This document shows, in pieces, positions 1 to 64,000 of a stretch of DNA of 64,000 nt. The notes beneath the pieces were generated by a model. It was not told where the DNA came from, did no database searches, and saw only the letters and a program-made list of their open reading frames with translations. Location: the IMG/VR virus record IMGVR_UViG_3300025138_000013. One strand, written 5' to 3'. The stretch comes from a virus. A program made the translations under genes and the position numbers. How positions within the stretch are numbered: position 1 is the stretch's first letter; each line of letters opens with the position of its first letter.

Positions 1-8999: not shown

Positions 9000-10607
9000 A
9001 TGGCAACAGTAATTCAGATTAAAAGAAGTACAGGTGTATCTGCACCAGCTATCTCCGACTTAGCGGAAGGTGAATTAGCGTACGTACAGGATAGGTCGAA
9101 TTCGGGTGCTGGAGCAAAACTATTCATCGAATCAGTAGATTCTGATAATAGTACACCGTTAATCCAAGCAATTGGTGGTAAGTACTATACAGATATGCTT
9201 GCTGGTACAAGTGCAACTCCTGCCGACCTTAAGGTTGGTAATAGTGCAAGTACAGGTGGTAGTTTAAAGTTAATGGAAGACACAGACAACGGAACAAACT
9301 TCGTTGCCCTTAAATCTCCAAACACTTTAGGTTCTTCAGTAACGTGGACTCTTCCTTCAACAGACGGTAGTGCAAACCAAGTCATCGGTACAGATGGTTC
9401 GGGTCAACTTGCATTCTTATCAACAACATCAACCCTAGCAGGTGCAACGGATTCAGATATTTCTTCTCCAGCAGCAGGACACGTTCTTGTTCATGACGGA
9501 AGTAACTCTTTTGACAACAAACCAATAAGTGGTGATGTTACTATGGCATCTAGTGGTGCTGTAACAATCGCAAACGATGCTGTAGAAACAGCAATGATTG
9601 CAGACAGTAATGTAACAGTAGGAAAAATCGACTTCTTAGTAGACGAAGACAATATGGCTTCTAACTCTGCAGTCAAAGTTCCTTCTCAGCAATCTGTTAA
9701 AGCATATGTAGACAGTAGTGTAACCGCTTCAGACTTAGATATGGCTGGTGATAGTGGAACTGGTGCAGTCGACTTAGACTCTCAGTCAATCACATTTACT
9801 GGTGGAACTGGTGTAACAACTTCTGTTTCAGGTCAAGCAGCGACTTTCGCTATTGGTCAGGCAGTTGGAACTTCAGACAACGTATCATTCGGTAACGTAA
9901 CAGTTGGCGGAACACTAAACTCAGACGATATCACTGCAACAACATTGACTGCAAGTGGTAACGTTGTTGTAACAGGTAACTTAAGTGTTAACGGTACTAC
10001 TACAACAGTAAATAGTACAACTGTTTCTATCGCAGACCCAGTGTTTGAAATTGGTTCAGATAGTTCAGACGATAACTTAGACCGTGGTATTAAATTCAAA
10101 TATAACGATGGAGCTGCTAAACTCGGTTTCTTCGGTATGGACGAAAATAATCAGAAATTTGTTGCTCTTAAAGCTGCAACAGATTCTTCTTCAGTATTCA
10201 GTGGTACAGCGATGGACGGTGTATTCGGTGGATTAGAAGCAAGTGGTCTTGCATTAAGTGGTTCAATCACTTCTGTAGACGGTGCTGCTCCAACAGCTGG
10301 TCAAATAATGATGGGTACTGGTTCAGACTTTGCAGTTGGAACTATTACTGCTGGTGATGGAATTGATGTTACTAACGGAAGTGGAAGCATTACAATCAGT
10401 TCTGAGCAATCTACTGCATCTAATTTAGGTGTTGTAATTGTAGCAGCTGGAGATGGTATGGACGTATCATACTCAAGCGGAACAGCAACTGTAAGTGGTG
10501 AAGATGCAACAACATCCAATAAAGGTATTGCAAGTTTTGCTACAGCAAACTTTACAGTATCAAGTGGTGCAGTTTCAATCACTGGTATTGACGGCGGAAC
10601 ATTTTAA
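9000..10607 (+). CDS. Tail fibre protein
   Basis: N-terminal MATVIQIKRS..P....L.EGELA; GNL.VNGTTTTVNST motif; ends IDGGTF. Confidence 0.75.
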   Translation: MATVIQIKRSTGVSAPAISDLAEGELAYVQDRSNSGAGAKLFIESVDSDNSTPLIQAIGGKYYTDMLAGTSATPADLKVGNSASTGGSLKLMEDTDNGTNFVALKSPNTLGSSVTWTLPSTDGSANQVIGTDGSGQLAFLSTTSTLAGATDSDISSPAAGHVLVHDGSNSFDNKPISGDVTMASSGAVTIANDAVETAMIADSNVTVGKIDFLVDEDNMASNSAVKVPSQQSVKAYVDSSVTASDLDMAGDSGTGAVDLDSQSITFTGGTGVTTSVSGQAATFAIGQAVGTSDNVSFGNVTVGGTLNSDDITATTLTASGNVVVTGNLSVNGTTTTVNSTTVSIADPVFEIGSDSSDDNLDRGIKFKYNDGAAKLGFFGMDENNQKFVALKAATDSSSVFSGTAMDGVFGGLEASGLALSGSITSVDGAAPTAGQIMMGTGSDFAVGTITAGDGIDVTNGSGSITISSEQSTASNLGVVIVAAGDGMDVSYSSGTATVSGEDATTSNKGIASFATANFTVSSGAVSITGIDGGTF

Positions 10608-10645
10608 TTAATATTTCATCAATCAATCAATACTAGGAGAGTAAC

Positions 10646-11473
10646 ATGGCAACAGTTATTAATTTTAAAAGAAGTTCGACTCAGAATGCAGTCCCGACTA
10701 CTAGTGATTTATCACTAGGTGAAGTCGCGATTAATACCTATCATGGTAGAATGTATACTGAAAAGAACGATGGGTCAGCAGCGGTTTCTGAAATCGGTTC
10801 TAATCCTAAAACTCTTACTGTTAATGACGCCTACTCCTTTCCATCAAGTGACGGAACATCGAACCAAGTATTGTCAACGAATGGCTCAGGCACACTTTCA
10901 TTTAGTAATCAACCATCAAGTGGAGTTGTAACATTTACCTACACTATAGGCTCAACGACAACAGTCATCACTGGAAACGATGATGATAGTAACTCGTTAG
11001 TTTATCAAGCAGGTAGTGAACAAGTTTACTTAAATGGTGTAAAACTAATTGGTGGTGGCATTGACTATGCAACGACATCCAGTTCGGTCATTACCCTTCA
11101 AGCAAATGCTTTAAGTGGTGATGTGTTAGAAATAGTTGCAATCACAGCTGCAGCGAACCTTGTACAAGGGTTCTTTACTGCAAGTGTTTTAACAGCAACA
11201 ACAGCAGACCAAGTATTATCTTCAAATGCAGTTGCAATAAAGGCAGTTAAATATGTCATTAATGCAACTCATGCTTCGGCAGGGACACATGCAAGTGAAG
11301 TATTACTTATTAATAACGGCTCGAATGCATACTTCACGCAATATGGTGATGTGTATTCAACAGCAAGTTTGTTTACATTGAGTGCAGACGTTGACTCGGG
11401 GGCAATGAGATTACTCGTTACTCCAGCCAATACAAACACTACAATTGATACATTCCAAATTAGACATTCTTAA
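10646..11473 (+). CDS. Tail fibre-associated protein
   Basis: N-terminal MATVINFKRS..P..L.LGE.AIN; P.SDG..NQVL.T.GSG.L.F motif; VYLNGVKL; C-terminal domain shared with the next two genes. Confidence 0.7.
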   Translation: MATVINFKRSSTQNAVPTTSDLSLGEVAINTYHGRMYTEKNDGSAAVSEIGSNPKTLTVNDAYSFPSSDGTSNQVLSTNGSGTLSFSNQPSSGVVTFTYTIGSTTTVITGNDDDSNSLVYQAGSEQVYLNGVKLIGGGIDYATTSSSVITLQANALSGDVLEIVAITAAANLVQGFFTASVLTATTADQVLSSNAVAIKAVKYVINATHASAGTHASEVLLINNGSNAYFTQYGDVYSTASLFTLSADVDSGAMRLLVTPANTNTTIDTFQIRHS

Positions 11474-11487
11474 GGGGGGATTAACTA

Positions 11488-11901
11488 ATGGCAAAATCAA
11501 ATAGTTTTAAATTAGCAGAATTAATCCGTGTCTTCCAGTACGATACATCGTCAGATAAAATCAGTACAAGTAAGACCCTTTTAGATGCAAACAGAAGTAA
11601 AGGCGATTTAACTACTACTGCAACTACCCAAGTTAACTTGGATACGTTTGCAAAAGCAAGTTATAGAGCTGCACGATATGTTATTGCAATGACTGAAGGG
11701 GGTGATTTTCATAGTACCGAACTAATGTTAGTTCATGATGGTACCAATGTAACATTAACAGCTTACGGCACGTTAAAAAGTGGTTCTGTTCTGGCAACCT
11801 TTGATGCAGATATAAGTGGGAGTGACCTCAGATTGAGAATCACACCTGCTACAACTTCATCAACCGTTACTAAATTTGATAGAACAACAGTAGACGCATA
11901 A
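11488..11901 (+). CDS. Virion structural protein (DTF..YRAARY domain)
   Basis: Paralogous C-terminal domain to 10646 and 11965 proteins. Confidence 0.65.
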   Translation: MAKSNSFKLAELIRVFQYDTSSDKISTSKTLLDANRSKGDLTTTATTQVNLDTFAKASYRAARYVIAMTEGGDFHSTELMLVHDGTNVTLTAYGTLKSGSVLATFDADISGSDLRLRITPATTSSTVTKFDRTTVDA

Positions 11902-11921
11902 ACAAAAGACCAAAATCTTTT

Positions 11922-11948
11922 AAGGGGAACTTCGGTTCCCCTTTTTTT
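11922..11948 (+). terminator. Rho-independent terminator with C(UUCG)G loop
   Basis: AAGGGGAAC-TTCG-GTTCCCCTT followed by T run. Confidence 0.9.
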
Positions 11949-11951
11949 AGC

Positions 11952-11959
11952 TATAAATA
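11952..11959 (+). promoter_or_regulatory. T4-type late promoter TATAAATA
   Basis: Exact consensus, 5 nt before ATG 11965. Confidence 0.8.
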
Positions 11960-11964
11960 GAACT

Positions 11965-12798
11965 ATGGCAACTCAATCTAAATTTTTAGCAGATGTAGGG
12001 ATACAAACAGCAGGAGATACATCCATAGGTGGGAATCTTGTTGTTACTGGTGACCTAACTGTTAACGGAACCAATACAATTATTGATTCTACAACCCAAT
12101 CGGTTACAGATTCATTGATAGAACTTGCAAGTGGTAATACAACTGCAGATACTATTGACATTGGTATATATGGTAACTATAATGACGGTCTAAGTGGAGA
12201 GGGTGGTGCAAGTGAATATACAGGTCTATTTAGAGACGCGTCAGACTCCACATGGAAGTTATTTGATGGTCTAGAAGTAGAACCTTCTACCACAGTTAAT
12301 ATGAGTGGTAGTGGTTATGCATTAGCAGACTTACATGTTGGTGACTTAGTTGCAACAACATTGACTGCAACAAATAGTTTAACAGGTGCAAGTATTACTT
12401 ACCCAACTTCAGATGGAAGTAGTGGTCAAGTATTAACTACAAATGGTAGTGGAACACTAACCTTTGCAACACCTACAGGTTTAGAAGGTGGAACAGTAAC
12501 GACTACATCAACCTCTGAAGCAACTATGGATACCTTTGCAACTGGCTCTTATAGAAGTGCAAAGTATGAAGTATCTATATCAGATTCAACAAGTGGAACG
12601 TATCAGTTCACAGAACTTTCAATAGTTCATAATGGAACAACTGCAAGTGTGTCTCAGTACGGTACAGTCCTTACAGGGAATTCAGAACTTGCAACATTTG
12701 GAGTAGATATCAATATAGGAACTCTAAGAATTAGAGCAACTTCTGCTTCTTCAAATTCAACCGTCTATAAATTTAAAAAGATTTTAGTAGATGTATAA
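11965..12798 (+). CDS. Tail fibre-associated structural protein
   Basis: GDLTVNGT, DIGIYG.Y, GLFRDASD..WKLF motifs; C-terminal DTF..YRSAKY domain. Confidence 0.7.
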   Translation: MATQSKFLADVGIQTAGDTSIGGNLVVTGDLTVNGTNTIIDSTTQSVTDSLIELASGNTTADTIDIGIYGNYNDGLSGEGGASEYTGLFRDASDSTWKLFDGLEVEPSTTVNMSGSGYALADLHVGDLVATTLTATNSLTGASITYPTSDGSSGQVLTTNGSGTLTFATPTGLEGGTVTTTSTSEATMDTFATGSYRSAKYEVSISDSTSGTYQFTELSIVHNGTTASVSQYGTVLTGNSELATFGVDINIGTLRIRATSASSNSTVYKFKKILVDV

Positions 12799-12875
12799 AA
12801 TACGATACTTATGAGTGGGCAGAATCGATAAATAAATGTATCACCCCTCAAGGTAAACCTTAAAAGGACACATAA

Positions 12876-13094
12876 ATGGCAACACAAAATACATTCGTAA
12901 TTGAGTACGGACTTACAGTTGGTTCAACAGAAGTTATTTCCTCTGCAGGAAAACTAGCTGTATCAGCAATATCTTTACTTACTTCAGATAACTTAACGGA
13001 AGGTTCTTCGAACCAATACTTTACTTCAAGTAGATTTAACACTTCATTCGATACTAGATTATCAAATGCAGTTATTGATGGGGGTACAATCTAA
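12876..13094 (+). CDS. Short fibre-associated protein ending IDGGTI
   Basis: TSDNLTEGSSNQYFT motif shared with downstream fibre; SD AAGGA. Confidence 0.65.
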   Translation: MATQNTFVIEYGLTVGSTEVISSAGKLAVSAISLLTSDNLTEGSSNQYFTSSRFNTSFDTRLSNAVIDGGTI

Positions 13095-15985
13095 TGGCAG
13101 GAGAAAAGAATTTTATACTGAAGAACGGTTTATCCGTAGGAACAAATGATGTTCTAGATAGTTCGGGTGACTTAGTAGCAGGTGCATTTGGTACTGCAGC
13201 TATAGAGGTCATCGATGACCACGTTGCAAATACCTTACTAACAGCAGGTGCAGGCATTGGGCTTGCATATGATGACTCTGCTGGAACACTTACAATCACA
13301 GGACAAGTTGGTGATATTACAGGAGTTAACGCAGGACTTGGTTTAACTGGTACTGCAACTAGTGGAGATGCAACATTAAACATTGGTGCTGGTACAGGTA
13401 TTACTGTAAATGCAGATGACATTGCAATCAACTTTAAAGACGAAGATAATATGGCATCAGATAGTGCCGTACATGCAGCTACTCAACAATCAATTAAAGC
13501 ATATGTTGACACTCAAGTTGCAACAGTTCCAGTTGGAGACATAACAAGTGTTGTTGCTGGAGCAGGTTTAACAGGTGGTGGAACAAGTGGTGATGTAACA
13601 GTAAATGCTATTGCTGGAACAGGTATCACAGTTAATGCAGATAGTATTGAAGCTGATATGACTGCAATTAGAGCAAGTATCGATGGTGCAGACCTTGATA
13701 TGAGTGGTAACAAAGTATTATTTGGTAACATGTATGCTCAAGAAGCAGACTTACCAAGTGCAAGTACATATCATGGTATGTTTGCACATGTACATGGAAC
13801 AGGAGCAGGTTATTTTGCTCATGCTGGTGCATGGAAAAAATTACTAGATGAGTCTAGTTCAACAACTGCAAACTTAACAGAAAACACAAACCTGTATTAT
13901 ACAGATGCAAGAGCAGATGCAAGGATTACAAATGCACTTATAGATGAAGACGATTTCTCATCCAATAGTGCTACTAAGATTCCTTCACAACAATCTACAA
14001 AAGCATATATTGCTACACAGATTGCAACTAAAGATAATTCAGACGAAATTACAGAAGGTTCAAGTAACCTTTATCACACCACTGCAAGAGCAAGAGCATC
14101 TATAAGTGCTGGTGGTGACTTAGCATACAACAGTACAACTGGTGTAATGAGTTTCACAAACGATGCTGGAGATATTTCTTCAGTAGTTGCTGGTAACGGT
14201 TTAACTGGTGGTGCAACTACTGGTGACGCAACCTTGACGGTTGGTGCTGGTACAGGTATTACAGTTAACTCAACTAACGTTGCAGTTAATATGGGTGCAT
14301 TTGATTCAGATGACTTAAACGAAGGCTCAACTAATCTATATCACACTACAGAAAGAGTTCAAGATATTGCTGGAGCAATGTTCAGTTCAAATACTGAAAC
14401 AGGTATTGCAGTAACATATGACGATGCAGACGGAACAATAGACCTTGCAGTAGACGCAGAATTTATTTCAGATACAGTTGGTAACATGGTCACTTCTAAT
14501 ACAGAAAGTGGTCTTACAGTTACGTATCAAGATGCAGATAACACTTTAGACTTTGCAGTCGGAACACTTAACCAAGATACAACAGGATTAGCAGGAACTG
14601 CTACAGCACTTGCAAGTGCAAGAACTATCTCGGGTGTTTCATTTGACGGTACAGCAAACATCACACTAAACACTGGTGGAATCACAGAGAGTGGTAACCT
14701 TTACTTTACAAACGAAAGAGTGGATGACAGAGTTAATGCATTAATTGTTGGCGGAACAAACATAACTGCAACATACGATGATTCAGCTGGAACACTTACA
14801 ATTGACGGTAACGCAGCGGACATCACAGGTGTTACAGCTGGAGACGGTTTATCGGGTGGTGGTTCAAGTGGTACAGTTACTTTAAACCTAGATGCTTCAG
14901 TAGCAGGTGACGGTCTTGCACATTCAAGTGGTGTTCTATCAGTCGGAGTAGACGATAGTTCAATCGAAACAAATTCAGATGCATTAAGAGTTAAAGCACT
15001 TGGTGTTACTAATGCCATGTTAGCAGGTTCAATTGCAAACAGTAAACTTGCAAATGACAGTGTAACAATTAACTCACAGTCAGTAGACTTAGGTGCTTCA
15101 GTTACTTTAAACACATCTCACATTGGTGAGAGTGGTAACTTATACTTCACAGATGAAAGAGTTGACGATAGAGTTAACGCTTTAATTACTGCTGGTGTAA
15201 ACGTTGCAACAACATACGATGATTCAGCTGGAACACTAGAAATTAGAGTACCTTACGAAAACATTCAAGACACAGTTGGAACTCAATTTGCTACAAACGG
15301 TTCACACACAAACATAACTGCAACATACGATGATGCTGGTGACGGTGCAATTGACCTTTCAATTACAGATGCAACAATCAGAGCAAAACACTCTGCAGTT
15401 TCAAACGGAATTGGTGGACTAGCATATAGTACTTCGACAGGTGCATATACTTACACAGGGCCTTCTGCAACAGAAGTAAGAGCTCAACTAAGTGGTGGTA
15501 CTGGTGTTGCATACAGTGGTGGTGAATTCAGTATTGGACAGGCAGTTGCAACAACTAGTGATGTTACCTTTGCAGACGTATCTGCAAGTGGTAACCTTGT
15601 AGTTACAGGTAACTTGACAGTTAACGGTTCAACAGTAACAAATAGTTCAACTAACACAACAATCGAAGATTCATTGATTGAGTTAGGAAGTGGAACAACT
15701 GGTTCTCCATCGGGTGACGCAGGTATTGTCATTGAAAGAGGTGATGAAAGTAACGTGTTTATGGGTTGGGACGACAGTGCATCAAGTTTTGCATTCGGAA
15801 CAACTACTGCAACAGGTTCTTCAACTGGTGCATTAACAGTGACACCAGCAGCGGTATCTACAGGTGCATTGACAATAACAAATGCATCCAACAGTGGTGG
15901 AACTGCAAGAAATGTTTACCAATCAACATCGGCTCCAACAGGTGGGCAAGGTGCAGTTGGTGATATGTGGATTCTTTACTCCTAA
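13094..15985 (+). CDS. Long tail fibre protein; putative anchor for zipper cassette 2
   Basis: Repeated GDIT.V.AG.GL.GG..SG..TL and NLY(F/H/Y)T.ER motifs; ends STSAPTGGQGAVGDMWILYS. Confidence 0.8.
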   Translation: MAGEKNFILKNGLSVGTNDVLDSSGDLVAGAFGTAAIEVIDDHVANTLLTAGAGIGLAYDDSAGTLTITGQVGDITGVNAGLGLTGTATSGDATLNIGAGTGITVNADDIAINFKDEDNMASDSAVHAATQQSIKAYVDTQVATVPVGDITSVVAGAGLTGGGTSGDVTVNAIAGTGITVNADSIEADMTAIRASIDGADLDMSGNKVLFGNMYAQEADLPSASTYHGMFAHVHGTGAGYFAHAGAWKKLLDESSSTTANLTENTNLYYTDARADARITNALIDEDDFSSNSATKIPSQQSTKAYIATQIATKDNSDEITEGSSNLYHTTARARASISAGGDLAYNSTTGVMSFTNDAGDISSVVAGNGLTGGATTGDATLTVGAGTGITVNSTNVAVNMGAFDSDDLNEGSTNLYHTTERVQDIAGAMFSSNTETGIAVTYDDADGTIDLAVDAEFISDTVGNMVTSNTESGLTVTYQDADNTLDFAVGTLNQDTTGLAGTATALASARTISGVSFDGTANITLNTGGITESGNLYFTNERVDDRVNALIVGGTNITATYDDSAGTLTIDGNAADITGVTAGDGLSGGGSSGTVTLNLDASVAGDGLAHSSGVLSVGVDDSSIETNSDALRVKALGVTNAMLAGSIANSKLANDSVTINSQSVDLGASVTLNTSHIGESGNLYFTDERVDDRVNALITAGVNVATTYDDSAGTLEIRVPYENIQDTVGTQFATNGSHTNITATYDDAGDGAIDLSITDATIRAKHSAVSNGIGGLAYSTSTGAYTYTGPSATEVRAQLSGGTGVAYSGGEFSIGQAVATTSDVTFADVSASGNLVVTGNLTVNGSTVTNSSTNTTIEDSLIELGSGTTGSPSGDAGIVIERGDESNVFMGWDDSASSFAFGTTTATGSSTGALTVTPAAVSTGALTITNASNSGGTARNVYQSTSAPTGGQGAVGDMWILYS

Positions 15986-16036
15986 TACAGGGGTTTAGAA
16001 TTCTAATAAATAACAGTATTATTAATGGATAACTAA

Positions 16037-17527
16037 ATGGCAACAGGTTCACAAAAGGTCAAAACACCAGCAGGTTGGAATTCAACTCAAGGTGCATGGG
16101 TAAAAACAGCTAGTTCCACATGGAAAGCAGTTGACCAAATCTATATTAAAACTCCTACAGGATGGAATAATGCGTCAGGGCAGACTGCAACTCAAGTTCC
16201 TTACCCATACATTGCAAATGGACAAGAACCCAATATAAGAAACAAACAGAATCCGTATCCTTATATTGCAAATGCACAAGAGCCTAACATAAGGAACAAA
16301 CAGAATCCTTATCCATACATTGCAAATGCACAAGAACCTAATATAAGAAGCCAACAACAACCGTATCCTTATATAGCACAAGCAAGACAACCTAGTACAT
16401 ACCAACATAGAAGTCCATTTACATATAGTAATGTTGGTCAACAACCTACTACTTATCAACATAGGTCACCGTTCACTTATAGGAATCCTGTAAATGCACA
16501 AGAGCCTAATATAAGGAATGCACAAACACCGTTCACTTACAGAAATCCAGTGAATGGACAAGAACCTAATATTAGAGATGCAAGACAGCCTGCAACTTAT
16601 CAACATAGGTCTCCTTTAACATACTCACATAGGTCACCATTTACCTATCAACATAGGTCTCCATTCACATATAGAAATCCAGTGAATGCACAAGAACCTA
16701 ATATTAGAAATGCAAGACAACCTTCTACGTATCAACATAGGTCACCGTTAACATATAGTCATAGAAGTCCTTTAACGTATACTCATAGGTCACCATTTAC
16801 ATATAGAAGTCCTGTATCTGCACAAGAGCCTAACATAAGAGAAGCAAGACAACCTTCTACGTATCAACATAGAAGTCCTTTAACATATAGTCATAGGTCA
16901 CCGTCTATTTACCAACATAGGTCACCATTTACATATAGAAGTCCTGTATCTGCACAAGAACCTAATATTCGTTCTGCACAACAACCGTATCCTTATATTG
17001 CAGCTGCACAACAACCTAATATTCGTGCTGCACAACAACCTACTATTAAGAACCAACAGGAACCTAATATTAGAAATAATCAGGCACCATTTACGTACAA
17101 TCATAGGTCACCGTTCACTTATAGGAATCCTGTATCTGCACAACAACCTAATATTCGTTCTGCACAAGAACCTAATATTAGAAGTTCACAAACACCATTT
17201 ACATATAGTGCAAGGTATCCAGCGAATGCACAGCAACCTTTTACATTCCAAGCACCATTTACGTACAGGAACCCTACTAACGCAAGGCAACCTAACAGTG
17301 CAAGGAACCCATTCACATATAGACAACCTTATATAGCGAATGGAAGACAACCAAATAGTGCAAGGAACCCATTCACATATAGAGTACCGTACATTGCAAA
17401 CGCAAGAACTGGAACACCCGCTAGGTCACCAAGTATTGCACAACAACCCTCAACGTACCAGCACAGAAGTCCATTTACATACTACTTTGCTTACGGTGGC
17501 GGAGGGCAGAATTTTTATGAACCATAA
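16037..17527 (+). CDS. Modular repeat protein 'A' (47 modules, aa 53-476)
   Basis: N-terminal WVKTASSTWKAVDQIYIKTPTGW motif then 424 aa of even-length x-x-P modules. Confidence 0.85.
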   Translation: MATGSQKVKTPAGWNSTQGAWVKTASSTWKAVDQIYIKTPTGWNNASGQTATQVPYPYIANGQEPNIRNKQNPYPYIANAQEPNIRNKQNPYPYIANAQEPNIRSQQQPYPYIAQARQPSTYQHRSPFTYSNVGQQPTTYQHRSPFTYRNPVNAQEPNIRNAQTPFTYRNPVNGQEPNIRDARQPATYQHRSPLTYSHRSPFTYQHRSPFTYRNPVNAQEPNIRNARQPSTYQHRSPLTYSHRSPLTYTHRSPFTYRSPVSAQEPNIREARQPSTYQHRSPLTYSHRSPSIYQHRSPFTYRSPVSAQEPNIRSAQQPYPYIAAAQQPNIRAAQQPTIKNQQEPNIRNNQAPFTYNHRSPFTYRNPVSAQQPNIRSAQEPNIRSSQTPFTYSARYPANAQQPFTFQAPFTYRNPTNARQPNSARNPFTYRQPYIANGRQPNSARNPFTYRVPYIANARTGTPARSPSIAQQPSTYQHRSPFTYYFAYGGGGQNFYEP

Positions 17528-17578
17528 GCTGATGATACATATGAATAGTAATATAAAATTTAACAGGAATAATCTAAG

Positions 17579-18937
17579 ATGCCTATAGGTAATAGACAGC
17601 AACCCGCTAGCAGATTTGCTCAAACATCTGTCAATGTACAGACGCCTTCGATTGTGCAACAACCGTTTACATATAGTGCAAGATATCCAGCGAATGCACA
17701 GCAACCTTTTACATTCCAAGCACCATTTACGTATAATGCTAGATATCCAGCGAATGCACAACAACCGTTCACATTCCAAGCACCATTTACGTATAGGAAC
17801 CCTACTAACGCAAGACAACCAAATAGTGCAAGGAACCCATTTACATATAGACAACCGTACATTGCAAATGCAAGGCAACCTAATTCATACCAACATAGGT
17901 CACCATTTACGTACAGTTATGGGTCTCCATTTACATATAGGGTTCCTGTATCTGCACAAGAACCTAATATTCGTTCTGCAAGACAACCGAGTTCATATCA
18001 ACATAGAAGTCCTTTGACGTATTCACACAGGTCACCGTTTACGTATAGTCATAGGTCACCATTTACGTATGCTAGGCAAGGTCAAACACCGTTTACTTAT
18101 AATCATAGGTCACCATTCACTTACAGAAATCCAGTAAATGCACAAGAACCTAATATTAGAAGCAATCAGCAACCTAACATTAGAAGTCAACAAGAACCTA
18201 ATATTAGAAATGCACAAGCAGCGTTTACATATAACCATAGAAGTCCGTTCACTTATAGGAATCCTGTATCTGCACAAGAGCCTAATATTAGAAACCAACA
18301 AGAACCTAATATAAGAAATCAGCAAGAACCTAATATTAGAAACAATCAAGCACCATTTACGTACAATCATAGGTCACCGTCTACTTATCAGAATCCTAGT
18401 AATGCACAGGAACCTAATATTCGTTCTGCACAACAACCTAATATTAGAAGTCAACAAGAGCCTAATATTAGAAACAATCAGACACCGTTTACGTATAGTC
18501 ATAGGTCACCGTTTACTTATCAGAATCCTAGTAATGCACGTCAACCTTCTACGTATCAACATAGGTCGCCGTTCACTTATAGGAATCCTGTAAATGCACA
18601 AGAGCCTAATATTAGAAACAGAGATACTACATTCCCTTACATCGCAGTAGCCCAAGAACCTAATATAAGGAATGCACAAACACCGTTCACATATCAAAGA
18701 ACTGGTCAGTCACCTGTAATATATTCTCACAGGTCACCATTTACGTATGCTAGACAAGGTCAAACACCAACGACTTATAACCATAGAAGTCCGTTCACGT
18801 ATCAAAGAACTGGTCAAACACCAACGACTTATCAACATAGAAGTCCGTTTACATATAATAGAACTGGTCAAACGCCTGAAGCAAGATGGGATGGAGTGGT
18901 ATCACAACAGTGGCCTGCAACACCAATTACGTCATAG
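17579..18937 (+). CDS. Modular repeat protein 'B' (47 modules, aa 7-430), mirror-complement partner of 16037-17527
   Basis: AGGA SD-like motif upstream; 424 aa repeat region. Confidence 0.85.
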   Translation: MPIGNRQQPASRFAQTSVNVQTPSIVQQPFTYSARYPANAQQPFTFQAPFTYNARYPANAQQPFTFQAPFTYRNPTNARQPNSARNPFTYRQPYIANARQPNSYQHRSPFTYSYGSPFTYRVPVSAQEPNIRSARQPSSYQHRSPLTYSHRSPFTYSHRSPFTYARQGQTPFTYNHRSPFTYRNPVNAQEPNIRSNQQPNIRSQQEPNIRNAQAAFTYNHRSPFTYRNPVSAQEPNIRNQQEPNIRNQQEPNIRNNQAPFTYNHRSPSTYQNPSNAQEPNIRSAQQPNIRSQQEPNIRNNQTPFTYSHRSPFTYQNPSNARQPSTYQHRSPFTYRNPVNAQEPNIRNRDTTFPYIAVAQEPNIRNAQTPFTYQRTGQSPVIYSHRSPFTYARQGQTPTTYNHRSPFTYQRTGQTPTTYQHRSPFTYNRTGQTPEARWDGVVSQQWPATPITS

Positions 18938-18960
18938 GAACCTACCCGACAGTGAACAAA

Positions 18961-18986
18961 GACCCCTCGAAAGAGGGGTTTTTTTT
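18961..18986 (+). terminator. Rho-independent terminator (GAAA loop)
   Basis: ACCCCTC-GAAA-GAGGGGT + T run. Confidence 0.9.
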
Positions 18987-19023
18987 ATCTTACTAAATAT
19001 AGGACAGATATTATGGAGACATC

Positions 19024-20601
19024 ATGCAGAAAATTGAAACCCTAGAACAAGCAAAAGAATTAATAAAACCTTACGACCCTAAGATAACCTCACAAGAGAG
19101 ACAGGCCATAGGCAATTTTCATCTAGGTGCATTTAATATAGAACCAGGCTATTCAAAAACCTCAGAAAGTTATAAAATACTTGAATGGATGTTTGAAGAA
19201 ATTTTACCACCAGTAAAGATTGCAAAGTGGAAAGACTTTGAATATCTAAGAAAGGAAAATAGATTTGGTGGGTTCAATGGGTTAAGAAATGAGTCAGTAA
19301 CATATCATAAATTTTTACCAGTCGGTTATGCAGAGAAACCTAGAAAACCTATTCCAGGCGTAGCAGGTATGGACATGAAAGATTCCGATGGATATGTTAA
19401 TATAGATACATTAATTGATTGGGACTCAGTTGAAAACAGAGACGAACATGCAGAAGGGTCACTATTGTCTATGTACTATCACGGTGCAAAAGCACATTGG
19501 TTAATTCAAAGTATTCAAGAGGAAGGTTTAAGAGCTCCTATTCAAGGGTATGTTGTAGATAATGGTTCCAGTGGTATGAGTACTGAATCTAGTTACACAT
19601 TTAGAATACACCCAGGCTCTATTCGTTCGGGTGTCTTTGAAGAGATGCAAGATAATGATATGGAAATTATGGTAATAGATAATTTTGATGTTGTGAAAGT
19701 GGAACCATCAAGCCTTGACAGCGTATTACAGATGTGGTATAATAAGTTACAAAGACTTAATAAACCATTTCATTGTTCATTTACATATGTAGATGGTTGT
19801 ATTGAATACAATACTGCATTAATGGACTTAGATTTTAGAGATGAAGTACATGCATTTAACAAACAAGTTTATGAACTTGCAAAAGGTAAACCTCTAACAA
19901 TCTATATCGGACATGATAGTAGACATGGAGATTTGTCTAAGCTTTCTAAGTTTGCAATCCTAGAAAGTATTAAAAGCGGATTTGGTAATGGATGGATGCA
20001 TGACCAAATCAGATGGCAACCCGAAGTTAAAATACTTGACATTGCTGAGATTCCCGAGTATACTAGAGAATATGCAAATCAAAGTACTGAATTTACATAC
20101 AGTAGATTCTTAATACCTTATCTAGAGAACTATGAAGGATTTAGTATCTTTATTGATGACGATTTCATCTTTAAGAAAAGTATATTACCTATGTTTTATT
20201 ACTTAAACCCTAATGATGCTGTTGCATGTATACAATATCCACAATACAAACATGATGAAACAAAGTTTGATGGTGAAGTTAATATAGATTACCCTAAGAA
20301 GCTTTGGTCTAGTATGATGGTATTCAATAATGGACATGAAGACTGTAAGAAGCTAACACCCGAAGTTGTTAACACTTGGACAGGAAAACAGCTACATCAA
20401 TTTGAGTGGACAGATAAAATCTCTAAAATACCCGAACATTATATCTTTGTAGAAGGATATGATAACCATGAAGAAAAGTACAACTACAGTGGTATACATT
20501 ATACACGTGGTGGCCCATGGGTAAAAGGGATGGATTATTCAACCATAAATAATCTTGAAGACTTTTTAAAAGTGAAAAGAACATTGCCAATTGGCGATTA
20601 G
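19024..20601 (+). CDS. Fusion: N-terminal ParB/Srx-like region + C-terminal GT-A (GT8/CDI-like) glycosyltransferase
   Basis: C-terminal IYIGHD, STEFTYSRFLIPYL, DDDF (DxD), YPKKLWSS, HYTRGGPW; N-terminal SIQEEGLRAPI..HPG..R; late-promoter variant ACTAAATA 18992-18999. Confidence 0.7.
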   Translation: MQKIETLEQAKELIKPYDPKITSQERQAIGNFHLGAFNIEPGYSKTSESYKILEWMFEEILPPVKIAKWKDFEYLRKENRFGGFNGLRNESVTYHKFLPVGYAEKPRKPIPGVAGMDMKDSDGYVNIDTLIDWDSVENRDEHAEGSLLSMYYHGAKAHWLIQSIQEEGLRAPIQGYVVDNGSSGMSTESSYTFRIHPGSIRSGVFEEMQDNDMEIMVIDNFDVVKVEPSSLDSVLQMWYNKLQRLNKPFHCSFTYVDGCIEYNTALMDLDFRDEVHAFNKQVYELAKGKPLTIYIGHDSRHGDLSKLSKFAILESIKSGFGNGWMHDQIRWQPEVKILDIAEIPEYTREYANQSTEFTYSRFLIPYLENYEGFSIFIDDDFIFKKSILPMFYYLNPNDAVACIQYPQYKHDETKFDGEVNIDYPKKLWSSMMVFNNGHEDCKKLTPEVVNTWTGKQLHQFEWTDKISKIPEHYIFVEGYDNHEEKYNYSGIHYTRGGPWVKGMDYSTINNLEDFLKVKRTLPIGD

Positions 20602-20612
20602 TATGATATAAT
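20584..20612 (+). promoter_or_regulatory. sigma70-type promoter
   Basis: TTGCCA-17 nt-TATAAT with extended -10 TG. Confidence 0.55.
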
Positions 20613-20631
20613 ATTACCGAGGAACTAAATT

Positions 20632-21189
20632 ATGAACGCATTTATATACGACAGTGAGGGAACTTTATTCATCCGTAAACCAAACGGACTTGAATACAAT
20701 TACGATTCTGTAGACAAACCAGCTTTTGATTTCGATTTTGATGTTATCATTTATGATGATATAGAAGTTAAAATATTAAACTACGAAGATGGTCTAGACT
20801 TTGACCGTCAACAAAAAACTGCACTTACAAAAGAAGAGTGTGAAATGATTGAACAATATATTGAGAATAGTGAACCGCCTATAGGTCACAGTCTTAATGC
20901 ACAATACATAAACAATCTTTATAGAACAACTAAAGAATTCATCGACCAAGAATGTCAACAATATAACTTTGATAGTTTATCTGAAGTTACATATGCTGGT
21001 AGGGAAGGTTCAAATCATCCACATAGAAATAATGCTCGAAGAGCAATGGAGTTTGCAGATGCAGTTAATTCTGTTCTAGACCAACTAGTTCAAGAAATCC
21101 AATCTACTAGAGAAGACTTCTTAAAGGAATATGATTCTTATGAGAGTGAATTACCTAGTCCATATACGCCAGAAGATACTAGGCCATAG
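20632..21189 (+). CDS. Putative tail-fibre assembly chaperone-like protein
   Basis: ID...Q.Y.FDSL....YA.......A.....AD.V...L pattern resembles fibre assembly chaperones; located after fibre genes. Confidence 0.4.
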   Translation: MNAFIYDSEGTLFIRKPNGLEYNYDSVDKPAFDFDFDVIIYDDIEVKILNYEDGLDFDRQQKTALTKEECEMIEQYIENSEPPIGHSLNAQYINNLYRTTKEFIDQECQQYNFDSLSEVTYAGREGSNHPHRNNARRAMEFADAVNSVLDQLVQEIQSTREDFLKEYDSYESELPSPYTPEDTRP

Positions 21190-21192
21190 TCA

Positions 21193-21897
21193 ATGGATTT
21201 AAACGTTGAGTTAGAGTTCATCAAAGAACCTTTCCATATCAAAGATATGCCTTTGAAAAAAGTATACGTTTTAGACGATTACTTATCTACAACAATGCAT
21301 CATTGTATTGATGATAAAATAACTAGAAATGCTTTTTGGGGAAAAAGTAATCAAGTAAACTCAAACAGTCCTACAGGATTACCTCATCATAGTTTTTGGG
21401 GAGCAGGTTTCTTCAGAGGCCATGACCAAGAAATAGAACATGATATGGAACCCAAAAAAACATATCTTATGAGATGGTTTAATAGAAAGTTACAAACCGA
21501 CTTTGGATTTATGTGGGAGAGATTTCAATACTTTGGTTTGAATTCTCAGACTCAAGGACTAGAGGGAACAACACATGCAGATTGTGAACCTCAAGATGAT
21601 TGGAATCTTTCATTTTTATATTATCCAAATAAATTTTGGAATGATTCTTGGGGGGGTTCTTTAAGAATGTATGATAAAATGCAACAAGGAATACACGGAA
21701 GAGCAGACCATATTAAAAATCATCAAGTTGCAGAAGTGTATTTTAAACCTAATAGATTATTAATATTTGATGGAAGAATACCACATGGTGCAGACGCACC
21801 CAAACCAGCTGCAAAGTATATGGATAGACGTTCTTTGGTTATAAGAGGGGACGAAATTAGTCTAAGGACTTTATGGGGTGAAGATGCCTACGATTGA
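21193..21897 (+). CDS. 2OG-Fe(II) oxygenase (prolyl-hydroxylase-like)
   Basis: H-x-D (THAD), W...WGG.L, PNRL.IFDG.IPH, terminal R. Confidence 0.85.
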   Translation: MDLNVELEFIKEPFHIKDMPLKKVYVLDDYLSTTMHHCIDDKITRNAFWGKSNQVNSNSPTGLPHHSFWGAGFFRGHDQEIEHDMEPKKTYLMRWFNRKLQTDFGFMWERFQYFGLNSQTQGLEGTTHADCEPQDDWNLSFLYYPNKFWNDSWGGSLRMYDKMQQGIHGRADHIKNHQVAEVYFKPNRLLIFDGRIPHGADAPKPAAKYMDRRSLVIRGDEISLRTLWGEDAYD

Positions 21898-22783
21898 ATT
21901 TACATGTTATGATAAAGAAACCACAGAGAATTGGAAACCAGTTCTAGCAAAGAAACTAGTTCCCGATTGGTGGAAGACTATGAAAGTTCAAGAGAATGTT
22001 CGTGGTCATAAAACTCAGACTATAAGGTCATGTCCTGCTATGGATGACTGGTTAAAGACTGGGTGGTATCTTTGTGCAAAGAAAGACATGAAAGTATTTG
22101 TAAGTGAACATTCTAGTAAATCAAGAACAGACCCACAAGACAGACTTTCATCACCAACACATCCAGCTGGACAAGCAGGTCATCAATTTACTTACTTATC
22201 TAAAGAAGATGCACCAACAAAAGATGCATTCAAAATGAAAGCACCATGGAATATTATTACTCCGCCAGGCTATTCTTGTCTATACCTAGACCCCTTTCTA
22301 TTTCAAAATAAGTATTTTGCAACATGGCAAGGTATGATTGATACAGATGCATTTAATGTGAATATGGATAACTCTCAGATTATTTTCTATCCTAAAACGA
22401 ATAAAGACTTTACAATTAAAGCTGGAACACCATTGGTTCAAATCATTCCATACAGAAGAGAAGATTGGACAGCATCATATATAACTTATGACAATAAATC
22501 GTGGCAAGAAAATAGGTCAGTTAGAACTACTCATAGAGTAGGTGAAGATGGTGGTAAGTTAAAAACAATGGATGAGTGGAATAGGTCACCCGAACTTAGA
22601 GAAGAGAAGAGGCATATCGAAGGAATGGCAGGTGCCTATAGAAGAATTAAGTATTGGAATGAGAAGGGAAGAATGTTTAAAGAAGAGAATCCACCACCCG
22701 AGTGTCCTATGCATAATCCCGATTTAGTAGAACATAAAGCAGAAGTGCAGTTGGATTTATTTGGAGACCAAGATGACAGTTAG
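21884..22783 (+). CDS. Conserved phage protein often beside 2OG oxygenases (DUF6065-like)
   Basis: T...CP...D....G, PW.I.TPPGYS, G.IDTD, I.AGTPL.Q.IP motifs. Confidence 0.55.
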   Translation: MPTIEFTCYDKETTENWKPVLAKKLVPDWWKTMKVQENVRGHKTQTIRSCPAMDDWLKTGWYLCAKKDMKVFVSEHSSKSRTDPQDRLSSPTHPAGQAGHQFTYLSKEDAPTKDAFKMKAPWNIITPPGYSCLYLDPFLFQNKYFATWQGMIDTDAFNVNMDNSQIIFYPKTNKDFTIKAGTPLVQIIPYRREDWTASYITYDNKSWQENRSVRTTHRVGEDGGKLKTMDEWNRSPELREEKRHIEGMAGAYRRIKYWNEKGRMFKEENPPPECPMHNPDLVEHKAEVQLDLFGDQDDS

Positions 22784-23480
22784 ATTAGCATTCCCTACAT
22801 TTATATTTGAAAGAGATGTACTTGACAAAAAGTATGGTAATGCTTCAGTATCAAAAGAATACTTAACATCCCTTAAGAATGAGATGGATGCATGGAGACA
22901 AAGAGACCCAAAAGGTAGACAAATATCAAACAGATATACTGGTTGGCAGTCTCAAGATGGTGTAGAAAAACATCCAGCCTTTCAAAAGATTATTAGATGT
23001 ATTGAAGCTGCATTGAGAGATGAAGTGCAACAATTCTTTAGAGTTCATCCCGACGATTCACAAATCAAAATAGATAATACATGGGCAAACATAAATGATA
23101 AAGGTGCATGGAATACACCACATTTACACAATGGTTGTTGGTATAGTGGAGTCTTTTACGTACATGGAGACGGTGATGAAGGTAACCTTCAACTAATCAA
23201 TACAGACCCGAAGGTAGTTGCAGACCATCCTACTAACGCTAGAATGCACGAGAGTATGGGATATGGGCCTGTTACTGGAAGACTTATAATGTTTCCTAGT
23301 GGTGCAATGCATATGGTAGAACCCAATCCTACAGACAAAGAAAGATACTCAATTTCATTCAATTGTAGAGTACAACAAATAACAAATAGTCGTGAAAGAA
23401 GAGACCCTCAAGGGAATCCACCTCATGAGAATGAATTTACTTTTGAATTAGATGAATTAGGCAACCCCACACTGAACTAA
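22773..23480 (+). CDS. 2OG-Fe(II) oxygenase, TIGR02466-like
   Basis: WANIN..G..N.PHLH, SGVFYV, FPS...H.V.PN, R.SISFN; SD GGAG. Confidence 0.85.
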   Translation: MTVRLAFPTFIFERDVLDKKYGNASVSKEYLTSLKNEMDAWRQRDPKGRQISNRYTGWQSQDGVEKHPAFQKIIRCIEAALRDEVQQFFRVHPDDSQIKIDNTWANINDKGAWNTPHLHNGCWYSGVFYVHGDGDEGNLQLINTDPKVVADHPTNARMHESMGYGPVTGRLIMFPSGAMHMVEPNPTDKERYSISFNCRVQQITNSRERRDPQGNPPHENEFTFELDELGNPTLN

Positions 23481-23497
23481 AATCTCTAAATAGTAGT

Positions 23498-23758
23498 ATG
23501 GAACTTACTATCACACCTTACATACTTTGGAATATCGTTACAGTATTTGTTATCGTACCTATTGGCTTTCTTCTTAGAAACACACTTCAAGAGGTGTCAC
23601 GACAGGGTATTCTACTCAACAAGACTCGTGAAGAGATAGCAAAAGACTATGTCACACGTGAAGAGATTGAGAGAGACATGGCAAAGTTGATAGACCAATT
23701 AAACCGTATCTCAGACAAAATAGACAAACTTACCACAAAGACTTATTTCCAAGAATAA
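23498..23758 (+). CDS. Small membrane protein with coiled coil
   Basis: N-terminal TM helix, KDYVTREE motif; late-promoter variant TCTAAATA 23485-23492. Confidence 0.6.
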   Translation: MELTITPYILWNIVTVFVIVPIGFLLRNTLQEVSRQGILLNKTREEIAKDYVTREEIERDMAKLIDQLNRISDKIDKLTTKTYFQE

Positions 23759-23794
23759 AAAACGCATAAATAGTATTAAACAGGAAATACTATT

Positions 23795-24610
23795 ATGGCA
23801 CAACCCAATTCAAAAGCAACCCTCAAGGAGTATGTCAAGAGAAAACTAGGCGCACCTGTGTTGGAAATCAACGTTGATGACGACCAGTTTGATGATAGGC
23901 TTGATGAAGGTCTTCAATACTTTAGAGAATACTGCTATGATGGTAGTATCAAAACCTATTTAAAACATCAACTTACACAAAATCAGATAGATTCATTCAA
24001 GTCAGATGAATCACATTCAGCTGCCACAGCTGGTGGTCAAGTAATAAGTGGACAAACTTACAAAGAACAACAAAACTATCTCACTCTACCCGAACATGTG
24101 CTATCTGTTTTAAACATTTTACCATTCAACGACAAATCAAATCTTAATATGTTTGATTTGAGATATCAATTAAGATTGAATGACATGTACGACTTATCTT
24201 CAACTAATGTTTTACATTATGAAATGGTGCAACAGAACCTTTCAATGATGAATAATATTCTAGTTGGAAGAACACCTATAAGATACAACATGCATTCTAA
24301 TAGATTATATCTAGATTTAGATGCATCTAGTTTAACAGCTGGTGAATACTTAATCATTGAATGTTACAGAAAGATTGACCCAACAGATATGACAGATGTC
24401 TATGACGATATATGGTTGAAGAAATATTGTACTGCATTAGTTAAGTATCAGTGGGGTGAAAACCTATCTAAGTTTTCGGGAATTGCATTACCTGGCGGAG
24501 TCACATTAGACGCTGCACAAATGAAGTCCGAAGCTCAAGAGGAAATTACAAGATTAGAAGAAGAGTCTAGACTGAATTTTGAAATGCCAGTCATGGACTT
24601 AATGGGATAA
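23795..24610 (+). CDS. gp13: Neck protein gp13
   Basis: LK.Y..R.LG.PV.EINV.DDQ, QWG.NL.KF.G..LPGGV.L. Confidence 0.92.
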   Translation: MAQPNSKATLKEYVKRKLGAPVLEINVDDDQFDDRLDEGLQYFREYCYDGSIKTYLKHQLTQNQIDSFKSDESHSAATAGGQVISGQTYKEQQNYLTLPEHVLSVLNILPFNDKSNLNMFDLRYQLRLNDMYDLSSTNVLHYEMVQQNLSMMNNILVGRTPIRYNMHSNRLYLDLDASSLTAGEYLIIECYRKIDPTDMTDVYDDIWLKKYCTALVKYQWGENLSKFSGIALPGGVTLDAAQMKSEAQEEITRLEEESRLNFEMPVMDLMG

Positions 24611-24614
24611 AAAC

Positions 24615-25478
24615 ATGCCAACAAATGTATTTTTTAACCATGCAGTTAGTACTGAACAGATGTTATTTGAAGACATCGTTGTTGAGTCACTTAGAATGTA
24701 TGGACACGAAACATTTTACCTACCAAGAGAAATTGTAGAGGAAGATACTATCCTTGGTGAAGATGTGCAATCTAAATTTGGAGATGCATACTCAGTAGAA
24801 ATGTACCTAGAAAATACAGATGGATTTGAAGGTGATGGGGATTTAATGTCTAAGTTTGGTGTCTCAGTTAGGGATACTGCAACCTTTGTAATATCGCTAA
24901 GAACATGGGAAAGATTCATTTCTCTTGATTCGAACCTTACAACATCATTAAGACCTAACGAGGGAGATTTAATTTACTTCCCTATGAGTGGTTCAATGTT
25001 TGAAATCAAATTTGTAGAACATGAGAACCCATTCTATCAAGTCGGAAAATTATTTGTATTCAAATTACAATGTGAGTTGTTCGAATACAGTGGAGAGGAT
25101 TTCGATACTGGAACAGTAGTAGACTTAGTAGAAAACGAACAGGCATATACAATCGAAATGGTTGTTTCAAATACAAGTGGAGAATTTACAATTCAAGAAG
25201 CTATAAAATACAGTGGAGCTGCAACTGGTGAAGTTATTGGTTGGACGCCAGGCGCATCAGACGAGATACGTAAACTTACTATCAAGGATGTTACAAGAAC
25301 CCTTGCAGTTGGTGATACCTTAGTTGGTGCATCAAGTGGTAAGACAGTGGTCATAGAATCCATTACAGACGTTCTAACGTTTGCAAATGATGGTGATGCA
25401 CAGAATAAAGACTTCGAAGATAAAGCAGATGGATACCTAGACTTCTCAGAGACAAATCCATTTGGTGAGGTCACATAA
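24615..25478 (+). CDS. gp14: Neck protein gp14
   Basis: E.L..YG...YLPR, RP.EGDLIYFP, FE.KFVE.E.PFYQ.G, DF.E.NPFG. Confidence 0.92.
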   Translation: MPTNVFFNHAVSTEQMLFEDIVVESLRMYGHETFYLPREIVEEDTILGEDVQSKFGDAYSVEMYLENTDGFEGDGDLMSKFGVSVRDTATFVISLRTWERFISLDSNLTTSLRPNEGDLIYFPMSGSMFEIKFVEHENPFYQVGKLFVFKLQCELFEYSGEDFDTGTVVDLVENEQAYTIEMVVSNTSGEFTIQEAIKYSGAATGEVIGWTPGASDEIRKLTIKDVTRTLAVGDTLVGASSGKTVVIESITDVLTFANDGDAQNKDFEDKADGYLDFSETNPFGEVT

Positions 25479-26554
25479 TGTTTGGTACATATTTTTATAA
25501 TGAAACAATGAAGAGAGCTGTATCAATTTTTGGTACTCTTTTTAATAACATAACTGTTAAGAAAGTCAAGGCAGATGGAACTGTACTCACGGAACAAAAG
25601 GTACCCATAAGTTATGGGCCGAAACAAAAGTTCCTACAAAGACTAGCAGAAGATGCTGACCTTGGTGATGGTATGAGAACTGCAATCAGTATGCCTAGAC
25701 TTGCATTCGAACTTACAGGGTTTGAATACGATGCAACAAGACAACAAAACAAACTAATTAGAAGTTCTAAATCACAACTAGAGAGTGCAGATACAGGAAA
25801 GAGAGGATTCCAGTATCAACCAGCACCATATAATTTAACATTTAGTCTATCGATTCTTGCAAAGAACATGAACGATGCACTACAAATAGTAGAACAAATA
25901 CTACCATATTTCCAACCCGAATACACAGTTACCATGAAGATGATTGACTCTATGGTTGATTACAGAGACGTACCTATCATTCTAGGTTCTGTAACAATGG
26001 AAGACCAATACGAAGGTTCATTCGAAGAAAGACGTGTGATTGAGTACACATTAGAGTTTACTATGAAGTTATATTTCTTCGGCCCAGTATATACTGGTGA
26101 AGTTATTAAGAATGTTATTGAAAGAACATACATATCAGACGGAGTGCAAGGTCAAGTTAAGACTGCAAGTGGTCTATTCACTACCAGTGAGATAGACGGT
26201 AGTGGACTGGTTAAAGAAGTCAAACATTACGAACCAGCCTTTGGAGAAACAACCTCAACTGCAGTATCTTCATCCACTACAATCTCTTTTGCAACGGCTA
26301 TAAATACTAAGATAAGTGCAAACGATGAAGTATTCGGTACGAACTTAGCAACGAATCCAACTATAGCTTCGATTGCTGAGGATAAAAAGAGTATTGTTGT
26401 ATCAAGTGCAGTGACATTAGATGCAAAAACTAAACTTAAATTTGTTGGTTCGGTTGACCCAACTGATACATTCGTCGTTGCAGAAACGGTAACATTTTAT
26501 GATGATGGTTCTACAAGAAGCTTTGCAGACGATAGGACTACAGATGCGAGTTAA
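25478..26554 (+). CDS. gp15: Tail sheath stabiliser/terminator gp15 with C-terminal extension
   Basis: YFY.E..K..V..FG.LFN, VP..YGPKQKF, QI.EQILPYFQP. Confidence 0.9.
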   Translation: MFGTYFYNETMKRAVSIFGTLFNNITVKKVKADGTVLTEQKVPISYGPKQKFLQRLAEDADLGDGMRTAISMPRLAFELTGFEYDATRQQNKLIRSSKSQLESADTGKRGFQYQPAPYNLTFSLSILAKNMNDALQIVEQILPYFQPEYTVTMKMIDSMVDYRDVPIILGSVTMEDQYEGSFEERRVIEYTLEFTMKLYFFGPVYTGEVIKNVIERTYISDGVQGQVKTASGLFTTSEIDGSGLVKEVKHYEPAFGETTSTAVSSSTTISFATAINTKISANDEVFGTNLATNPTIASIAEDKKSIVVSSAVTLDAKTKLKFVGSVDPTDTFVVAETVTFYDDGSTRSFADDRTTDAS

Positions 26555-26556
26555 TA

Positions 26557-26973
26557 ATGACAAAAGACACGATAGATAAACAGTTAGATGATGTCTTAGA
26601 CATTCATACTGAAATCAAAACAGAAGTAGAAATACTTCCCAAAAAATTACCTACTGTTAAAGACAGGGGTGAATCAATAGTAAACGACTACAAATATGCA
26701 AGAGAAAATCTCTATGGTCTTGTAGAGCGTGGGCAAGATGCAATTGAAGGTATCTTAGATGTTGCAAAGGAAACAGAACATCCTCGTGCATATGAAGTTG
26801 CTGGACAACTACTTAAAACGGTTGGTGATACTGCAGAAAAATTATTAGACGTGCAGAAGAAATTAAAAGAATTAGAAAAAGACGACGAAGAAAAAAGGAT
26901 TGGAACACAACACAATCATCTCTATGTCGGTTCAACATCTGAGTTGCAGAAATTTCTAAAGAAGAATAAGTAA
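26557..26973 (+). CDS. gp16: Terminase small subunit gp16
   Basis: DY.Y.R.NL, HPRAYEV, VGST.ELQK. Confidence 0.93.
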   Translation: MTKDTIDKQLDDVLDIHTEIKTEVEILPKKLPTVKDRGESIVNDYKYARENLYGLVERGQDAIEGILDVAKETEHPRAYEVAGQLLKTVGDTAEKLLDVQKKLKELEKDDEEKRIGTQHNHLYVGSTSELQKFLKKNK

Positions 26974-28562
26974 TGGTACAACCTACAAACGAGGGATACT
27001 TAGGTAACAACCTCATCAAACGTTCGGGTATAGAACATCAATATACCGAAAAAGAGCTTGCAGAATACATGAAGTGTTCTGAAGACCCATGTCATTTCAT
27101 TGAAAATTACACACAAATTATATCACTAGATGAAGGTATGGTACCTTTTAAGCTTCGTGGATATCAAGATAAACTTATAAAACATTACGATAGTAATCGT
27201 TTTAATGTAGTACTTGCATCAAGACAGAGTGGTAAATCAATCACATCATGTGCATACTTATTGTGGTATCTAGTGTTTCATCCCGAGGTTACTGTAGCAG
27301 TTCTTGCAAACAAAGGTGCAATTGCAAGGGAGATGATTGCACGTATTGTTACCATGTTAGAATCAGTTCCGTTCTTTTTACAGCCGGGCGTTAAGATTCT
27401 CAACAAAGGTTCGATAGAATTTGCAAACGACTCGAAGGTTGTTGCAGCTGCAACGTCCTCATCATCCATTCGTGGTATGTCTATCAACCTACTATATTTG
27501 GATGAGTTTGCATTCGTAGAAGACGCTGCAACATTCTATACTGCAACATATCCAGTGGTAACATCGGGTAAAGATTCAAAGGTTATTATTACCTCTACTG
27601 CAAACGGTGTAGGTAATATGTTTCATAAGATATATGAGAGTGCAGTACACGGACAATCAGAGTACAAAGACTTCCTTATTAATTGGTTTGATGTGCCAGG
27701 CAGAGATGAAGAATGGAAAAAACAAACCATTGCAAATACATCGGAAGCACAGTTTGAACAAGAGTATGGTAACTCGTTCTTAGGAACTGGTAATACTCTT
27801 ATTAATAGTAACACACTATTAGAGATGAAAGCAGTAGACGGTGAATGGATGAGAGACGGTTTCACAATGTATAATAAACCAATAGAAGGTCATGAGTACA
27901 TAGTAACAGTCGACGTGGCAAAGGGTAGAGGGATGGATTGGTCGACGTTTACTATCTTCGATGTGTCTACACAACCCTTTAAACAAGTGGCTGTGTACAG
28001 AGATAACATGATAAGTCCCCTTCTCTTCCCCGATATTATAAATAAGTTTGTAACACCTTACAATAAGCCAATTGTAATAATTGAGAATAATAACGAAGGT
28101 GCTATGGTGGCTAATCAACTACACTATGATATAGAGTACGAAAACGTCTTTACTCAAGGTTTTGCAAAAGCAGAAGACATTGGAGTTACGATGTCGAGAA
28201 AGATTAAACGTATCGGTTGTTCTACAATGAAAGAGTTGTTGGAAGAACACAGATTAGAGTTAGTGGATAGACCTACAATCACGGAGCTTATGACCTTCAT
28301 AAATAAAGGTACTAGTTTCGAGGCTGATAGAGGATATCACGACGACATGGTAATGAATGTCGTAATGTTCAGTTGGTTTATCACCACAGAATACTTTTAT
28401 CACTTGACTGATACACAAGTCAAAGACTTGTTGTATGCAGAACAACAGAAGATAATTCAAGACGACTTGCTACCAGCGGGAGTCTTTGGAGATGTTTCAC
28501 AACAGGAAACATCATTTGTTGATAATCAAGGTGATAGATGGTATCACAAAAACATGGAATAG
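26973..28562 (+). CDS. gp17: Terminase large subunit gp17
   Basis: RQSGKS Walker A, YLDEFAF Walker B, STANG, C-terminal nuclease HDD. Confidence 0.96.
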   Translation: MVQPTNEGYLGNNLIKRSGIEHQYTEKELAEYMKCSEDPCHFIENYTQIISLDEGMVPFKLRGYQDKLIKHYDSNRFNVVLASRQSGKSITSCAYLLWYLVFHPEVTVAVLANKGAIAREMIARIVTMLESVPFFLQPGVKILNKGSIEFANDSKVVAAATSSSSIRGMSINLLYLDEFAFVEDAATFYTATYPVVTSGKDSKVIITSTANGVGNMFHKIYESAVHGQSEYKDFLINWFDVPGRDEEWKKQTIANTSEAQFEQEYGNSFLGTGNTLINSNTLLEMKAVDGEWMRDGFTMYNKPIEGHEYIVTVDVAKGRGMDWSTFTIFDVSTQPFKQVAVYRDNMISPLLFPDIINKFVTPYNKPIVIIENNNEGAMVANQLHYDIEYENVFTQGFAKAEDIGVTMSRKIKRIGCSTMKELLEEHRLELVDRPTITELMTFINKGTSFEADRGYHDDMVMNVVMFSWFITTEYFYHLTDTQVKDLLYAEQQKIIQDDLLPAGVFGDVSQQETSFVDNQGDRWYHKNME

Positions 28563-28594
28563 TAATAAAGCTATTAAGTTAGGAAATTAAAAGT

Positions 28595-28602
28595 TATAAA
28601 TA
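28595..28602 (+). promoter_or_regulatory. T4-type late promoter TATAAATA
   Basis: Exact consensus upstream of gp18. Confidence 0.8.
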
Positions 28603-28641
28603 AAACAGTAAACAACTTTTTACATTAACAGGAGAAAAAGT

Positions 28642-30642
28642 ATGGCATTTCAAGTATCACCAGGCGTACAGGTCAAAGAGGTAGACCTTACAAATGTTGT
28701 ACCAGCAGTATCAAGCACAACTGGTGCTTTCGCTGGTTCATTCCAATGGGGCCCTGTTGATGAAGTTAAGACAGTTTCAGATACAAAGGGTTTAGTCGAT
28801 GAGTTTTACGAACCAGCTAATACACTTGCAGGAGCAGAAGACTTTTATTCAGCAGAAGCATTTTTAAGATATGGTTCATCTCTTAAAGTAGTTAGGATTA
28901 ACACCACAGGTTTGTTTAGTGCAAATACTGGTGGTTCTACATCATCACTTTTAAAGAATCATGACGAATATGTTCAATCATACGAGAGTGGAGCTCTCGG
29001 TGGAACAGTAGGTAAATGGATTGCAAGATGCCCTGGCGTCTTAGGTAATTCATTGAAAGTTTCTGTATGTGCATCCTCAGATGCATATTACAATGATGCA
29101 GCGACAACAACAGGTGCCGAAGAGGCAGCTGGTCAAACCGTTATAACACTTTCGAGTGGTGGCGGTGCATTAGTACAAGTCAGAGACATCATCACATTTG
29201 GTTCAACAACTCAACAATATAGAGTTCTAGCAATCAACTCAGACAATATCACAATCGAAGCATTAGGACAACCAACAGGAACAGGTCTAGTAGCAACCGT
29301 TGCAAACAATACTGCAGTTAATAGATACTGGGAATTCTATGCATCATTCGATAAAGCTCCAGGCAAGTCTGCATCAGCAACAACAGCTAGTGGAACAACA
29401 GACGAAATTCACGTAGTCGTAGTAGACGAAGAGGGTTTAATCACAGGAGTTCCACACACAATGTTAGAGACTTATGGATTTGTTTCTCTTGCCTCAGACG
29501 CAAAAGATACAAGTGGTGAGTCTAACTACTACAGAAATGTAATAGGAAACAGTTCAGAGTGGGTATATTGGGGACAACATTCAACTGCAATGGTTAACAG
29601 TGCAGCGGAACATAGAACACACGCAGTATCAGCGACTACGGGTAAAGCATTCTTAAGACCAACATTGGCAGAAGTTTCATCTTTAGATAAAGGTAGTAAT
29701 GGAAAAACTGCAACTGCAGCTCAGAAGTACGGTGCATGGGAAACCCATTTTAAAGATGGTGAAACATCTGATATATCTTTCCTAATTACAGGTTCATCAA
29801 GAACTGCTGATTCAAGCGGTAATGACCAAGACATTCTTGCAGACTGGACTACTCTTGCTAACCAAGCAGTTATGATTGCAGAAGGTAGAAAGGATTGTAT
29901 TGCAGTAATATCTCCAAGACGTGCAGACGTTGTTGGTATTACTTCAGAGTCATCACAAGCAGCTAACGTTATCACAACTGCTAACACTATGTCTTCAAGT
30001 TCATATGCCGTAATTGACAGCGGTTGGACATATCAATATGACAGATACAACGATAAGTACTGTTACGTACCTGCTAACGGACATACAGCAGGCATAATGG
30101 CACGGTCTGACCTACTAAGAGATGCATGGTTCTCACCAGCAGGATTCTCTAGAGGACAGTACCTAGGAATTACTAAACTTGCGTTTAACCCTTCACAAGC
30201 ATCTAGAGATGACTTGTACAGAGCAAGAGTTAATCCAGTAGTAACATTCCCAGGCCAAGGAACAATTCTTTACGGTGATAAGACAGCATTAACTTCTCCA
30301 TCAGCATTTGATAGAATTAATGTCAGAAGATTATTCATAGTATTAGAGAAGGCAATATCAACTGCAGCTAAATCACAACTCTTTGAATTCAATGATGCAT
30401 TCACAAGAGCTCAGTTTAGAGCAGCGGTAGAACCTTTCCTAAGAGATGTAAAAAACAGAAGAGGACTAGTAGATTTCTCAGTAGTTTGTGATGAAACAAA
30501 CAACACTGATTCAGTCATCGATAGAAACGAATTTGTATGTTCTATCTTTGTGAAACCTTCTAGAAGTATTAACTTTATCACTCTTAACTTCGTGGCTGCA
30601 AGGTCGGGTGTTGAGTTTAGTGAAATTTATGGTGCAGTTTAA
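28642..30642 (+). CDS. gp18: Tail sheath protein gp18
   Basis: SPGV..KE.D, WFSPAG..RG, FDRINVRRLF, FEFND. Confidence 0.96.
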   Translation: MAFQVSPGVQVKEVDLTNVVPAVSSTTGAFAGSFQWGPVDEVKTVSDTKGLVDEFYEPANTLAGAEDFYSAEAFLRYGSSLKVVRINTTGLFSANTGGSTSSLLKNHDEYVQSYESGALGGTVGKWIARCPGVLGNSLKVSVCASSDAYYNDAATTTGAEEAAGQTVITLSSGGGALVQVRDIITFGSTTQQYRVLAINSDNITIEALGQPTGTGLVATVANNTAVNRYWEFYASFDKAPGKSASATTASGTTDEIHVVVVDEEGLITGVPHTMLETYGFVSLASDAKDTSGESNYYRNVIGNSSEWVYWGQHSTAMVNSAAEHRTHAVSATTGKAFLRPTLAEVSSLDKGSNGKTATAAQKYGAWETHFKDGETSDISFLITGSSRTADSSGNDQDILADWTTLANQAVMIAEGRKDCIAVISPRRADVVGITSESSQAANVITTANTMSSSSYAVIDSGWTYQYDRYNDKYCYVPANGHTAGIMARSDLLRDAWFSPAGFSRGQYLGITKLAFNPSQASRDDLYRARVNPVVTFPGQGTILYGDKTALTSPSAFDRINVRRLFIVLEKAISTAAKSQLFEFNDAFTRAQFRAAVEPFLRDVKNRRGLVDFSVVCDETNNTDSVIDRNEFVCSIFVKPSRSINFITLNFVAARSGVEFSEIYGAV

Positions 30643-30654
30643 GGAGTATAAAAC

Positions 30655-31152
30655 ATGGCAACAATAGACCAATTTAAAGCACAACTAATCGGTGGTGGCC
30701 CAAGAGCAAACCGTTTTAGAGTATTCTTACCAAGAGCTGGAAACAATATCGAGTTCATGTGTAAAGGTGCAAACATCCCAGCTGCAACCTTAAGTGAAGT
30801 TGTAATACCTTTTAGAGGAGCAAACTTAAAGTTAGCAGGAGAACGTTCTTTTGCAGACTGGTCAGTTACTATTATCAATGATATGGAATTTTCAGCAAGA
30901 ACTGCTTTAGAAGCATGGCAGATGGAAATCCAAGCAATGGATAGTGGTGAAGGGTCTACTACACTTGATTACTTACTATCAAGAGGATTTGTAGAACAGT
31001 TAAATAAAGACGACTCAGTTCTAGCGAGATACGAGTTCTTCAACATGTTCCCTAAAAACATCGGTGAAATAGCATTAAGCTATGAAACAGTAGATGCATT
31101 AGAAGAATTTACAGTTGATTTGACTTTCTCTCACTGGGAAAGAGTTCTTTAA
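30655..31152 (+). CDS. gp19: Tail tube protein gp19
   Basis: GGG.RAN.F.V, AG.R.F..W..T..ND, P..I..I.LS. Confidence 0.93.
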   Translation: MATIDQFKAQLIGGGPRANRFRVFLPRAGNNIEFMCKGANIPAATLSEVVIPFRGANLKLAGERSFADWSVTIINDMEFSARTALEAWQMEIQAMDSGEGSTTLDYLLSRGFVEQLNKDDSVLARYEFFNMFPKNIGEIALSYETVDALEEFTVDLTFSHWERVL

Positions 31153-31181
31153 ACAAAGTGAAAAACCCACTTTTAGAGTGG

Positions 31182-31189
31182 TATAAATA
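31182..31189 (+). promoter_or_regulatory. T4-type late promoter TATAAATA
   Basis: Exact consensus, 5 nt before gp20 ATG. Confidence 0.8.
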
Positions 31190-31194
31190 TTAGT

Positions 31195-32730
31195 ATGGAA
31201 ATTTTAGGATTTGAAATATCCCGTAAAAAGGATGACTTAAGAACAAAGGAGTTGCCTCAGGCACCTTCTTTTGTTCCACCAGTTGATGATGACGGTACAC
31301 CAGTCATACAACAACAAAGTGGATTCATAGGTGGCGGAGCATATGGTGCATACGTCGATATGGAAGGCGGTATCAAGAACGAGGCAGAACTCATTCGTCG
31401 ATATCGTGAAGTGTCTTTGGTGCCAGAATGTGATTCTGCAATCGAAGATATAGTTAATGAGTGTATCACATCGGATAGTTCTGATAGGATAGTCACACTC
31501 GACCTCAGAGATGTTAAGCTCTCTGACAGTATCAAAGGTAAGATACAAGACGAGTTTTACAGCATCCTATCAATGATGAAGTTCAATCAGAACTCTCATG
31601 AATTATTCAGAAAATGGTACGTAGATGGAAGAGTATACTTCCACAAAGTCGTTGACGCTAAAAATACCAAAAGAGGTATAGTAGACTTAAGAAACATTGA
31701 CCCGATTAAGATTAAGAAGGTCAGAAACATTGAAAAAGAAAGAGACCCTAAGACTAAAATCGAAAGGATTTCAAAAATAGAAGAGTTCTATGTTTTCAAT
31801 GATAAAGGATTTGATAAATCCAGTGCAGCGGAAGGAAACACTGTACGAATTGCACCCGAGGCAGTTACATATACGACTTCGGGATTACTTGATTACACTA
31901 AGAATGTAGTCATCGGGTATCTGCACAAGGCATTGAAGACTGCAAATCAGTTATCAATGATGGAAGATGCACTTGTTATCTACAGGATTTCAAGAGCTCC
32001 CGAAAGAAGAATATTCTACATCGATGTAGGTAACCTTCCAAAAGCAAAAGCAGAACAGTATCTTGCTGATGTAATGAACCGATACAAGAACAAGTTGGTT
32101 TACAATGCAGATACAGGTGAAATCAAAGATGATAGAAAACATATGAGTATGTTAGAAGATTTTTGGTTACCTAGAAGAGAAGGTGGTAGAGGAACAGAGA
32201 TTACTACATTGCCAGGCGGACAAAACCTAGCAGATATAGATGATATCGAATACTTCAAGAAGAAGTTATATCAGTCTCTAAACGTACCTTCATCTAGAAT
32301 GGAAGCAGACAATGGGTTTAACATGGGTCGTGCTTCAGAGATTTCTAGAGATGAACTTAAGTTTAATAAGTTCACAAACAGACTTCAGAAGAAGTTTGGA
32401 AGAGTTTTTACAGACATTCTTAAGACACAATTAGTACTTAAGGAAGTCGTAACAGGTGAAGAGTTCGATAAAATAAAGGACTTTTTCCTGTATGATTATG
32501 CAACAGACAACCACTTTACAGAGTTGAAAGATGCAGAAATTTTAAGAGAGAGATTAGATACTCTCGGTCAGGCAGCTGATTACATTGGTAAATACTACTC
32601 AGATGAATATATCAGAAAGTATGTACTAAGACAAACAGAAGAAGACATAAAAATAATTGATGCCCAAATCAAAAAAGAAGGAAGTGATGAGGGTGGAGAC
32701 GATAACGAAGATGACTTCGGTGGATTTTAG
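31195..32730 (+). CDS. gp20: Portal protein gp20
   Basis: YR..RAPERRIFYIDVGNLP, LEDFWLPRREGG.GTEI.TLPG. Confidence 0.97.
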   Translation: MEILGFEISRKKDDLRTKELPQAPSFVPPVDDDGTPVIQQQSGFIGGGAYGAYVDMEGGIKNEAELIRRYREVSLVPECDSAIEDIVNECITSDSSDRIVTLDLRDVKLSDSIKGKIQDEFYSILSMMKFNQNSHELFRKWYVDGRVYFHKVVDAKNTKRGIVDLRNIDPIKIKKVRNIEKERDPKTKIERISKIEEFYVFNDKGFDKSSAAEGNTVRIAPEAVTYTTSGLLDYTKNVVIGYLHKALKTANQLSMMEDALVIYRISRAPERRIFYIDVGNLPKAKAEQYLADVMNRYKNKLVYNADTGEIKDDRKHMSMLEDFWLPRREGGRGTEITTLPGGQNLADIDDIEYFKKKLYQSLNVPSSRMEADNGFNMGRASEISRDELKFNKFTNRLQKKFGRVFTDILKTQLVLKEVVTGEEFDKIKDFFLYDYATDNHFTELKDAEILRERLDTLGQAADYIGKYYSDEYIRKYVLRQTEEDIKIIDAQIKKEGSDEGGDDNEDDFGGF

Positions 32731-32739
32731 GAGTAAATT

Positions 32740-32916
32740 ATGAGTAGCGAAATAGCAAAACAAATCGTTGACCAAATAGAAGCAGGTCAACTTGAAGCTG
32801 CAAAAGGTTCTATCGGTGATGGAATTAAGAAAGCAGCTGCAGATGCAGTAGACATGAAGAGAGTTAATGCTCAAGTCGACTGGATGGATGCACCACAGGA
32901 ACCTACAGGAGAGTAG
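32740..32916 (+). CDS. Small prohead core protein (gp67-like by position), 58 aa, not in ORF track
   Basis: MSSEIAKQIVDQIEAG... with SD AGGAG; between gp20 and gp21. Confidence 0.55.
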   Translation: MSSEIAKQIVDQIEAGQLEAAKGSIGDGIKKAAADAVDMKRVNAQVDWMDAPQEPTGE

Positions 32917-32917
32917 A

Positions 32918-33220
32918 GTGAAGTCCTTTAAAACAGTACAACTAGAACTTAACGAGGCAAAAATTAAATTGCCAAGTGGTTCCAAAGAACTTAAAGTTGA
33001 TGTTGCAAAGGTCGGTGGTAAGAAGATATCTGTATCTTATGTTCAGAACAAAAGAAATAAGGTAGATGTATATCTAGATGGTAATCTCTTTAGTGGAGAT
33101 TCACCATATAAAGATTTAAAAGCTGCAGAGAAAGAAATGAAAGACATTAAAAAAATAATGTCAAACATGTCCGAAGAAGGTATAAACATAGAGGAAATTA
33201 TAAATGAAATTAATATCTGA
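32918..33220 (+). CDS. Basic protein, possible prohead core (gp68 position)
   Basis: GTG start after upstream stop; Lys-rich; synteny only. Confidence 0.45.
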   Translation: MKSFKTVQLELNEAKIKLPSGSKELKVDVAKVGGKKISVSYVQNKRNKVDVYLDGNLFSGDSPYKDLKAAEKEMKDIKKIMSNMSEEGINIEEIINEINI

Positions 33221-33857
33221 ATATAATGACTATCAAATGTCACCAGTAATCATTGAAGCAAATGAGAAAGGACAGAAGGAATACTTCATAGAAGGAGTGT
33301 TCATGCAGTCAGAAATTAAAAACCGTAACGGTAGAGTTTATCCTAAAGAGATAATGGAAAAAGAAGTTAACCGTTATAGAAAAGAATTCGTTGAGAAGGA
33401 TAGAGCATTTGGAGAACTCGGACATCCCGAGGGCCCGACTATTAATCTTGACAAAGTGTCCCATTTAATTACATCTTTAGAAGAAGATGGTAACAATTAT
33501 ATTGGACGTGCAAAGATTTTGAGCACACCCAACGGTCAGATTGTAAGAAATCTAATCGATGATGGTGCCAAATTGGGAGTATCATCTAGAGGATTAGGTT
33601 CCTTAGAAGAAAAAGGTGGTGCTCAATACGTAAAAGGTGACTTCCAATTGGCAACAGCAGCCGATATAGTTGCAGACCCATCTGCTCCCGAGGCCTTCGT
33701 TGAAGGTATATACGAGGGTGTAGAGTGGATTATGTCTAACGGTATATTGAAAGCAGTTGATTCGGAGAGCATGAGAACCCAATTAAGGGGTGCTAAACTG
33801 AATAAATTAGAAGAAACCAAGTTAAATCTATGGAAAAGGTTTGTTGAAAGCCTATAA
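33204..33857 (+). CDS. gp21: Prohead protease gp21
   Basis: N.NGR.YP, GELGHP, GVSSRG.GS, D.VADPSAP.A. Confidence 0.96.
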   Translation: MKLISEYNDYQMSPVIIEANEKGQKEYFIEGVFMQSEIKNRNGRVYPKEIMEKEVNRYRKEFVEKDRAFGELGHPEGPTINLDKVSHLITSLEEDGNNYIGRAKILSTPNGQIVRNLIDDGAKLGVSSRGLGSLEEKGGAQYVKGDFQLATAADIVADPSAPEAFVEGIYEGVEWIMSNGILKAVDSESMRTQLRGAKLNKLEETKLNLWKRFVESL

Positions 33858-33859
33858 CA

Positions 33860-33867
33860 TATAAATA
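33860..33867 (+). promoter_or_regulatory. T4-type late promoter TATAAATA
   Basis: Exact consensus upstream of gp22. Confidence 0.8.
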
Positions 33868-33895
33868 AAAAAGTAAACTCAAACAGGAGAAAAAC

Positions 33896-35236
33896 ATGGC
33901 AGAGTTAGAAAATAACCTAGAAAGTACAGAAGTAGAAGTTTCTGAAGCGAAACAACCTACAGACGGTGCTCAAAAAGGTGACGCGAAACCTGTTAAGCAA
34001 GGTTCATCAGATGCCGAGAAAATCGAAAGCGGTAAAGCTGAAGTCGTCAAACCCGAAGAAAATCCTGTTGACAAAGCAGTTGATGCACAGAAGAAAGCAG
34101 AAAATGTGAAACCAGTTAAGTCTGACCCACATCAAAAGAATGCTGGAAAAGGTGACAGTCAACCTAAACTTGCAAAAGTTTCAGAAGAAGAAGACTCTAA
34201 AGATGTTGTTAAGGCAACAAAAATGGAATCAATCAAAGCTATCGTCAACAACATGAAGGAAATGACTAAGGAAGAACTTCAAACTAGATTCAGTTCTATA
34301 TCAGAAGAAGAAGTTGACGAAACCTTGACTAAAGCAGAAGTAGCTAGAAAAATTGTTGAATCACTAAAGTCTATGGACGAAGAAGCAGTATCAGATATTG
34401 CTGAGAAGTGGTCTAAGGAAGAAGAAGAGGAAGAAGAAGTCAAAGAGGAAATCGTTGACGAAGAAACTTCTGCAGAGCTCGAAGCAAATCTAGTCGAGAT
34501 TGAAGTAGAAGACGACCTATCTAAAATCTCAGAAGCATTAGATTTATCAGATGAAAATGCTGATAAAGCTAGAACTATCTTCAAGGCTGCAGTCTCATCT
34601 AAAGTAGAAGAGATTAAAGAGTCTTTAGAAAATCAATATTCAGAAGAATTAAAATCCTCAGTAGAAAAAGTCAAAGCCGACCTCGCAGAAGGCGTTGACA
34701 AGTATCTTTCTTATGTTGCGGAAGAGTGGACGAAAGAAAACGAACTTGCAATTGAAAGAGGATTGAGAGCTGAGATGACTGAAAACTTCATCGACGGATT
34801 GAAAACATTGTTCACAGAACATTATGTTGACGTTCCCGAAGATAAGTATAACGTTATCGATGAACTCGCAAATCGTCTCGACGAGATGGAACAGAAACTT
34901 GATGGTGAAGTCAGTAAAAATATTGACATTACAGAAGAGTTAGATGCCCTCAAGAGAAGTAACGTGGTAAAGACTGCTGGTGACAGTTTGTCTGAATCAC
35001 AAAAAGAGAAGCTAGAATCATTATCAAATGGTGTAGACTTCAAAGATGAAGCAGACTTCGCTGAGAAGATTGCAGAAATCGCTGAAGCTTACTTCCCAAG
35101 TGATATTGATAAACTAGTTGAGGATACTATTGTAGAAGAAGGAACAGGGGAAATTTCTGAAGAGAAAGAACCAGTACTTGCTCCCGATATGCAACAGTAC
35201 ACTCAAGCAATAACTAAACTAAATCCATTAGGATAA
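33896..35236 (+). CDS. gp22: Prohead scaffold gp22
   Basis: Acidic coiled coil, VD.YL.YV.EEW..EN..AI, GLK.LF.EHY..VP. Confidence 0.92.
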   Translation: MAELENNLESTEVEVSEAKQPTDGAQKGDAKPVKQGSSDAEKIESGKAEVVKPEENPVDKAVDAQKKAENVKPVKSDPHQKNAGKGDSQPKLAKVSEEEDSKDVVKATKMESIKAIVNNMKEMTKEELQTRFSSISEEEVDETLTKAEVARKIVESLKSMDEEAVSDIAEKWSKEEEEEEEVKEEIVDEETSAELEANLVEIEVEDDLSKISEALDLSDENADKARTIFKAAVSSKVEEIKESLENQYSEELKSSVEKVKADLAEGVDKYLSYVAEEWTKENELAIERGLRAEMTENFIDGLKTLFTEHYVDVPEDKYNVIDELANRLDEMEQKLDGEVSKNIDITEELDALKRSNVVKTAGDSLSESQKEKLESLSNGVDFKDEADFAEKIAEIAEAYFPSDIDKLVEDTIVEEGTGEISEEKEPVLAPDMQQYTQAITKLNPLG

Positions 35237-35252
35237 TTTAAAGGAAAATAAA

Positions 35253-36554
35253 ATGTTTTTATCAGAAAACTTACAAGAGAAGTGGCAACCGATTCTAGAA
35301 CACTCCGATTTACCAAAAATCGAAGATAACTACAAGCGTGCTGTTACTGCTGTTATTCTTGAAAACCAAGAGAAGGCCCTTTTCGAAGAAGGCCAAACCC
35401 TTGAAGAAGCAGCACCTTTAAATGCTACTGGAAGTTCTGCAGTTGCTAACTGGAATCCAATCTTGATTTCATTAGTACGTAGAGCTATGCCAAATCTCGT
35501 TGCATACGACATTTGTGGTGTTCAGCCTATGACAGGCCCAACAGGACTTATATTTGCTATGAAAGCAAGATATAACGACTATCCATCTGTAGGAAGAGAA
35601 GGTAAAACTGAAGCATTACATGCTGAAGCAGATACTAAATATTCCAATGACAACCAAGTTGTCGCAGACGGCCCTTTAGCAACACGTAATAGTGACCCAT
35701 TCAATGGTTCATATGCGTCTGATACAGGTGCGGGAATGTCTACAGCAAGTGCAGAAGCACTTGGTGATGTTGAAGCATCAAACGGTTTCGCTCAAATGGC
35801 ATTCACCATTGAGAAAGCAACTGTTACAGCACAATCCAGAGCATTAAAAGCTGAGTACACACTCGAATTAGCACAAGACCTCAAAGCAATCCACGGTCTT
35901 GATGCAGAATCAGAACTAGCAAATATTCTTTCATCAGAAATTCTTGCTGAAATCAACCGTGAAGTTATCAGAAATGTTAACATCCAAGCAAAAACTGGTG
36001 CAGCTGCAACAGCTGTTGCAGGAACGTTCAACTTAGACGTTGACGCAAACGGAAGATGGTCAGTTGAGAAATTCAAAGGATTATTGTTCCAAATAGAAAG
36101 AGAAAGCAACTTCATCGCTAAAGATACACGTAGAGGAAAAGGTAACTTTATCCTATGTTCATCTGATGTAGCTTCTGCTCTATCTATGGCAGGTGTATTA
36201 GATTACGCTCCTGCTCTTAACACTAACTTAAACGTTGACGACACAGGCAATACATTTGCTGGTATCTTAAACGGAAGAGTTAAAGTATATGTTGACCCAT
36301 ATGCTGGTGTTGACTACTTAACAGTAGGTTATAGAGGAACTAACCCTTATGATGCTGGTATGTTCTACTGCCCTTACGTTCCATTACAAATGGTTCGTGC
36401 AGTTGGCGAGAACACATTCCAACCAAAAATCGGTTTCAAAACTAGATATGGTATGGTTTCAAATCCATTTGTCGGTGCTACACCAGCAAACGGACTTGCA
36501 TCAGCAGGTACTAACCAGTACTACAGAAAATTTGCAGTGTCAAACATTCTGTAA
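35253..36554 (+). CDS. gp23: Major capsid protein gp23
   Basis: GVQPM.GPTGLIFAM, ELAQDLKAIHGLDA, FQPKIGFKTRYG. Confidence 0.98.
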   Translation: MFLSENLQEKWQPILEHSDLPKIEDNYKRAVTAVILENQEKALFEEGQTLEEAAPLNATGSSAVANWNPILISLVRRAMPNLVAYDICGVQPMTGPTGLIFAMKARYNDYPSVGREGKTEALHAEADTKYSNDNQVVADGPLATRNSDPFNGSYASDTGAGMSTASAEALGDVEASNGFAQMAFTIEKATVTAQSRALKAEYTLELAQDLKAIHGLDAESELANILSSEILAEINREVIRNVNIQAKTGAAATAVAGTFNLDVDANGRWSVEKFKGLLFQIERESNFIAKDTRRGKGNFILCSSDVASALSMAGVLDYAPALNTNLNVDDTGNTFAGILNGRVKVYVDPYAGVDYLTVGYRGTNPYDAGMFYCPYVPLQMVRAVGENTFQPKIGFKTRYGMVSNPFVGATPANGLASAGTNQYYRKFAVSNIL

Positions 36555-36614
36555 GGACTTCGGTTCTAATTCCTTCGGGAATACTAAAAACCCCTCTCAC
36601 GAGGGGTTTTTTTT
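36555..36614 (+). terminator. gp23 terminator preceded by two C(UUCG)G hairpins
   Basis: GGAC-TTCG-GTTC, ATTCC-TTCG-GGAAT, then AAAAACCCCTC-TCAC-GAGGGGTTTTT. Confidence 0.85.
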
Positions 36615-36630
36615 GGCGATAAATACCTGT

Positions 36631-37422
36631 ATGAAGATGATTAAGTATGGTGAAGGGTTGGAAGGTTTCTTTAAATGGAAGAATGAAACTACAGGTCAAA
36701 TAGATACAATGTACCTACCAACAGAAAAAAGAGTTCAAAAAGTTATTGATTGTAAAGGCGAAGACTGGTTTGATGGGAAGACTATCCTAGAACTAGGAAC
36801 TGCACATGGATTGATTGGTAGACACTTTGAGAAACTAGGTGCAACGGTTTCCTATGCAGATGCAAGACAAGAACTACTGGATTCCATAGAAACAGACTCA
36901 GAGAAGTTGTGTATCAATCATAATGAAGAGTGGTCATTTAATAGAAAGTGGGATTTGATTATTCACTTTGGTACTCTATATCATGTCCAAAATATATATG
37001 ATGATTTGAGAAGAGCATTCAATCATGCAGACGAAATGTTTTTGGAAACTGCAGTTAATACATTACCAACAGCTGAACCGTGGTTCAGACAAGAAGAGAT
37101 GTCTACAGTTTGGGTAGATACAGGCATGCAGAAAAAAAATTCTAGGATATTTAATGGGTTTGATATGTGGGAAGCTATGTTCAATGATACTCATGTAGAA
37201 ACATACTTAGACGAGATAGGTAAGACTTATACAAGGTACGATGATGAAGATTTGAATACCGACTTTGGTATAATCGTACCTAACGAAGTGTATAGAAGAG
37301 ATGTATACGATTGGACACTGGAAGATGTACATCCTAAAAACCCAAACCAACCAGTCAAACATGCATCCATACCACCAAATTATGTTCACTTCCGTAGGTT
37401 CTGGCATATCCAAACACCATAA
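36631..37422 (+). CDS. Class I SAM-dependent methyltransferase
   Basis: GKTILELGTAHGLIG motif I, D.I..FG.LYH; start reassigned to ATG 36631 after GATAAATA 36618-36625. Confidence 0.75.
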   Translation: MKMIKYGEGLEGFFKWKNETTGQIDTMYLPTEKRVQKVIDCKGEDWFDGKTILELGTAHGLIGRHFEKLGATVSYADARQELLDSIETDSEKLCINHNEEWSFNRKWDLIIHFGTLYHVQNIYDDLRRAFNHADEMFLETAVNTLPTAEPWFRQEEMSTVWVDTGMQKKNSRIFNGFDMWEAMFNDTHVETYLDEIGKTYTRYDDEDLNTDFGIIVPNEVYRRDVYDWTLEDVHPKNPNQPVKHASIPPNYVHFRRFWHIQTP

Positions 37423-37470
37423 ATACAAGGTACAATACAGTACATTACACATACACACACAGGAGAAAAT

Positions 37471-37686
37471 ATGAGTAATTCAAAATCGGGGTTCGAAATC
37501 AGAGCCGACTTATTATCACAAGCAGAAGGTCTTTTGACCTCTAATTATCAGAGGGAAGTTGACGCTATCTATGCACACAACGATTCATTCCCAAATGATA
37601 AGAAACCTTTACCACTAAGAGAAATCACTGGTGAAGAGGTTATTAGAACTGCAAGACAACTTAATGAGTTTGTAACTGAGAAGTAA
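37471..37686 (+). CDS. Small conserved T4-like phage protein
   Basis: (G/P)FEIR..LL..A and ..A..LN.FV motifs; SD AGGAG after CA-rich leader. Confidence 0.65.
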   Translation: MSNSKSGFEIRADLLSQAEGLLTSNYQREVDAIYAHNDSFPNDKKPLPLREITGEEVIRTARQLNEFVTEK

Positions 37687-37737
37687 CCTAAATACTATTG
37701 TGGGATGAATTATTCATCCCCTTTAAAGAGAAATATT

Positions 37738-37950
37738 ATGTACGATAAACAAATCAATGTGAAAGAAGGCCCATGGGAGAAATCAGTTTTTCCTAATGGA
37801 GTTGAAACAACAAATGTATTGAGTCGCAAGACCATTACAACATTCATAAAAGATGGATATCTTTGTGAAGAAACAACAACAAGAGAGTATAGAGGAGAAG
37901 ACTATCATGACACTACCTCTAACAAAAGGATAACTAGAGTACATGGTTGA
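37738..37950 (+). CDS. Hypothetical protein
   Basis: ORF after late-promoter variant CCTAAATA and leader hairpin GGGATGAA-TTA-TTCATCCC (37702-37720). Confidence 0.55.
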   Translation: MYDKQINVKEGPWEKSVFPNGVETTNVLSRKTITTFIKDGYLCEETTTREYRGEDYHDTTSNKRITRVHG

Positions 37951-38479
37951 TATTAATAAATCCATTCTCAATAAGAATAATTTTAGACTTCTTATTGATA
38001 AGATACCCACAACAGAATACTATATTAAGAAGTGTAATATTCCTGGCGTGCAGTTTACAGAAATTGCACAAGGTGCTGGTGTTGGATTGGATGCATATTT
38101 TCCAGGCGACAAGGTTACGTTTGAAAATCTCTCAGTAGATTTCTTAGTCGATGAAGACTTATCAAACTTTAAAGAAGTATATGATTGGATGAATGCAATC
38201 GTACCAATCAAAGACCCATCTGATTATGCATCCTATGTTGGTAGTAAACAAACTGCAACTGGTACCTCTGCATCCCTAGGTGGAACTGATAAAGAGATGT
38301 CAGACATAACTTTGATTACAACAACCAACAAAAATATACCTAATAAATACTTTAGATTTCATGACTGTTTCCCAATCAGTTTGAGTGGTTTAGAGTTTGA
38401 ATCGGGTGCAGACGGAGAGGCTGTAGTAGCCACTATTGAATTTAAGTTTACTTACTACGACATAGAAACCACTAGTTAA
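37943..38479 (+). CDS. gp3: Tail tube terminator gp3
   Basis: N.F...I...P, PG.K..F..L...F.VDE...N..E...W, F...FP.SLS. Confidence 0.85.
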   Translation: MVDINKSILNKNNFRLLIDKIPTTEYYIKKCNIPGVQFTEIAQGAGVGLDAYFPGDKVTFENLSVDFLVDEDLSNFKEVYDWMNAIVPIKDPSDYASYVGSKQTATGTSASLGGTDKEMSDITLITTTNKNIPNKYFRFHDCFPISLSGLEFESGADGEAVVATIEFKFTYYDIETTS

Positions 38480-38508
38480 AACCCACCTTTTGTGGTATAA
38501 TATACATT

Positions 38509-38952
38509 ATGACTTTAGATGAATTGAAAGCCCAATGGGCAAATGACTGTGAAATAGATGACATTGAATTGGATACAGCATCCTTGGCTGTTCCTCAACT
38601 CCATGCAAAATATCAAGACTTACTTACCAGTAAGATTCTAGTCCTTAAAAAATACCAAGAAAATTATAACTCTTTACTTAAAGATAAGTGGTTGTGGTTC
38701 AATGGAAAAATGGATGACGATAGAATTAAAGAATTAGGTTGGGAACCCGACCCATTCAATGGTCTAAAAATAATGAAGAACGATATGAGTATCTTCTTCA
38801 ACGCAGATAAAGATTTACAAGAACTCAATGCAAAGATTGAGTACCTCAAGGTTACTGTAGACTTTCTCAAAGAATGTATGCAGAACATAACATGGAGACA
38901 CCAAACGATTAAGAACACTATCGATTGGAGAAAGTTTATGGCTGGACAATAA
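38509..38952 (+). CDS. uvsY: Recombination mediator UvsY
   Basis: W..D..ID...L..S...P.LH.KY, R...IKN.I.W..F..G; upstream extended -10 TGGTATAAT. Confidence 0.92.
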   Translation: MTLDELKAQWANDCEIDDIELDTASLAVPQLHAKYQDLLTSKILVLKKYQENYNSLLKDKWLWFNGKMDDDRIKELGWEPDPFNGLKIMKNDMSIFFNADKDLQELNAKIEYLKVTVDFLKECMQNITWRHQTIKNTIDWRKFMAGQ

Positions 38953-39665
38953 TGAATCTAAAAAATCACTTATGGACATACCCCTCACTACTAACTTCAG
39001 ACGAAGTTGAATTTATTAATGGTAAGGCAATGGAGTTTCCTCTAGAGGAAGGTGCAGTTGGGCAAGGTGGAAGACTAGACTTAGACCCCGATGGAGAAGA
39101 CAGGGGTAAAGAAAGAGCTGCTGGTGGAGACGGTGGTAAGGTTGTAGATAATATTAGAGCATCTGATATTAGATGGATTTTTGGTAATGCACAAGAAAAC
39201 TTAGGTGATGTTTGGACAAAGATTAATGATGCAGTAACAATGGGAATGAAGCAAAGTGGTTGGAATGTTGAGATAGAAAATGTAGAACCATTGCAACATA
39301 CAACCTATCATGCAAAACAAGGTTCACGTGGTGGGTTCTACACATGGCATACAGATGCTAGTGATGAACCATATGCAAATAGTGGTATGATTAGAAAACT
39401 AAGTTTCTCTCTACAGTTAACAGACCCCGATGAATATGAGGGTGGTAACTTTCAATGGATAGAAGATGTCCGTGCAAAGGATACACTCACACCTAATGAT
39501 TATACAAGAGACATGAGAGATTACTATAGACAGATTCCAAATTCTGCAAAACAAAAAGGTTCATTAGTATTGTTCCCTTCATTTGTACACCATCAAGTAA
39601 CACCAGTTACACAAGGATGTAGAACTTCCCTAGTGGGATGGTTCATAGGATATCCATACAAATAA
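38952..39665 (+). CDS. 2OG-Fe(II) oxygenase (PKHD-type)
   Basis: Y.WHTD, RKLS..LQL.DP..YEGG, FPS...H.VTPVT.G.R.SLVGW. Confidence 0.9.
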   Translation: MNLKNHLWTYPSLLTSDEVEFINGKAMEFPLEEGAVGQGGRLDLDPDGEDRGKERAAGGDGGKVVDNIRASDIRWIFGNAQENLGDVWTKINDAVTMGMKQSGWNVEIENVEPLQHTTYHAKQGSRGGFYTWHTDASDEPYANSGMIRKLSFSLQLTDPDEYEGGNFQWIEDVRAKDTLTPNDYTRDMRDYYRQIPNSAKQKGSLVLFPSFVHHQVTPVTQGCRTSLVGWFIGYPYK

Positions 39666-39666
39666 A

Positions 39667-41067
39667 ATGAAAGTCACAGTCTCGAAGGTAGATGAGTGTT
39701 TCATGAGGGTAGACTGTGATGATGGTTTAGCCAAAGACCTACATGATTACTTTTCCTTTACCGTACCAAACGCAAAATTCATGCCAAGTTATAAGAACAA
39801 ATGGTGGGATGGTAAGGTATATCTTTTCTCAATCAAAACACACAAAATTTATATTGGATTACTACCATACGTAGATGAGTTCTGTAGAGAAAGAGGATAT
39901 GCATTTGCTGGTATTGGTGATGTCATTGGACATAAACACAAATTAAAAGATTGGAACATCAAAGATTTAAACTTACCGTTTGAACCTAGAGACTATCAGA
40001 TAGATGCATTTGAGTCCACAGTTAAGTACGGTAGACAACTATTGTTATCACCCACTGCAAGTGGTAAGTCTCTTATCATTTATATGTTGGCCAGATACTA
40101 TAACATGAAAACAATAATAATTGTTCCTACTACATCATTAGTGGAACAGATGGCAGGAGACTTTAAGGAGTATGGATATGATAAAGAGATATGTAAAATT
40201 TATAGTGGTAAACCTGTTTTCCCTTCTGACATTACGATATCAACATGGCAAAGTTTTAGTAAAGCACCTAAAGAAGTCATGCAATCGTTTGATGTAGTTA
40301 TAGGAGACGAAGCACATCTATTTAAAGCAAACGTATTGAAAGGTATTCTTGAGAAGATGAAGACTACTGCAGTACGAATTGGTTGTACTGGTACACTAGA
40401 CGGAACAGAAGTACATAGATTACAACTAGAAGGTTTGTTTGGCCCAGTCAAGAAAGTCATATCAACAAAAGAATTAATGGACAAAGGTACGATTGCAAAT
40501 CTTTCTATAGATTGTGTCATACTCCGTCATACAAAACAAAAGAAAATGTCATACCAAGATGAGATGGATTACCTAGTATCAAATGAATTACGTAATGACT
40601 TCTTATGCAACCTTGTCTATTCTCTGAAAGGAAATACTTTAGTATTGTTTCAGTTTGTAGAGAAACATGGTAGTCTACTACATCAAAAGATGTTTAAAAG
40701 ACTGGGTGACAAGCTTCATTATGTTTACGGTGGTACAGATGTTGCAGACCGTGAGGCTGTAAGAGAGTATGTAGAAAAGGCAGATGACAATGTCATACTT
40801 GCATCATACGGAACCTTCTCAACTGGTGTAAACATTAAACGTATAGACAATATTGTCTTTGCATCACCATCAAAAAGTCGAATTAGAAACCTTCAATCTA
40901 TAGGTAGAGGTCTTCGTAAGGTCGATGGTAAAGATTCCATGAGGTTGTTTGATATATCAGATGATTTGCAGTGTGAGAATCATACTATCAATCACCTTAA
41001 AGAACGTATAAATATATACAACGAGGAAAACTTTAACTACGAGATAAGGCAGTTCGACTTAAAATGA
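39667..41067 (+). CDS. uvsW: SF2 DNA helicase UvsW
   Basis: SPTASGKS, DEAH, QSIGR.LR. Confidence 0.95.
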   Translation: MKVTVSKVDECFMRVDCDDGLAKDLHDYFSFTVPNAKFMPSYKNKWWDGKVYLFSIKTHKIYIGLLPYVDEFCRERGYAFAGIGDVIGHKHKLKDWNIKDLNLPFEPRDYQIDAFESTVKYGRQLLLSPTASGKSLIIYMLARYYNMKTIIIVPTTSLVEQMAGDFKEYGYDKEICKIYSGKPVFPSDITISTWQSFSKAPKEVMQSFDVVIGDEAHLFKANVLKGILEKMKTTAVRIGCTGTLDGTEVHRLQLEGLFGPVKKVISTKELMDKGTIANLSIDCVILRHTKQKKMSYQDEMDYLVSNELRNDFLCNLVYSLKGNTLVLFQFVEKHGSLLHQKMFKRLGDKLHYVYGGTDVADREAVREYVEKADDNVILASYGTFSTGVNIKRIDNIVFASPSKSRIRNLQSIGRGLRKVDGKDSMRLFDISDDLQCENHTINHLKERINIYNEENFNYEIRQFDLK

Positions 41068-41525
41068 CATCACCACAAGATTTAACAAACAGAAAGTACG
41101 AGGTTGTAAAGCTGAAGACTGGTAGTGAGATTGTAGGTATGGTAAGAGATACAAACAACGGTGTTGAAATAACTTTACCTATGATATGTCAACTAACTGT
41201 TCAAGACAAACTCAATACACTTGCTACGTTTTATCCGTATGCACCCTTGAGTGAAGACCCAATTATTATGTTACCAGTAGACCAAGTGTTATATAGAAGT
41301 GTAATGAATCAACAATTCATTCCCTTTTATGATGAGGCTTCCTCTAGATGGTTGGAGATGGTTGAAACACAATCAATCCCTTTAACTAATCAAAAAATAA
41401 CCACGGACGATGTGAGGCGTGATTACTTGAATAAAGTAATGGAGTCTCTAATCCCCGAAGACTTAGAGTTAATTGAAGAAGATTTTGAAATTGAAGACTT
41501 CGACCCGAAGAAAACAATTCATTAG
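41064..41525 (+). CDS. Conserved T4-like protein downstream of uvsW
   Basis: VKL.TG.EI.G N-terminus, acidic tail ending KTIH. Confidence 0.6.
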   Translation: MTSPQDLTNRKYEVVKLKTGSEIVGMVRDTNNGVEITLPMICQLTVQDKLNTLATFYPYAPLSEDPIIMLPVDQVLYRSVMNQQFIPFYDEASSRWLEMVETQSIPLTNQKITTDDVRRDYLNKVMESLIPEDLELIEEDFEIEDFDPKKTIH

Positions 41526-41609
41526 GTTTTTTATTTGTCTAAATAAGTGCGTATCATCCATGGTTATAACAGGATATACAAAATTTTTATATAACTTTAC
41601 AGGAAAACT

Positions 41610-41771
41610 ATGTCCACAGCAACATTATTTGCAAAGAGCATGGTGCGAAAAGCTAGAGAAGTTTCAGATAACAAATTCGTTTGTGAAATCTGTGACACTA
41701 TCGAATTTCTAGTTCTATTGACTCTTCCATTTGCGTTACCATTTTTGATTATTCTATCATCTGCTGGTTAA
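41610..41771 (+). CDS. Small single-TM protein (53 aa), not in ORF track
   Basis: SD AGGA; MSTATLFAK...EFLVLLTLPFALPFLIIL. Confidence 0.55.
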   Translation: MSTATLFAKSMVRKAREVSDNKFVCEICDTIEFLVLLTLPFALPFLIILSSAG

Positions 41772-41872
41772 TGCTTAAGCACAAACTACATAAACTACGA
41801 GAACAGACAGAGGTAGTATTTCTCTGTCTGATTTTCTGTGCGTCTATCGCAGCGTTGGTACCTAATGTCTGA
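41771..41872 (+). CDS. Small single-TM protein (33 aa)
   Basis: TAATG coupling; MLKHKLHKLREQTEVVFLCLIFCASIAALVPNV. Confidence 0.45.
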   Translation: MLKHKLHKLREQTEVVFLCLIFCASIAALVPNV

Positions 41873-41948
41873 TATATGGTTCTTAGTCAGTGGTCTTTCC
41901 TTACAAGTAATAATACTAATAGCAATTTATATATACAACCCCAAATGA
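41865..41948 (+). CDS. Small single-TM protein (27 aa)
   Basis: Overlaps neighbours by 8 and 4 nt; MSDIWFLVSGLSLQVIILIAIYIYNPK. Confidence 0.4.
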   Translation: MSDIWFLVSGLSLQVIILIAIYIYNPK

Positions 41949-42064
41949 AATATACATTTATTTTTATACTCTTAACATCATGGGTCTTTAGTGACAGAGA
42001 GCCTGGAGCTTTAAGAGCAGTTAGAGATTTGGAAAAATTCAAACAACACATTCAAATGATATGA
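41945..42064 (+). CDS. Small protein with hydrophobic N-terminus (39 aa)
   Basis: ATGA overlaps at both ends; MKYTFIFILLTSWVFSDREPG... Confidence 0.45.
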   Translation: MKYTFIFILLTSWVFSDREPGALRAVRDLEKFKQHIQMI

Positions 42065-42504
42065 GAGAATTAGGAATGTCACTAGTAGGATGCATGGTAA
42101 TATTTGCATTCTTTTCACTTAAAATTTACCCCAACCTAGAGTACACAGGATATAGCAGTAATCAGTCTTGCACTGGTATGTGTTATGCAGAGTATGTGGA
42201 ACTAAACGGAACTGTGGTAGAACAGTTACAAGCAAAACAAGCTCTTGCAAACTTAGATGAGTTTAGTCAAATTAGAAGTTTATGGAGTGGTTGTGCAGCT
42301 TGTCATGGTCAAGAAGGTCAAGGTATGGCAGTCTTCCCAAAACTTGCTGGTCAATCTGCAGATTACATAGTTAACAGACTTAACACTTATAAGAATAGAG
42401 GTGAGGTCGGTGCAATGAGTTCCACGATGTGGGCTCAAGCAGGTATGTTGTCAGATGCAGATATCAATATGATTGGTAAATTCATTGAGGTTGAACTTAA
42501 GTGA
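42061..42504 (+). CDS. Membrane-anchored class I cytochrome c (c553/c4-like)
   Basis: CAACH haem motif, PKLAGQ, distal Met, N-terminal TM anchor. Confidence 0.88.
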   Translation: MRELGMSLVGCMVIFAFFSLKIYPNLEYTGYSSNQSCTGMCYAEYVELNGTVVEQLQAKQALANLDEFSQIRSLWSGCAACHGQEGQGMAVFPKLAGQSADYIVNRLNTYKNRGEVGAMSSTMWAQAGMLSDADINMIGKFIEVELK

Positions 42505-42764
42505 AGCACGACTCTTGGAAGAGACCCGTAGTCAGACAATCAGTATACGACTTGACATCTTTAAAACAGGGTGAATTAACCTTACTAAATAATACTGTGA
42601 AGGAAGCAACAGACGAACAACTAGAAGCATGGCAAGATGAAGACTTCTTTATGAAGGGAGACTTTTCTGCAATGCAATTATTTGTCGTCGTCCCAGCAGT
42701 TATACAGATTACTGTATTCTTTATGATGCTCGGTATGTTTTGGATGAATGAAAAACTATTTTAA
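42501..42764 (+). CDS. Small protein with C-terminal TM helix
   Basis: GTGA overlap with cytochrome c; hydrophobic C-terminus. Confidence 0.55.
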   Translation: MKHDSWKRPVVRQSVYDLTSLKQGELTLLNNTVKEATDEQLEAWQDEDFFMKGDFSAMQLFVVVPAVIQITVFFMMLGMFWMNEKLF

Positions 42765-42915
42765 AATTGTCGCGAAGCTGTTACTAGGACTTGGTAAAGA
42801 GGAAAAGGTCGACCTAAATCCCCTCGATATTATGTTTATCTGCATCTTCCTCGGGATTTCATTCTTTTTGTTAATCGGTACGTTACAGTTTATACTCGTT
42901 CTATTGATTAGCTAA
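42748..42915 (+). CDS. Small membrane protein (55 aa), not in ORF track
   Basis: MKNYFKIVAKLLLGLG...LNPLDIMFICIFLGISFFLLIGTLQFILVLLIS. Confidence 0.5.
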   Translation: MKNYFKIVAKLLLGLGKEEKVDLNPLDIMFICIFLGISFFLLIGTLQFILVLLIS

Positions 42916-43037
42916 GTATATCCCCCTTGGGACATATTCATTTTATCACACATTTTCTATTTGTCTATAGGCTTTTATAAATAAATTTAATTTAAAAAGC
43001 CCCTTACAATACTACGATAAACAGGTATAATGTATAC

Positions 43038-43595
43038 ATGACTACAAAAAAAGACCCTAAAAAAGCAGAACATTACGTCAATAACAAAGAGTTTACAGCT
43101 GCAGTTGCAGAGTTTAATGGACTTGTTAGAGAAGCAAAAGATGCTGGGAACGAACCCCCTCGAATGACTGAATATATTGGTGAGTGTATCTATAAGATTG
43201 CTACCCGATTATCCACTCGACCTAATTTCATCAACTATACTTACCGTGACGAAATGATTTGTGATGCAATCGAAAATTGTATCCAATACATTGGTAACTT
43301 CAACGTTGAAAAATCAAACAATGCATTTGCATATGTTACTCAGATTTGTTATTACGCTTTCCTAAGAAGGATTCAGAAAGAAAAGAAACAAGTCTACATC
43401 AAACAAAAACAAATCATGGAATCATCTATTACAATGGATTCATTTGCAACTATCGATGGTCAACATGACCCATCATTAGTCAACTCTAACGTAGAGTGGC
43501 TGCAAGAGAATATGAATCGTGTAGAGTATGAACCACGTAAATCAAAAAACAAAAAAAAGAAAACTAATAAGAACTTAGAAAACTTTACTGAATGA
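43038..43595 (+). CDS. gp55: Late transcription sigma factor gp55
   Basis: HYVNNKEF, IA..LS.RPNF.NYT..EMI.D, N.FAY.TQI.Y.AF.RRI.KEK. Confidence 0.95.
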   Translation: MTTKKDPKKAEHYVNNKEFTAAVAEFNGLVREAKDAGNEPPRMTEYIGECIYKIATRLSTRPNFINYTYRDEMICDAIENCIQYIGNFNVEKSNNAFAYVTQICYYAFLRRIQKEKKQVYIKQKQIMESSITMDSFATIDGQHDPSLVNSNVEWLQENMNRVEYEPRKSKNKKKKTNKNLENFTE

Positions 43596-44662
43596 AGATA
43601 GCAATATTAAACGACACCCACTGTGGTGTCCGTTCAGATATGGTTGAAATGTCCAAGTATCAAGGACGTTTCTATAAAGAGATATTCTTTCCATACCTAG
43701 ACGAGCATAACATCAAACAGATTATCCATATGGGTGATTACTTTGATAGACGTAAGTACGTAAACTTTGCATCGATGAAAGCAAACATCGAACACTTTGT
43801 AGACCCACTTAATGAAAGGGGAATCAAGATGGACTTGATTCTAGGTAACCATGATACATATTATAAGAACACGAATGATGTTAATTCACCCGAGTTACTT
43901 CTTTATAATCAACCTAATATTACCGTATATGCCGACCCTATTGTAAAGGAATATGACGACTTCCCAATTGCATTAGTTCCATGGATTAACAATGATAACT
44001 ATGCAGACATGGTAGACTTCATGCAGACTGCAGCTGCAACTCATTGTATGGGTCACTTCGAGATAGAAGGTGCATTACTATTACCTAACATGACATGTCA
44101 ACATGGACTCGACATATCGTATCTCAAGAGATTTGAACAAGTATACAGTGGACATTTCCATCACAAATCAGAAGTAAAGAATGTTAGATACTTAGGTTCA
44201 CAAATGGAATTCACTTGGTCAGATTATAATGACAAGAAGTACTTCCACATTTTTGATACAGAAACAAAAGAACTTACACCAGTTCACAATCCTTTAACCA
44301 TGTTTGAGAAAGGATATTATGATGATGGTAAGATAGAAAATTTCGAGGCCTTGCAAGATATTGACTACTCAAGATTTGAGGGTAAATTTGTAAAGGTTAT
44401 TGTTGTTAATAAAGACAATCCTTATTGGTTTGATTCATTCCTAGACAAGGTACATGCATCCAACCCTTTACATGTTGCAATCGTAGATGATAATAAACAT
44501 ATGGATTTCTTTGACGATGATGAAATCGAAGGAGTCGACGATACCCTAACCATATTATCCAAGTATGTTGATGGGTTAGAGATACAAGGTAAGAAAGAAA
44601 AGCTAGACGAGATTATGAAGACCTTATATAATGAAGCATTGGACGAACACACTTACTTATGA
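43592..44662 (+). CDS. gp47: Recombination nuclease gp47 (Mre11/SbcD-like)
   Basis: DTH.G, GD.FD.R, GNHD, SGHFH. Confidence 0.95.
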   Translation: MKIAILNDTHCGVRSDMVEMSKYQGRFYKEIFFPYLDEHNIKQIIHMGDYFDRRKYVNFASMKANIEHFVDPLNERGIKMDLILGNHDTYYKNTNDVNSPELLLYNQPNITVYADPIVKEYDDFPIALVPWINNDNYADMVDFMQTAAATHCMGHFEIEGALLLPNMTCQHGLDISYLKRFEQVYSGHFHHKSEVKNVRYLGSQMEFTWSDYNDKKYFHIFDTETKELTPVHNPLTMFEKGYYDDGKIENFEALQDIDYSRFEGKFVKVIVVNKDNPYWFDSFLDKVHASNPLHVAIVDDNKHMDFFDDDEIEGVDDTLTILSKYVDGLEIQGKKEKLDEIMKTLYNEALDEHTYL

Positions 44663-46374
44663 TAAATTTTACAAAGGTAAGATGGAAGAATTTACTTTCA
44701 TCGGGAAACAAATTTACTGAAATAGAATTAAATAGTCATCAAACTACTCTTATCCTTGGAGAGAATGGTGCTGGTAAATCCACACTATTAGATGCATTAT
44801 GTTTTGGATTATACGGACGTGGATTTAGGAACCTAAAAAAAGAATTACTTATTAATAGTATTAACGAGAAAGCTTTAGTCGTTGAGGTTGAATTTTATAT
44901 CGGTAAAAAAGAATACAAAATAATCCGTGGCGCAAAACCAAATATATTTGAACTCTATGTTGATGATATACTTGTTAACCAAGACGCAACAGTGAGAGAC
45001 TATCAAGACCATCTTGAGAAACATATTCTTAAAATGTCTTACCGTTCATTTACACAGGTTGCAATTCTTGGTTCTGCTAACTTTACACCCTTCATGCAAC
45101 TTAGAGCAAAAGACCGTAGAAAACTAGTAGAAGATTTACTGGATATCAATATCTTCACAACAATGATGCAGCTTCTTAGAAAGAAAAAGGCTGCACATAT
45201 CATTGAAGTTAAAGATACACAACATGCAGTTGAAATCTTAGAGGAAAGACTCAATGGATTGAACGAACAAGTAAAAGTCATGACAGAAAATAGAATGACA
45301 AAGATTACTCAGTTTGAAAAAACGGTAGTGGATACTAACATTCATATAGGTGAGCTATTAGAAGTTATAGATACTAACAGTGAAGAGATTGCAACTATAC
45401 AGTTAACAATTTCAGATAAAGATTCCATTAGTAAGAAGTTAAAAGACTTACAAGATATGGAGAAACAACTTACCAATGCAAGAAAGAAAGCATTAAAAGA
45501 AGTTGAGTTCTATGAAGAGAACGATGAATGTCCAGTATGTAAACAGGGTTTAGATGAGGAACATAAGAAAGAACATCTCGAATCAAAGACTAAGAAGGCA
45601 ACGGAGATTGCATCTGCATTGCAACAGATTGAAGACGGAGTTTCCAGTGCCTCAAAACGAATCATCGAAATCAGTGACATCCAGTCAGACATCGACAACA
45701 TCCAAAGACAAGTAGGGTTACATCAAACAGAAATCCTATCCAATCAAAAATACATCCAAAAAATTAATGGTGAAATAGAGACATTAAAAATTGAATCCGA
45801 TGGTGGTACAGATGTACATGAAAGAATCACCAAAGGTGAAGATGACTTAGATGTGCTACACACCAAACATAAAGCTCTTATAGACAGAACACATTACTAT
45901 GAGATTGCAACCATGTTGCTCAGAGACCAAGGTGTTAAAGAGAAGATTATTAAACAGTACGTTCCCATCATGAACAAACTTATTAATAAGTATCTAGCAC
46001 AACTTGAGTTCTATGTTGGGTTCGAACTAGATGAATCCTTCGACGAAACAATCAAATCAAGATTCCGTGACGTATTCAAATATGAAAACTTTTCACAAGG
46101 TGAGAAGATGAGAATCGACCTTGCACTACTATTCACATGGAGAAGTGTTGCAAGAATGAAGAACAGTGTAAACACTAACTTACTTATTCTAGATGAGGTA
46201 TTCGACTCGTCACTAGACGTTACAGGAACAGATGAATTCTTAAAGCTGTTAAACACCTTGACAGATGGAGTAAATGCATTTATCATTAGTCATAAAGGTG
46301 ATACATTATATGATAAGTTCAGTAATGTGTTAAGATTTGAGAAGTATAAAAATTTCTCTAGACTAGCAGAATAG
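44659..46374 (+). CDS. gp46: Recombination ATPase gp46 (Rad50/SbcC-like)
   Basis: G.NGAGKST, CPVC hook, FSQGEK, LDEVFD, ISH. Confidence 0.96.
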   Translation: MINFTKVRWKNLLSSGNKFTEIELNSHQTTLILGENGAGKSTLLDALCFGLYGRGFRNLKKELLINSINEKALVVEVEFYIGKKEYKIIRGAKPNIFELYVDDILVNQDATVRDYQDHLEKHILKMSYRSFTQVAILGSANFTPFMQLRAKDRRKLVEDLLDINIFTTMMQLLRKKKAAHIIEVKDTQHAVEILEERLNGLNEQVKVMTENRMTKITQFEKTVVDTNIHIGELLEVIDTNSEEIATIQLTISDKDSISKKLKDLQDMEKQLTNARKKALKEVEFYEENDECPVCKQGLDEEHKKEHLESKTKKATEIASALQQIEDGVSSASKRIIEISDIQSDIDNIQRQVGLHQTEILSNQKYIQKINGEIETLKIESDGGTDVHERITKGEDDLDVLHTKHKALIDRTHYYEIATMLLRDQGVKEKIIKQYVPIMNKLINKYLAQLEFYVGFELDESFDETIKSRFRDVFKYENFSQGEKMRIDLALLFTWRSVARMKNSVNTNLLILDEVFDSSLDVTGTDEFLKLLNTLTDGVNAFIISHKGDTLYDKFSNVLRFEKYKNFSRLAE

Positions 46375-46387
46375 GATAAATAGTATT

Positions 46388-47731
46388 ATGAAATCATTCA
46401 ATCAACTACTCGACCCAAAACTGGAAGATATCAAACTTGATATCCCAACACTGGATGAAGCATTAGAAGTTAAAGACTTACCTTCAGAAGTAACCGATGG
46501 GTTGACCATTGAGAAACATAAAAAATCTAATAGTAAGACTACAGTTTTTGTTGTCAAGACACAAGATAGAGATAGTGATAGAGACGAGGTAGAAAAGAAG
46601 TTAAGGAATGCAGATATCACTGCAGAGGTGAAGGGAAGTTCATTATCAAGTTTTGACCCTATCTTTATTCCATCATTGAATGGAGACCGTGCAATCATCA
46701 TGTTTAAACCCAAGAGTGGTGGCATGAATGAGACAACACTAAACTCAAGTATCACAGAGTTGTTTCCTTGTATTGCATGGGAGAAGAACTACAAACCCAA
46801 ATCAGTTTCATCATTCTATGAGTGGATACTTCAACAGGATGTAGACAAGTTAAAGTGTGTTGGTAGTACAGACAAACAATCTGCAAAAGACTTCATTGCA
46901 CAAGCAGAAGATTCATCTAAGTTTCAAGAGAAAGTAGAGAATGCAATAGGTATTACAAAGTACATTTACGATGAAATGAAAGCGAAGTCAATCAAGAATG
47001 TTTTTTGGGGATACCGTGCAAAACCAGCTGGTGTTCCATCCAAACATCCAGGCGACATCTTCCTTCAGTTTACGGATGGTGCAATCTTAGGAACCTCTCT
47101 TAAAGCAGGTGGTAAGAAAACTTCAGAACCTAAACTCAACACATACGTAAACCCAATCTTCCAAGCATTTAAAGAGGGTAATCAAGTACCTAAGTTATCT
47201 GCAAAGTTACATAAAGAAGTATTCTCTAAGATTGAGGGTATGCCTTCTGCAAAAACCTATGATAGTAAAGATAGAAAAATTACCCAACAAGTCCTAAAGG
47301 ATTTTGACAAGAATAATAATGGTAAGTACGAACAGTACTATAACGAACACTTAGAGATAGTCAGACAAGCACTGATAGACCTATTCAATAAGAATGGTAA
47401 ACAGGGTGGTAAATCATTTGACTATATAAAGAAAGAAATTTTACGTGAAGCACCAGGCGTCCCAACTAAAGTTATTAAAGGAATTGGTTCCACGTATGAA
47501 CAGGTTACAGATGATGATGAACTCGGAGTATTTTTACCAGTAGTTAAGTTCATTAAAGCAGAAGCTTCTAAATCATCGAAACAGAATTGGTTCCTACACC
47601 TTGCATCGAAAGATACAACGTACACCATGCAAATGTCAGTGAGGACTAACAAAGCAGGACATGCTGGACTTAAGAAACTCGGACAATTTTATAACCTTGC
47701 CGTAAAATATAACGGTCTACTAAAGAAATAA
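46388..47731 (+). CDS. Hypothetical protein, possible PD-(D/E)xK-like fold
   Basis: HPGDIFLQF....GTSLK motif; late-promoter variant GATAAATA 46375-46382. Confidence 0.5.
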   Translation: MKSFNQLLDPKLEDIKLDIPTLDEALEVKDLPSEVTDGLTIEKHKKSNSKTTVFVVKTQDRDSDRDEVEKKLRNADITAEVKGSSLSSFDPIFIPSLNGDRAIIMFKPKSGGMNETTLNSSITELFPCIAWEKNYKPKSVSSFYEWILQQDVDKLKCVGSTDKQSAKDFIAQAEDSSKFQEKVENAIGITKYIYDEMKAKSIKNVFWGYRAKPAGVPSKHPGDIFLQFTDGAILGTSLKAGGKKTSEPKLNTYVNPIFQAFKEGNQVPKLSAKLHKEVFSKIEGMPSAKTYDSKDRKITQQVLKDFDKNNNGKYEQYYNEHLEIVRQALIDLFNKNGKQGGKSFDYIKKEILREAPGVPTKVIKGIGSTYEQVTDDDELGVFLPVVKFIKAEASKSSKQNWFLHLASKDTTYTMQMSVRTNKAGHAGLKKLGQFYNLAVKYNGLLKK

Positions 47732-47733
47732 TT

Positions 47734-48348
47734 ATGTATCAATTGATAGAAGAAGCCTCTAAGGTTTTAAGAACACCCCCACAACTATTCAACTTTGAAG
47801 AAAGAAAGGATGCAGAAGAAATAGAAACTGCACTCAGTGAAGCAATGGATAGATTTGGTGGAATAGGTTTGAGTGCAAACCAAGTAGGATTGGATGCAAG
47901 AGTTTTTGTAATGAAATCTCAAGACCAAGGAAACGTTTGTTTTTTTAATCCCGAGATAACAAAGGTATCACAAGAAACAGATTTAATGAAAGAAGGTTGC
48001 TTATCGTTTCCCGATATGTACCTTATGATTAAACGTGCAAAAATGATAGAACTAAAATATCAAACTGCACAAGGTGAAGAAAAAGTTATAAGTCTAGATG
48101 GACTTGCATCAAGATGTGTTCAACATGAAGTCGACCATCTTAATGGTATCATCTTCTTACAACGTGCTTCAAAATTGAAATTAGACCGTGCATTAAAATC
48201 ACGACCTAAAGAAAGAGCTAAGAGAATAGAGTATGAGAAACGACAAGCACTTGCAAAATACATTCAAAGTGTATCAGCCGATAACAATTCAGAACATGTT
48301 GAGTCCACAGGACAGCATGAGTCTGATAAAGTATCATCTAACGCATAA
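47734..48348 (+). CDS. def: Peptide deformylase
   Basis: GIGLSANQVG, EGCLS, QHEVDHLNG. Confidence 0.95.
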   Translation: MYQLIEEASKVLRTPPQLFNFEERKDAEEIETALSEAMDRFGGIGLSANQVGLDARVFVMKSQDQGNVCFFNPEITKVSQETDLMKEGCLSFPDMYLMIKRAKMIELKYQTAQGEEKVISLDGLASRCVQHEVDHLNGIIFLQRASKLKLDRALKSRPKERAKRIEYEKRQALAKYIQSVSADNNSEHVESTGQHESDKVSSNA

Positions 48349-48901
48349 ACATTTAAGAACAGTTGGTGACGGTACAGACTACCGTGCCATAGACTTCTGT
48401 CACATAAAAACATCATGGGTACGTGACTGTTTTAGACGTGCAGCTCAGCAATGTACATCATATATATTTCAAGTAACAGGACAACATTTCTATCCCGAAA
48501 TGATGGCACTCAATGAATGGGACATAGGTGGAGTTCAGAATCCACACCTAGATACCTATTCTAACTCAGAGATTAATGAGAATGCAGTACCCGAGACAGG
48601 AAATTCAAGAGAATGGACATGCATTTTATATCTAAACGATAATTTTAGAGGTGGTGAGACCTACTTTCCACCCAGTGAAACCTATCCAATAGGCCATACG
48701 CATCCCATAGAGACCGCTGGGGGACTTCTATTCCAAGGTCTTTACCTTGAACATGGCGTGAATGCTGTAAGAAGAGGCCCTAGACACACCATTTCAATGT
48801 GGTTTACAGACATCGAAGACAAAATGATTATCGATGAGAGAATAAACCTAGACGAAAACCAACACCAAATCCAAAGAAAAAACTCCTACATCCCACGCTA
48901 A
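48233..48901 (+). CDS. 2OG-Fe(II) oxygenase (P4H-like); start uncertain
   Basis: PHLD, ILYLND.F.GGE..F, HGV..V..G.R.T...W. Confidence 0.85.
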   Translation: MRNDKHLQNTFKVYQPITIQNMLSPQDSMSLIKYHLTHKHLRTVGDGTDYRAIDFCHIKTSWVRDCFRRAAQQCTSYIFQVTGQHFYPEMMALNEWDIGGVQNPHLDTYSNSEINENAVPETGNSREWTCILYLNDNFRGGETYFPPSETYPIGHTHPIETAGGLLFQGLYLEHGVNAVRRGPRHTISMWFTDIEDKMIIDERINLDENQHQIQRKNSYIPR

Positions 48902-48905
48902 TCAT

Positions 48906-48938
48906 GCCTTGACGATGCCTCTGGCTTTTTGTTATACT
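48906..48938 (+). promoter_or_regulatory. Early sigma70-type promoter with phage-specific motif
   Basis: GCC-TTGACG-ATGCC...GCT, 18 nt spacer, TG-N-TATACT. Confidence 0.75.
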
Positions 48939-48968
48939 ATGTATATAATGAAAAATCAAGAGGTAATT

Positions 48969-49286
48969 ATGTGGGATGAATGGTTAGAAGAGTACGAACA
49001 AGTACAGTGGAAACAGAATGGTGACTATTACATTGGTTACATTAAGAGTATGGAAGACAAACATCCAGTGACAGGTGATTCTGGCTTAACTGTTAAGGTC
49101 GTATCAATCAATCACGAGAATGACTGGAATTCTAAACAAAAACACCCTATCGTTTATATCCCTTGTACTGCATATGACAAAATCGAGTTAGAGATTTGGA
49201 CTGATGGAAGAGGTTGTGATAACTCTGCAATTGGTGTCAGTGGTTGTTATGAGTCATACAAATACTACTTAAAGGAAGTTGCATAA
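48969..49286 (+). CDS. Hypothetical early protein
   Basis: SD GAGGT before ATG 48969. Confidence 0.6.
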   Translation: MWDEWLEEYEQVQWKQNGDYYIGYIKSMEDKHPVTGDSGLTVKVVSINHENDWNSKQKHPIVYIPCTAYDKIELEIWTDGRGCDNSAIGVSGCYESYKYYLKEVA

Positions 49287-49474
49287 TGAATACTTACTTA
49301 AAAGAAATTACAGATTGGTCTGAGTCTAAAGTCTCAGTACCAAATCATACCTACATTGTAAACAAACAATTACAACTCGTAGGATATATCAAGACTGGAA
49401 CCAAAGAAGAAATCATCTTCAAATCTCCAATGAAACAATTTTCTAAATCAAGGAGAAAATTTATTACGCTCTAG
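49286..49474 (+). CDS. Hypothetical protein
   Basis: TAATG coupling; E.T.W...PNH.Y...F..SRRKF pattern. Confidence 0.6.
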   Translation: MNTYLKEITDWSESKVSVPNHTYIVNKQLQLVGYIKTGTKEEIIFKSPMKQFSKSRRKFITL

Positions 49475-49507
49475 GCCTTGACAATGCCATGCAGCTAATG
49501 ATAGCAT
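49475..49507 (+). promoter_or_regulatory. Early sigma70-type promoter with phage-specific motif
   Basis: GCC-TTGACA-ATGCC...GCT, 18 nt spacer, TG-A-TAGCAT. Confidence 0.7.
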
Positions 49508-49513
49508 ATACTT

Positions 49514-51904
49514 ATGACTGAGACAAAAAGAAACCAAAAAGACCAACTTGCCAAACTAATGGCAACCGAGAACATTACTATTGTTCATAAACCAATACCA
49601 ACTGCATACTTCGATGTAAAGAATAGGATACTTGCTTGTCCTACTTTCAAAGATGATATCAGTGACGAACTTTATGACTTGTTCATGGGTCACGAAGTTG
49701 GACATGCATTGAATACACCTTACGAGGGTCTTCATAATGCATTGACAAAAAACAAAACACTTAAGGGATATCTTAACGTTGTTGAAGATGTTAGGATTGA
49801 GAAAGCAATCAAGAACAAATTCCAAGGATTGAGAAAATCTTTCTACACTGCATACAATGAGTTGATGGAAAAAGATTTCTTTGGTCTTAAAGGAAGAGAC
49901 TTAAACACACTTTCATGCATTGACAAAATCAACTTGATTACTAAGTGTGGTTCAAGAGTTCAAATTGCATTAACAGAACAAGAACAAAAATTCTTAGACA
50001 TGGCAGAGGCTTGTACTTCTTGGGAAGAAGTTGAAGTTTGTGCTGAAGCAATCTATAACTGGTCAAAAGAAAATGAGACTAGGGATGAGAGTGACGAATC
50101 AATTGTTCCTAAAATGTTCGACCTTGGTGACGAAGAAGAAGGTGACGAAGAAGAGAATGAGTTCCAAGATGGTGAAGGTGGTGATGACCAATATGATGAT
50201 GATACTTCAGATGGTGAAGAAGATTCAGATGAAGATGGTGAAGAGGAAGACAAACTTCCCGAAGCTCCCGAGTATGGTGACGGTGACCAAGACGAAGATG
50301 GTGAAGAAGACGATGTAGAAGGTGAGACAGAGAAAAAAACTACTGGCACTTCTAAAGAAGGTGGTGTTGCAAGTCCCGAAGATTACGATGGTGAGAATGG
50401 TGCTAGAGAATCTATCACTGAACATCATGCACATAACAATGAAGAAATGTTTCTTGATGACAAACCAGCATGGAGAGAACAAATCAATTTGAGAGAGAGA
50501 TTCAAAAATGTTGAGTCAACTGATATCGTCATTGGTCACAATCAAGTTCTTACAGATTGGAATGATTACTGGGCAGAAGAAGCTAAAAATGGTAGAGCAA
50601 CTGCTGAGAAAAACAAAAAGAAGTCAATCTTCACTGGAAAGAAATTGATTGAGAGAAACAAAAAGATTGTTGCTCACATGGTGAAAGAATTTGAAATGAA
50701 GCAGACTGCACAAAGAAGTGTTAAAGCTTTCAGTGGTAAAACTGGTAAGTTAGATATGAACAAACTTGCAAAATACCAAATCGTTGATGATGTTTTTAAA
50801 AGAGTTACTTACTTGCCTGATGGACAGAATCATGGTCTGAATGTTTTACTTGATTGGAGTGGTTCGATTGGAAACAGTTGTGCTGAGTTATTAGAACAAG
50901 CAGTTATTCTTTCAGAGTTCTGCAGAAAAGCAAACATCCCTCACAGAGTTTATCTCTTCAGTGATGCATACTCTAAGAATAGTGATGACTACTATACTCA
51001 TGATGATGGATACCTTGTTGAATTATTCTCTAATGAAATGAATAACAAGAAGTATCAAGAAATGATGACTAACGTTGGAGCTCTTTGGATGAATCACTTC
51101 CTAGGAAAGTTCGGTTGGAGAAGCAGTCTAAAAATGGAGAAGGCTCACAATAGTTTTTACGATGGTGAGTATGCAATCGATTATGAAAACGACCCTTACT
51201 TCTACTTCGATACTAATGTCAGACCAATGAGTTACAGATTAGGTGGTACACCTCTTGACCATTGTTTAGTTGTCATGAGAAAATTACTTCCCGAGTTCAA
51301 CAGAGCTTATGGAATTGAGAAGTCAATCCTAACAGTAATAACAGATGGATTCTCACATAGAAGTTCTTTACTCAATGTTGATTCTTCAGAAAAGAATGCA
51401 TGGGCAAGAGGAGAAGGTATTGACCCTTGGGATATTTCTGAAGTAACTGAGATACTTGACCCATTCGATAATAAAGTTTTTCCTCTAAAGAATAATACAA
51501 GAAGTAGATATAACAGATACGATGACTCTTTCAAAAAAACTCAGAACCTATTGTCTTGGTTATCTAAAACTTGTAACGTCACTGTGACTGGTTACTTTGT
51601 TCTTGATAAGAAGAGAGACTTGAATGACATCATGGGTTACACTTCTCTGAAAGATACATGGTGGGACAATGACAGACAAATCTGGGCTGAGATTAGAAAG
51701 AATGGATTAGTTGTTGACTGTCACGGTTACAACAAAATGTTTTTGACTGCAACTTCTTCACTTGGTGTTGATGGTTCAGACGAATTAGATGATGACTTGG
51801 TCGATGCCAAGAAGTCTAGAGTGTTGGCTGCTTTCAAAAAGAATCAGAAAGCCAAGACCACATCAAGATTTTTAACAAATGAATTTATCAAGGAGATATC
51901 ATGA
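49514..51904 (+). CDS. CobT-like protein: HExxH metallopeptidase-like N-terminus, acidic linker, VWA domain
   Basis: GHEVGH, N.VED.RIE, D/E-rich linker, LLDWSGS MIDAS, GGTP, ITDG. Confidence 0.85.
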   Translation: MTETKRNQKDQLAKLMATENITIVHKPIPTAYFDVKNRILACPTFKDDISDELYDLFMGHEVGHALNTPYEGLHNALTKNKTLKGYLNVVEDVRIEKAIKNKFQGLRKSFYTAYNELMEKDFFGLKGRDLNTLSCIDKINLITKCGSRVQIALTEQEQKFLDMAEACTSWEEVEVCAEAIYNWSKENETRDESDESIVPKMFDLGDEEEGDEEENEFQDGEGGDDQYDDDTSDGEEDSDEDGEEEDKLPEAPEYGDGDQDEDGEEDDVEGETEKKTTGTSKEGGVASPEDYDGENGARESITEHHAHNNEEMFLDDKPAWREQINLRERFKNVESTDIVIGHNQVLTDWNDYWAEEAKNGRATAEKNKKKSIFTGKKLIERNKKIVAHMVKEFEMKQTAQRSVKAFSGKTGKLDMNKLAKYQIVDDVFKRVTYLPDGQNHGLNVLLDWSGSIGNSCAELLEQAVILSEFCRKANIPHRVYLFSDAYSKNSDDYYTHDDGYLVELFSNEMNNKKYQEMMTNVGALWMNHFLGKFGWRSSLKMEKAHNSFYDGEYAIDYENDPYFYFDTNVRPMSYRLGGTPLDHCLVVMRKLLPEFNRAYGIEKSILTVITDGFSHRSSLLNVDSSEKNAWARGEGIDPWDISEVTEILDPFDNKVFPLKNNTRSRYNRYDDSFKKTQNLLSWLSKTCNVTVTGYFVLDKKRDLNDIMGYTSLKDTWWDNDRQIWAEIRKNGLVVDCHGYNKMFLTATSSLGVDGSDELDDDLVDAKKSRVLAAFKKNQKAKTTSRFLTNEFIKEIS

Positions 51905-52170
51905 GAGACCCACTAAGAGTAGACGAAGCTTATTACATTAACCACCAAACAGATTATTCGAAATTTGCAGATGCAGTTATGGATGTTGGGCCTGCCCCAT
52001 GCACCTTCCATAATTGTTCCAAGTATCAAGAATGTAAAACAGAAGAAAAGGAATGTTTTGCATTTAGAATATGGGTCAACAAAGGTGAGAAATATTTGAC
52101 TGAGAAAAATAAAAAAGGTGTAGTAAAATGCCTAGAGAAGATGGGAACTAGATTTGAAGAGCTTAAATAA
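51901..52170 (+). CDS. Small Cys-rich hypothetical protein
   Basis: PC...C....C......C.AF. Confidence 0.55.
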   Translation: MRDPLRVDEAYYINHQTDYSKFADAVMDVGPAPCTFHNCSKYQECKTEEKECFAFRIWVNKGEKYLTEKNKKGVVKCLEKMGTRFEELK

Positions 52171-52172
52171 CA

Positions 52173-52205
52173 GCCTTGACAATGCCATCAGCTTTTTAGT
52201 ATACT
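52173..52205 (+). promoter_or_regulatory. Early sigma70-type promoter with phage-specific motif
   Basis: GCC-TTGACA-ATGCC...GCT, 18 nt spacer, TATACT. Confidence 0.75.
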
Positions 52206-52212
52206 ATAAAAG

Positions 52213-53481
52213 ATGAGAAAACAAATTGAAAACGGAGACTATATGACAAATTCAATTGATGTAAACGGTAAGAAATTTTCTTACACACCCGACAGGGCTG
52301 AGTTTTTGGGAGAACTCGTTACGAAATTCCCTAACCAAACTTCCTTTGGAAGGAAAGAAATCAAAGATGCCTTTGATGGATATTTCCCTTCATGGATTAA
52401 ATCCTCGAAGTATGACTTCAAAGAAGCTCAAGAGACTGGGCCTTTGATGTACAATCTTCATGCAGTTATCACTGGTTATAATGGTGGGTATTCAGATGAT
52501 GCCAACGTTGTTCCAATGAAACCTGCTCCAATTGCAGCTGTTGCTTCCCCAAGTAACATGCCAGTTGCAGCTCAAACAGAGTCAGTCAATCTACTCGACG
52601 ATGGTGTAAAAATTATTCCCGAGAAGATGTCTAACTATGTTCCTTTCGGACATTTCAAAGATGTCAAGAACATTATTAAATCCAAAATCTTCTTTCCAGT
52701 ATTCGTTACTGGTTTGAGTGGTAATGGTAAAACTCTTATGATTGAACAAACATGTGCTCAATTGAGGAGAGAACTCTACAGGGTTAACATCACCATCGAG
52801 ACAGATGAAGATGACCTAATGGGTGGTCACACTTTAGTCAACGGTAACGTTGTCTTCAGAGAAGGGCCAGTTATCAAAGCAATGAGAAAAGGTGCTGTAC
52901 TTCTATTAGACGAAGTCGACCTTGGTTCAAACAAGTTGATGTGTCTACAATCAGTTCTTGAAGGTAAAGGATACCTAATCAAGAAAACTGGTGAGTGGGT
53001 TTCACCTACTGCTGGGTTTACAATCCTTGCAACTGCAAACACTAAAGGACAAGGTTCCGATGATGGAAAGTTCATAGGAACTCAAATCATGAATGAAGCC
53101 ATGTTGGAAAGATTTGCAATCACAATGCAACAAGAATATCCACCAGTGAAAACTGAGAAGTCAATCCTTTCAAAAGAAATGGAATTGACTGGTGACGTTG
53201 ATGCAGACTTCGTTGAGAAGCTTGTTGACTGGGCTGACATTATCAGAAAAACATATTACGAAGGTGGTATTGATGATGTTGTTACGACTAGAAGATTGGT
53301 TCACATTGTCAATGCATTCAGAATGTTTAATGACAAACTCAAGTCAATCACCATGTGTATTTCAAGGTTCGACGAAGAGACTAGAAATAGTATCCTCGAC
53401 CTCTACTCCAAGATTGATGCTGGAATTGATTTGAATGCTGAAGATAATTCAGAAAACCCTGTTGACGAAACAGGGTACTAG
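52213..53481 (+). CDS. CobS-like/MoxR AAA+ ATPase (start 52213 or 52243)
   Basis: GLSGNGKT, LLLDEVD, ATANTKG.G, NEA.LERF, TRRLV. Confidence 0.9.
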   Translation: MRKQIENGDYMTNSIDVNGKKFSYTPDRAEFLGELVTKFPNQTSFGRKEIKDAFDGYFPSWIKSSKYDFKEAQETGPLMYNLHAVITGYNGGYSDDANVVPMKPAPIAAVASPSNMPVAAQTESVNLLDDGVKIIPEKMSNYVPFGHFKDVKNIIKSKIFFPVFVTGLSGNGKTLMIEQTCAQLRRELYRVNITIETDEDDLMGGHTLVNGNVVFREGPVIKAMRKGAVLLLDEVDLGSNKLMCLQSVLEGKGYLIKKTGEWVSPTAGFTILATANTKGQGSDDGKFIGTQIMNEAMLERFAITMQQEYPPVKTEKSILSKEMELTGDVDADFVEKLVDWADIIRKTYYEGGIDDVVTTRRLVHIVNAFRMFNDKLKSITMCISRFDEETRNSILDLYSKIDAGIDLNAEDNSENPVDETGY

Positions 53482-53496
53482 GAGTATACTAGTAAC

Positions 53497-53793
53497 ATGT
53501 TCGGTAAAAAAGTTCAAACAATTGATTACAAATACAATGAGCAAGAACTCCTCAAGGAGTTCAAGCTCTATGTTGACAAAACATACGGTGAACATTATTC
53601 CAAAGATAAGTTTCAGGCAACTGAGTTTATCATGGATGGTGGTCACGGTGAAGGATTCTGTATCGGGAACGTGATGAAATATGCACAACGATATGGCAAG
53701 AAGGGTGGTTATAATCGTGCTGACCTTCTCAAGGTAATTCATTATGGATTCCTTGCTTTGTACAATCACGATAATTATAAGGAGACTAACTAG
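53497..53793 (+). CDS. Conserved phage protein (DUF3310-like)
   Basis: HY, F..GN..KY..RYGKK.G, DL.K..HY; promoter TTGACG-17-TATACT at 53462-53490. Confidence 0.75.
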   Translation: MFGKKVQTIDYKYNEQELLKEFKLYVDKTYGEHYSKDKFQATEFIMDGGHGEGFCIGNVMKYAQRYGKKGGYNRADLLKVIHYGFLALYNHDNYKETN

Positions 53794-54461
53794 TGATGAA
53801 AATTAGTAATGATACAAAAGATGTTCTAAAGAACTTCTCAACAATCAACTCGGGCATTCGAGTCAAAACAGGCAACAAACTGGAAACTATTTCCAATATG
53901 AAAAACATTCTTGCAGTAGCAACTGTGGCTGAGGATTTCCCTCAAGACTTCAGTATCTACAACCTGCCAGAATTCTTAGGTGCGACATCTTTAATGGATG
54001 ACCCCGACTTCCAATTCAATGATTCTTCATTGTCTGTGGCAGATAACAATTCTTCTCTTGCGTATTTCTATGCAGCGGAAGGTATGGTGACTGCACCCGA
54101 CAAGATGATAACTATGCCAGATGCAGAGATTGAATTCAAAGTAACGTCAACACTATTGACTGACCTTAAGAAAGCTGCAGCTGTCCTAGGTGTTAACGAT
54201 TTGATTCTCAAATCAGATGGAACTAACGTAACATTAGTTGTTACAGATAAGAAGAGTCCTACTTCAAATACATTCTCAAGAATTGTAGGTGAAGGTGATG
54301 GAACTACTTATGACATGAATTTCAAGATGGAGAATCTTAAAATTCTAGACGGTAACTATGATGTTCAAGTATCATCAAAAGGTATATCTCATTTCAATAA
54401 TGCAGATGTAGACTTAGAGTACTTTATTGCACTGGAGCCTGACAGCAAATACAATGCCTAA
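53793..54461 (+). CDS. gp45: Sliding clamp gp45
   Basis: LKNF..IN, IY.L.EFL, NLK...G.Y.V, Y.IALE. Confidence 0.94.
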   Translation: MMKISNDTKDVLKNFSTINSGIRVKTGNKLETISNMKNILAVATVAEDFPQDFSIYNLPEFLGATSLMDDPDFQFNDSSLSVADNNSSLAYFYAAEGMVTAPDKMITMPDAEIEFKVTSTLLTDLKKAAAVLGVNDLILKSDGTNVTLVVTDKKSPTSNTFSRIVGEGDGTTYDMNFKMENLKILDGNYDVQVSSKGISHFNNADVDLEYFIALEPDSKYNA

Positions 54462-54481
54462 CCTATATAATAATAGTGTGA

Positions 54482-54572
54482 ATATTGTGCCAGTCTCTGC
54501 AATATACGCGGGAGTAGTCCTCACTCATCATTGGGTGGACTGCACTGCAAACTCGGTGGGGGGTTTGCTCCT
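54482..54572 (+). promoter_or_regulatory. Structured GC-rich leader of gp44
   Basis: Hairpins 54515-54542 and 54547-54568 immediately before ATG 54573. Confidence 0.5.
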
Positions 54573-55511
54573 ATGAATGAATTTCTCTATGTAGAAAAGT
54601 ATCGTCCTCAAACTATTGATGACACTATACTTCCGAAGGAACTTAAAGAAACCTTTAAGGAGTTCGTAAAGAACGGAGAGATACCTAACCTATTATTGTG
54701 TGGGTCAGCAGGTGTTGGTAAGACGACAGTTGCAAAAGCATTGTGTAATGAACTCAATGCAGACTTTATAGTAATCAATGGTTCCGATGAAGGACGATTG
54801 ATTGACACACTCAGAACAAAGATTAAGAACTTTGCATCCTCGGTTTCATTATCGGGTGGTGCAAAAGTTGTTATCTTAGACGAAGCAGATTACATATCTG
54901 CAGACTCAGTTCAACCAGCTTTGAGAAACTTCATAGAAGAGTTCTCGTCCAACTGTAGATTTATCTTTACATGTAATTACAAGAATAGAATTATTCCACC
55001 ATTGCATTCTAGAACTACGGTTATAGATTTTGGTATTACACCATCACAAAAACCTAAACTTGCACAGCAGATGTTACTTAGATGTAAAAACATTTGTGAG
55101 ATAGAAAACATTCAGGCAGATGAACGTGTCCTTGCAGAACTTATTATGAAGTTCTTCCCCGACTTTCGAAGATGTCTAAATGAGATTCAACGTTATGGTG
55201 TAAGTGGAGTTATAGATAGTGGATTGATATCAACCCTATCCGAAGAGAAACTAACTCCATTGATAAATAATATCAAAGAAAAGAATTGGTCTGCCATGAG
55301 AAAGTGGGTTGGTTCAAACTCTGATAATGATTTCAATTCATTATTCAGAAAAGTTTTTAATGCACTGGAACAGAAATTGGAACCCCAATCAATTCCAGCT
55401 GCCGTGTTAATAATTGCAGACTATCAATACAAGTCTGCATTTGCAATGGATTCAGAGATAAACTTTGTTGCTTGTCTAACTGAAATCATGGGAGAATGTA
55501 AATTCAAATGA
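54573..55511 (+). CDS. gp44: Clamp loader large subunit gp44
   Basis: VEKYRP, G.AGVGKTT, ILDEAD, PD.RR..NE.Q. Confidence 0.95.
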   Translation: MNEFLYVEKYRPQTIDDTILPKELKETFKEFVKNGEIPNLLLCGSAGVGKTTVAKALCNELNADFIVINGSDEGRLIDTLRTKIKNFASSVSLSGGAKVVILDEADYISADSVQPALRNFIEEFSSNCRFIFTCNYKNRIIPPLHSRTTVIDFGITPSQKPKLAQQMLLRCKNICEIENIQADERVLAELIMKFFPDFRRCLNEIQRYGVSGVIDSGLISTLSEEKLTPLINNIKEKNWSAMRKWVGSNSDNDFNSLFRKVFNALEQKLEPQSIPAAVLIIADYQYKSAFAMDSEINFVACLTEIMGECKFK

Positions 55512-55774
55512 GTGAATATGATGATGTAGTAGATAGACAAAGGAGATTACTCCTTGCAGAAGAATGGGCAAAAGGTGTTAAGTCACTTCATGCACATGCA
55601 CTAACTTCCTGCTGGTACGATACTAGGGGTAACGATGGTTCAGTATTGGACATTGAATACAACAACGGTGTTGTTATGAGAGAGATTAGAGAGACAGGTG
55701 AAACTGTATTCTTTGGTGAACCTCTTAAAGGTGATGCACTCCTCTCAGCTTTCGGACAGAATACAGGAAAGTAA
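55508..55774 (+). CDS. Hypothetical protein inserted between gp44 and gp62
   Basis: ATGA overlap; ORF fills the gap. Confidence 0.6.
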   Translation: MSEYDDVVDRQRRLLLAEEWAKGVKSLHAHALTSCWYDTRGNDGSVLDIEYNNGVVMREIRETGETVFFGEPLKGDALLSAFGQNTGK

Positions 55775-56167
55775 ATGCAGAAACGAAATCCTTTCGATTT
55801 TGTTAAGTCGGTCTCTTCCGATAAAACTGATATCATGGTTGATGATATCGAAGAGAAAGCATATCAGCCATTTCTAATTAACAAATCTTTGTCTTACCAC
55901 CAAGATTCTGTTTTCTTTACTAACGAAATGAATTGTCGCCACGGTCTAGATAACCGTCTTCAGTATGTATTTTTCCTAAATACTTTACGAAAACGACAGA
56001 GATTTTCTAAATGGTCTAAACCATATGTTAGTAAAAAACTCGATGTCGTAAAAGAATATTATCAGATGTCAACAAGAGAAGCTAAAGAATTATACGTTCT
56101 CTTATCTGATAAAGAACTACGTGAGTTGAAGAACAGAATGAATACTGGTGGTAATAACAATGGATGA
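55775..56167 (+). CDS. gp62: Clamp loader small subunit gp62
   Basis: Y.PF..N..LS, NEMN, LRKR.RFSKW, GG C-terminus. Confidence 0.92.
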   Translation: MQKRNPFDFVKSVSSDKTDIMVDDIEEKAYQPFLINKSLSYHQDSVFFTNEMNCRHGLDNRLQYVFFLNTLRKRQRFSKWSKPYVSKKLDVVKEYYQMSTREAKELYVLLSDKELRELKNRMNTGGNNNG

Positions 56168-56570
56168 TGCACAAGAAAAAATAGTTTCAGAATTAGTCGA
56201 AGTAACCTTTCCCGAAAAAGATGATTTCCTAAAGATTAGGGAAACACTTTCACGCATAGGTGTTGCATCAAGAAGAGACCAAGAACTATTCCAGTCATGT
56301 CACATACTACACAAACGTGGTAAGTATTACATCACTCACTTCAAAGAGTTATTCAAACTCGATGGTAAACCAACTAACATAGATGAGTCAGATATCGGTA
56401 GAAGAAATACTATCTGCAAGCTTCTAGCACAATGGAAACTTGTAACTTTGGTTGACCCTTCTAAGATAGAAGAACCAAATGCACCCCTTTCTCAAATCAA
56501 AATCATACCTTACAAAGAGAAAACTAACTGGAAATTGACAACTAAATACTCTATTGGTGGTTCTAAATAG
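56160..56570 (+). CDS. regA: Translational repressor RegA
   Basis: DDFLK.RETL.RIG, L.QSCHILHK.G.Y.I.HFKELF.LDG. Confidence 0.96.
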   Translation: MDDAQEKIVSELVEVTFPEKDDFLKIRETLSRIGVASRRDQELFQSCHILHKRGKYYITHFKELFKLDGKPTNIDESDIGRRNTICKLLAQWKLVTLVDPSKIEEPNAPLSQIKIIPYKEKTNWKLTTKYSIGGSK

Positions 56571-56606
56571 ATAAATACTTCTGTTAAACTTTAATAGGAG
56601 AAACTT

Positions 56607-56801
56607 ATGTGGGACTTTATTAGTAGTATCTGGGCATTTATGTCAGCGATACCAGCAATTATATCTATATGTTCAGTCATTGTCATGATGACCGACACAC
56701 CAAAGGACGATGCTCTTTGGGCAAAGTGCTATAAATACATAGAAGTCTTTGCACTAGCAATAGGAAAGGCAAAGGACAAAAATCCATTATTGGATAAGTA
56801 A
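56607..56801 (+). CDS. Small membrane protein (possible holin-like)
   Basis: TM helix followed by T.TPKDD motif; SD AGGAG. Confidence 0.5.
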   Translation: MWDFISSIWAFMSAIPAIISICSVIVMMTDTPKDDALWAKCYKYIEVFALAIGKAKDKNPLLDK

Positions 56802-56818
56802 ATAATTAGGAGAACATT

Positions 56819-57070
56819 ATGGACGGTACAACAGGATTAGTATTACTACTCGTATTGGCGTTTGTGTTTTTCGTTGTTAAAGGAAAAGATAAAAAGGTTA
56901 AACCTAAATCTGTTCCTTCCAAAGCAAAACCTAAAGCACCTACAGTTGCAGAGTTAAAGAAACTCACAAAGAATCAACTAGTAGAGCTTGCAGAAAAGAA
57001 AAACCTTAAGGTTAAAAAATCTGGCGCAAAGGCTGCAGTTATCAACGAAATCCGTGAACAATTGAAGTAA
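56819..57070 (+). CDS. TM-anchored protein with Rho-N/HeH-like basic C-terminal domain
   Basis: N-terminal TM; LKKLTKNQLVELAEK...KAAVI. Confidence 0.55.
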   Translation: MDGTTGLVLLLVLAFVFFVVKGKDKKVKPKSVPSKAKPKAPTVAELKKLTKNQLVELAEKKNLKVKKSGAKAAVINEIREQLK

Positions 57071-57092
57071 CTCTTAATAGAGTTTGAAAAAG

Positions 57093-57117
57093 AGGGACGT
57101 TTATCGTCCCTTTTTTT
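57093..57117 (+). terminator. Rho-independent terminator
   Basis: AGGGACG-TTTAT-CGTCCCT + T run. Confidence 0.85.
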
Positions 57118-57151
57118 GGCTTACAAGAAAGTAAAAAGAATAAATAATTGC

Positions 57152-57448
57152 ATGAATGAGATATTTGAGTTGATAGGTGAAGTGGGAGCCCCAATTGCTG
57201 GAAGCATAGTCATGGGATTTTTTATCTTTACTGTTATCAAACAAATCCTTGAGGGTGTTGTTGACGATATAAAAACGTTAACGATGTTCTGCAAGTCCTT
57301 AGAAAACCGTGCGAGAACAATGTCAAATGAAATGATTAAGATTGACATGTTAGTCTCGTCAGCACTTGAATTGAGACCCGATATAGAACGTATTGCACGT
57401 GCAGAAAACTTTATAGAAGACGGTAAGCTCGACGTAAGAAGGGATTAA
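57152..57448 (+). CDS. Membrane protein with coiled coil (first gene of curli operon)
   Basis: G.PIA...G.FI TM helix; after AATAAATA 57139-57146. Confidence 0.6.
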   Translation: MNEIFELIGEVGAPIAGSIVMGFFIFTVIKQILEGVVDDIKTLTMFCKSLENRARTMSNEMIKIDMLVSSALELRPDIERIARAENFIEDGKLDVRRD

Positions 57449-57449
57449 C

Positions 57450-57767
57450 ATGGAAACTGAAGTTGTTGAAGTTGTAGCAAATACAGACCCCACGTTAGTT
57501 ACTCTACTTAATGAATATGGTTTTCCTATTGTCATGATGGTTGGACTAGGATATTTCATTTATTATATTTGGTGGTTCGTAGGTGAAAAACTAGAACCCG
57601 AAATAGAGAAACAACATTTTGCACTCATCAAAGTGATTGACCAAGTCAGAATGTTAGACCAAGATTTAATTCGTTTACAACAGAAGGTAGACGTGGTTCT
57701 CGAATATAAAGAGAACGCAAAAAAGAAAGAGGTTATGAATGCAGAAAATAGCAGCGATAATAATTAG
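57450..57767 (+). CDS. Membrane protein with coiled coil, similar in layout to upstream gene
   Basis: YGFPIV...GLGYFIY TM; LI..ID..RMLD.DLIRL. Confidence 0.6.
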   Translation: METEVVEVVANTDPTLVTLLNEYGFPIVMMVGLGYFIYYIWWFVGEKLEPEIEKQHFALIKVIDQVRMLDQDLIRLQQKVDVVLEYKENAKKKEVMNAENSSDNN

Positions 57768-58200
57768 TGTTTGTTTTGCACTTAGTGTAAGTGCAGATGA
57801 AATTGTACACAAGTTTAAGAGTCCATCCTTTAATGGGATAGGAATATCTGCACATTATCTTACGATTGAGAACCAAGAAAAGTCAAGACGTGACAAGATA
57901 AAGCAAGACCTTGAAGATGCAATTGCAAAAGCAGATAGAGAAGCACAGAATACAACGCTTGCAAAATTTTTAAGAAACGTAGAGAGTAGAATCTACGCTC
58001 AGTTAGCAAAACAGTTAGTGGAGAATATGTTCTCTAATGGAACTGCAGCTGCATACGGTACATTTGTAATGGAAGGAAATACTGTTACATATGAAAGAAT
58101 GACTGGGGAAGATGGGGTTGATTTCATACGATTAACAATTGTTACTGAAGATGGGACAACAACGGTTTTAGATATACCAGTTGGTACAGGAAGCTTCTAA
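57739..58200 (+). CDS. csgF: Curli assembly component CsgF
   Basis: Signal peptide, F.SPSF.G, L.IENQ, G.TT...IP; adjacent to csgG. Confidence 0.8.
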   Translation: MQKIAAIIISVCFALSVSADEIVHKFKSPSFNGIGISAHYLTIENQEKSRRDKIKQDLEDAIAKADREAQNTTLAKFLRNVESRIYAQLAKQLVENMFSNGTAAAYGTFVMEGNTVTYERMTGEDGVDFIRLTIVTEDGTTTVLDIPVGTGSF

Positions 58201-58203
58201 ACA

Positions 58204-59112
58204 ATGAAAAATATACTAACAGTAGGACTACTAGTTCTACTCATGAGTGGATGTGCTAGTATTCCTAGCATGACAGACTCATGTGAATCTCTTGTTATGT
58301 CAAGAGTCGGCGAGTGTATTGAGAAGGCAGAAGTAGTAAATATACCTACTTATAGAGAGTTGGCTGATTTACCACCAGCGGATACGATGCCAGTTGTTGC
58401 AGTATATGCTTTCCAAGATAAGACAGGACAACGTAAGAGTAAAGATGGAATTGCATCTTTCTCTACTGCAGTAACCCAAGGTGCAGAATCATTTTTGATT
58501 GATGCCTTGAAGACTGCTGGAAAAGGTAAATGGTTTAGAGTAGTAGAAAGAACAAGTCTCGATGCACTTGTAAGAGAACGTCAGATTATTCGTTCTACTA
58601 GAGAAGACTTTGCAAACCAAGAAGGTAATGAAGATGCCCCAACAGGTATTCAACCTTTGCTGTTTGCTGGAATCCTACTGGAAGGTGGGATTATTGGTTA
58701 TGATACTAACATTGAAAGCGGTGGACGAGGCGCAAGATACTTAGGTATTGGTTCAAGTGTGTCCTACCGTAGAGATGTTATCACTGTATCGTTGAGAGGA
58801 ATATCAACTTTAACTGGTGAGATTTTACTGAATGTACAGACTCAGAAGACGATTCTAAGTACAGGCGGTGGTTATGATGTATTCCGCTTCGTTGATATGG
58901 ATACGAAGTTAGTGGAAATGGAAGATGGTAAAGCAGAGAATGAAGGAGTTACAAGAGCAACTCGTTCTGCAATTGAACTTGCCGTCTTGGAACTAATATA
59001 CCAAGGACACGATAGAAGTTTTTGGGTAATTAAAGATGGACATCGTCACCCACATGGAAGTCATGGTAGGAACGAACTACATCAAATAGAGGAAAAACAG
59101 GATGAAGAATAA
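58204..59112 (+). CDS. csgG: Curli secretion channel CsgG (lipoprotein)
   Basis: Lipobox LMSGC, VAVY.F.D.TGQ, STAVTQG, WF.VVER..L..L..ERQIIR, EGGI.GYD.N..SGG.GA. Confidence 0.93.
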   Translation: MKNILTVGLLVLLMSGCASIPSMTDSCESLVMSRVGECIEKAEVVNIPTYRELADLPPADTMPVVAVYAFQDKTGQRKSKDGIASFSTAVTQGAESFLIDALKTAGKGKWFRVVERTSLDALVRERQIIRSTREDFANQEGNEDAPTGIQPLLFAGILLEGGIIGYDTNIESGGRGARYLGIGSSVSYRRDVITVSLRGISTLTGEILLNVQTQKTILSTGGGYDVFRFVDMDTKLVEMEDGKAENEGVTRATRSAIELAVLELIYQGHDRSFWVIKDGHRHPHGSHGRNELHQIEEKQDEE

Positions 59113-59830
59113 ATTATTACTCATTATGTTAGCATTAGGAATGTCGGGGACAGCATTTGCTGGAGCTGATGATAACGAAGTATGGTTACAGCAAAGTGGT
59201 ACTGCATTGACATTGAACATAACTCAAAAGGGTTATGGAAACAAAGTTGGTGGTAATGACTTTAGTGGAACATCAATAGATATGCTATTGACTGGTGCTA
59301 CTAACAGTTTAACATTAGTACAATTCGGTGACAGTAACAAACTATACGGGCCTTTCATTGCAGATTCTTCAACAGTAAATTTAACTTTTACTGGTGACTC
59401 TAACTCAATGGATTGGAACGTTGGTTATCAAGGTTCAGCAGATAACTTAAATATGTTAGGAGCTGTTACAGGTTCATCTAACACATTTGATATTGATGTT
59501 GGATACGACCAGTCTGCAGAATACTTAAACTGGGACTTAGTAGTAGGTGGTTCAAGTAATGTATTCACTACTAAAATAGATAGTGACAATGCTGTTTGGA
59601 ATTGGACTGTTACAGGTTCAACAAATGACATCAATACTATACAGGCAGACGCAACAGATAATAAAATTACTGCAGTCTTAACTGGTTCAGGCAATGATAT
59701 AGATATCATTCAGAAATCGGGTTCAGATACAGGTTGTCCAAGTGGTCAATCATGTAGTGGTATTATTGATGTAAGCTTCGTGACTTCTAATGCAAATATT
59801 GACATCGTTCAAAAAGACGATAACGATTAA
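59102..59830 (+). CDS. Secreted curlin-like repeat protein 1
   Basis: Signal peptide; recurrent (Q/T).G..N repeats; within csg operon. Confidence 0.7.
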   Translation: MKNKLLLIMLALGMSGTAFAGADDNEVWLQQSGTALTLNITQKGYGNKVGGNDFSGTSIDMLLTGATNSLTLVQFGDSNKLYGPFIADSSTVNLTFTGDSNSMDWNVGYQGSADNLNMLGAVTGSSNTFDIDVGYDQSAEYLNWDLVVGGSSNVFTTKIDSDNAVWNWTVTGSTNDINTIQADATDNKITAVLTGSGNDIDIIQKSGSDTGCPSGQSCSGIIDVSFVTSNANIDIVQKDDND

Positions 59831-60929
59831 TTTTCTTCTGATTGGTTCACTTGCAATTGCAGCTGAACCAATTGGTGAAATAGTCGAACAGAAAGGATAC
59901 GCGGGTTTACAGAGAGACGGTTCACAAACCATTCTCTCTGCATCCGAGTTACCCGATGTGCTGATGTATGATACAGCACAAACCGTAAACGGTAGAATGA
60001 AAATCCAGTTCAAAGGAACTGAAGAGTTGGATTTAACAGAACATACCAAGGTTTGGATAGACGAGGTTTATTACGACCCCGACCCATCCAAGTCCAAAAT
60101 GGCCATAAGAATGGCCCAAGGCACCGCCCGATTTGCTTCGGGTTTTGGTGGAAAAATTAAGAAAGCTAACATAAATATAACTACCCCGACTGCACAGATA
60201 ACAGTCAACGGCACCGACTTCACTACAAGTATTGATGAAATCGGAAGGTCACTTGTTATATTGCTGCCTGATAAATGGGGAGCTCCTTCGGGAAGTATTT
60301 TAGTTAGTAATGCAGGCGGTGAAGTATTATTAGATGAGGCCTATCAAGCAACTATGGTTTCTACATATGACTCATCACCAACTAAACCAGTAGTGGTTAA
60401 TGGGATTACACCCAGTTTAATTGACAACTTATTCATTGTCAGTCCACCCGACGAGGTGAATGAACAAGTTGCAGAAGAACAAAGAAGTAACGAGAATGAT
60501 AGTAACAATGTTCTTGATGTAGATTTCTTAGAGTTCAATGACCTAGAAGAAAATTACTTTGAGGATGATGAATTAGAATACACGGAACTCGACAGAGACT
60601 TATTAGATGTCGATTTCCTACAGGATTTACTAGATGTTGTCTTGGATATTGACCGTAAGGTTGGTATTGATAGAGAAGTATCTAATGCCTTCGGAGTGGT
60701 TCGTATTGACGGAACTCTACCAGGCTTTGATAAAGACACTCAATACAATACAATTGTAGACAAGGGTCTTGGTCAGATATGGTTCTACAGGGAAGTGAAT
60801 GGAATTATTTCTATTAGACTCCCTATATATGCTCAAGCAAGTATTAGAACTATAACAGACGAAAAAGAGTCACTAATTAGGGTGGGTGATGGTTCGTCTC
60901 TAAATATCACCATCACACAAACAAACTAG
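59790..60929 (+). CDS. FecR-domain protein with acidic C-terminal region
   Basis: D...T..G...I.F, G..RF..G, TPTA.I.V.GTDF. Confidence 0.8.
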   Translation: MQILTSFKKTITINFLLIGSLAIAAEPIGEIVEQKGYAGLQRDGSQTILSASELPDVLMYDTAQTVNGRMKIQFKGTEELDLTEHTKVWIDEVYYDPDPSKSKMAIRMAQGTARFASGFGGKIKKANINITTPTAQITVNGTDFTTSIDEIGRSLVILLPDKWGAPSGSILVSNAGGEVLLDEAYQATMVSTYDSSPTKPVVVNGITPSLIDNLFIVSPPDEVNEQVAEEQRSNENDSNNVLDVDFLEFNDLEENYFEDDELEYTELDRDLLDVDFLQDLLDVVLDIDRKVGIDREVSNAFGVVRIDGTLPGFDKDTQYNTIVDKGLGQIWFYREVNGIISIRLPIYAQASIRTITDEKESLIRVGDGSSLNITITQTN

Positions 60930-60937
60930 GAGAATAT

Positions 60938-61084
60938 ATGAATATCATAGAAAAGTTCCGCTCATGGCATGAAACTCAAATCTTTGGATTTCAAAAAGCT
61001 ATGAGACTAGATGACTACCACATGATGTGGTTGGCATTCGGTGAGGGAGTTGTCTTATGTTTATTATTTCAATGGTTATTTTAA
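60938..61084 (+). CDS. Small membrane protein (48 aa), not in ORF track
   Basis: SD AGGAG; MNIIEKFRSWHE...MMWLAFGEGVVLCLLFQWLF. Confidence 0.55.
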   Translation: MNIIEKFRSWHETQIFGFQKAMRLDDYHMMWLAFGEGVVLCLLFQWLF

Positions 61085-61090
61085 ACTAAA

Positions 61091-61894
61091 ATGAAAAGAA
61101 TTTTATCATTATTAATAATGCTTCCCTTGTTAGTCATTGCAGATGATGACAACAAGGTTGATGTTAACACTACTGGGAGTCAGTCTAATGATTCCCTAGT
61201 GTTTAATCTAACACAAATAGGTTATAACAACGATACCGTCTTTACAATCGGTGGTTCCAATAACACATTTCTAATTAAACAAGAAGGAAACAACAACGAG
61301 ATTTCCTTCGTAGATTACTTTGGTTCGGGAGAAACTTGGGGTGGAGACCTCGATGGTAATAACAATGCATTACACTTCGAACAAAATTGTACTCGTGGTT
61401 CCAGTTGTGGTAAATCTGATATAGGATTTCACATTCAAGGAGATGGTAACTCAGTTCGATGGGGTCAAGGAAAGGTTCTATCAAACGCTTCAGATGAGAC
61501 ATTTTCACTCGATTCGGATGAGGGTGGTAATCATAAACTAAACCTAGACATTCACGGTAATAATAATTCAGTCGCAGGGTTTCAAAGAAATGGTGCTCAA
61601 AATCAATACTCAGGTCACACTGCAACCTTATACATCTATGCAAATGACAATTCACTTTGGGTGAAACAAGAGAATGATGGTGCAAAGACTTTAAACTACA
61701 TTAGTAGAACAGATGATAATACAGGACATATAGTTCAAATGGGTAGTGGGAGTCACACTTCAACCATAAATCTCACTGGTACATACCCATCAACTTTAAA
61801 TTTATTGCAAAACTCAAGTACAAATCAATCATATACACTCACACAAAACTGCGTTACAGTAGGTGGATGTAGTGTTACAATAACTCAAGAGTAA
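61091..61894 (+). CDS. Secreted curlin-like repeat protein 2
   Basis: Signal peptide; Q.G.NN / G..N repeats; C-terminal C...GC...TQ. Confidence 0.7.
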   Translation: MKRILSLLIMLPLLVIADDDNKVDVNTTGSQSNDSLVFNLTQIGYNNDTVFTIGGSNNTFLIKQEGNNNEISFVDYFGSGETWGGDLDGNNNALHFEQNCTRGSSCGKSDIGFHIQGDGNSVRWGQGKVLSNASDETFSLDSDEGGNHKLNLDIHGNNNSVAGFQRNGAQNQYSGHTATLYIYANDNSLWVKQENDGAKTLNYISRTDDNTGHIVQMGSGSHTSTINLTGTYPSTLNLLQNSSTNQSYTLTQNCVTVGGCSVTITQE

Positions 61895-63753
61895 TGTACT
61901 CTTGGAAAGCGTGTCTTGTTACGATACTTGCCCTCTTTGCATTAAAGGTTACTAATCCTTATTTCATAGAGAACATATCTTGGACATGGTTCGATTACTT
62001 ACATCAACAACAAGGAGAATTTTATGTGGATGACATCGTTCTTGTCGACATCGACGAGAAGTCTCTTGAAACTTTTGGACAATATCCTATACGTCGTGGT
62101 ATTTACCGTGACCTTCTTCTTGATACCCATTATAGCAATACTCATATTTTTGGTATGTTATTTTCTAAACCCGACAGAGACCCCACACAAGACGCGATAT
62201 TTGCAGAGGGATTAGTCAACCGTCTCACAATCCTTGGAGCTGCTCCAACATCACAAACTCAAAAAGGTTCTGCACCATTCGTAGGTAACTCAACGTTTGG
62301 GGGTGGTAATCCTAAAGATTTTCTGTGGAACTTCGATGGAATTGTATCGCCCATCGCGATGCTGAAAGATAATACTTATGGGGTTGGAGTTGTGACGGCT
62401 ACTCCAGCTGTCACTGGAACACCAAATTTTGATGGGACTACGCGGTCTGTACCCCTATTGGTTACGGCAAACGATGAAGTATATCCCTCACTAATGTTAG
62501 AAGCTTTACGAGCCTTACGTAACGAACCAAGTTATCAAACTAAAATTACTCCCGAGACTGGTGTAGAGTGGGTTCGGATGGGAAGAGACAAACCGATAAC
62601 CACCACTCCAACCAGTGATGTAATGATATCCTATTGGAACAAATTCCATAGAATTTCTGCAGTAGACTTACCCGATTCTAATTTCGAGAATAAAATACTT
62701 GTATGGGGTTTGACTGCAGAGGGTTTGAATAATCCAGTTTCAACCCCAAGGGGAGTAATGTATCCCCATGAAGTGCAAGCGAACCTGCTCCAAACCGTTT
62801 TGACAGGAGTTCAAATACAACAATCCTACTATCTTGAATCACTAGAGTCTGTTCTTCTTCTGTTAGTTCTGCTAATGATAGTTGCGATGGTTTACAAGCT
62901 TCCCACAGTTCTTTCGGGGACAGGGTTTCTATTACTTGTAGTATGCCAGATTGGCGGGAGTTATTATATTTGGACTTCAGAGCTCGTTCTTTTCGATACC
63001 TTCTTTTCATCGTTGGCCTCCTTAGTAGTTTTCGGTCATGCTTCGTTCAACAAATACTATGTGACTTTCCAAGAAAAGCAACAAATAAAGAAGCAGTTCC
63101 AAAAGTATTTATCTCCCGACATGATTGAAGAGCTACAAAAACACCCCGAAAAATTGAGACTTGGTGGAGATAGAAAGGAGATGACCTTCATGTTTATGGA
63201 CATCATCGGATTCACTCCTATAAGCGAACATTACATGAAACAGGATGACCCCGAAGGATTAGTAGAATTGATTAACAAATTCCTTGATATGCAGACTAAG
63301 ATAATCCTAAATAATGGTGGAACCATCGACAAGTACATGGGCGATTGTATAATGAGTTTTTGGAATGCTCCTATGGAGTGTAAGAACCATGCAGACCTTG
63401 CCGTTAAATCAGCACTGGAAGTGCTAGAAGCAACAAAGGAATTAAATGAAGAACTTAAACCTCTCGAACTGCCTCCTATTAATGTTGGGATTGGTATCTC
63501 TACAGGCGAATGCATCGTTGGAAACATGGGGTCAGAACTTAGATTTGACTATTCCGTCATTGGAGATGCAGTTAACCTCGGAGCTAGACTCGAAGGACAA
63601 ACGAGAAATTATGATGGGGTGGACTTGTTGTTATCACAAAGAACTTATAAACAGTGTAAGGTTGGAGCATACATTGAAGTCGATAGAATACACGTCAAGG
63701 GGAAAAGTGAAAAGGTCACTATCTACACTCCAATTAAAGGAACCCATAACTGA
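61894..63753 (+). CDS. CHASE2-domain class III adenylate/guanylate cyclase
   Basis: IVLVDIDE.SL...G.YP (CHASE2), TM helices, F.DI.GFT, DKY.GDCIM, GIGI.TG...GNMGS..RFDY.VIGD.VNL.ARLE. Confidence 0.93.
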   Translation: MYSWKACLVTILALFALKVTNPYFIENISWTWFDYLHQQQGEFYVDDIVLVDIDEKSLETFGQYPIRRGIYRDLLLDTHYSNTHIFGMLFSKPDRDPTQDAIFAEGLVNRLTILGAAPTSQTQKGSAPFVGNSTFGGGNPKDFLWNFDGIVSPIAMLKDNTYGVGVVTATPAVTGTPNFDGTTRSVPLLVTANDEVYPSLMLEALRALRNEPSYQTKITPETGVEWVRMGRDKPITTTPTSDVMISYWNKFHRISAVDLPDSNFENKILVWGLTAEGLNNPVSTPRGVMYPHEVQANLLQTVLTGVQIQQSYYLESLESVLLLLVLLMIVAMVYKLPTVLSGTGFLLLVVCQIGGSYYIWTSELVLFDTFFSSLASLVVFGHASFNKYYVTFQEKQQIKKQFQKYLSPDMIEELQKHPEKLRLGGDRKEMTFMFMDIIGFTPISEHYMKQDDPEGLVELINKFLDMQTKIILNNGGTIDKYMGDCIMSFWNAPMECKNHADLAVKSALEVLEATKELNEELKPLELPPINVGIGISTGECIVGNMGSELRFDYSVIGDAVNLGARLEGQTRNYDGVDLLLSQRTYKQCKVGAYIEVDRIHVKGKSEKVTIYTPIKGTHN

Positions 63754-64000
63754 TTTTCAATGGGGTACATTTGTATCACTTCAACTTCTTGATATGTACA
63801 CTACCTATAAAGGATTGCAATACGATTGTGTATTTGAAACGAATCCTCTCTTTGGTGAAAGACCTTCAGTAATGACAATGGGTGTAAGAAAGATTGTTAT
63901 ACTTGCCCCAGCAATAGTTTCTGAACAGAACAATCAAACATTAAGTATAGAAGACATGAGAGATATTAACCTTCTTATGGGTTTAGTTGTCCTTAACAAT
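63446..64000 (+). CDS. Membrane protein (DUF5658-like), 3' truncated; start lies inside cyclase gene
   Basis: Open +1 frame to window end; LQLLD..TT..GL....E.NPL motif; start position uncertain. Confidence 0.5.
   Translation, partial: MKNLNLSNCLLLMLGLVSLQANASLETWGQNLDLTIPSLEMQLTSELDSKDKREIMMGWTCCYHKELINSVRLEHTLKSIEYTSRGKVKRSLSTLQLKEPITDFQWGTFVSLQLLDMYTTYKGLQYDCVFETNPLFGERPSVMTMGVRKIVILAPAIVSEQNNQTLSIEDMRDINLLMGLVVLNN

Follow-up and report, generated by a model that had tools for sequence, protein, structure and literature searches.

Mirror-complementary modular proteins from adjacent genes of a marine T4-like phage may pair along an elongated fibre

Introduction

In the needle that forms the tip of the T4 long tail fibre, the gp37 polypeptide runs down and back as antiparallel extended strands along a thin rod (PDB 2XGF). 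The needle is a trimer, with seven iron atoms held by histidines along its length (PMC6957217). The streptococcal antigen I/II proteins SpaP and BspA project a stalk of more than 50 nm in which A- and P-domains are intertwined (PMC7732690). That stalk is intramolecular; it pairs an alpha-helix with a proline-rich strand, each made of three or four long repeats, through an interface that includes tyrosine interlocks. In the arms of SMC and Rad50 proteins and in heterodimeric coiled coils, alpha-helical heptads carry an a/d, e/g code that sets both partner and register. Beta-hairpins such as the tryptophan zippers show cross-strand pair preferences, with aromatic residues opposite small or cationic ones, and Richardson and Richardson reportedly described in 2002 how an outward-facing proline protects edge strands against lateral sheet growth.

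Here we analyze two adjacent genes, A and B, in a window of 64,000 nucleotides (IMG/VR record IMGVR_UViG_3300025138_000013) from an uncultured marine T4-like phage, a myovirus. Like the gp37 needle, the structure that we propose for their products would be a host-recognition fibre with antiparallel extended strands in a thin rod, encoded in a T4-like fibre module. In the needle, however, a single chain of the homotrimer runs in both directions and the short rod is held by iron at HxH sites, whereas A and B are the products of two genes, extend over more than 400 residues under a module-level complementarity rule and contain no HxH motif. No sequence or profile similarity to gp37 or to a solved fibre was found by phmmer against the PDB or with Pfam and PHROG. 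With the antigen I/II stalk, A and B share two sequence-distant repeat types, an antiparallel arrangement and the long thin stalk projecting a terminal domain, but the stalk has no aperiodic address, and A and B are two chains with neither an Ala-rich helical region nor a Pfam match to that family; having a proline every 6–10 residues, they cannot be helical like the A-domains. Matched-length pairing along the whole chain and discontinuities mirrored between partners recall coiled coils, yet the A and B modules are proline-headed, even in length and beta-prone, fall into two classes and three lengths, and include no long helix-compatible heptad segments. In the proposed pairing, A and B would resemble the beta-hairpin motifs in setting aromatic residues against small or cationic ones across strands and in pointing prolines outward, where they would block lateral growth of a sheet; those motifs are short designed or local ones, whereas A and B form a conserved two-gene system spanning hundreds of residues. 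Neither protein contains a run of at least four G-x-y triplets, as in a collagen-like triple helix. We could find no described equivalent of the A/B pairing code.

Results

Gene A (16037–17527, plus strand, as are all features below) encodes 496 residues, which the open reading frame and its parse divide into an N-terminal anchor domain, a 424-residue repeat region (aa 53–476; 16193–17464) and a 20-residue tail that ends in GGGGQNFYEP (17465–17527 with the stop codon). The N-terminal domain (aa 1–52; 16037–16192) is not repetitive, has three K-T-P-x-G-W-like hairpin motifs and is conserved family-wide, as seen in invariant alignment columns. Gene B (17579–18937) encodes 452 residues: a 6-residue head, a 424-residue repeat region (aa 7–430; 17597–18868) and a 22-residue C-terminal tail (18869–18934) whose motif R-W-D-G ... 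W-P-x-T-P is likewise conserved across the family alignment. The 51-nt spacer between the genes (17528–17578) holds five in-frame stops, which rules out a read-through fusion, and in relative G001 the two genes are also not in frame; a search for fused A–B homologues of 869–2480 aa found none, which is weak evidence. Both proteins are strongly basic (net charge +39 for A and +33 for B). Their longest proline-free stretches are 9 and 15 residues, respectively, a spacing that excludes long helices. No Pfam, PHROG, NCBIfam or PDB family was found for A, a phmmer search of A against all PDB chains gave no match at E≤1, and a search of 8.4 million papers for the repeat motifs returned none. A Pfam match of A to 'Cementoin' (27.4 bits, cut-off 27) was taken as a low-complexity coincidence.

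Each repeat region consists of 47 modules (58 fine tokens in A), a module being a three-residue head (Q/R-x-P) followed by a body. An earlier note, made from the sequence of the window, had distinguished nine module types and claimed that B read backwards, with the types swapped N<->H, P<->G, Y<->X, F<->S and V<->V, reproduces A. We recovered this relation in full: all 47 module lengths of A aa 53–476 equal those of B aa 7–430 reversed, and the 44 typed pairs all obey the swap, while the three untyped pairs at the end agree in length only. The nine types obey their rules but are more than is needed, since a binary class combined with length reproduces every one of them. The two classes are 'PFTY' (a) and 'PNIR/PYIA/PNxA' (b), with lengths of 6, 8 or 10, and class a always lies opposite class b of equal length. 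Module order had also been called aperiodic, which holds overall but not inside the sub-arrays (PN)x3 and the 44-aa HHHVN x3. A contains three 44-aa super-units (a8 a8 a8 a6 b6 b8; aa 183–314, 16583–16978), opposite an array in B with b8 b8 b8 a8 a6 b6 periodicity (aa 169–300, 18083–18478).

Neither chance nor an inverted repeat in the DNA explains the mirror relation of A and B. The permutation test called for in the earlier note gave a best reverse-complement score of 16 in 20,000 token shuffles of B, against 49 observed; among arrangements of B as six large blocks, 49 was attained by the native order alone. Control comparisons of A with B scored 0 (reverse only), 8 (complement only) and 11 (direct). 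As the note had also stated, the DNA holds no inverted repeat: all 93 HSPs were plus/plus, with none on the minus strand (E≤1e-3), and identity in the mirror register was 22.7%, against 24.9% for cyclic shifts.

We compared 52 distinct homologous A/B pairs from IMG/VR, with B of 238–559 aa and 46 architectures. Mirror order extended to these relatives: a single gapless antiparallel register spanned at least 90% of B in 47 of the 52 pairs. Three of the five pairs not spanned by one register are 99.6–100% identical to matched relatives and differ from them by one 44-aa unit count. Nearly all pairs with a single register begin their duplex at A residue 53–57, and a register sum of len(B)+34 is shared by the majority of those. 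The super-unit is present in 2, 3, 4 or 5 copies, matched in B; the window has 3+3, compared with 5+5 in a 90%-identical relative. Among 13 phylogenetically independent sister comparisons with a changed span, 6 showed A and B changing in length by exactly the same amount (−16, −88, +24, −180, +92 and −78 aa). The pair is found in over 280 IMG/VR stretches and over 430 protein clusters, and all homologues are metagenomic 'hypothetical proteins'. In the shortest natural pair the two chains have 296 and 248 aa. Against public phage genomes, megablast of the locus gave no match and tblastn of A gave two spurious low-complexity matches only; Pelagibacter phage HTVC008M has no homologue of B.

The best register places A residue x opposite B residue 486−x. 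With a facing-residue matrix trained solely on 20 distant pairs, A x B scored 627 bits at register 486, the runner-up scored 191, and parallel alignments reached at most 36. At register 486 all 117 prolines of the repeat regions have an odd index, the residue across from proline is R or Q in 112 of 119 cases, and the residue facing each of the 111 aromatic-bearing positions is never itself aromatic. The mirroring extends to irregular modules of 4 residues and to odd variants, for example RNPVGY opposite RQPAGY. There is a second layer to the code: among a8 modules, a final H/Y goes with an opposing PxIR module (284 vs 15 distinct pairs) and a final N/A with an opposing PYIA module (125 vs 3). 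Subtypes agreed in 777 pairs, whereas within-locus shuffling gave 601 on average and never more than 627. Size-compensating covariation is located at a4:b(L) and a(L):b4, where the facing residues are F:A/G, L:Q, S/T:R/N/Q/K, G10:Y, A/N8:Y and H/Y8:N. It indicates a three-residue shift instead of a flush module-to-module register. Judged from these sequence patterns, the second layer and the size-compensating residues fix the register at A(x):B(486−x), although inherited duplicated super-units partly inflate the covariation, so that the predicted register could be off by 1–2 residues. In this register the conserved N-terminal domain of A and the C-terminal tail of B share one end of the duplex.

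The window encodes a paralogous mirror-complementary pair, C and D (5323–8240). C (5323–7068) has 581 aa, about 230 of them in a globular C-terminal domain; D (7068–8240) has 390 aa. By matrix score both prefer their own partner over A or B: C x D scored 369 bits, and all non-cognate and self combinations 89–205. A PDB sequence search with C found nothing, and in the ESM Atlas the C-terminal domain of C gave no score of at least 0.9 and no family.

The A/B locus lies between fibre-like genes and genes for a gp13/14-like neck, gp15 and the sheath, and thus within the structural and host-recognition module, where generic phage tail fibres and appendages are encoded. The corresponding region has been named the host recognition cluster (PMC7029224). 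A fibre-like protein of 963 aa with PHROG tail-fibre and structural matches (13094–15985) precedes A, as it did in all loci examined, and always terminates in G-A-V-G-D-[LM]-W-[IV]-[LY]-Y-[SA]; a PDB sequence search with it found nothing. Directly downstream of B is a GT-A/GT8-like glycosyltransferase of 525 aa (19024–20601), kept in 67 of the 74 loci with room for it. Its AF2 model has a pLDDT of 85.8, with Foldseek matches that include WbbM, XXYLT1, LgtC, UGGT, GlyE and glycogenin.

Structure prediction was run on two parts of the pair. For A aa 1–182 with B aa 301–452, using shallow alignments, complex prediction returned an ipSAE of 0.00 in both runs and a partner pLDDT below 50. AlphaFold2 on the tethered hairpin end (17081–17980; single sequence, stops as Gly) returned a mean pLDDT of 34 and no secondary structure. 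Neither ESMFold2 nor AlphaFold2 yielded a model fit for use, and the complex prediction weighs neither for nor against binding.

Discussion

We consider it likely that an elongated heteromeric fibre, serving as a host-recognition appendage, is built from A and B as its two chains, antiparallel and in one constant register. The earlier note had proposed an antiparallel, register-locked pairing, and mirrored compensatory changes in dozens of relatives, subtype matching and size-compensating residues all argue strongly for it. The remainder of that picture, a simple heterodimer in the form of a two-stranded beta-ribbon some 140 nm in length and carried on the virion, is a prediction. Since the match is kept across dozens of relatives while lengths change, the chains most likely zip head-to-tail into a long fibre. 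They would lie side by side with opposite polarity along the whole of their 424-residue repeat regions, A residue x opposite B residue 486−x throughout. Opposing module heads would face each other, so that each proline would stand opposite Q or R, and because all module lengths are even, the prolines all fall on the same parity. In an antiparallel sheet of two strands, every proline would thereby point outward, at a non-hydrogen-bonded position. The module lengths and types follow each other in an aperiodic order that may then act as an address, which would allow one register only and favour the cognate partner over the second pair of the genome. The N-terminal domain of A and the C-terminal tail of B would form the probable attachment end, with the C-terminus of A and the N-terminus of B at the other. 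The fibre unit could be AB, or the chains could bundle further, for instance as (AB)3. We know of no precedent for a two-stranded ribbon of 424 residues, and a higher-order bundle may therefore be needed; the charge of a bare A:B duplex, about +72, means that it may also need counter-charges or modification. We infer physical contact between A and B, an extended beta conformation, a 1:1 ratio of chains and the role in host recognition, and, as no cultured phage is known to carry the pair and HTVC008M lacks it, it is from gene context that we would place A and B in the virion.

Among other explanations, the one that survives best, though we think it unlikely, is that one chain serves as a full-length stoichiometric assembly template or chaperone for its partner and is absent from the finished virion. 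This would yield the same mirror complement and covariation, and phage fibres often have dedicated chaperones encoded next to them, T4 gp38 and gp57A being examples. Known fibre chaperones are short and act at the tip, however, not along hundreds of residues, and A and B both bear conserved terminal domains at the same end of the duplex. In C/D, moreover, an anchor-like hairpin domain sits on the opposite chain, at the C-terminus of D and not on C, which suggests that both chains are structural.

It is less probable still that A and B make no mutual contact and that each runs, in opposite polarity, along a third component such as the upstream fibre. The length of that fibre does track the length of B (r = 0.82 over 33 non-redundant loci, not corrected for phylogeny), and the four genes for the fibre, A, B and glycosyltransferase keep a conserved order. 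With a shared template, however, mirrored positions should carry the same module type and not the opposite one, and size-compensating covariation between facing A and B residues would not be expected; the upstream fibre has no module pattern matching A or B.

That each chain is mainly self-folding or homo-oligomeric, with the A/B mirror secondary, appears very improbable. Both chains do contain a self-complementary block, and the antiparallel comparison of A with itself reached 181 bits; but self scores (121–181 bits) compare poorly with the 627 of A x B, and outside the palindromic block there is no self-complementarity (token reverse-complement scores 14 and 12 vs 49). The block (a8 b6 a6 a6 b6 b6 a6 b8) occupies A aa 385–436 (17189–17344) and recurs in B aa 47–98 (17717–17872) as a direct DNA repeat, with 87.8% plus/plus identity by blastn between A nt 1149–1320 and B nt 136–306.

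An origin of the pattern in tandem repetition, chance or an ancient inverted DNA duplication can be set aside even though A and B are periodic in part and a periodic series of lengths can trivially be reversed, since non-periodic blocks are mirrored too, shuffles stay far from the observed score, minus-strand DNA similarity is absent, reverse-complementing the DNA of an a-module does not yield a b-module, and the rule recurs in 46 architectures, with one register in 47 of the 52 pairs.

If the proposed pairing of A with B is real, it would to our knowledge be the first natural case of protein–protein recognition in which a simple, readable, modular code, carried by chains in an extended and non-helical conformation, sets both specificity and register along hundreds of residues. 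Such a pair would represent a fibre architecture new to structural biology, provide a natural rule set for designing long orthogonal beta-type heterodimers and give marine phage biology access to a component of the T4-like host-recognition cluster that is abundant and unannotated. We see the case as evenly balanced for a stronger form of the idea, a sequence-addressed duplex in which recognition over more than 400 residues is achieved with a small alphabet, made up of two classes of module in three or four lengths plus a layer of subtypes. Partner choice and register would then be written in module order, as in nucleic-acid hybridisation, so that several orthogonal duplexes could coexist in one virion with lengths tuned by matched insertions, and such a duplex would be a natural, programmable beta-type alternative to coiled coils. 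The many natural variants of A and B constitute a ready collection of compensatory 'mutants' for the code. Although absent from A in the window, a Hint/intein-like domain follows the glycine run of the A tail in many of these homologues.

A and B are mirror complements at the protein level

Two adjoining genes on the plus strand, A (16037-17527, 496 aa) and B (17579-18937, 452 aa), were cut with the module strings of the earlier note. Each protein yields 47 modules and the parse ends exactly at A476 and B430, so that both repeat regions are 424 aa, as had been claimed. Pairing module A(i) with B(48-i) brings together modules of equal length in all 47 cases, and the proposed swap rule is obeyed by all 44 typed pairs, the three end pairs agreeing in length only. 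The observation was therefore literally correct, and the mirror-complement relation of A and B is confirmed.

Every module is headed by x-x-P, mostly Q/R-x-P, and cutting the 12- and 14-residue types at their internal x-x-P leaves only units of 6, 8 or 10 residues, which fall into two classes. Class a has an aromatic body, P-[FLST]-[TI]-[YF]; class b carries PNIR, PYIA, PYPYIA, PNxA or PVNA. Module types N, H, P, G, F and S become b8, a8, b10, a10, a6 and b6 (class and length), and the composites become a6+b6 (V, self-complementary), a8+b6 (Y) and a6+b8 (X). With this recoding a single rule replaces the swaps: each a module lies opposite a b module of the same length. The two proteins carry a large positive net charge (K+R-D-E = +39 for A and +33 for B), Tyr, Arg, Gln, Asn and Pro are abundant in them, and lysine is missing altogether from B.

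The module strings of A and B aligned with a score of 49 in the reverse-complement sense, against 0 for reverse-only, 8 for complement-only and 11 for direct alignment. The permutation test suggested in the earlier note gave a best reverse-complement score of 16 in 20,000 token shuffles of B, and rearranging B in six large blocks gave 49 for the native order alone. Comparison of the gene sequences gave 93 HSPs in direct orientation and none on the opposite strand (E<=1e-3), and DNA identity in the mirror register is 22.7%, compared to 24.9% for cyclic shifts. The DNA is indeed not an inverted repeat, and the symmetry is confined to the protein level.

The relation is kept across a family in which A and B change length together

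A scan of IMG/VR returned 285 related stretches, from which 78 loci were kept, giving 75 complete adjacent A/B pairs (52 distinct, 46 different architectures). Reverse-complement scores were 16-65, far above the controls in every pair examined (reverse-only 0-6, complement-only 1-23, direct 0-15, shuffled maximum 4-17). In a parser-free test, in which a log-odds matrix of facing residues was used to search for one gapless antiparallel register, a single register spanned 90% or more of B in 47 of the 52 pairs (B of 238-559 aa). The mirror-complement relation extends to the whole family. In most of these 47 pairs the register sum equals len(B)+34, which places the fixed end at the A N-domain and B C-tail and the length variation at the opposite end.

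The nearest relative among the virus records searched has an A of 585 aa and a B of 540 aa, both about 90% identical to those of the window, with five 44-aa tandem super-units in each instead of three. Sister comparisons drawn from the tree of the neighbouring glycosyltransferase gave 13 phylogenetically independent span changes; A and B changed by exactly the same amount in six (-16, -88, +24, -180, +92 and -78 aa), and the remainder are mostly near-equal, with differences that stem from where the parser ends.

Several loci depart from the rule. In L010, L012 and L024, the numbers of 44-aa units in A and B disagree by one or two, and the rest of each locus is 99.6-100% identical to relatives whose counts match, which suggests either assembly collapse of a 132-nt tandem repeat from short reads or very recent slippage. 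Unlike these mismatches, the 3+3 and 5+5 super-unit states lie about 10% divergence apart. A is truncated in L065, and small internal A/B differences occur in L067, L076, L058 and L062.

Facing residues reveal a second layer of the code

Class a 8-mers ending in H/Y lie opposite PxIR in 284 distinct pairs versus 15, and those ending in N/A lie opposite PYIA in 125 versus 3. Subtype concordance was 777 of 843 pairs, whereas 5,000 within-locus shuffles averaged 601 and never exceeded 627; the match holds position by position within individual proteins containing both subtypes. Mutual information between facing modules peaked at a4:b8 (position 4 of a with position 8 of b; 0.91 bit, null maximum 0.17), followed by a8:b4 (0.73), and for 10-mers at a4:b10 (0.71), in events that are not fully independent because duplicated super-units are inherited together. 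Contingency tables showed size compensation: F4 faces A/G, L4 faces Q, S/T4 faces R/N/Q/K, A/N8 faces Y4, H/Y8 faces N4, and G10 faces Y4 in 103 of 108 cases. Odd variants are mirrored too, RNPVGY opposite RQPAGY and the 4-residue RSPY opposite QQSA at mirrored places. Together with the covariation peaks, they put position 4 opposite the last residue of the partner module (i+j = L+4), which sets the module bodies flush and the opposing x-x-P heads face to face.

In the window this register is A(x):B(486-x), although the true one could differ by a residue or two. All repeat-region prolines (62 in A and 55 in B) then have an odd index, the residue facing Pro is R or Q in 112 of 119 cases, no aromatic stands across from any of the 111 F/Y/W positions, and P:Q/R, F:A, Y:R, T:N, H:N and E:S are the most frequent facing pairs. 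If A and B formed one continuous antiparallel sheet of two strands, an even register sum and a single Pro parity would be needed to keep every Pro non-hydrogen-bonded and pointing outward.

Each chain matches its neighbour best

A second, paralogous pair in the window, C (5323-7068, 581 aa) and D (7068-8240, 390 aa), uses the same module alphabet. A partner matrix was trained solely with 20 distant pairs; close relatives of the window were left out, and no training pair belonged to the C/D lineage. With it, A x B scored 627 bits at register 486 (next best 191) and C x D scored 369 bits (next best 129), compared to 89-205 bits for all other chain combinations and at most 36 bits for parallel alignments, so that the best match of each chain is its neighbour. 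A x C reached 205 bits, and since the two share complementary super-units, cross-talk over part of their length is conceivable.

Probable pairing of A with B and known systems

The earlier note had proposed that A and B form an antiparallel, register-locked heterodimer, which would be a beta-ribbon roughly 140 nm long and would serve as a virion appendage. The pairing itself is the part of that proposal on which our results bear: given the length co-change, subtype match and facing-residue covariation, it is the best-supported explanation and probably the correct one. AF2 modelling of a tethered hairpin-end construct gave a pLDDT of 34, too low to speak to the pairing. No family match to A or B was found in Pfam, PHROG, NCBIfam or the PDB, their homologues are all unnamed metagenomic proteins, and a literature search for the characteristic motifs gave no match. 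The closest analogies are antiparallel coiled-coil arms, the T4 gp37 needle (PMC6957217) and the antigen I/II stalk (PMC7732690), which have in common with the proposed A:B pairing two matched, oppositely running segments but lack the two-gene, proline-headed, two-class module code; the defining features of these systems, where checkable, are absent from A and B.

At one duplex end lie the A N-domain (52 aa, three K-T-P-x-G-W-like hairpins) and a conserved 22-aa B tail. In the second pair the hairpin-repeat domain is carried at this end by the C-terminus of D instead (there 56 aa), and a C-terminal globular domain of C (about 230 aa, no recognisable family) lies at the other end. Many A homologues (in L033, L041, L069, L075 and L085, and proteins P0001, P0007 and P0012) carry a Hint/intein-like domain directly after a (poly-)Gly run, at the duplex end adjoining the B N-terminus. 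It shows G-G-G|C-F with Cys1, the T-x-x-H block T-G-G-H-P and a terminal H-N, with Pfam E-values of 5e-8 to 2e-4 that fall below gathering scores. The domain could mediate its own removal by self-cleavage or ligation of the A C-terminus to something; A of the window has only a 20-residue tail, without this domain.

Genome context

The phage is a T4-like marine myovirus whose sheath shares 49% identity with its counterpart in Pelagibacter phage HTVC008M, a phage that lacks the A/B pair. A and B lie in a group of genes for fibre-like proteins that precedes the neck and gp15 genes; in pelagimyophages such a region was named the host recognition cluster (PMC7029224). Gene order is conserved as fibre, A, B, glycosyltransferase. 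The fibre preceding A (13094-15985) always terminates in G-A-V-G-D-[LM]-W-[IV]-[LY]-Y-[SA], in the window and in the related loci L010-L087, and its length correlates with that of B (r = 0.82, n = 33 loci, uncorrected for phylogeny). A fibre-like gene (3685-5316) also precedes C/D, with the similar ending V-G-H-L-W-F-V-V.

Directly after B, a protein of 504-553 aa is found in 67 of 74 related loci. In the window (19024-20601, 525 aa) its AF2 model (pLDDT 85.8) has a GT-A/GT8-like fold matching WbbM, XXYLT1, LgtC, UGGT, GlyE and glycogenin; of these nearest solved relatives, XXYLT1, UGGT, GlyE and glycogenin are protein-modifying enzymes. Its substrates for glycosylation might be A and B, or the fibre, instead of host LPS. 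Just downstream are two 2OG-Fe(II) oxygenase genes, 21193-21897 (PF13640, to which prolyl 4-hydroxylases belong) and 22761-23480 (PF13759/TIGR02466). Their proximity to proteins with a Pro every 6-10 residues raises the idea that they might hydroxylate prolines of A and B.

The T4 late promoter is TATAAATA. Similar A+T-rich motifs occur about 25 nt before the A start (TAATAAATA, 16003-16012) and before the B start (TAATATAAAAT, 17547-17557), and A and B may be served by separate late promoters.

What the first reader, a model, noticed from the sequence alone, without database searches (positions are those of the whole stretch)
16193..18868. The code reduces to a binary alphabet in three lengths, with a second layer of junction covariation that fixes the register
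Seen in sequence: V splits into RSPFTY+RNPVNA (F-like + S-like), which explains why it is self-complementary. Y splits into H-like(8)+S-like(6) and X into F-like(6)+N-like(8), which are mutual reverse complements. So a 'P-x-T-Y' module always faces a non-TY module of equal length (6, 8 or 10). At junctions, H|RSP faces x|QEP or x|QQP, a plausible R/H-E salt bridge. Every junction starting RQP between the modules as parsed faces Q-[T/A/S]-[P/A] on the partner (10 of 10 in A/B, 6 of 6 in C/D), including cases where the RQP switches chain. Inference: residue-level cross-strand contacts, giving a potentially programmable peptide pairing system.
Basis: partly seen in the sequence, partly recalled or inferred. 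Interest (0 to 1): 0.78.

Follow-up and report, generated by a model that had tools for sequence, protein, structure and literature searches.

The report
Mirror-coded two-protein phage fibre duplex
Two pairs of neighbouring genes in a marine T4-like phage encode proline-punctuated repeat proteins that are exact "reverse complements" of each other, module by module and largely residue by residue. This points to long two-chain zipper-like fibres built on a readable pairing code that I could not find described anywhere.

Summary
Observation confirmed and extended. Proteins A (16037-17527) and B (17579-18937), and a second pair C/D (5323-8240), are chains of 6-, 8- or 10-residue modules that each start [R/Q]-x-P. 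With one partner read backwards, 53 (A/B) and 40 (C/D) consecutive modules match in length and are of opposite type. Shuffled controls give at most 9. There is no indel over 420 and 314 residues.

About 40 related gene pairs from viral metagenomes, 209-585 aa long, keep the rule, and changes in one chain are matched by changes at the exactly facing position of the other. Nine relatives carry both arms in one chain at the C/D locus.

The junction rule also holds: 151 of 154 distinct N-to-T junctions pair an R-start with a Q-start, whatever the context on the same chain.

New here:
- All prolines of a chain share one position parity.
- Facing-residue information peaks three residues away from the module-flush alignment (A i + B j = 486). 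There Pro faces Gln/Arg in about 95% of cases and aromatics face small residues.

Best reading: an antiparallel, in-register, beta-type heteroduplex that forms a fibre stalk. No structure prediction gave a usable answer, so physical pairing remains inferred. The scan has noted this family before on other DNA. I found no paper describing it.

The parts
16037..17527 (+). Gene A, 496 aa. N-terminal 52-aa head, about 58 modules, C-terminal aromatic/Gly4 tail.
   Evidence: ORF. Parse. Differences from relatives fall mostly at codon position 3. 438 unnamed homologues.
16193..17473 (+). Paired zone of A (residues 53-479). Faces B residues 433-7 under the rule i + j = 486.
   Evidence: Best ungapped antiparallel segment, 666 bits with the pair matrix. 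Mutual information peaks at this antidiagonal.
17579..18937 (+). Gene B, 452 aa. About 58 modules from residue 1, Trp-rich 22-aa C-terminal tail.
17597..18877 (+). Paired zone of B (residues 7-433).
18958..18993 (+). Terminator-like GC hairpin plus T run, directly after B. A and B look like one transcription unit.
5323..7068 (+). Gene C, 581 aa. Repeat arm (residues 21-339, nt 5383-6339) followed by a non-repeat, probably all-beta C-terminal domain of about 236 aa (nt 6358-7065).
   Evidence: The AF2 model of the C-terminal domain has low confidence.
7068..8240 (+). Gene D, 390 aa. Repeat arm (residues 14-332, nt 7107-8063) faces C under i + j = 353. C-terminal tail of about 55 aa with a K-V-K-G motif.
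19024..23480 (+). Conserved downstream block: 525-aa protein with a weak GT8-like region, a 185-aa ORF, a 2OG-Fe(II) oxygenase (PF13640), a 301-aa ORF and a second 2OG-Fe(II) oxygenase (PF13759). Candidate modifying enzymes; any link to the fibre is only inferred.
   Evidence: Pfam. Same order after the A/B pair in 56-57 related loci.

Best explanation
A/B and C/D are each the two chains of a long, thin fibre stalk in the host-recognition gene cluster of a T4-like marine myophage.

The partners lie antiparallel and in one fixed register (A residue i opposite B residue 486-i; C residue i opposite D residue 353-i). Both are in an extended, beta-type conformation with a two-residue period.

Every module starts with a three-residue clamp, [R/Q]-x-P. 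The clamp lies directly over the partner's clamp, so each Pro is opposite an Arg or Gln. At N-to-T junctions one clamp starts with R and the other with Q.

Between clamps sit cores of 3, 5 or 7 residues. An aromatic-bearing core (F-T-Y...) always faces a small/polar core (...V-N-A, N-I-R-N-A, Y-P-Y-I-A-N-A): Phe opposite Ala, Thr opposite Asn, Tyr opposite Arg/Ala/Val/Gly.

The order of module lengths and types acts as a bar code that sets partner choice, register and stalk length (about 140 nm for A/B and 105 nm for C/D if fully extended).

Shown: the complementarity, its conservation, the compensatory changes, the proline phase, the best statistical register and the single-chain fold-back relatives.

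Inferred: physical pairing, beta structure, presence in the virion, oligomer state (a lone duplex or several duplexes bundled), and which end is the tip.
For: 1. Complementarity far beyond chance, with no indel over 420 and 314 residues.

2. Conservation: about 40 distinct related pairs with paired zones of 128-508 residues all lie on a single antidiagonal.

3. Compensatory changes at exactly facing positions:
- Against L014, A315-348 [n10 n8 n8 n8] becomes [t8 t8], and B135-168 [t8 t8 t8 t10] becomes [n8 n8].
- Against L014, the deletion of A385-398 faces the deletion of B85-98.
- L002 gains 88 aa in both chains, although the neighbouring gene is 95% identical.

4. Natural fusions: nine homologues with a C-like N-terminus and a D-like C-terminus have self-complementary arms of 104-144 residues. 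They score 117-210 bits against at most 60 for module shuffles. One of them sits at the C/D locus, after the VrlC-like gene.

5. Two-residue period: prolines are at one position parity in 63/63 (A), 55/56 (B), 42/42 (C) and 40/40 (D). In 120 homologues the spacing between [R/Q]-x-P starts is even in 3403 of 3442 cases, against 47% for shuffled sequences.

6. Register:
- Facing-residue mutual information peaks at shift +3 from the module-flush alignment: 1.81 bits in A/B, 1.72 in C/D and 1.53 in 28 independent relatives. An unbiased search over all offsets finds the same antidiagonal. Parallel or wrong-partner alignments reach at most 1.14 bits.
- Side-chain volume correlation is most negative at +3 in 41 of 41 pairs.
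- At +3 Pro faces Q/R in 181 of 192 cases (window) and 95% (relatives). Aromatics face A/R/V/G in 167 of 187 cases.

7. R/Q junction rule: 151 of 154 distinct junctions, including 5 of 5 with identical same-chain context on both chains.

8. No DNA-level inverted repeat. Differences from relatives are mostly synonymous.

9. Context: fibre-like genes flank the pairs in the host recognition cluster after a VrlC-like gene (PMC7029224).
Against: - No experimental or predicted structure supports the pairing. Everything rests on sequence statistics.
- A proline content of 13% is unusual for beta strands. It is tolerable only if every Pro sits at an outward-facing NH position, which is assumed, not shown.
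- The maxima in mutual information and volume complementarity identify the most informative alignment. That need not be the physical hydrogen-bond register.
- Higher-order 44-residue repeats make many module pairs non-independent, so counts overstate the number of independent events.
- Three metagenomic pairs (L001 585/496 aa, L013 416/416, L017 497/540) are out of step by multiples of one 44-residue unit. This is either assembly collapse or real tolerance of mismatch.
- Some module pairs break the binary rule (N6 opposite N6 near one end; an N-type 10-mer that contains P-F-T-Y in relatives).
- No proteomic evidence places A-D in the virion.
Confidence: 0.65

Rival explanations
1. The chains do pair antiparallel, but the unit is not a lone two-stranded ribbon. 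Three A/B duplexes bundle into a six-stranded needle, like the out-and-back trimer of the T4 gp37 tip.
For: Phage fibres are almost always trimers, and the gp37 needle is an out-and-back trimer (PMC6957217). The single-chain fold-back relatives have the topology of one gp37 chain.
Against: There is no H-x-H motif in A-D and no sequence match to any PDB chain. In a closed six-stranded arrangement every backbone NH is used, so a phase-locked Pro every 6-10 residues would cost hydrogen bonds. The strict single parity of Pro fits free outer edges better. The oligomer state was not testable here.
Confidence: 0.3
2. The chains pair antiparallel, but in a non-beta conformation (polyproline-II-like or irregular), as in the antigen I/II stalk where two different repeat regions wrap around each other.
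For: The sequences are rich in Pro and Gln and almost free of Leu, Met, Trp and Cys. All folding attempts gave very low confidence (Atlas pLDDT 0.34 for C; AF2 pLDDT 30 for a fold-back relative).
Against: A polyproline-II helix has a three-residue period. Here module lengths are 6, 8 and 10, and spacing is even in 98.9% of cases with 8 the commonest, which fits a two-residue period only. Shifts of odd and even parity differ systematically in mutual information.
Confidence: 0.12
3. A and B never touch. The mirror complementarity reflects some other constraint, for instance both chains lying on a common third periodic partner, or a disordered and heavily modified surface brush.
For: There is no direct evidence of binding. 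A glycosyltransferase-like gene and two 2OG oxygenase genes always follow the pair.
Against: A third partner would not require antiparallel complementarity, compensatory changes at exactly facing positions, residue-level pairing rules that do not depend on which chain carries the module, or single-chain versions with both arms.
Confidence: 0.06
4. The pattern is an artefact of how the repeats were parsed, or of chance among low-complexity repeats.
For: The parser was tuned on this window, and tandem duplication inflates counts.
Against: A parse-free search over all offsets with plain residue mutual information finds the same antidiagonals. Shuffles give runs of at most 9 against 53 and 40. The rule holds in about 40 independent pairs of different length.
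Confidence: 0.01

Closest known systems
Needle (domains D10-D11) of the T4 long-tail-fibre tip, gp37 (PDB 2XGF; PMC6957217)
   Same: A long thin phage fibre in which polypeptide runs out to a tip and back, so that antiparallel stretches of equal length face each other. Located in the host-recognition apparatus of a T4-type phage. The single-chain relatives found here have that out-and-back topology.
   Different: gp37 is one gene product and a homotrimer. Its core is held by seven iron ions bound to His residues. It is not proline-punctuated and has no two-type, three-length module code. Here the two arms are separate genes, there is no H-x-H motif and there is no detectable sequence similarity.
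Streptococcal antigen I/II stalk (Ala-rich repeats paired with Pro-rich repeats; from my own knowledge, also named in scan note e1-5703444)
   Same: Two different repeat arrays of matched length associate antiparallel to form a very long narrow stalk that presents a head domain.
   Different: There one arm is an alpha helix and the other a polyproline-II helix, both in one chain, with long repeats (about 82 and 39 residues). Here both arms use the same module grammar, the period is two residues, and the arms are usually separate proteins.
Heterodimeric coiled coils and designed orthogonal coiled-coil sets (from my own knowledge)
   Same: Partner choice and register can be read from a simple repeat code, and the system is length-tunable and potentially programmable.
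   Different: Alpha-helical heptads, usually parallel. Such helices are incompatible with 13% proline.
Triple beta-spiral shafts of adenovirus fibre and reovirus sigma1 (from my own knowledge)
   Same: Viral fibre shafts built from short repeats with a conserved Pro/Gly and beta structure.
   Different: They are homotrimeric and parallel, with repeats of about 15 residues, and have no complementary partner chain.
Cross-strand pairing preferences in antiparallel beta sheets, such as aromatic residues opposite Gly (from my own knowledge)
   Same: At the best register aromatics face Ala/Gly/Val, and Thr faces Asn. This big-opposite-small logic resembles known cross-strand packing.
   Different: Those are local statistical preferences inside globular proteins. 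They are not a chain-long code shared by two gene products.

Membership tests
T4 gp37-type needle | Detectable sequence similarity to gp37 or to any solved fibre | tested here: not met
   phmmer of A against all PDB chains: 0 hits at E <= 10. No Pfam or PHROG family for A-D, apart from a borderline low-complexity Cementoin hit.
T4 gp37-type needle | His-x-His metal-binding motifs along the needle | tested here: not met
   0 H-x-H in A, B, C and D. His occurs singly, at the end of 8-residue T modules.
T4 gp37-type needle | One chain that runs out and back; homotrimer | tested here: inconclusive
   In the window the arms are two genes. Nine relatives have both arms in one chain. The oligomer state cannot be tested with these tools.
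Collagen-like / polyproline-II bundle fibres | Three-residue period (G-x-y triplets or Gly-rich PPII repeats) | tested here: not met
   No G-x-y-G-x-y runs. Spacing between module starts is 6, 8 or 10 and even in 98.9% of cases.
Triple beta-spiral shaft | Repeat of about 15 residues in a single homotrimeric chain | tested here: not met
   Modules are 6/8/10 residues with a higher-order unit of 44. The partner is a second gene product.
Coiled-coil heterodimer | Heptad repeats compatible with an alpha helix | tested here: not met
   Pro is 13% of residues, placed every 6-10 residues.
Mirror-coded two-chain phage fibre (class proposed by this scan, not in the literature) | Adjacent genes; antiparallel module complementarity on one antidiagonal; compensatory changes in relatives | tested here: met

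The most novel reading that the evidence does not exclude
This is a natural, sequence-readable pairing code for protein strands, analogous in logic to base pairing. A constant clamp ([R/Q]-x-P over P-x-[Q/R]) sets the register. Between clamps, cores of 3, 5 or 7 residues come in two complementary types. The order of lengths and types specifies the partner and the fibre length. The code evolves by matched insertions, deletions and type swaps in two genes, and can be split into two chains or fused into one. If physical pairing is confirmed, it would give a new class of programmable, orthogonal, length-defined beta-type protein duplexes.
Probability: 0.5. Interest if true: 0.92.

Novelty: categorically new. 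Interest (0 to 1): 0.83.

Why it matters
No general, readable code for heterospecific beta-strand pairing is known. Coiled coils fill that role for helices and underlie much of protein design. A natural system would give rules, and many test cases, for designing orthogonal protein zippers and rigid rods of set length. Here two chains of 300-500 residues specify each other position by position, with visible compensatory evolution in hundreds of environmental variants.

For phage biology it would define a new fibre architecture in the host-recognition cluster of abundant marine myophages. It would also explain how fibre length can change quickly without losing assembly.

Tried and rejected
Structure predictions (none informative):
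- Complex prediction on A99-218 with B265-384, using 5-row alignments, gave no verdict (ipSAE 0.00, partner pLDDT below 50). It counts neither for nor against binding.
- AF2 of the single-chain fold-back relative P0070 with a 10-row alignment gave pLDDT 30.
- AF2 of the C-terminal domain of C gave pLDDT 53 and an all-beta model. Foldseek against the PDB found nothing at E <= 0.001.

Searches that found nothing:
- Atlas search with the C-terminal part of C: no named family.
- PDB sequence search, Pfam and PHROGs: no family.
- megablast and tblastn against cultured phages: no real homologue.
- Search for fused forms longer than 868 aa: none. The fusions turned out to be of normal length.
- DNA inverted repeats that could explain the mirror symmetry: none.
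- Literature searches by motif and by concept: nothing relevant.

Analyses set aside:
- Position-by-position mutual information inside module classes, with and without stratifying on neighbouring modules, showed coupling between chains. It could not fix the register alone, because only some positions vary.
- The module-flush register (shift 0) was rejected. It puts the prolines of the two chains in opposite phase and gives lower mutual information.
- Shift +1, my first guess (module-first residues opposite each other, His opposite Glu), was rejected. It gives a positive volume correlation and lower mutual information than +3.
- A crude comparison of repeat-zone lengths measured separately in each chain was too noisy to use.
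Full report
**What is there.** The window is part of a T4-like myophage. It carries a T4-type terminase, tail sheath, gp20 portal, scaffold and gp23 capsid protein. Its capsid protein is 67% identical to that of Methylophilales phage Melnitz and 64% to Pelagibacter phage HTVC008M.

The finding covers two adjacent + strand genes: A (16037-17527, 496 aa) and B (17579-18937, 452 aa). A terminator-like hairpin follows them at 18958-18993. A second pair with the same motifs lies at 5323-7068 (C, 581 aa) and 7068-8240 (D, 390 aa), just downstream of a VrlC-like gene with DUF4815. This region is what Zaragoza-Solas et al. call the host recognition cluster of pelagimyophages (PMC7029224).

None of the four proteins has a Pfam, PHROG or PDB relative. 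Against relatives, most nucleotide differences are synonymous, so these reading frames are under purifying selection.

**The observation.** All four proteins are chains of modules that start [R/Q]-x-P and are 6, 8 or 10 residues long.

- Read forward, A is the length-matched, type-inverted mirror of B over 53 consecutive modules. C mirrors D over 40.
- Shuffling the partner's module order gives runs of at most 9.
- Parallel or same-type comparisons give runs of 4-8.
- The paired zones lie on one antidiagonal with no indel over 420 and 314 residues.
- There is no inverted repeat in the DNA, so the symmetry exists only in the proteins.

**Is it conserved?** A scan of viral contigs gave 68 loci with about 40 distinct adjacent pairs, 209-585 aa long. 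Every one has a long antiparallel complement on a single antidiagonal of 128-508 residues.

Close relatives show changes that match at exactly facing positions:

- In L014 the stretch A315-348 changes from [n10 n8 n8 n8] to [t8 t8]. The stretch facing it, B135-168, changes from [t8 t8 t8 t10] to [n8 n8].
- In L014 a deletion of A385-398 faces a deletion of B85-98.
- L002 has 88 extra residues in both chains, while its flanking gene is 95% identical to the window's.

Three contigs (L001, L013, L017) are out of step by one or two 44-residue units. I cannot tell repeat collapse in assembly from real variants.

**Natural fusions.** I built a pair-score matrix from the relatives and scanned the 120 best homologues of A against their own reverse. 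Nine proteins of 446-520 aa have two self-complementary arms of 104-144 residues, separated by 126-219 residues. They score 117-210 bits, against at most 60 for module shuffles.

Their N-termini resemble C and their C-termini resemble D. One of them sits at the same locus as C+D, after the VrlC-like gene. C/D therefore looks like a fold-back hairpin split at its tip. That places the non-repeat C-terminal domain of C at the tip, and the C N-terminus plus the D C-terminus at the base.

**Junction covariation.** Across the relatives there are 706 distinct junction contexts. At junctions where both chains pass from an N to a T module, 151 of 154 distinct cases pair an R-start with a Q-start. Mostly this is RQP with Q-[T/S/A/N]-P.

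Within one and the same same-chain context both letters occur, yet the partner is always the other letter. All five junctions with identical context on both chains are mixed R/Q. This is a real correlation between chains, not a grammar within one chain.

**Period and register.** Every proline of a chain sits at one position parity: 63/63, 55/56, 42/42 and 40/40. In 120 homologues the spacing of module starts is even in 98.9% of cases, against 47% in shuffles. That means a two-residue period, as in extended beta strands, and not the three-residue period of collagen or polyproline II.

The module-flush alignment puts the prolines of the two chains in opposite phase, so the true register must be shifted by an odd number. 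Two parse-free measures agree on +3:

- Mutual information between facing residues peaks there in A/B (1.81 bits), in C/D (1.72) and in 28 independent relatives (1.53, against 1.30 at +5, 1.14 at +1 and 0.98 at 0). An unbiased search over all offsets finds the same antidiagonal.
- Side-chain volumes are most anticorrelated there in 41 of 41 pairs.

In that register (A i + B j = 486; C i + D j = 353) the two clamp triplets lie exactly over each other:

- Pro faces Gln or Arg in 181 of 192 cases (95% in relatives).
- Phe faces Ala, Thr faces Asn, Tyr faces Arg/Ala/Val/Gly, His faces Asn and Ser faces Glu.

Each module thus resolves into a constant 3-residue clamp plus a core of 3, 5 or 7 residues in two complementary kinds. 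It replaces the proposed His/Arg-Glu salt bridge with other facing pairs.

**Mechanism, with its limits.** I read each pair as an antiparallel, in-register heteroduplex in extended beta-type conformation. All prolines would sit on one face, plausibly at outward-facing NH positions, where they cost no hydrogen bond and would block sideways aggregation. The sequence of lengths and types then works as a bar code for partner and register. Fully extended, the stalks would be about 140 nm (A/B) and 105 nm (C/D) long.

None of this is shown physically. The complex prediction returned no verdict, and two AF2 runs were of too low confidence to use. Whether one duplex stands alone or three bundle like the gp37 needle (PMC6957217) is open.

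**Comparison and novelty.** The closest known things are listed below. None has a two-gene, two-type, three-length complementary code.

- the out-and-back trimeric needle of T4 gp37
- the antiparallel two-repeat stalk of streptococcal antigen I/II
- heterodimeric coiled coils (similar in logic only)

Tests for gp37-type, collagen/PPII, beta-spiral and coiled-coil membership failed on their defining features. Seven literature searches found nothing similar.

The scan itself has reported the same family, and analogous ones, on other genomes. Those notes agree with what I tested here, but they are not independent evidence.

Noticed in passing
window 19024-23480; same order in L001-L065: In 56-57 related loci the A/B pair is followed by the same block: a 525-aa protein with a weak GT8-like region, a 185-aa ORF, a 2OG-Fe(II) oxygenase of the prolyl-hydroxylase-type family PF13640, a 301-aa ORF and a second 2OG-Fe(II) oxygenase (PF13759). 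These could hydroxylate or glycosylate the Pro/Thr/Tyr-rich fibre chains. That link is speculation.
   Followed up: partly
L041:5128-7158; homologues P0007, P0014, P0015 and others: Many A-type homologues end in a Gly run followed by a Hint/intein-like domain (PF14890, PF14623, PF01079), at the end of the duplex that lies next to the B N-terminus. The window's A ends in G-G-G-G plus six residues and has no Hint domain. L068's C-type protein may also end in a Hint-like domain, judged by eye from its C-terminal sequence only.
   Followed up: no
L001, L013, L017: In three metagenomic pairs the two genes are out of step by one or two 44-residue (132-nt) higher-order units. This is either collapse of the tandem repeat during short-read assembly or natural variants with an unpaired overhang or bulge.
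   Followed up: partly
window 61894-63753: A phage gene encodes a CHASE2 sensor domain fused to an adenylate/guanylate cyclase domain (Pfam E 1e-29 and 2e-17).
   Followed up: no
window 16037-16192 (A residues 1-52) and 8070-8237 (D C-terminus): By eye, the non-repeat ends at the presumed base of each duplex share a K-V-K ... W/G ... K ... (I/V)-Y-(I/V) motif. It is N-terminal in A but C-terminal in D, and it recurs in the C-termini of the single-chain relatives. It may be the attachment element.
   Followed up: no
window 16037-18937, minus strand: The codons for P-N-I-R in the 8-residue N modules are nearly palindromic (CCT AAT ATT AGA). The antisense frame therefore also reads N-I-R, which produces spurious repeat ORFs on the minus strand.
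   Followed up: no
window 16487-16567 (A residues 151-177): Borderline Pfam hit to Cementoin, the Gln/Lys-rich transglutaminase-substrate repeat of trappins (27.4 bits against a cut-off of 27). It is most likely a low-complexity coincidence. B has no Lys at all.
   Followed up: no
window A/C and B/D: A and D share a run of 17 identical modules, as do B and C, so they are partial paralogues. A is therefore also complementary to C over 17 modules, and B to D. The two duplexes of one phage are not fully orthogonal over their central 44-residue units.
   Followed up: partly
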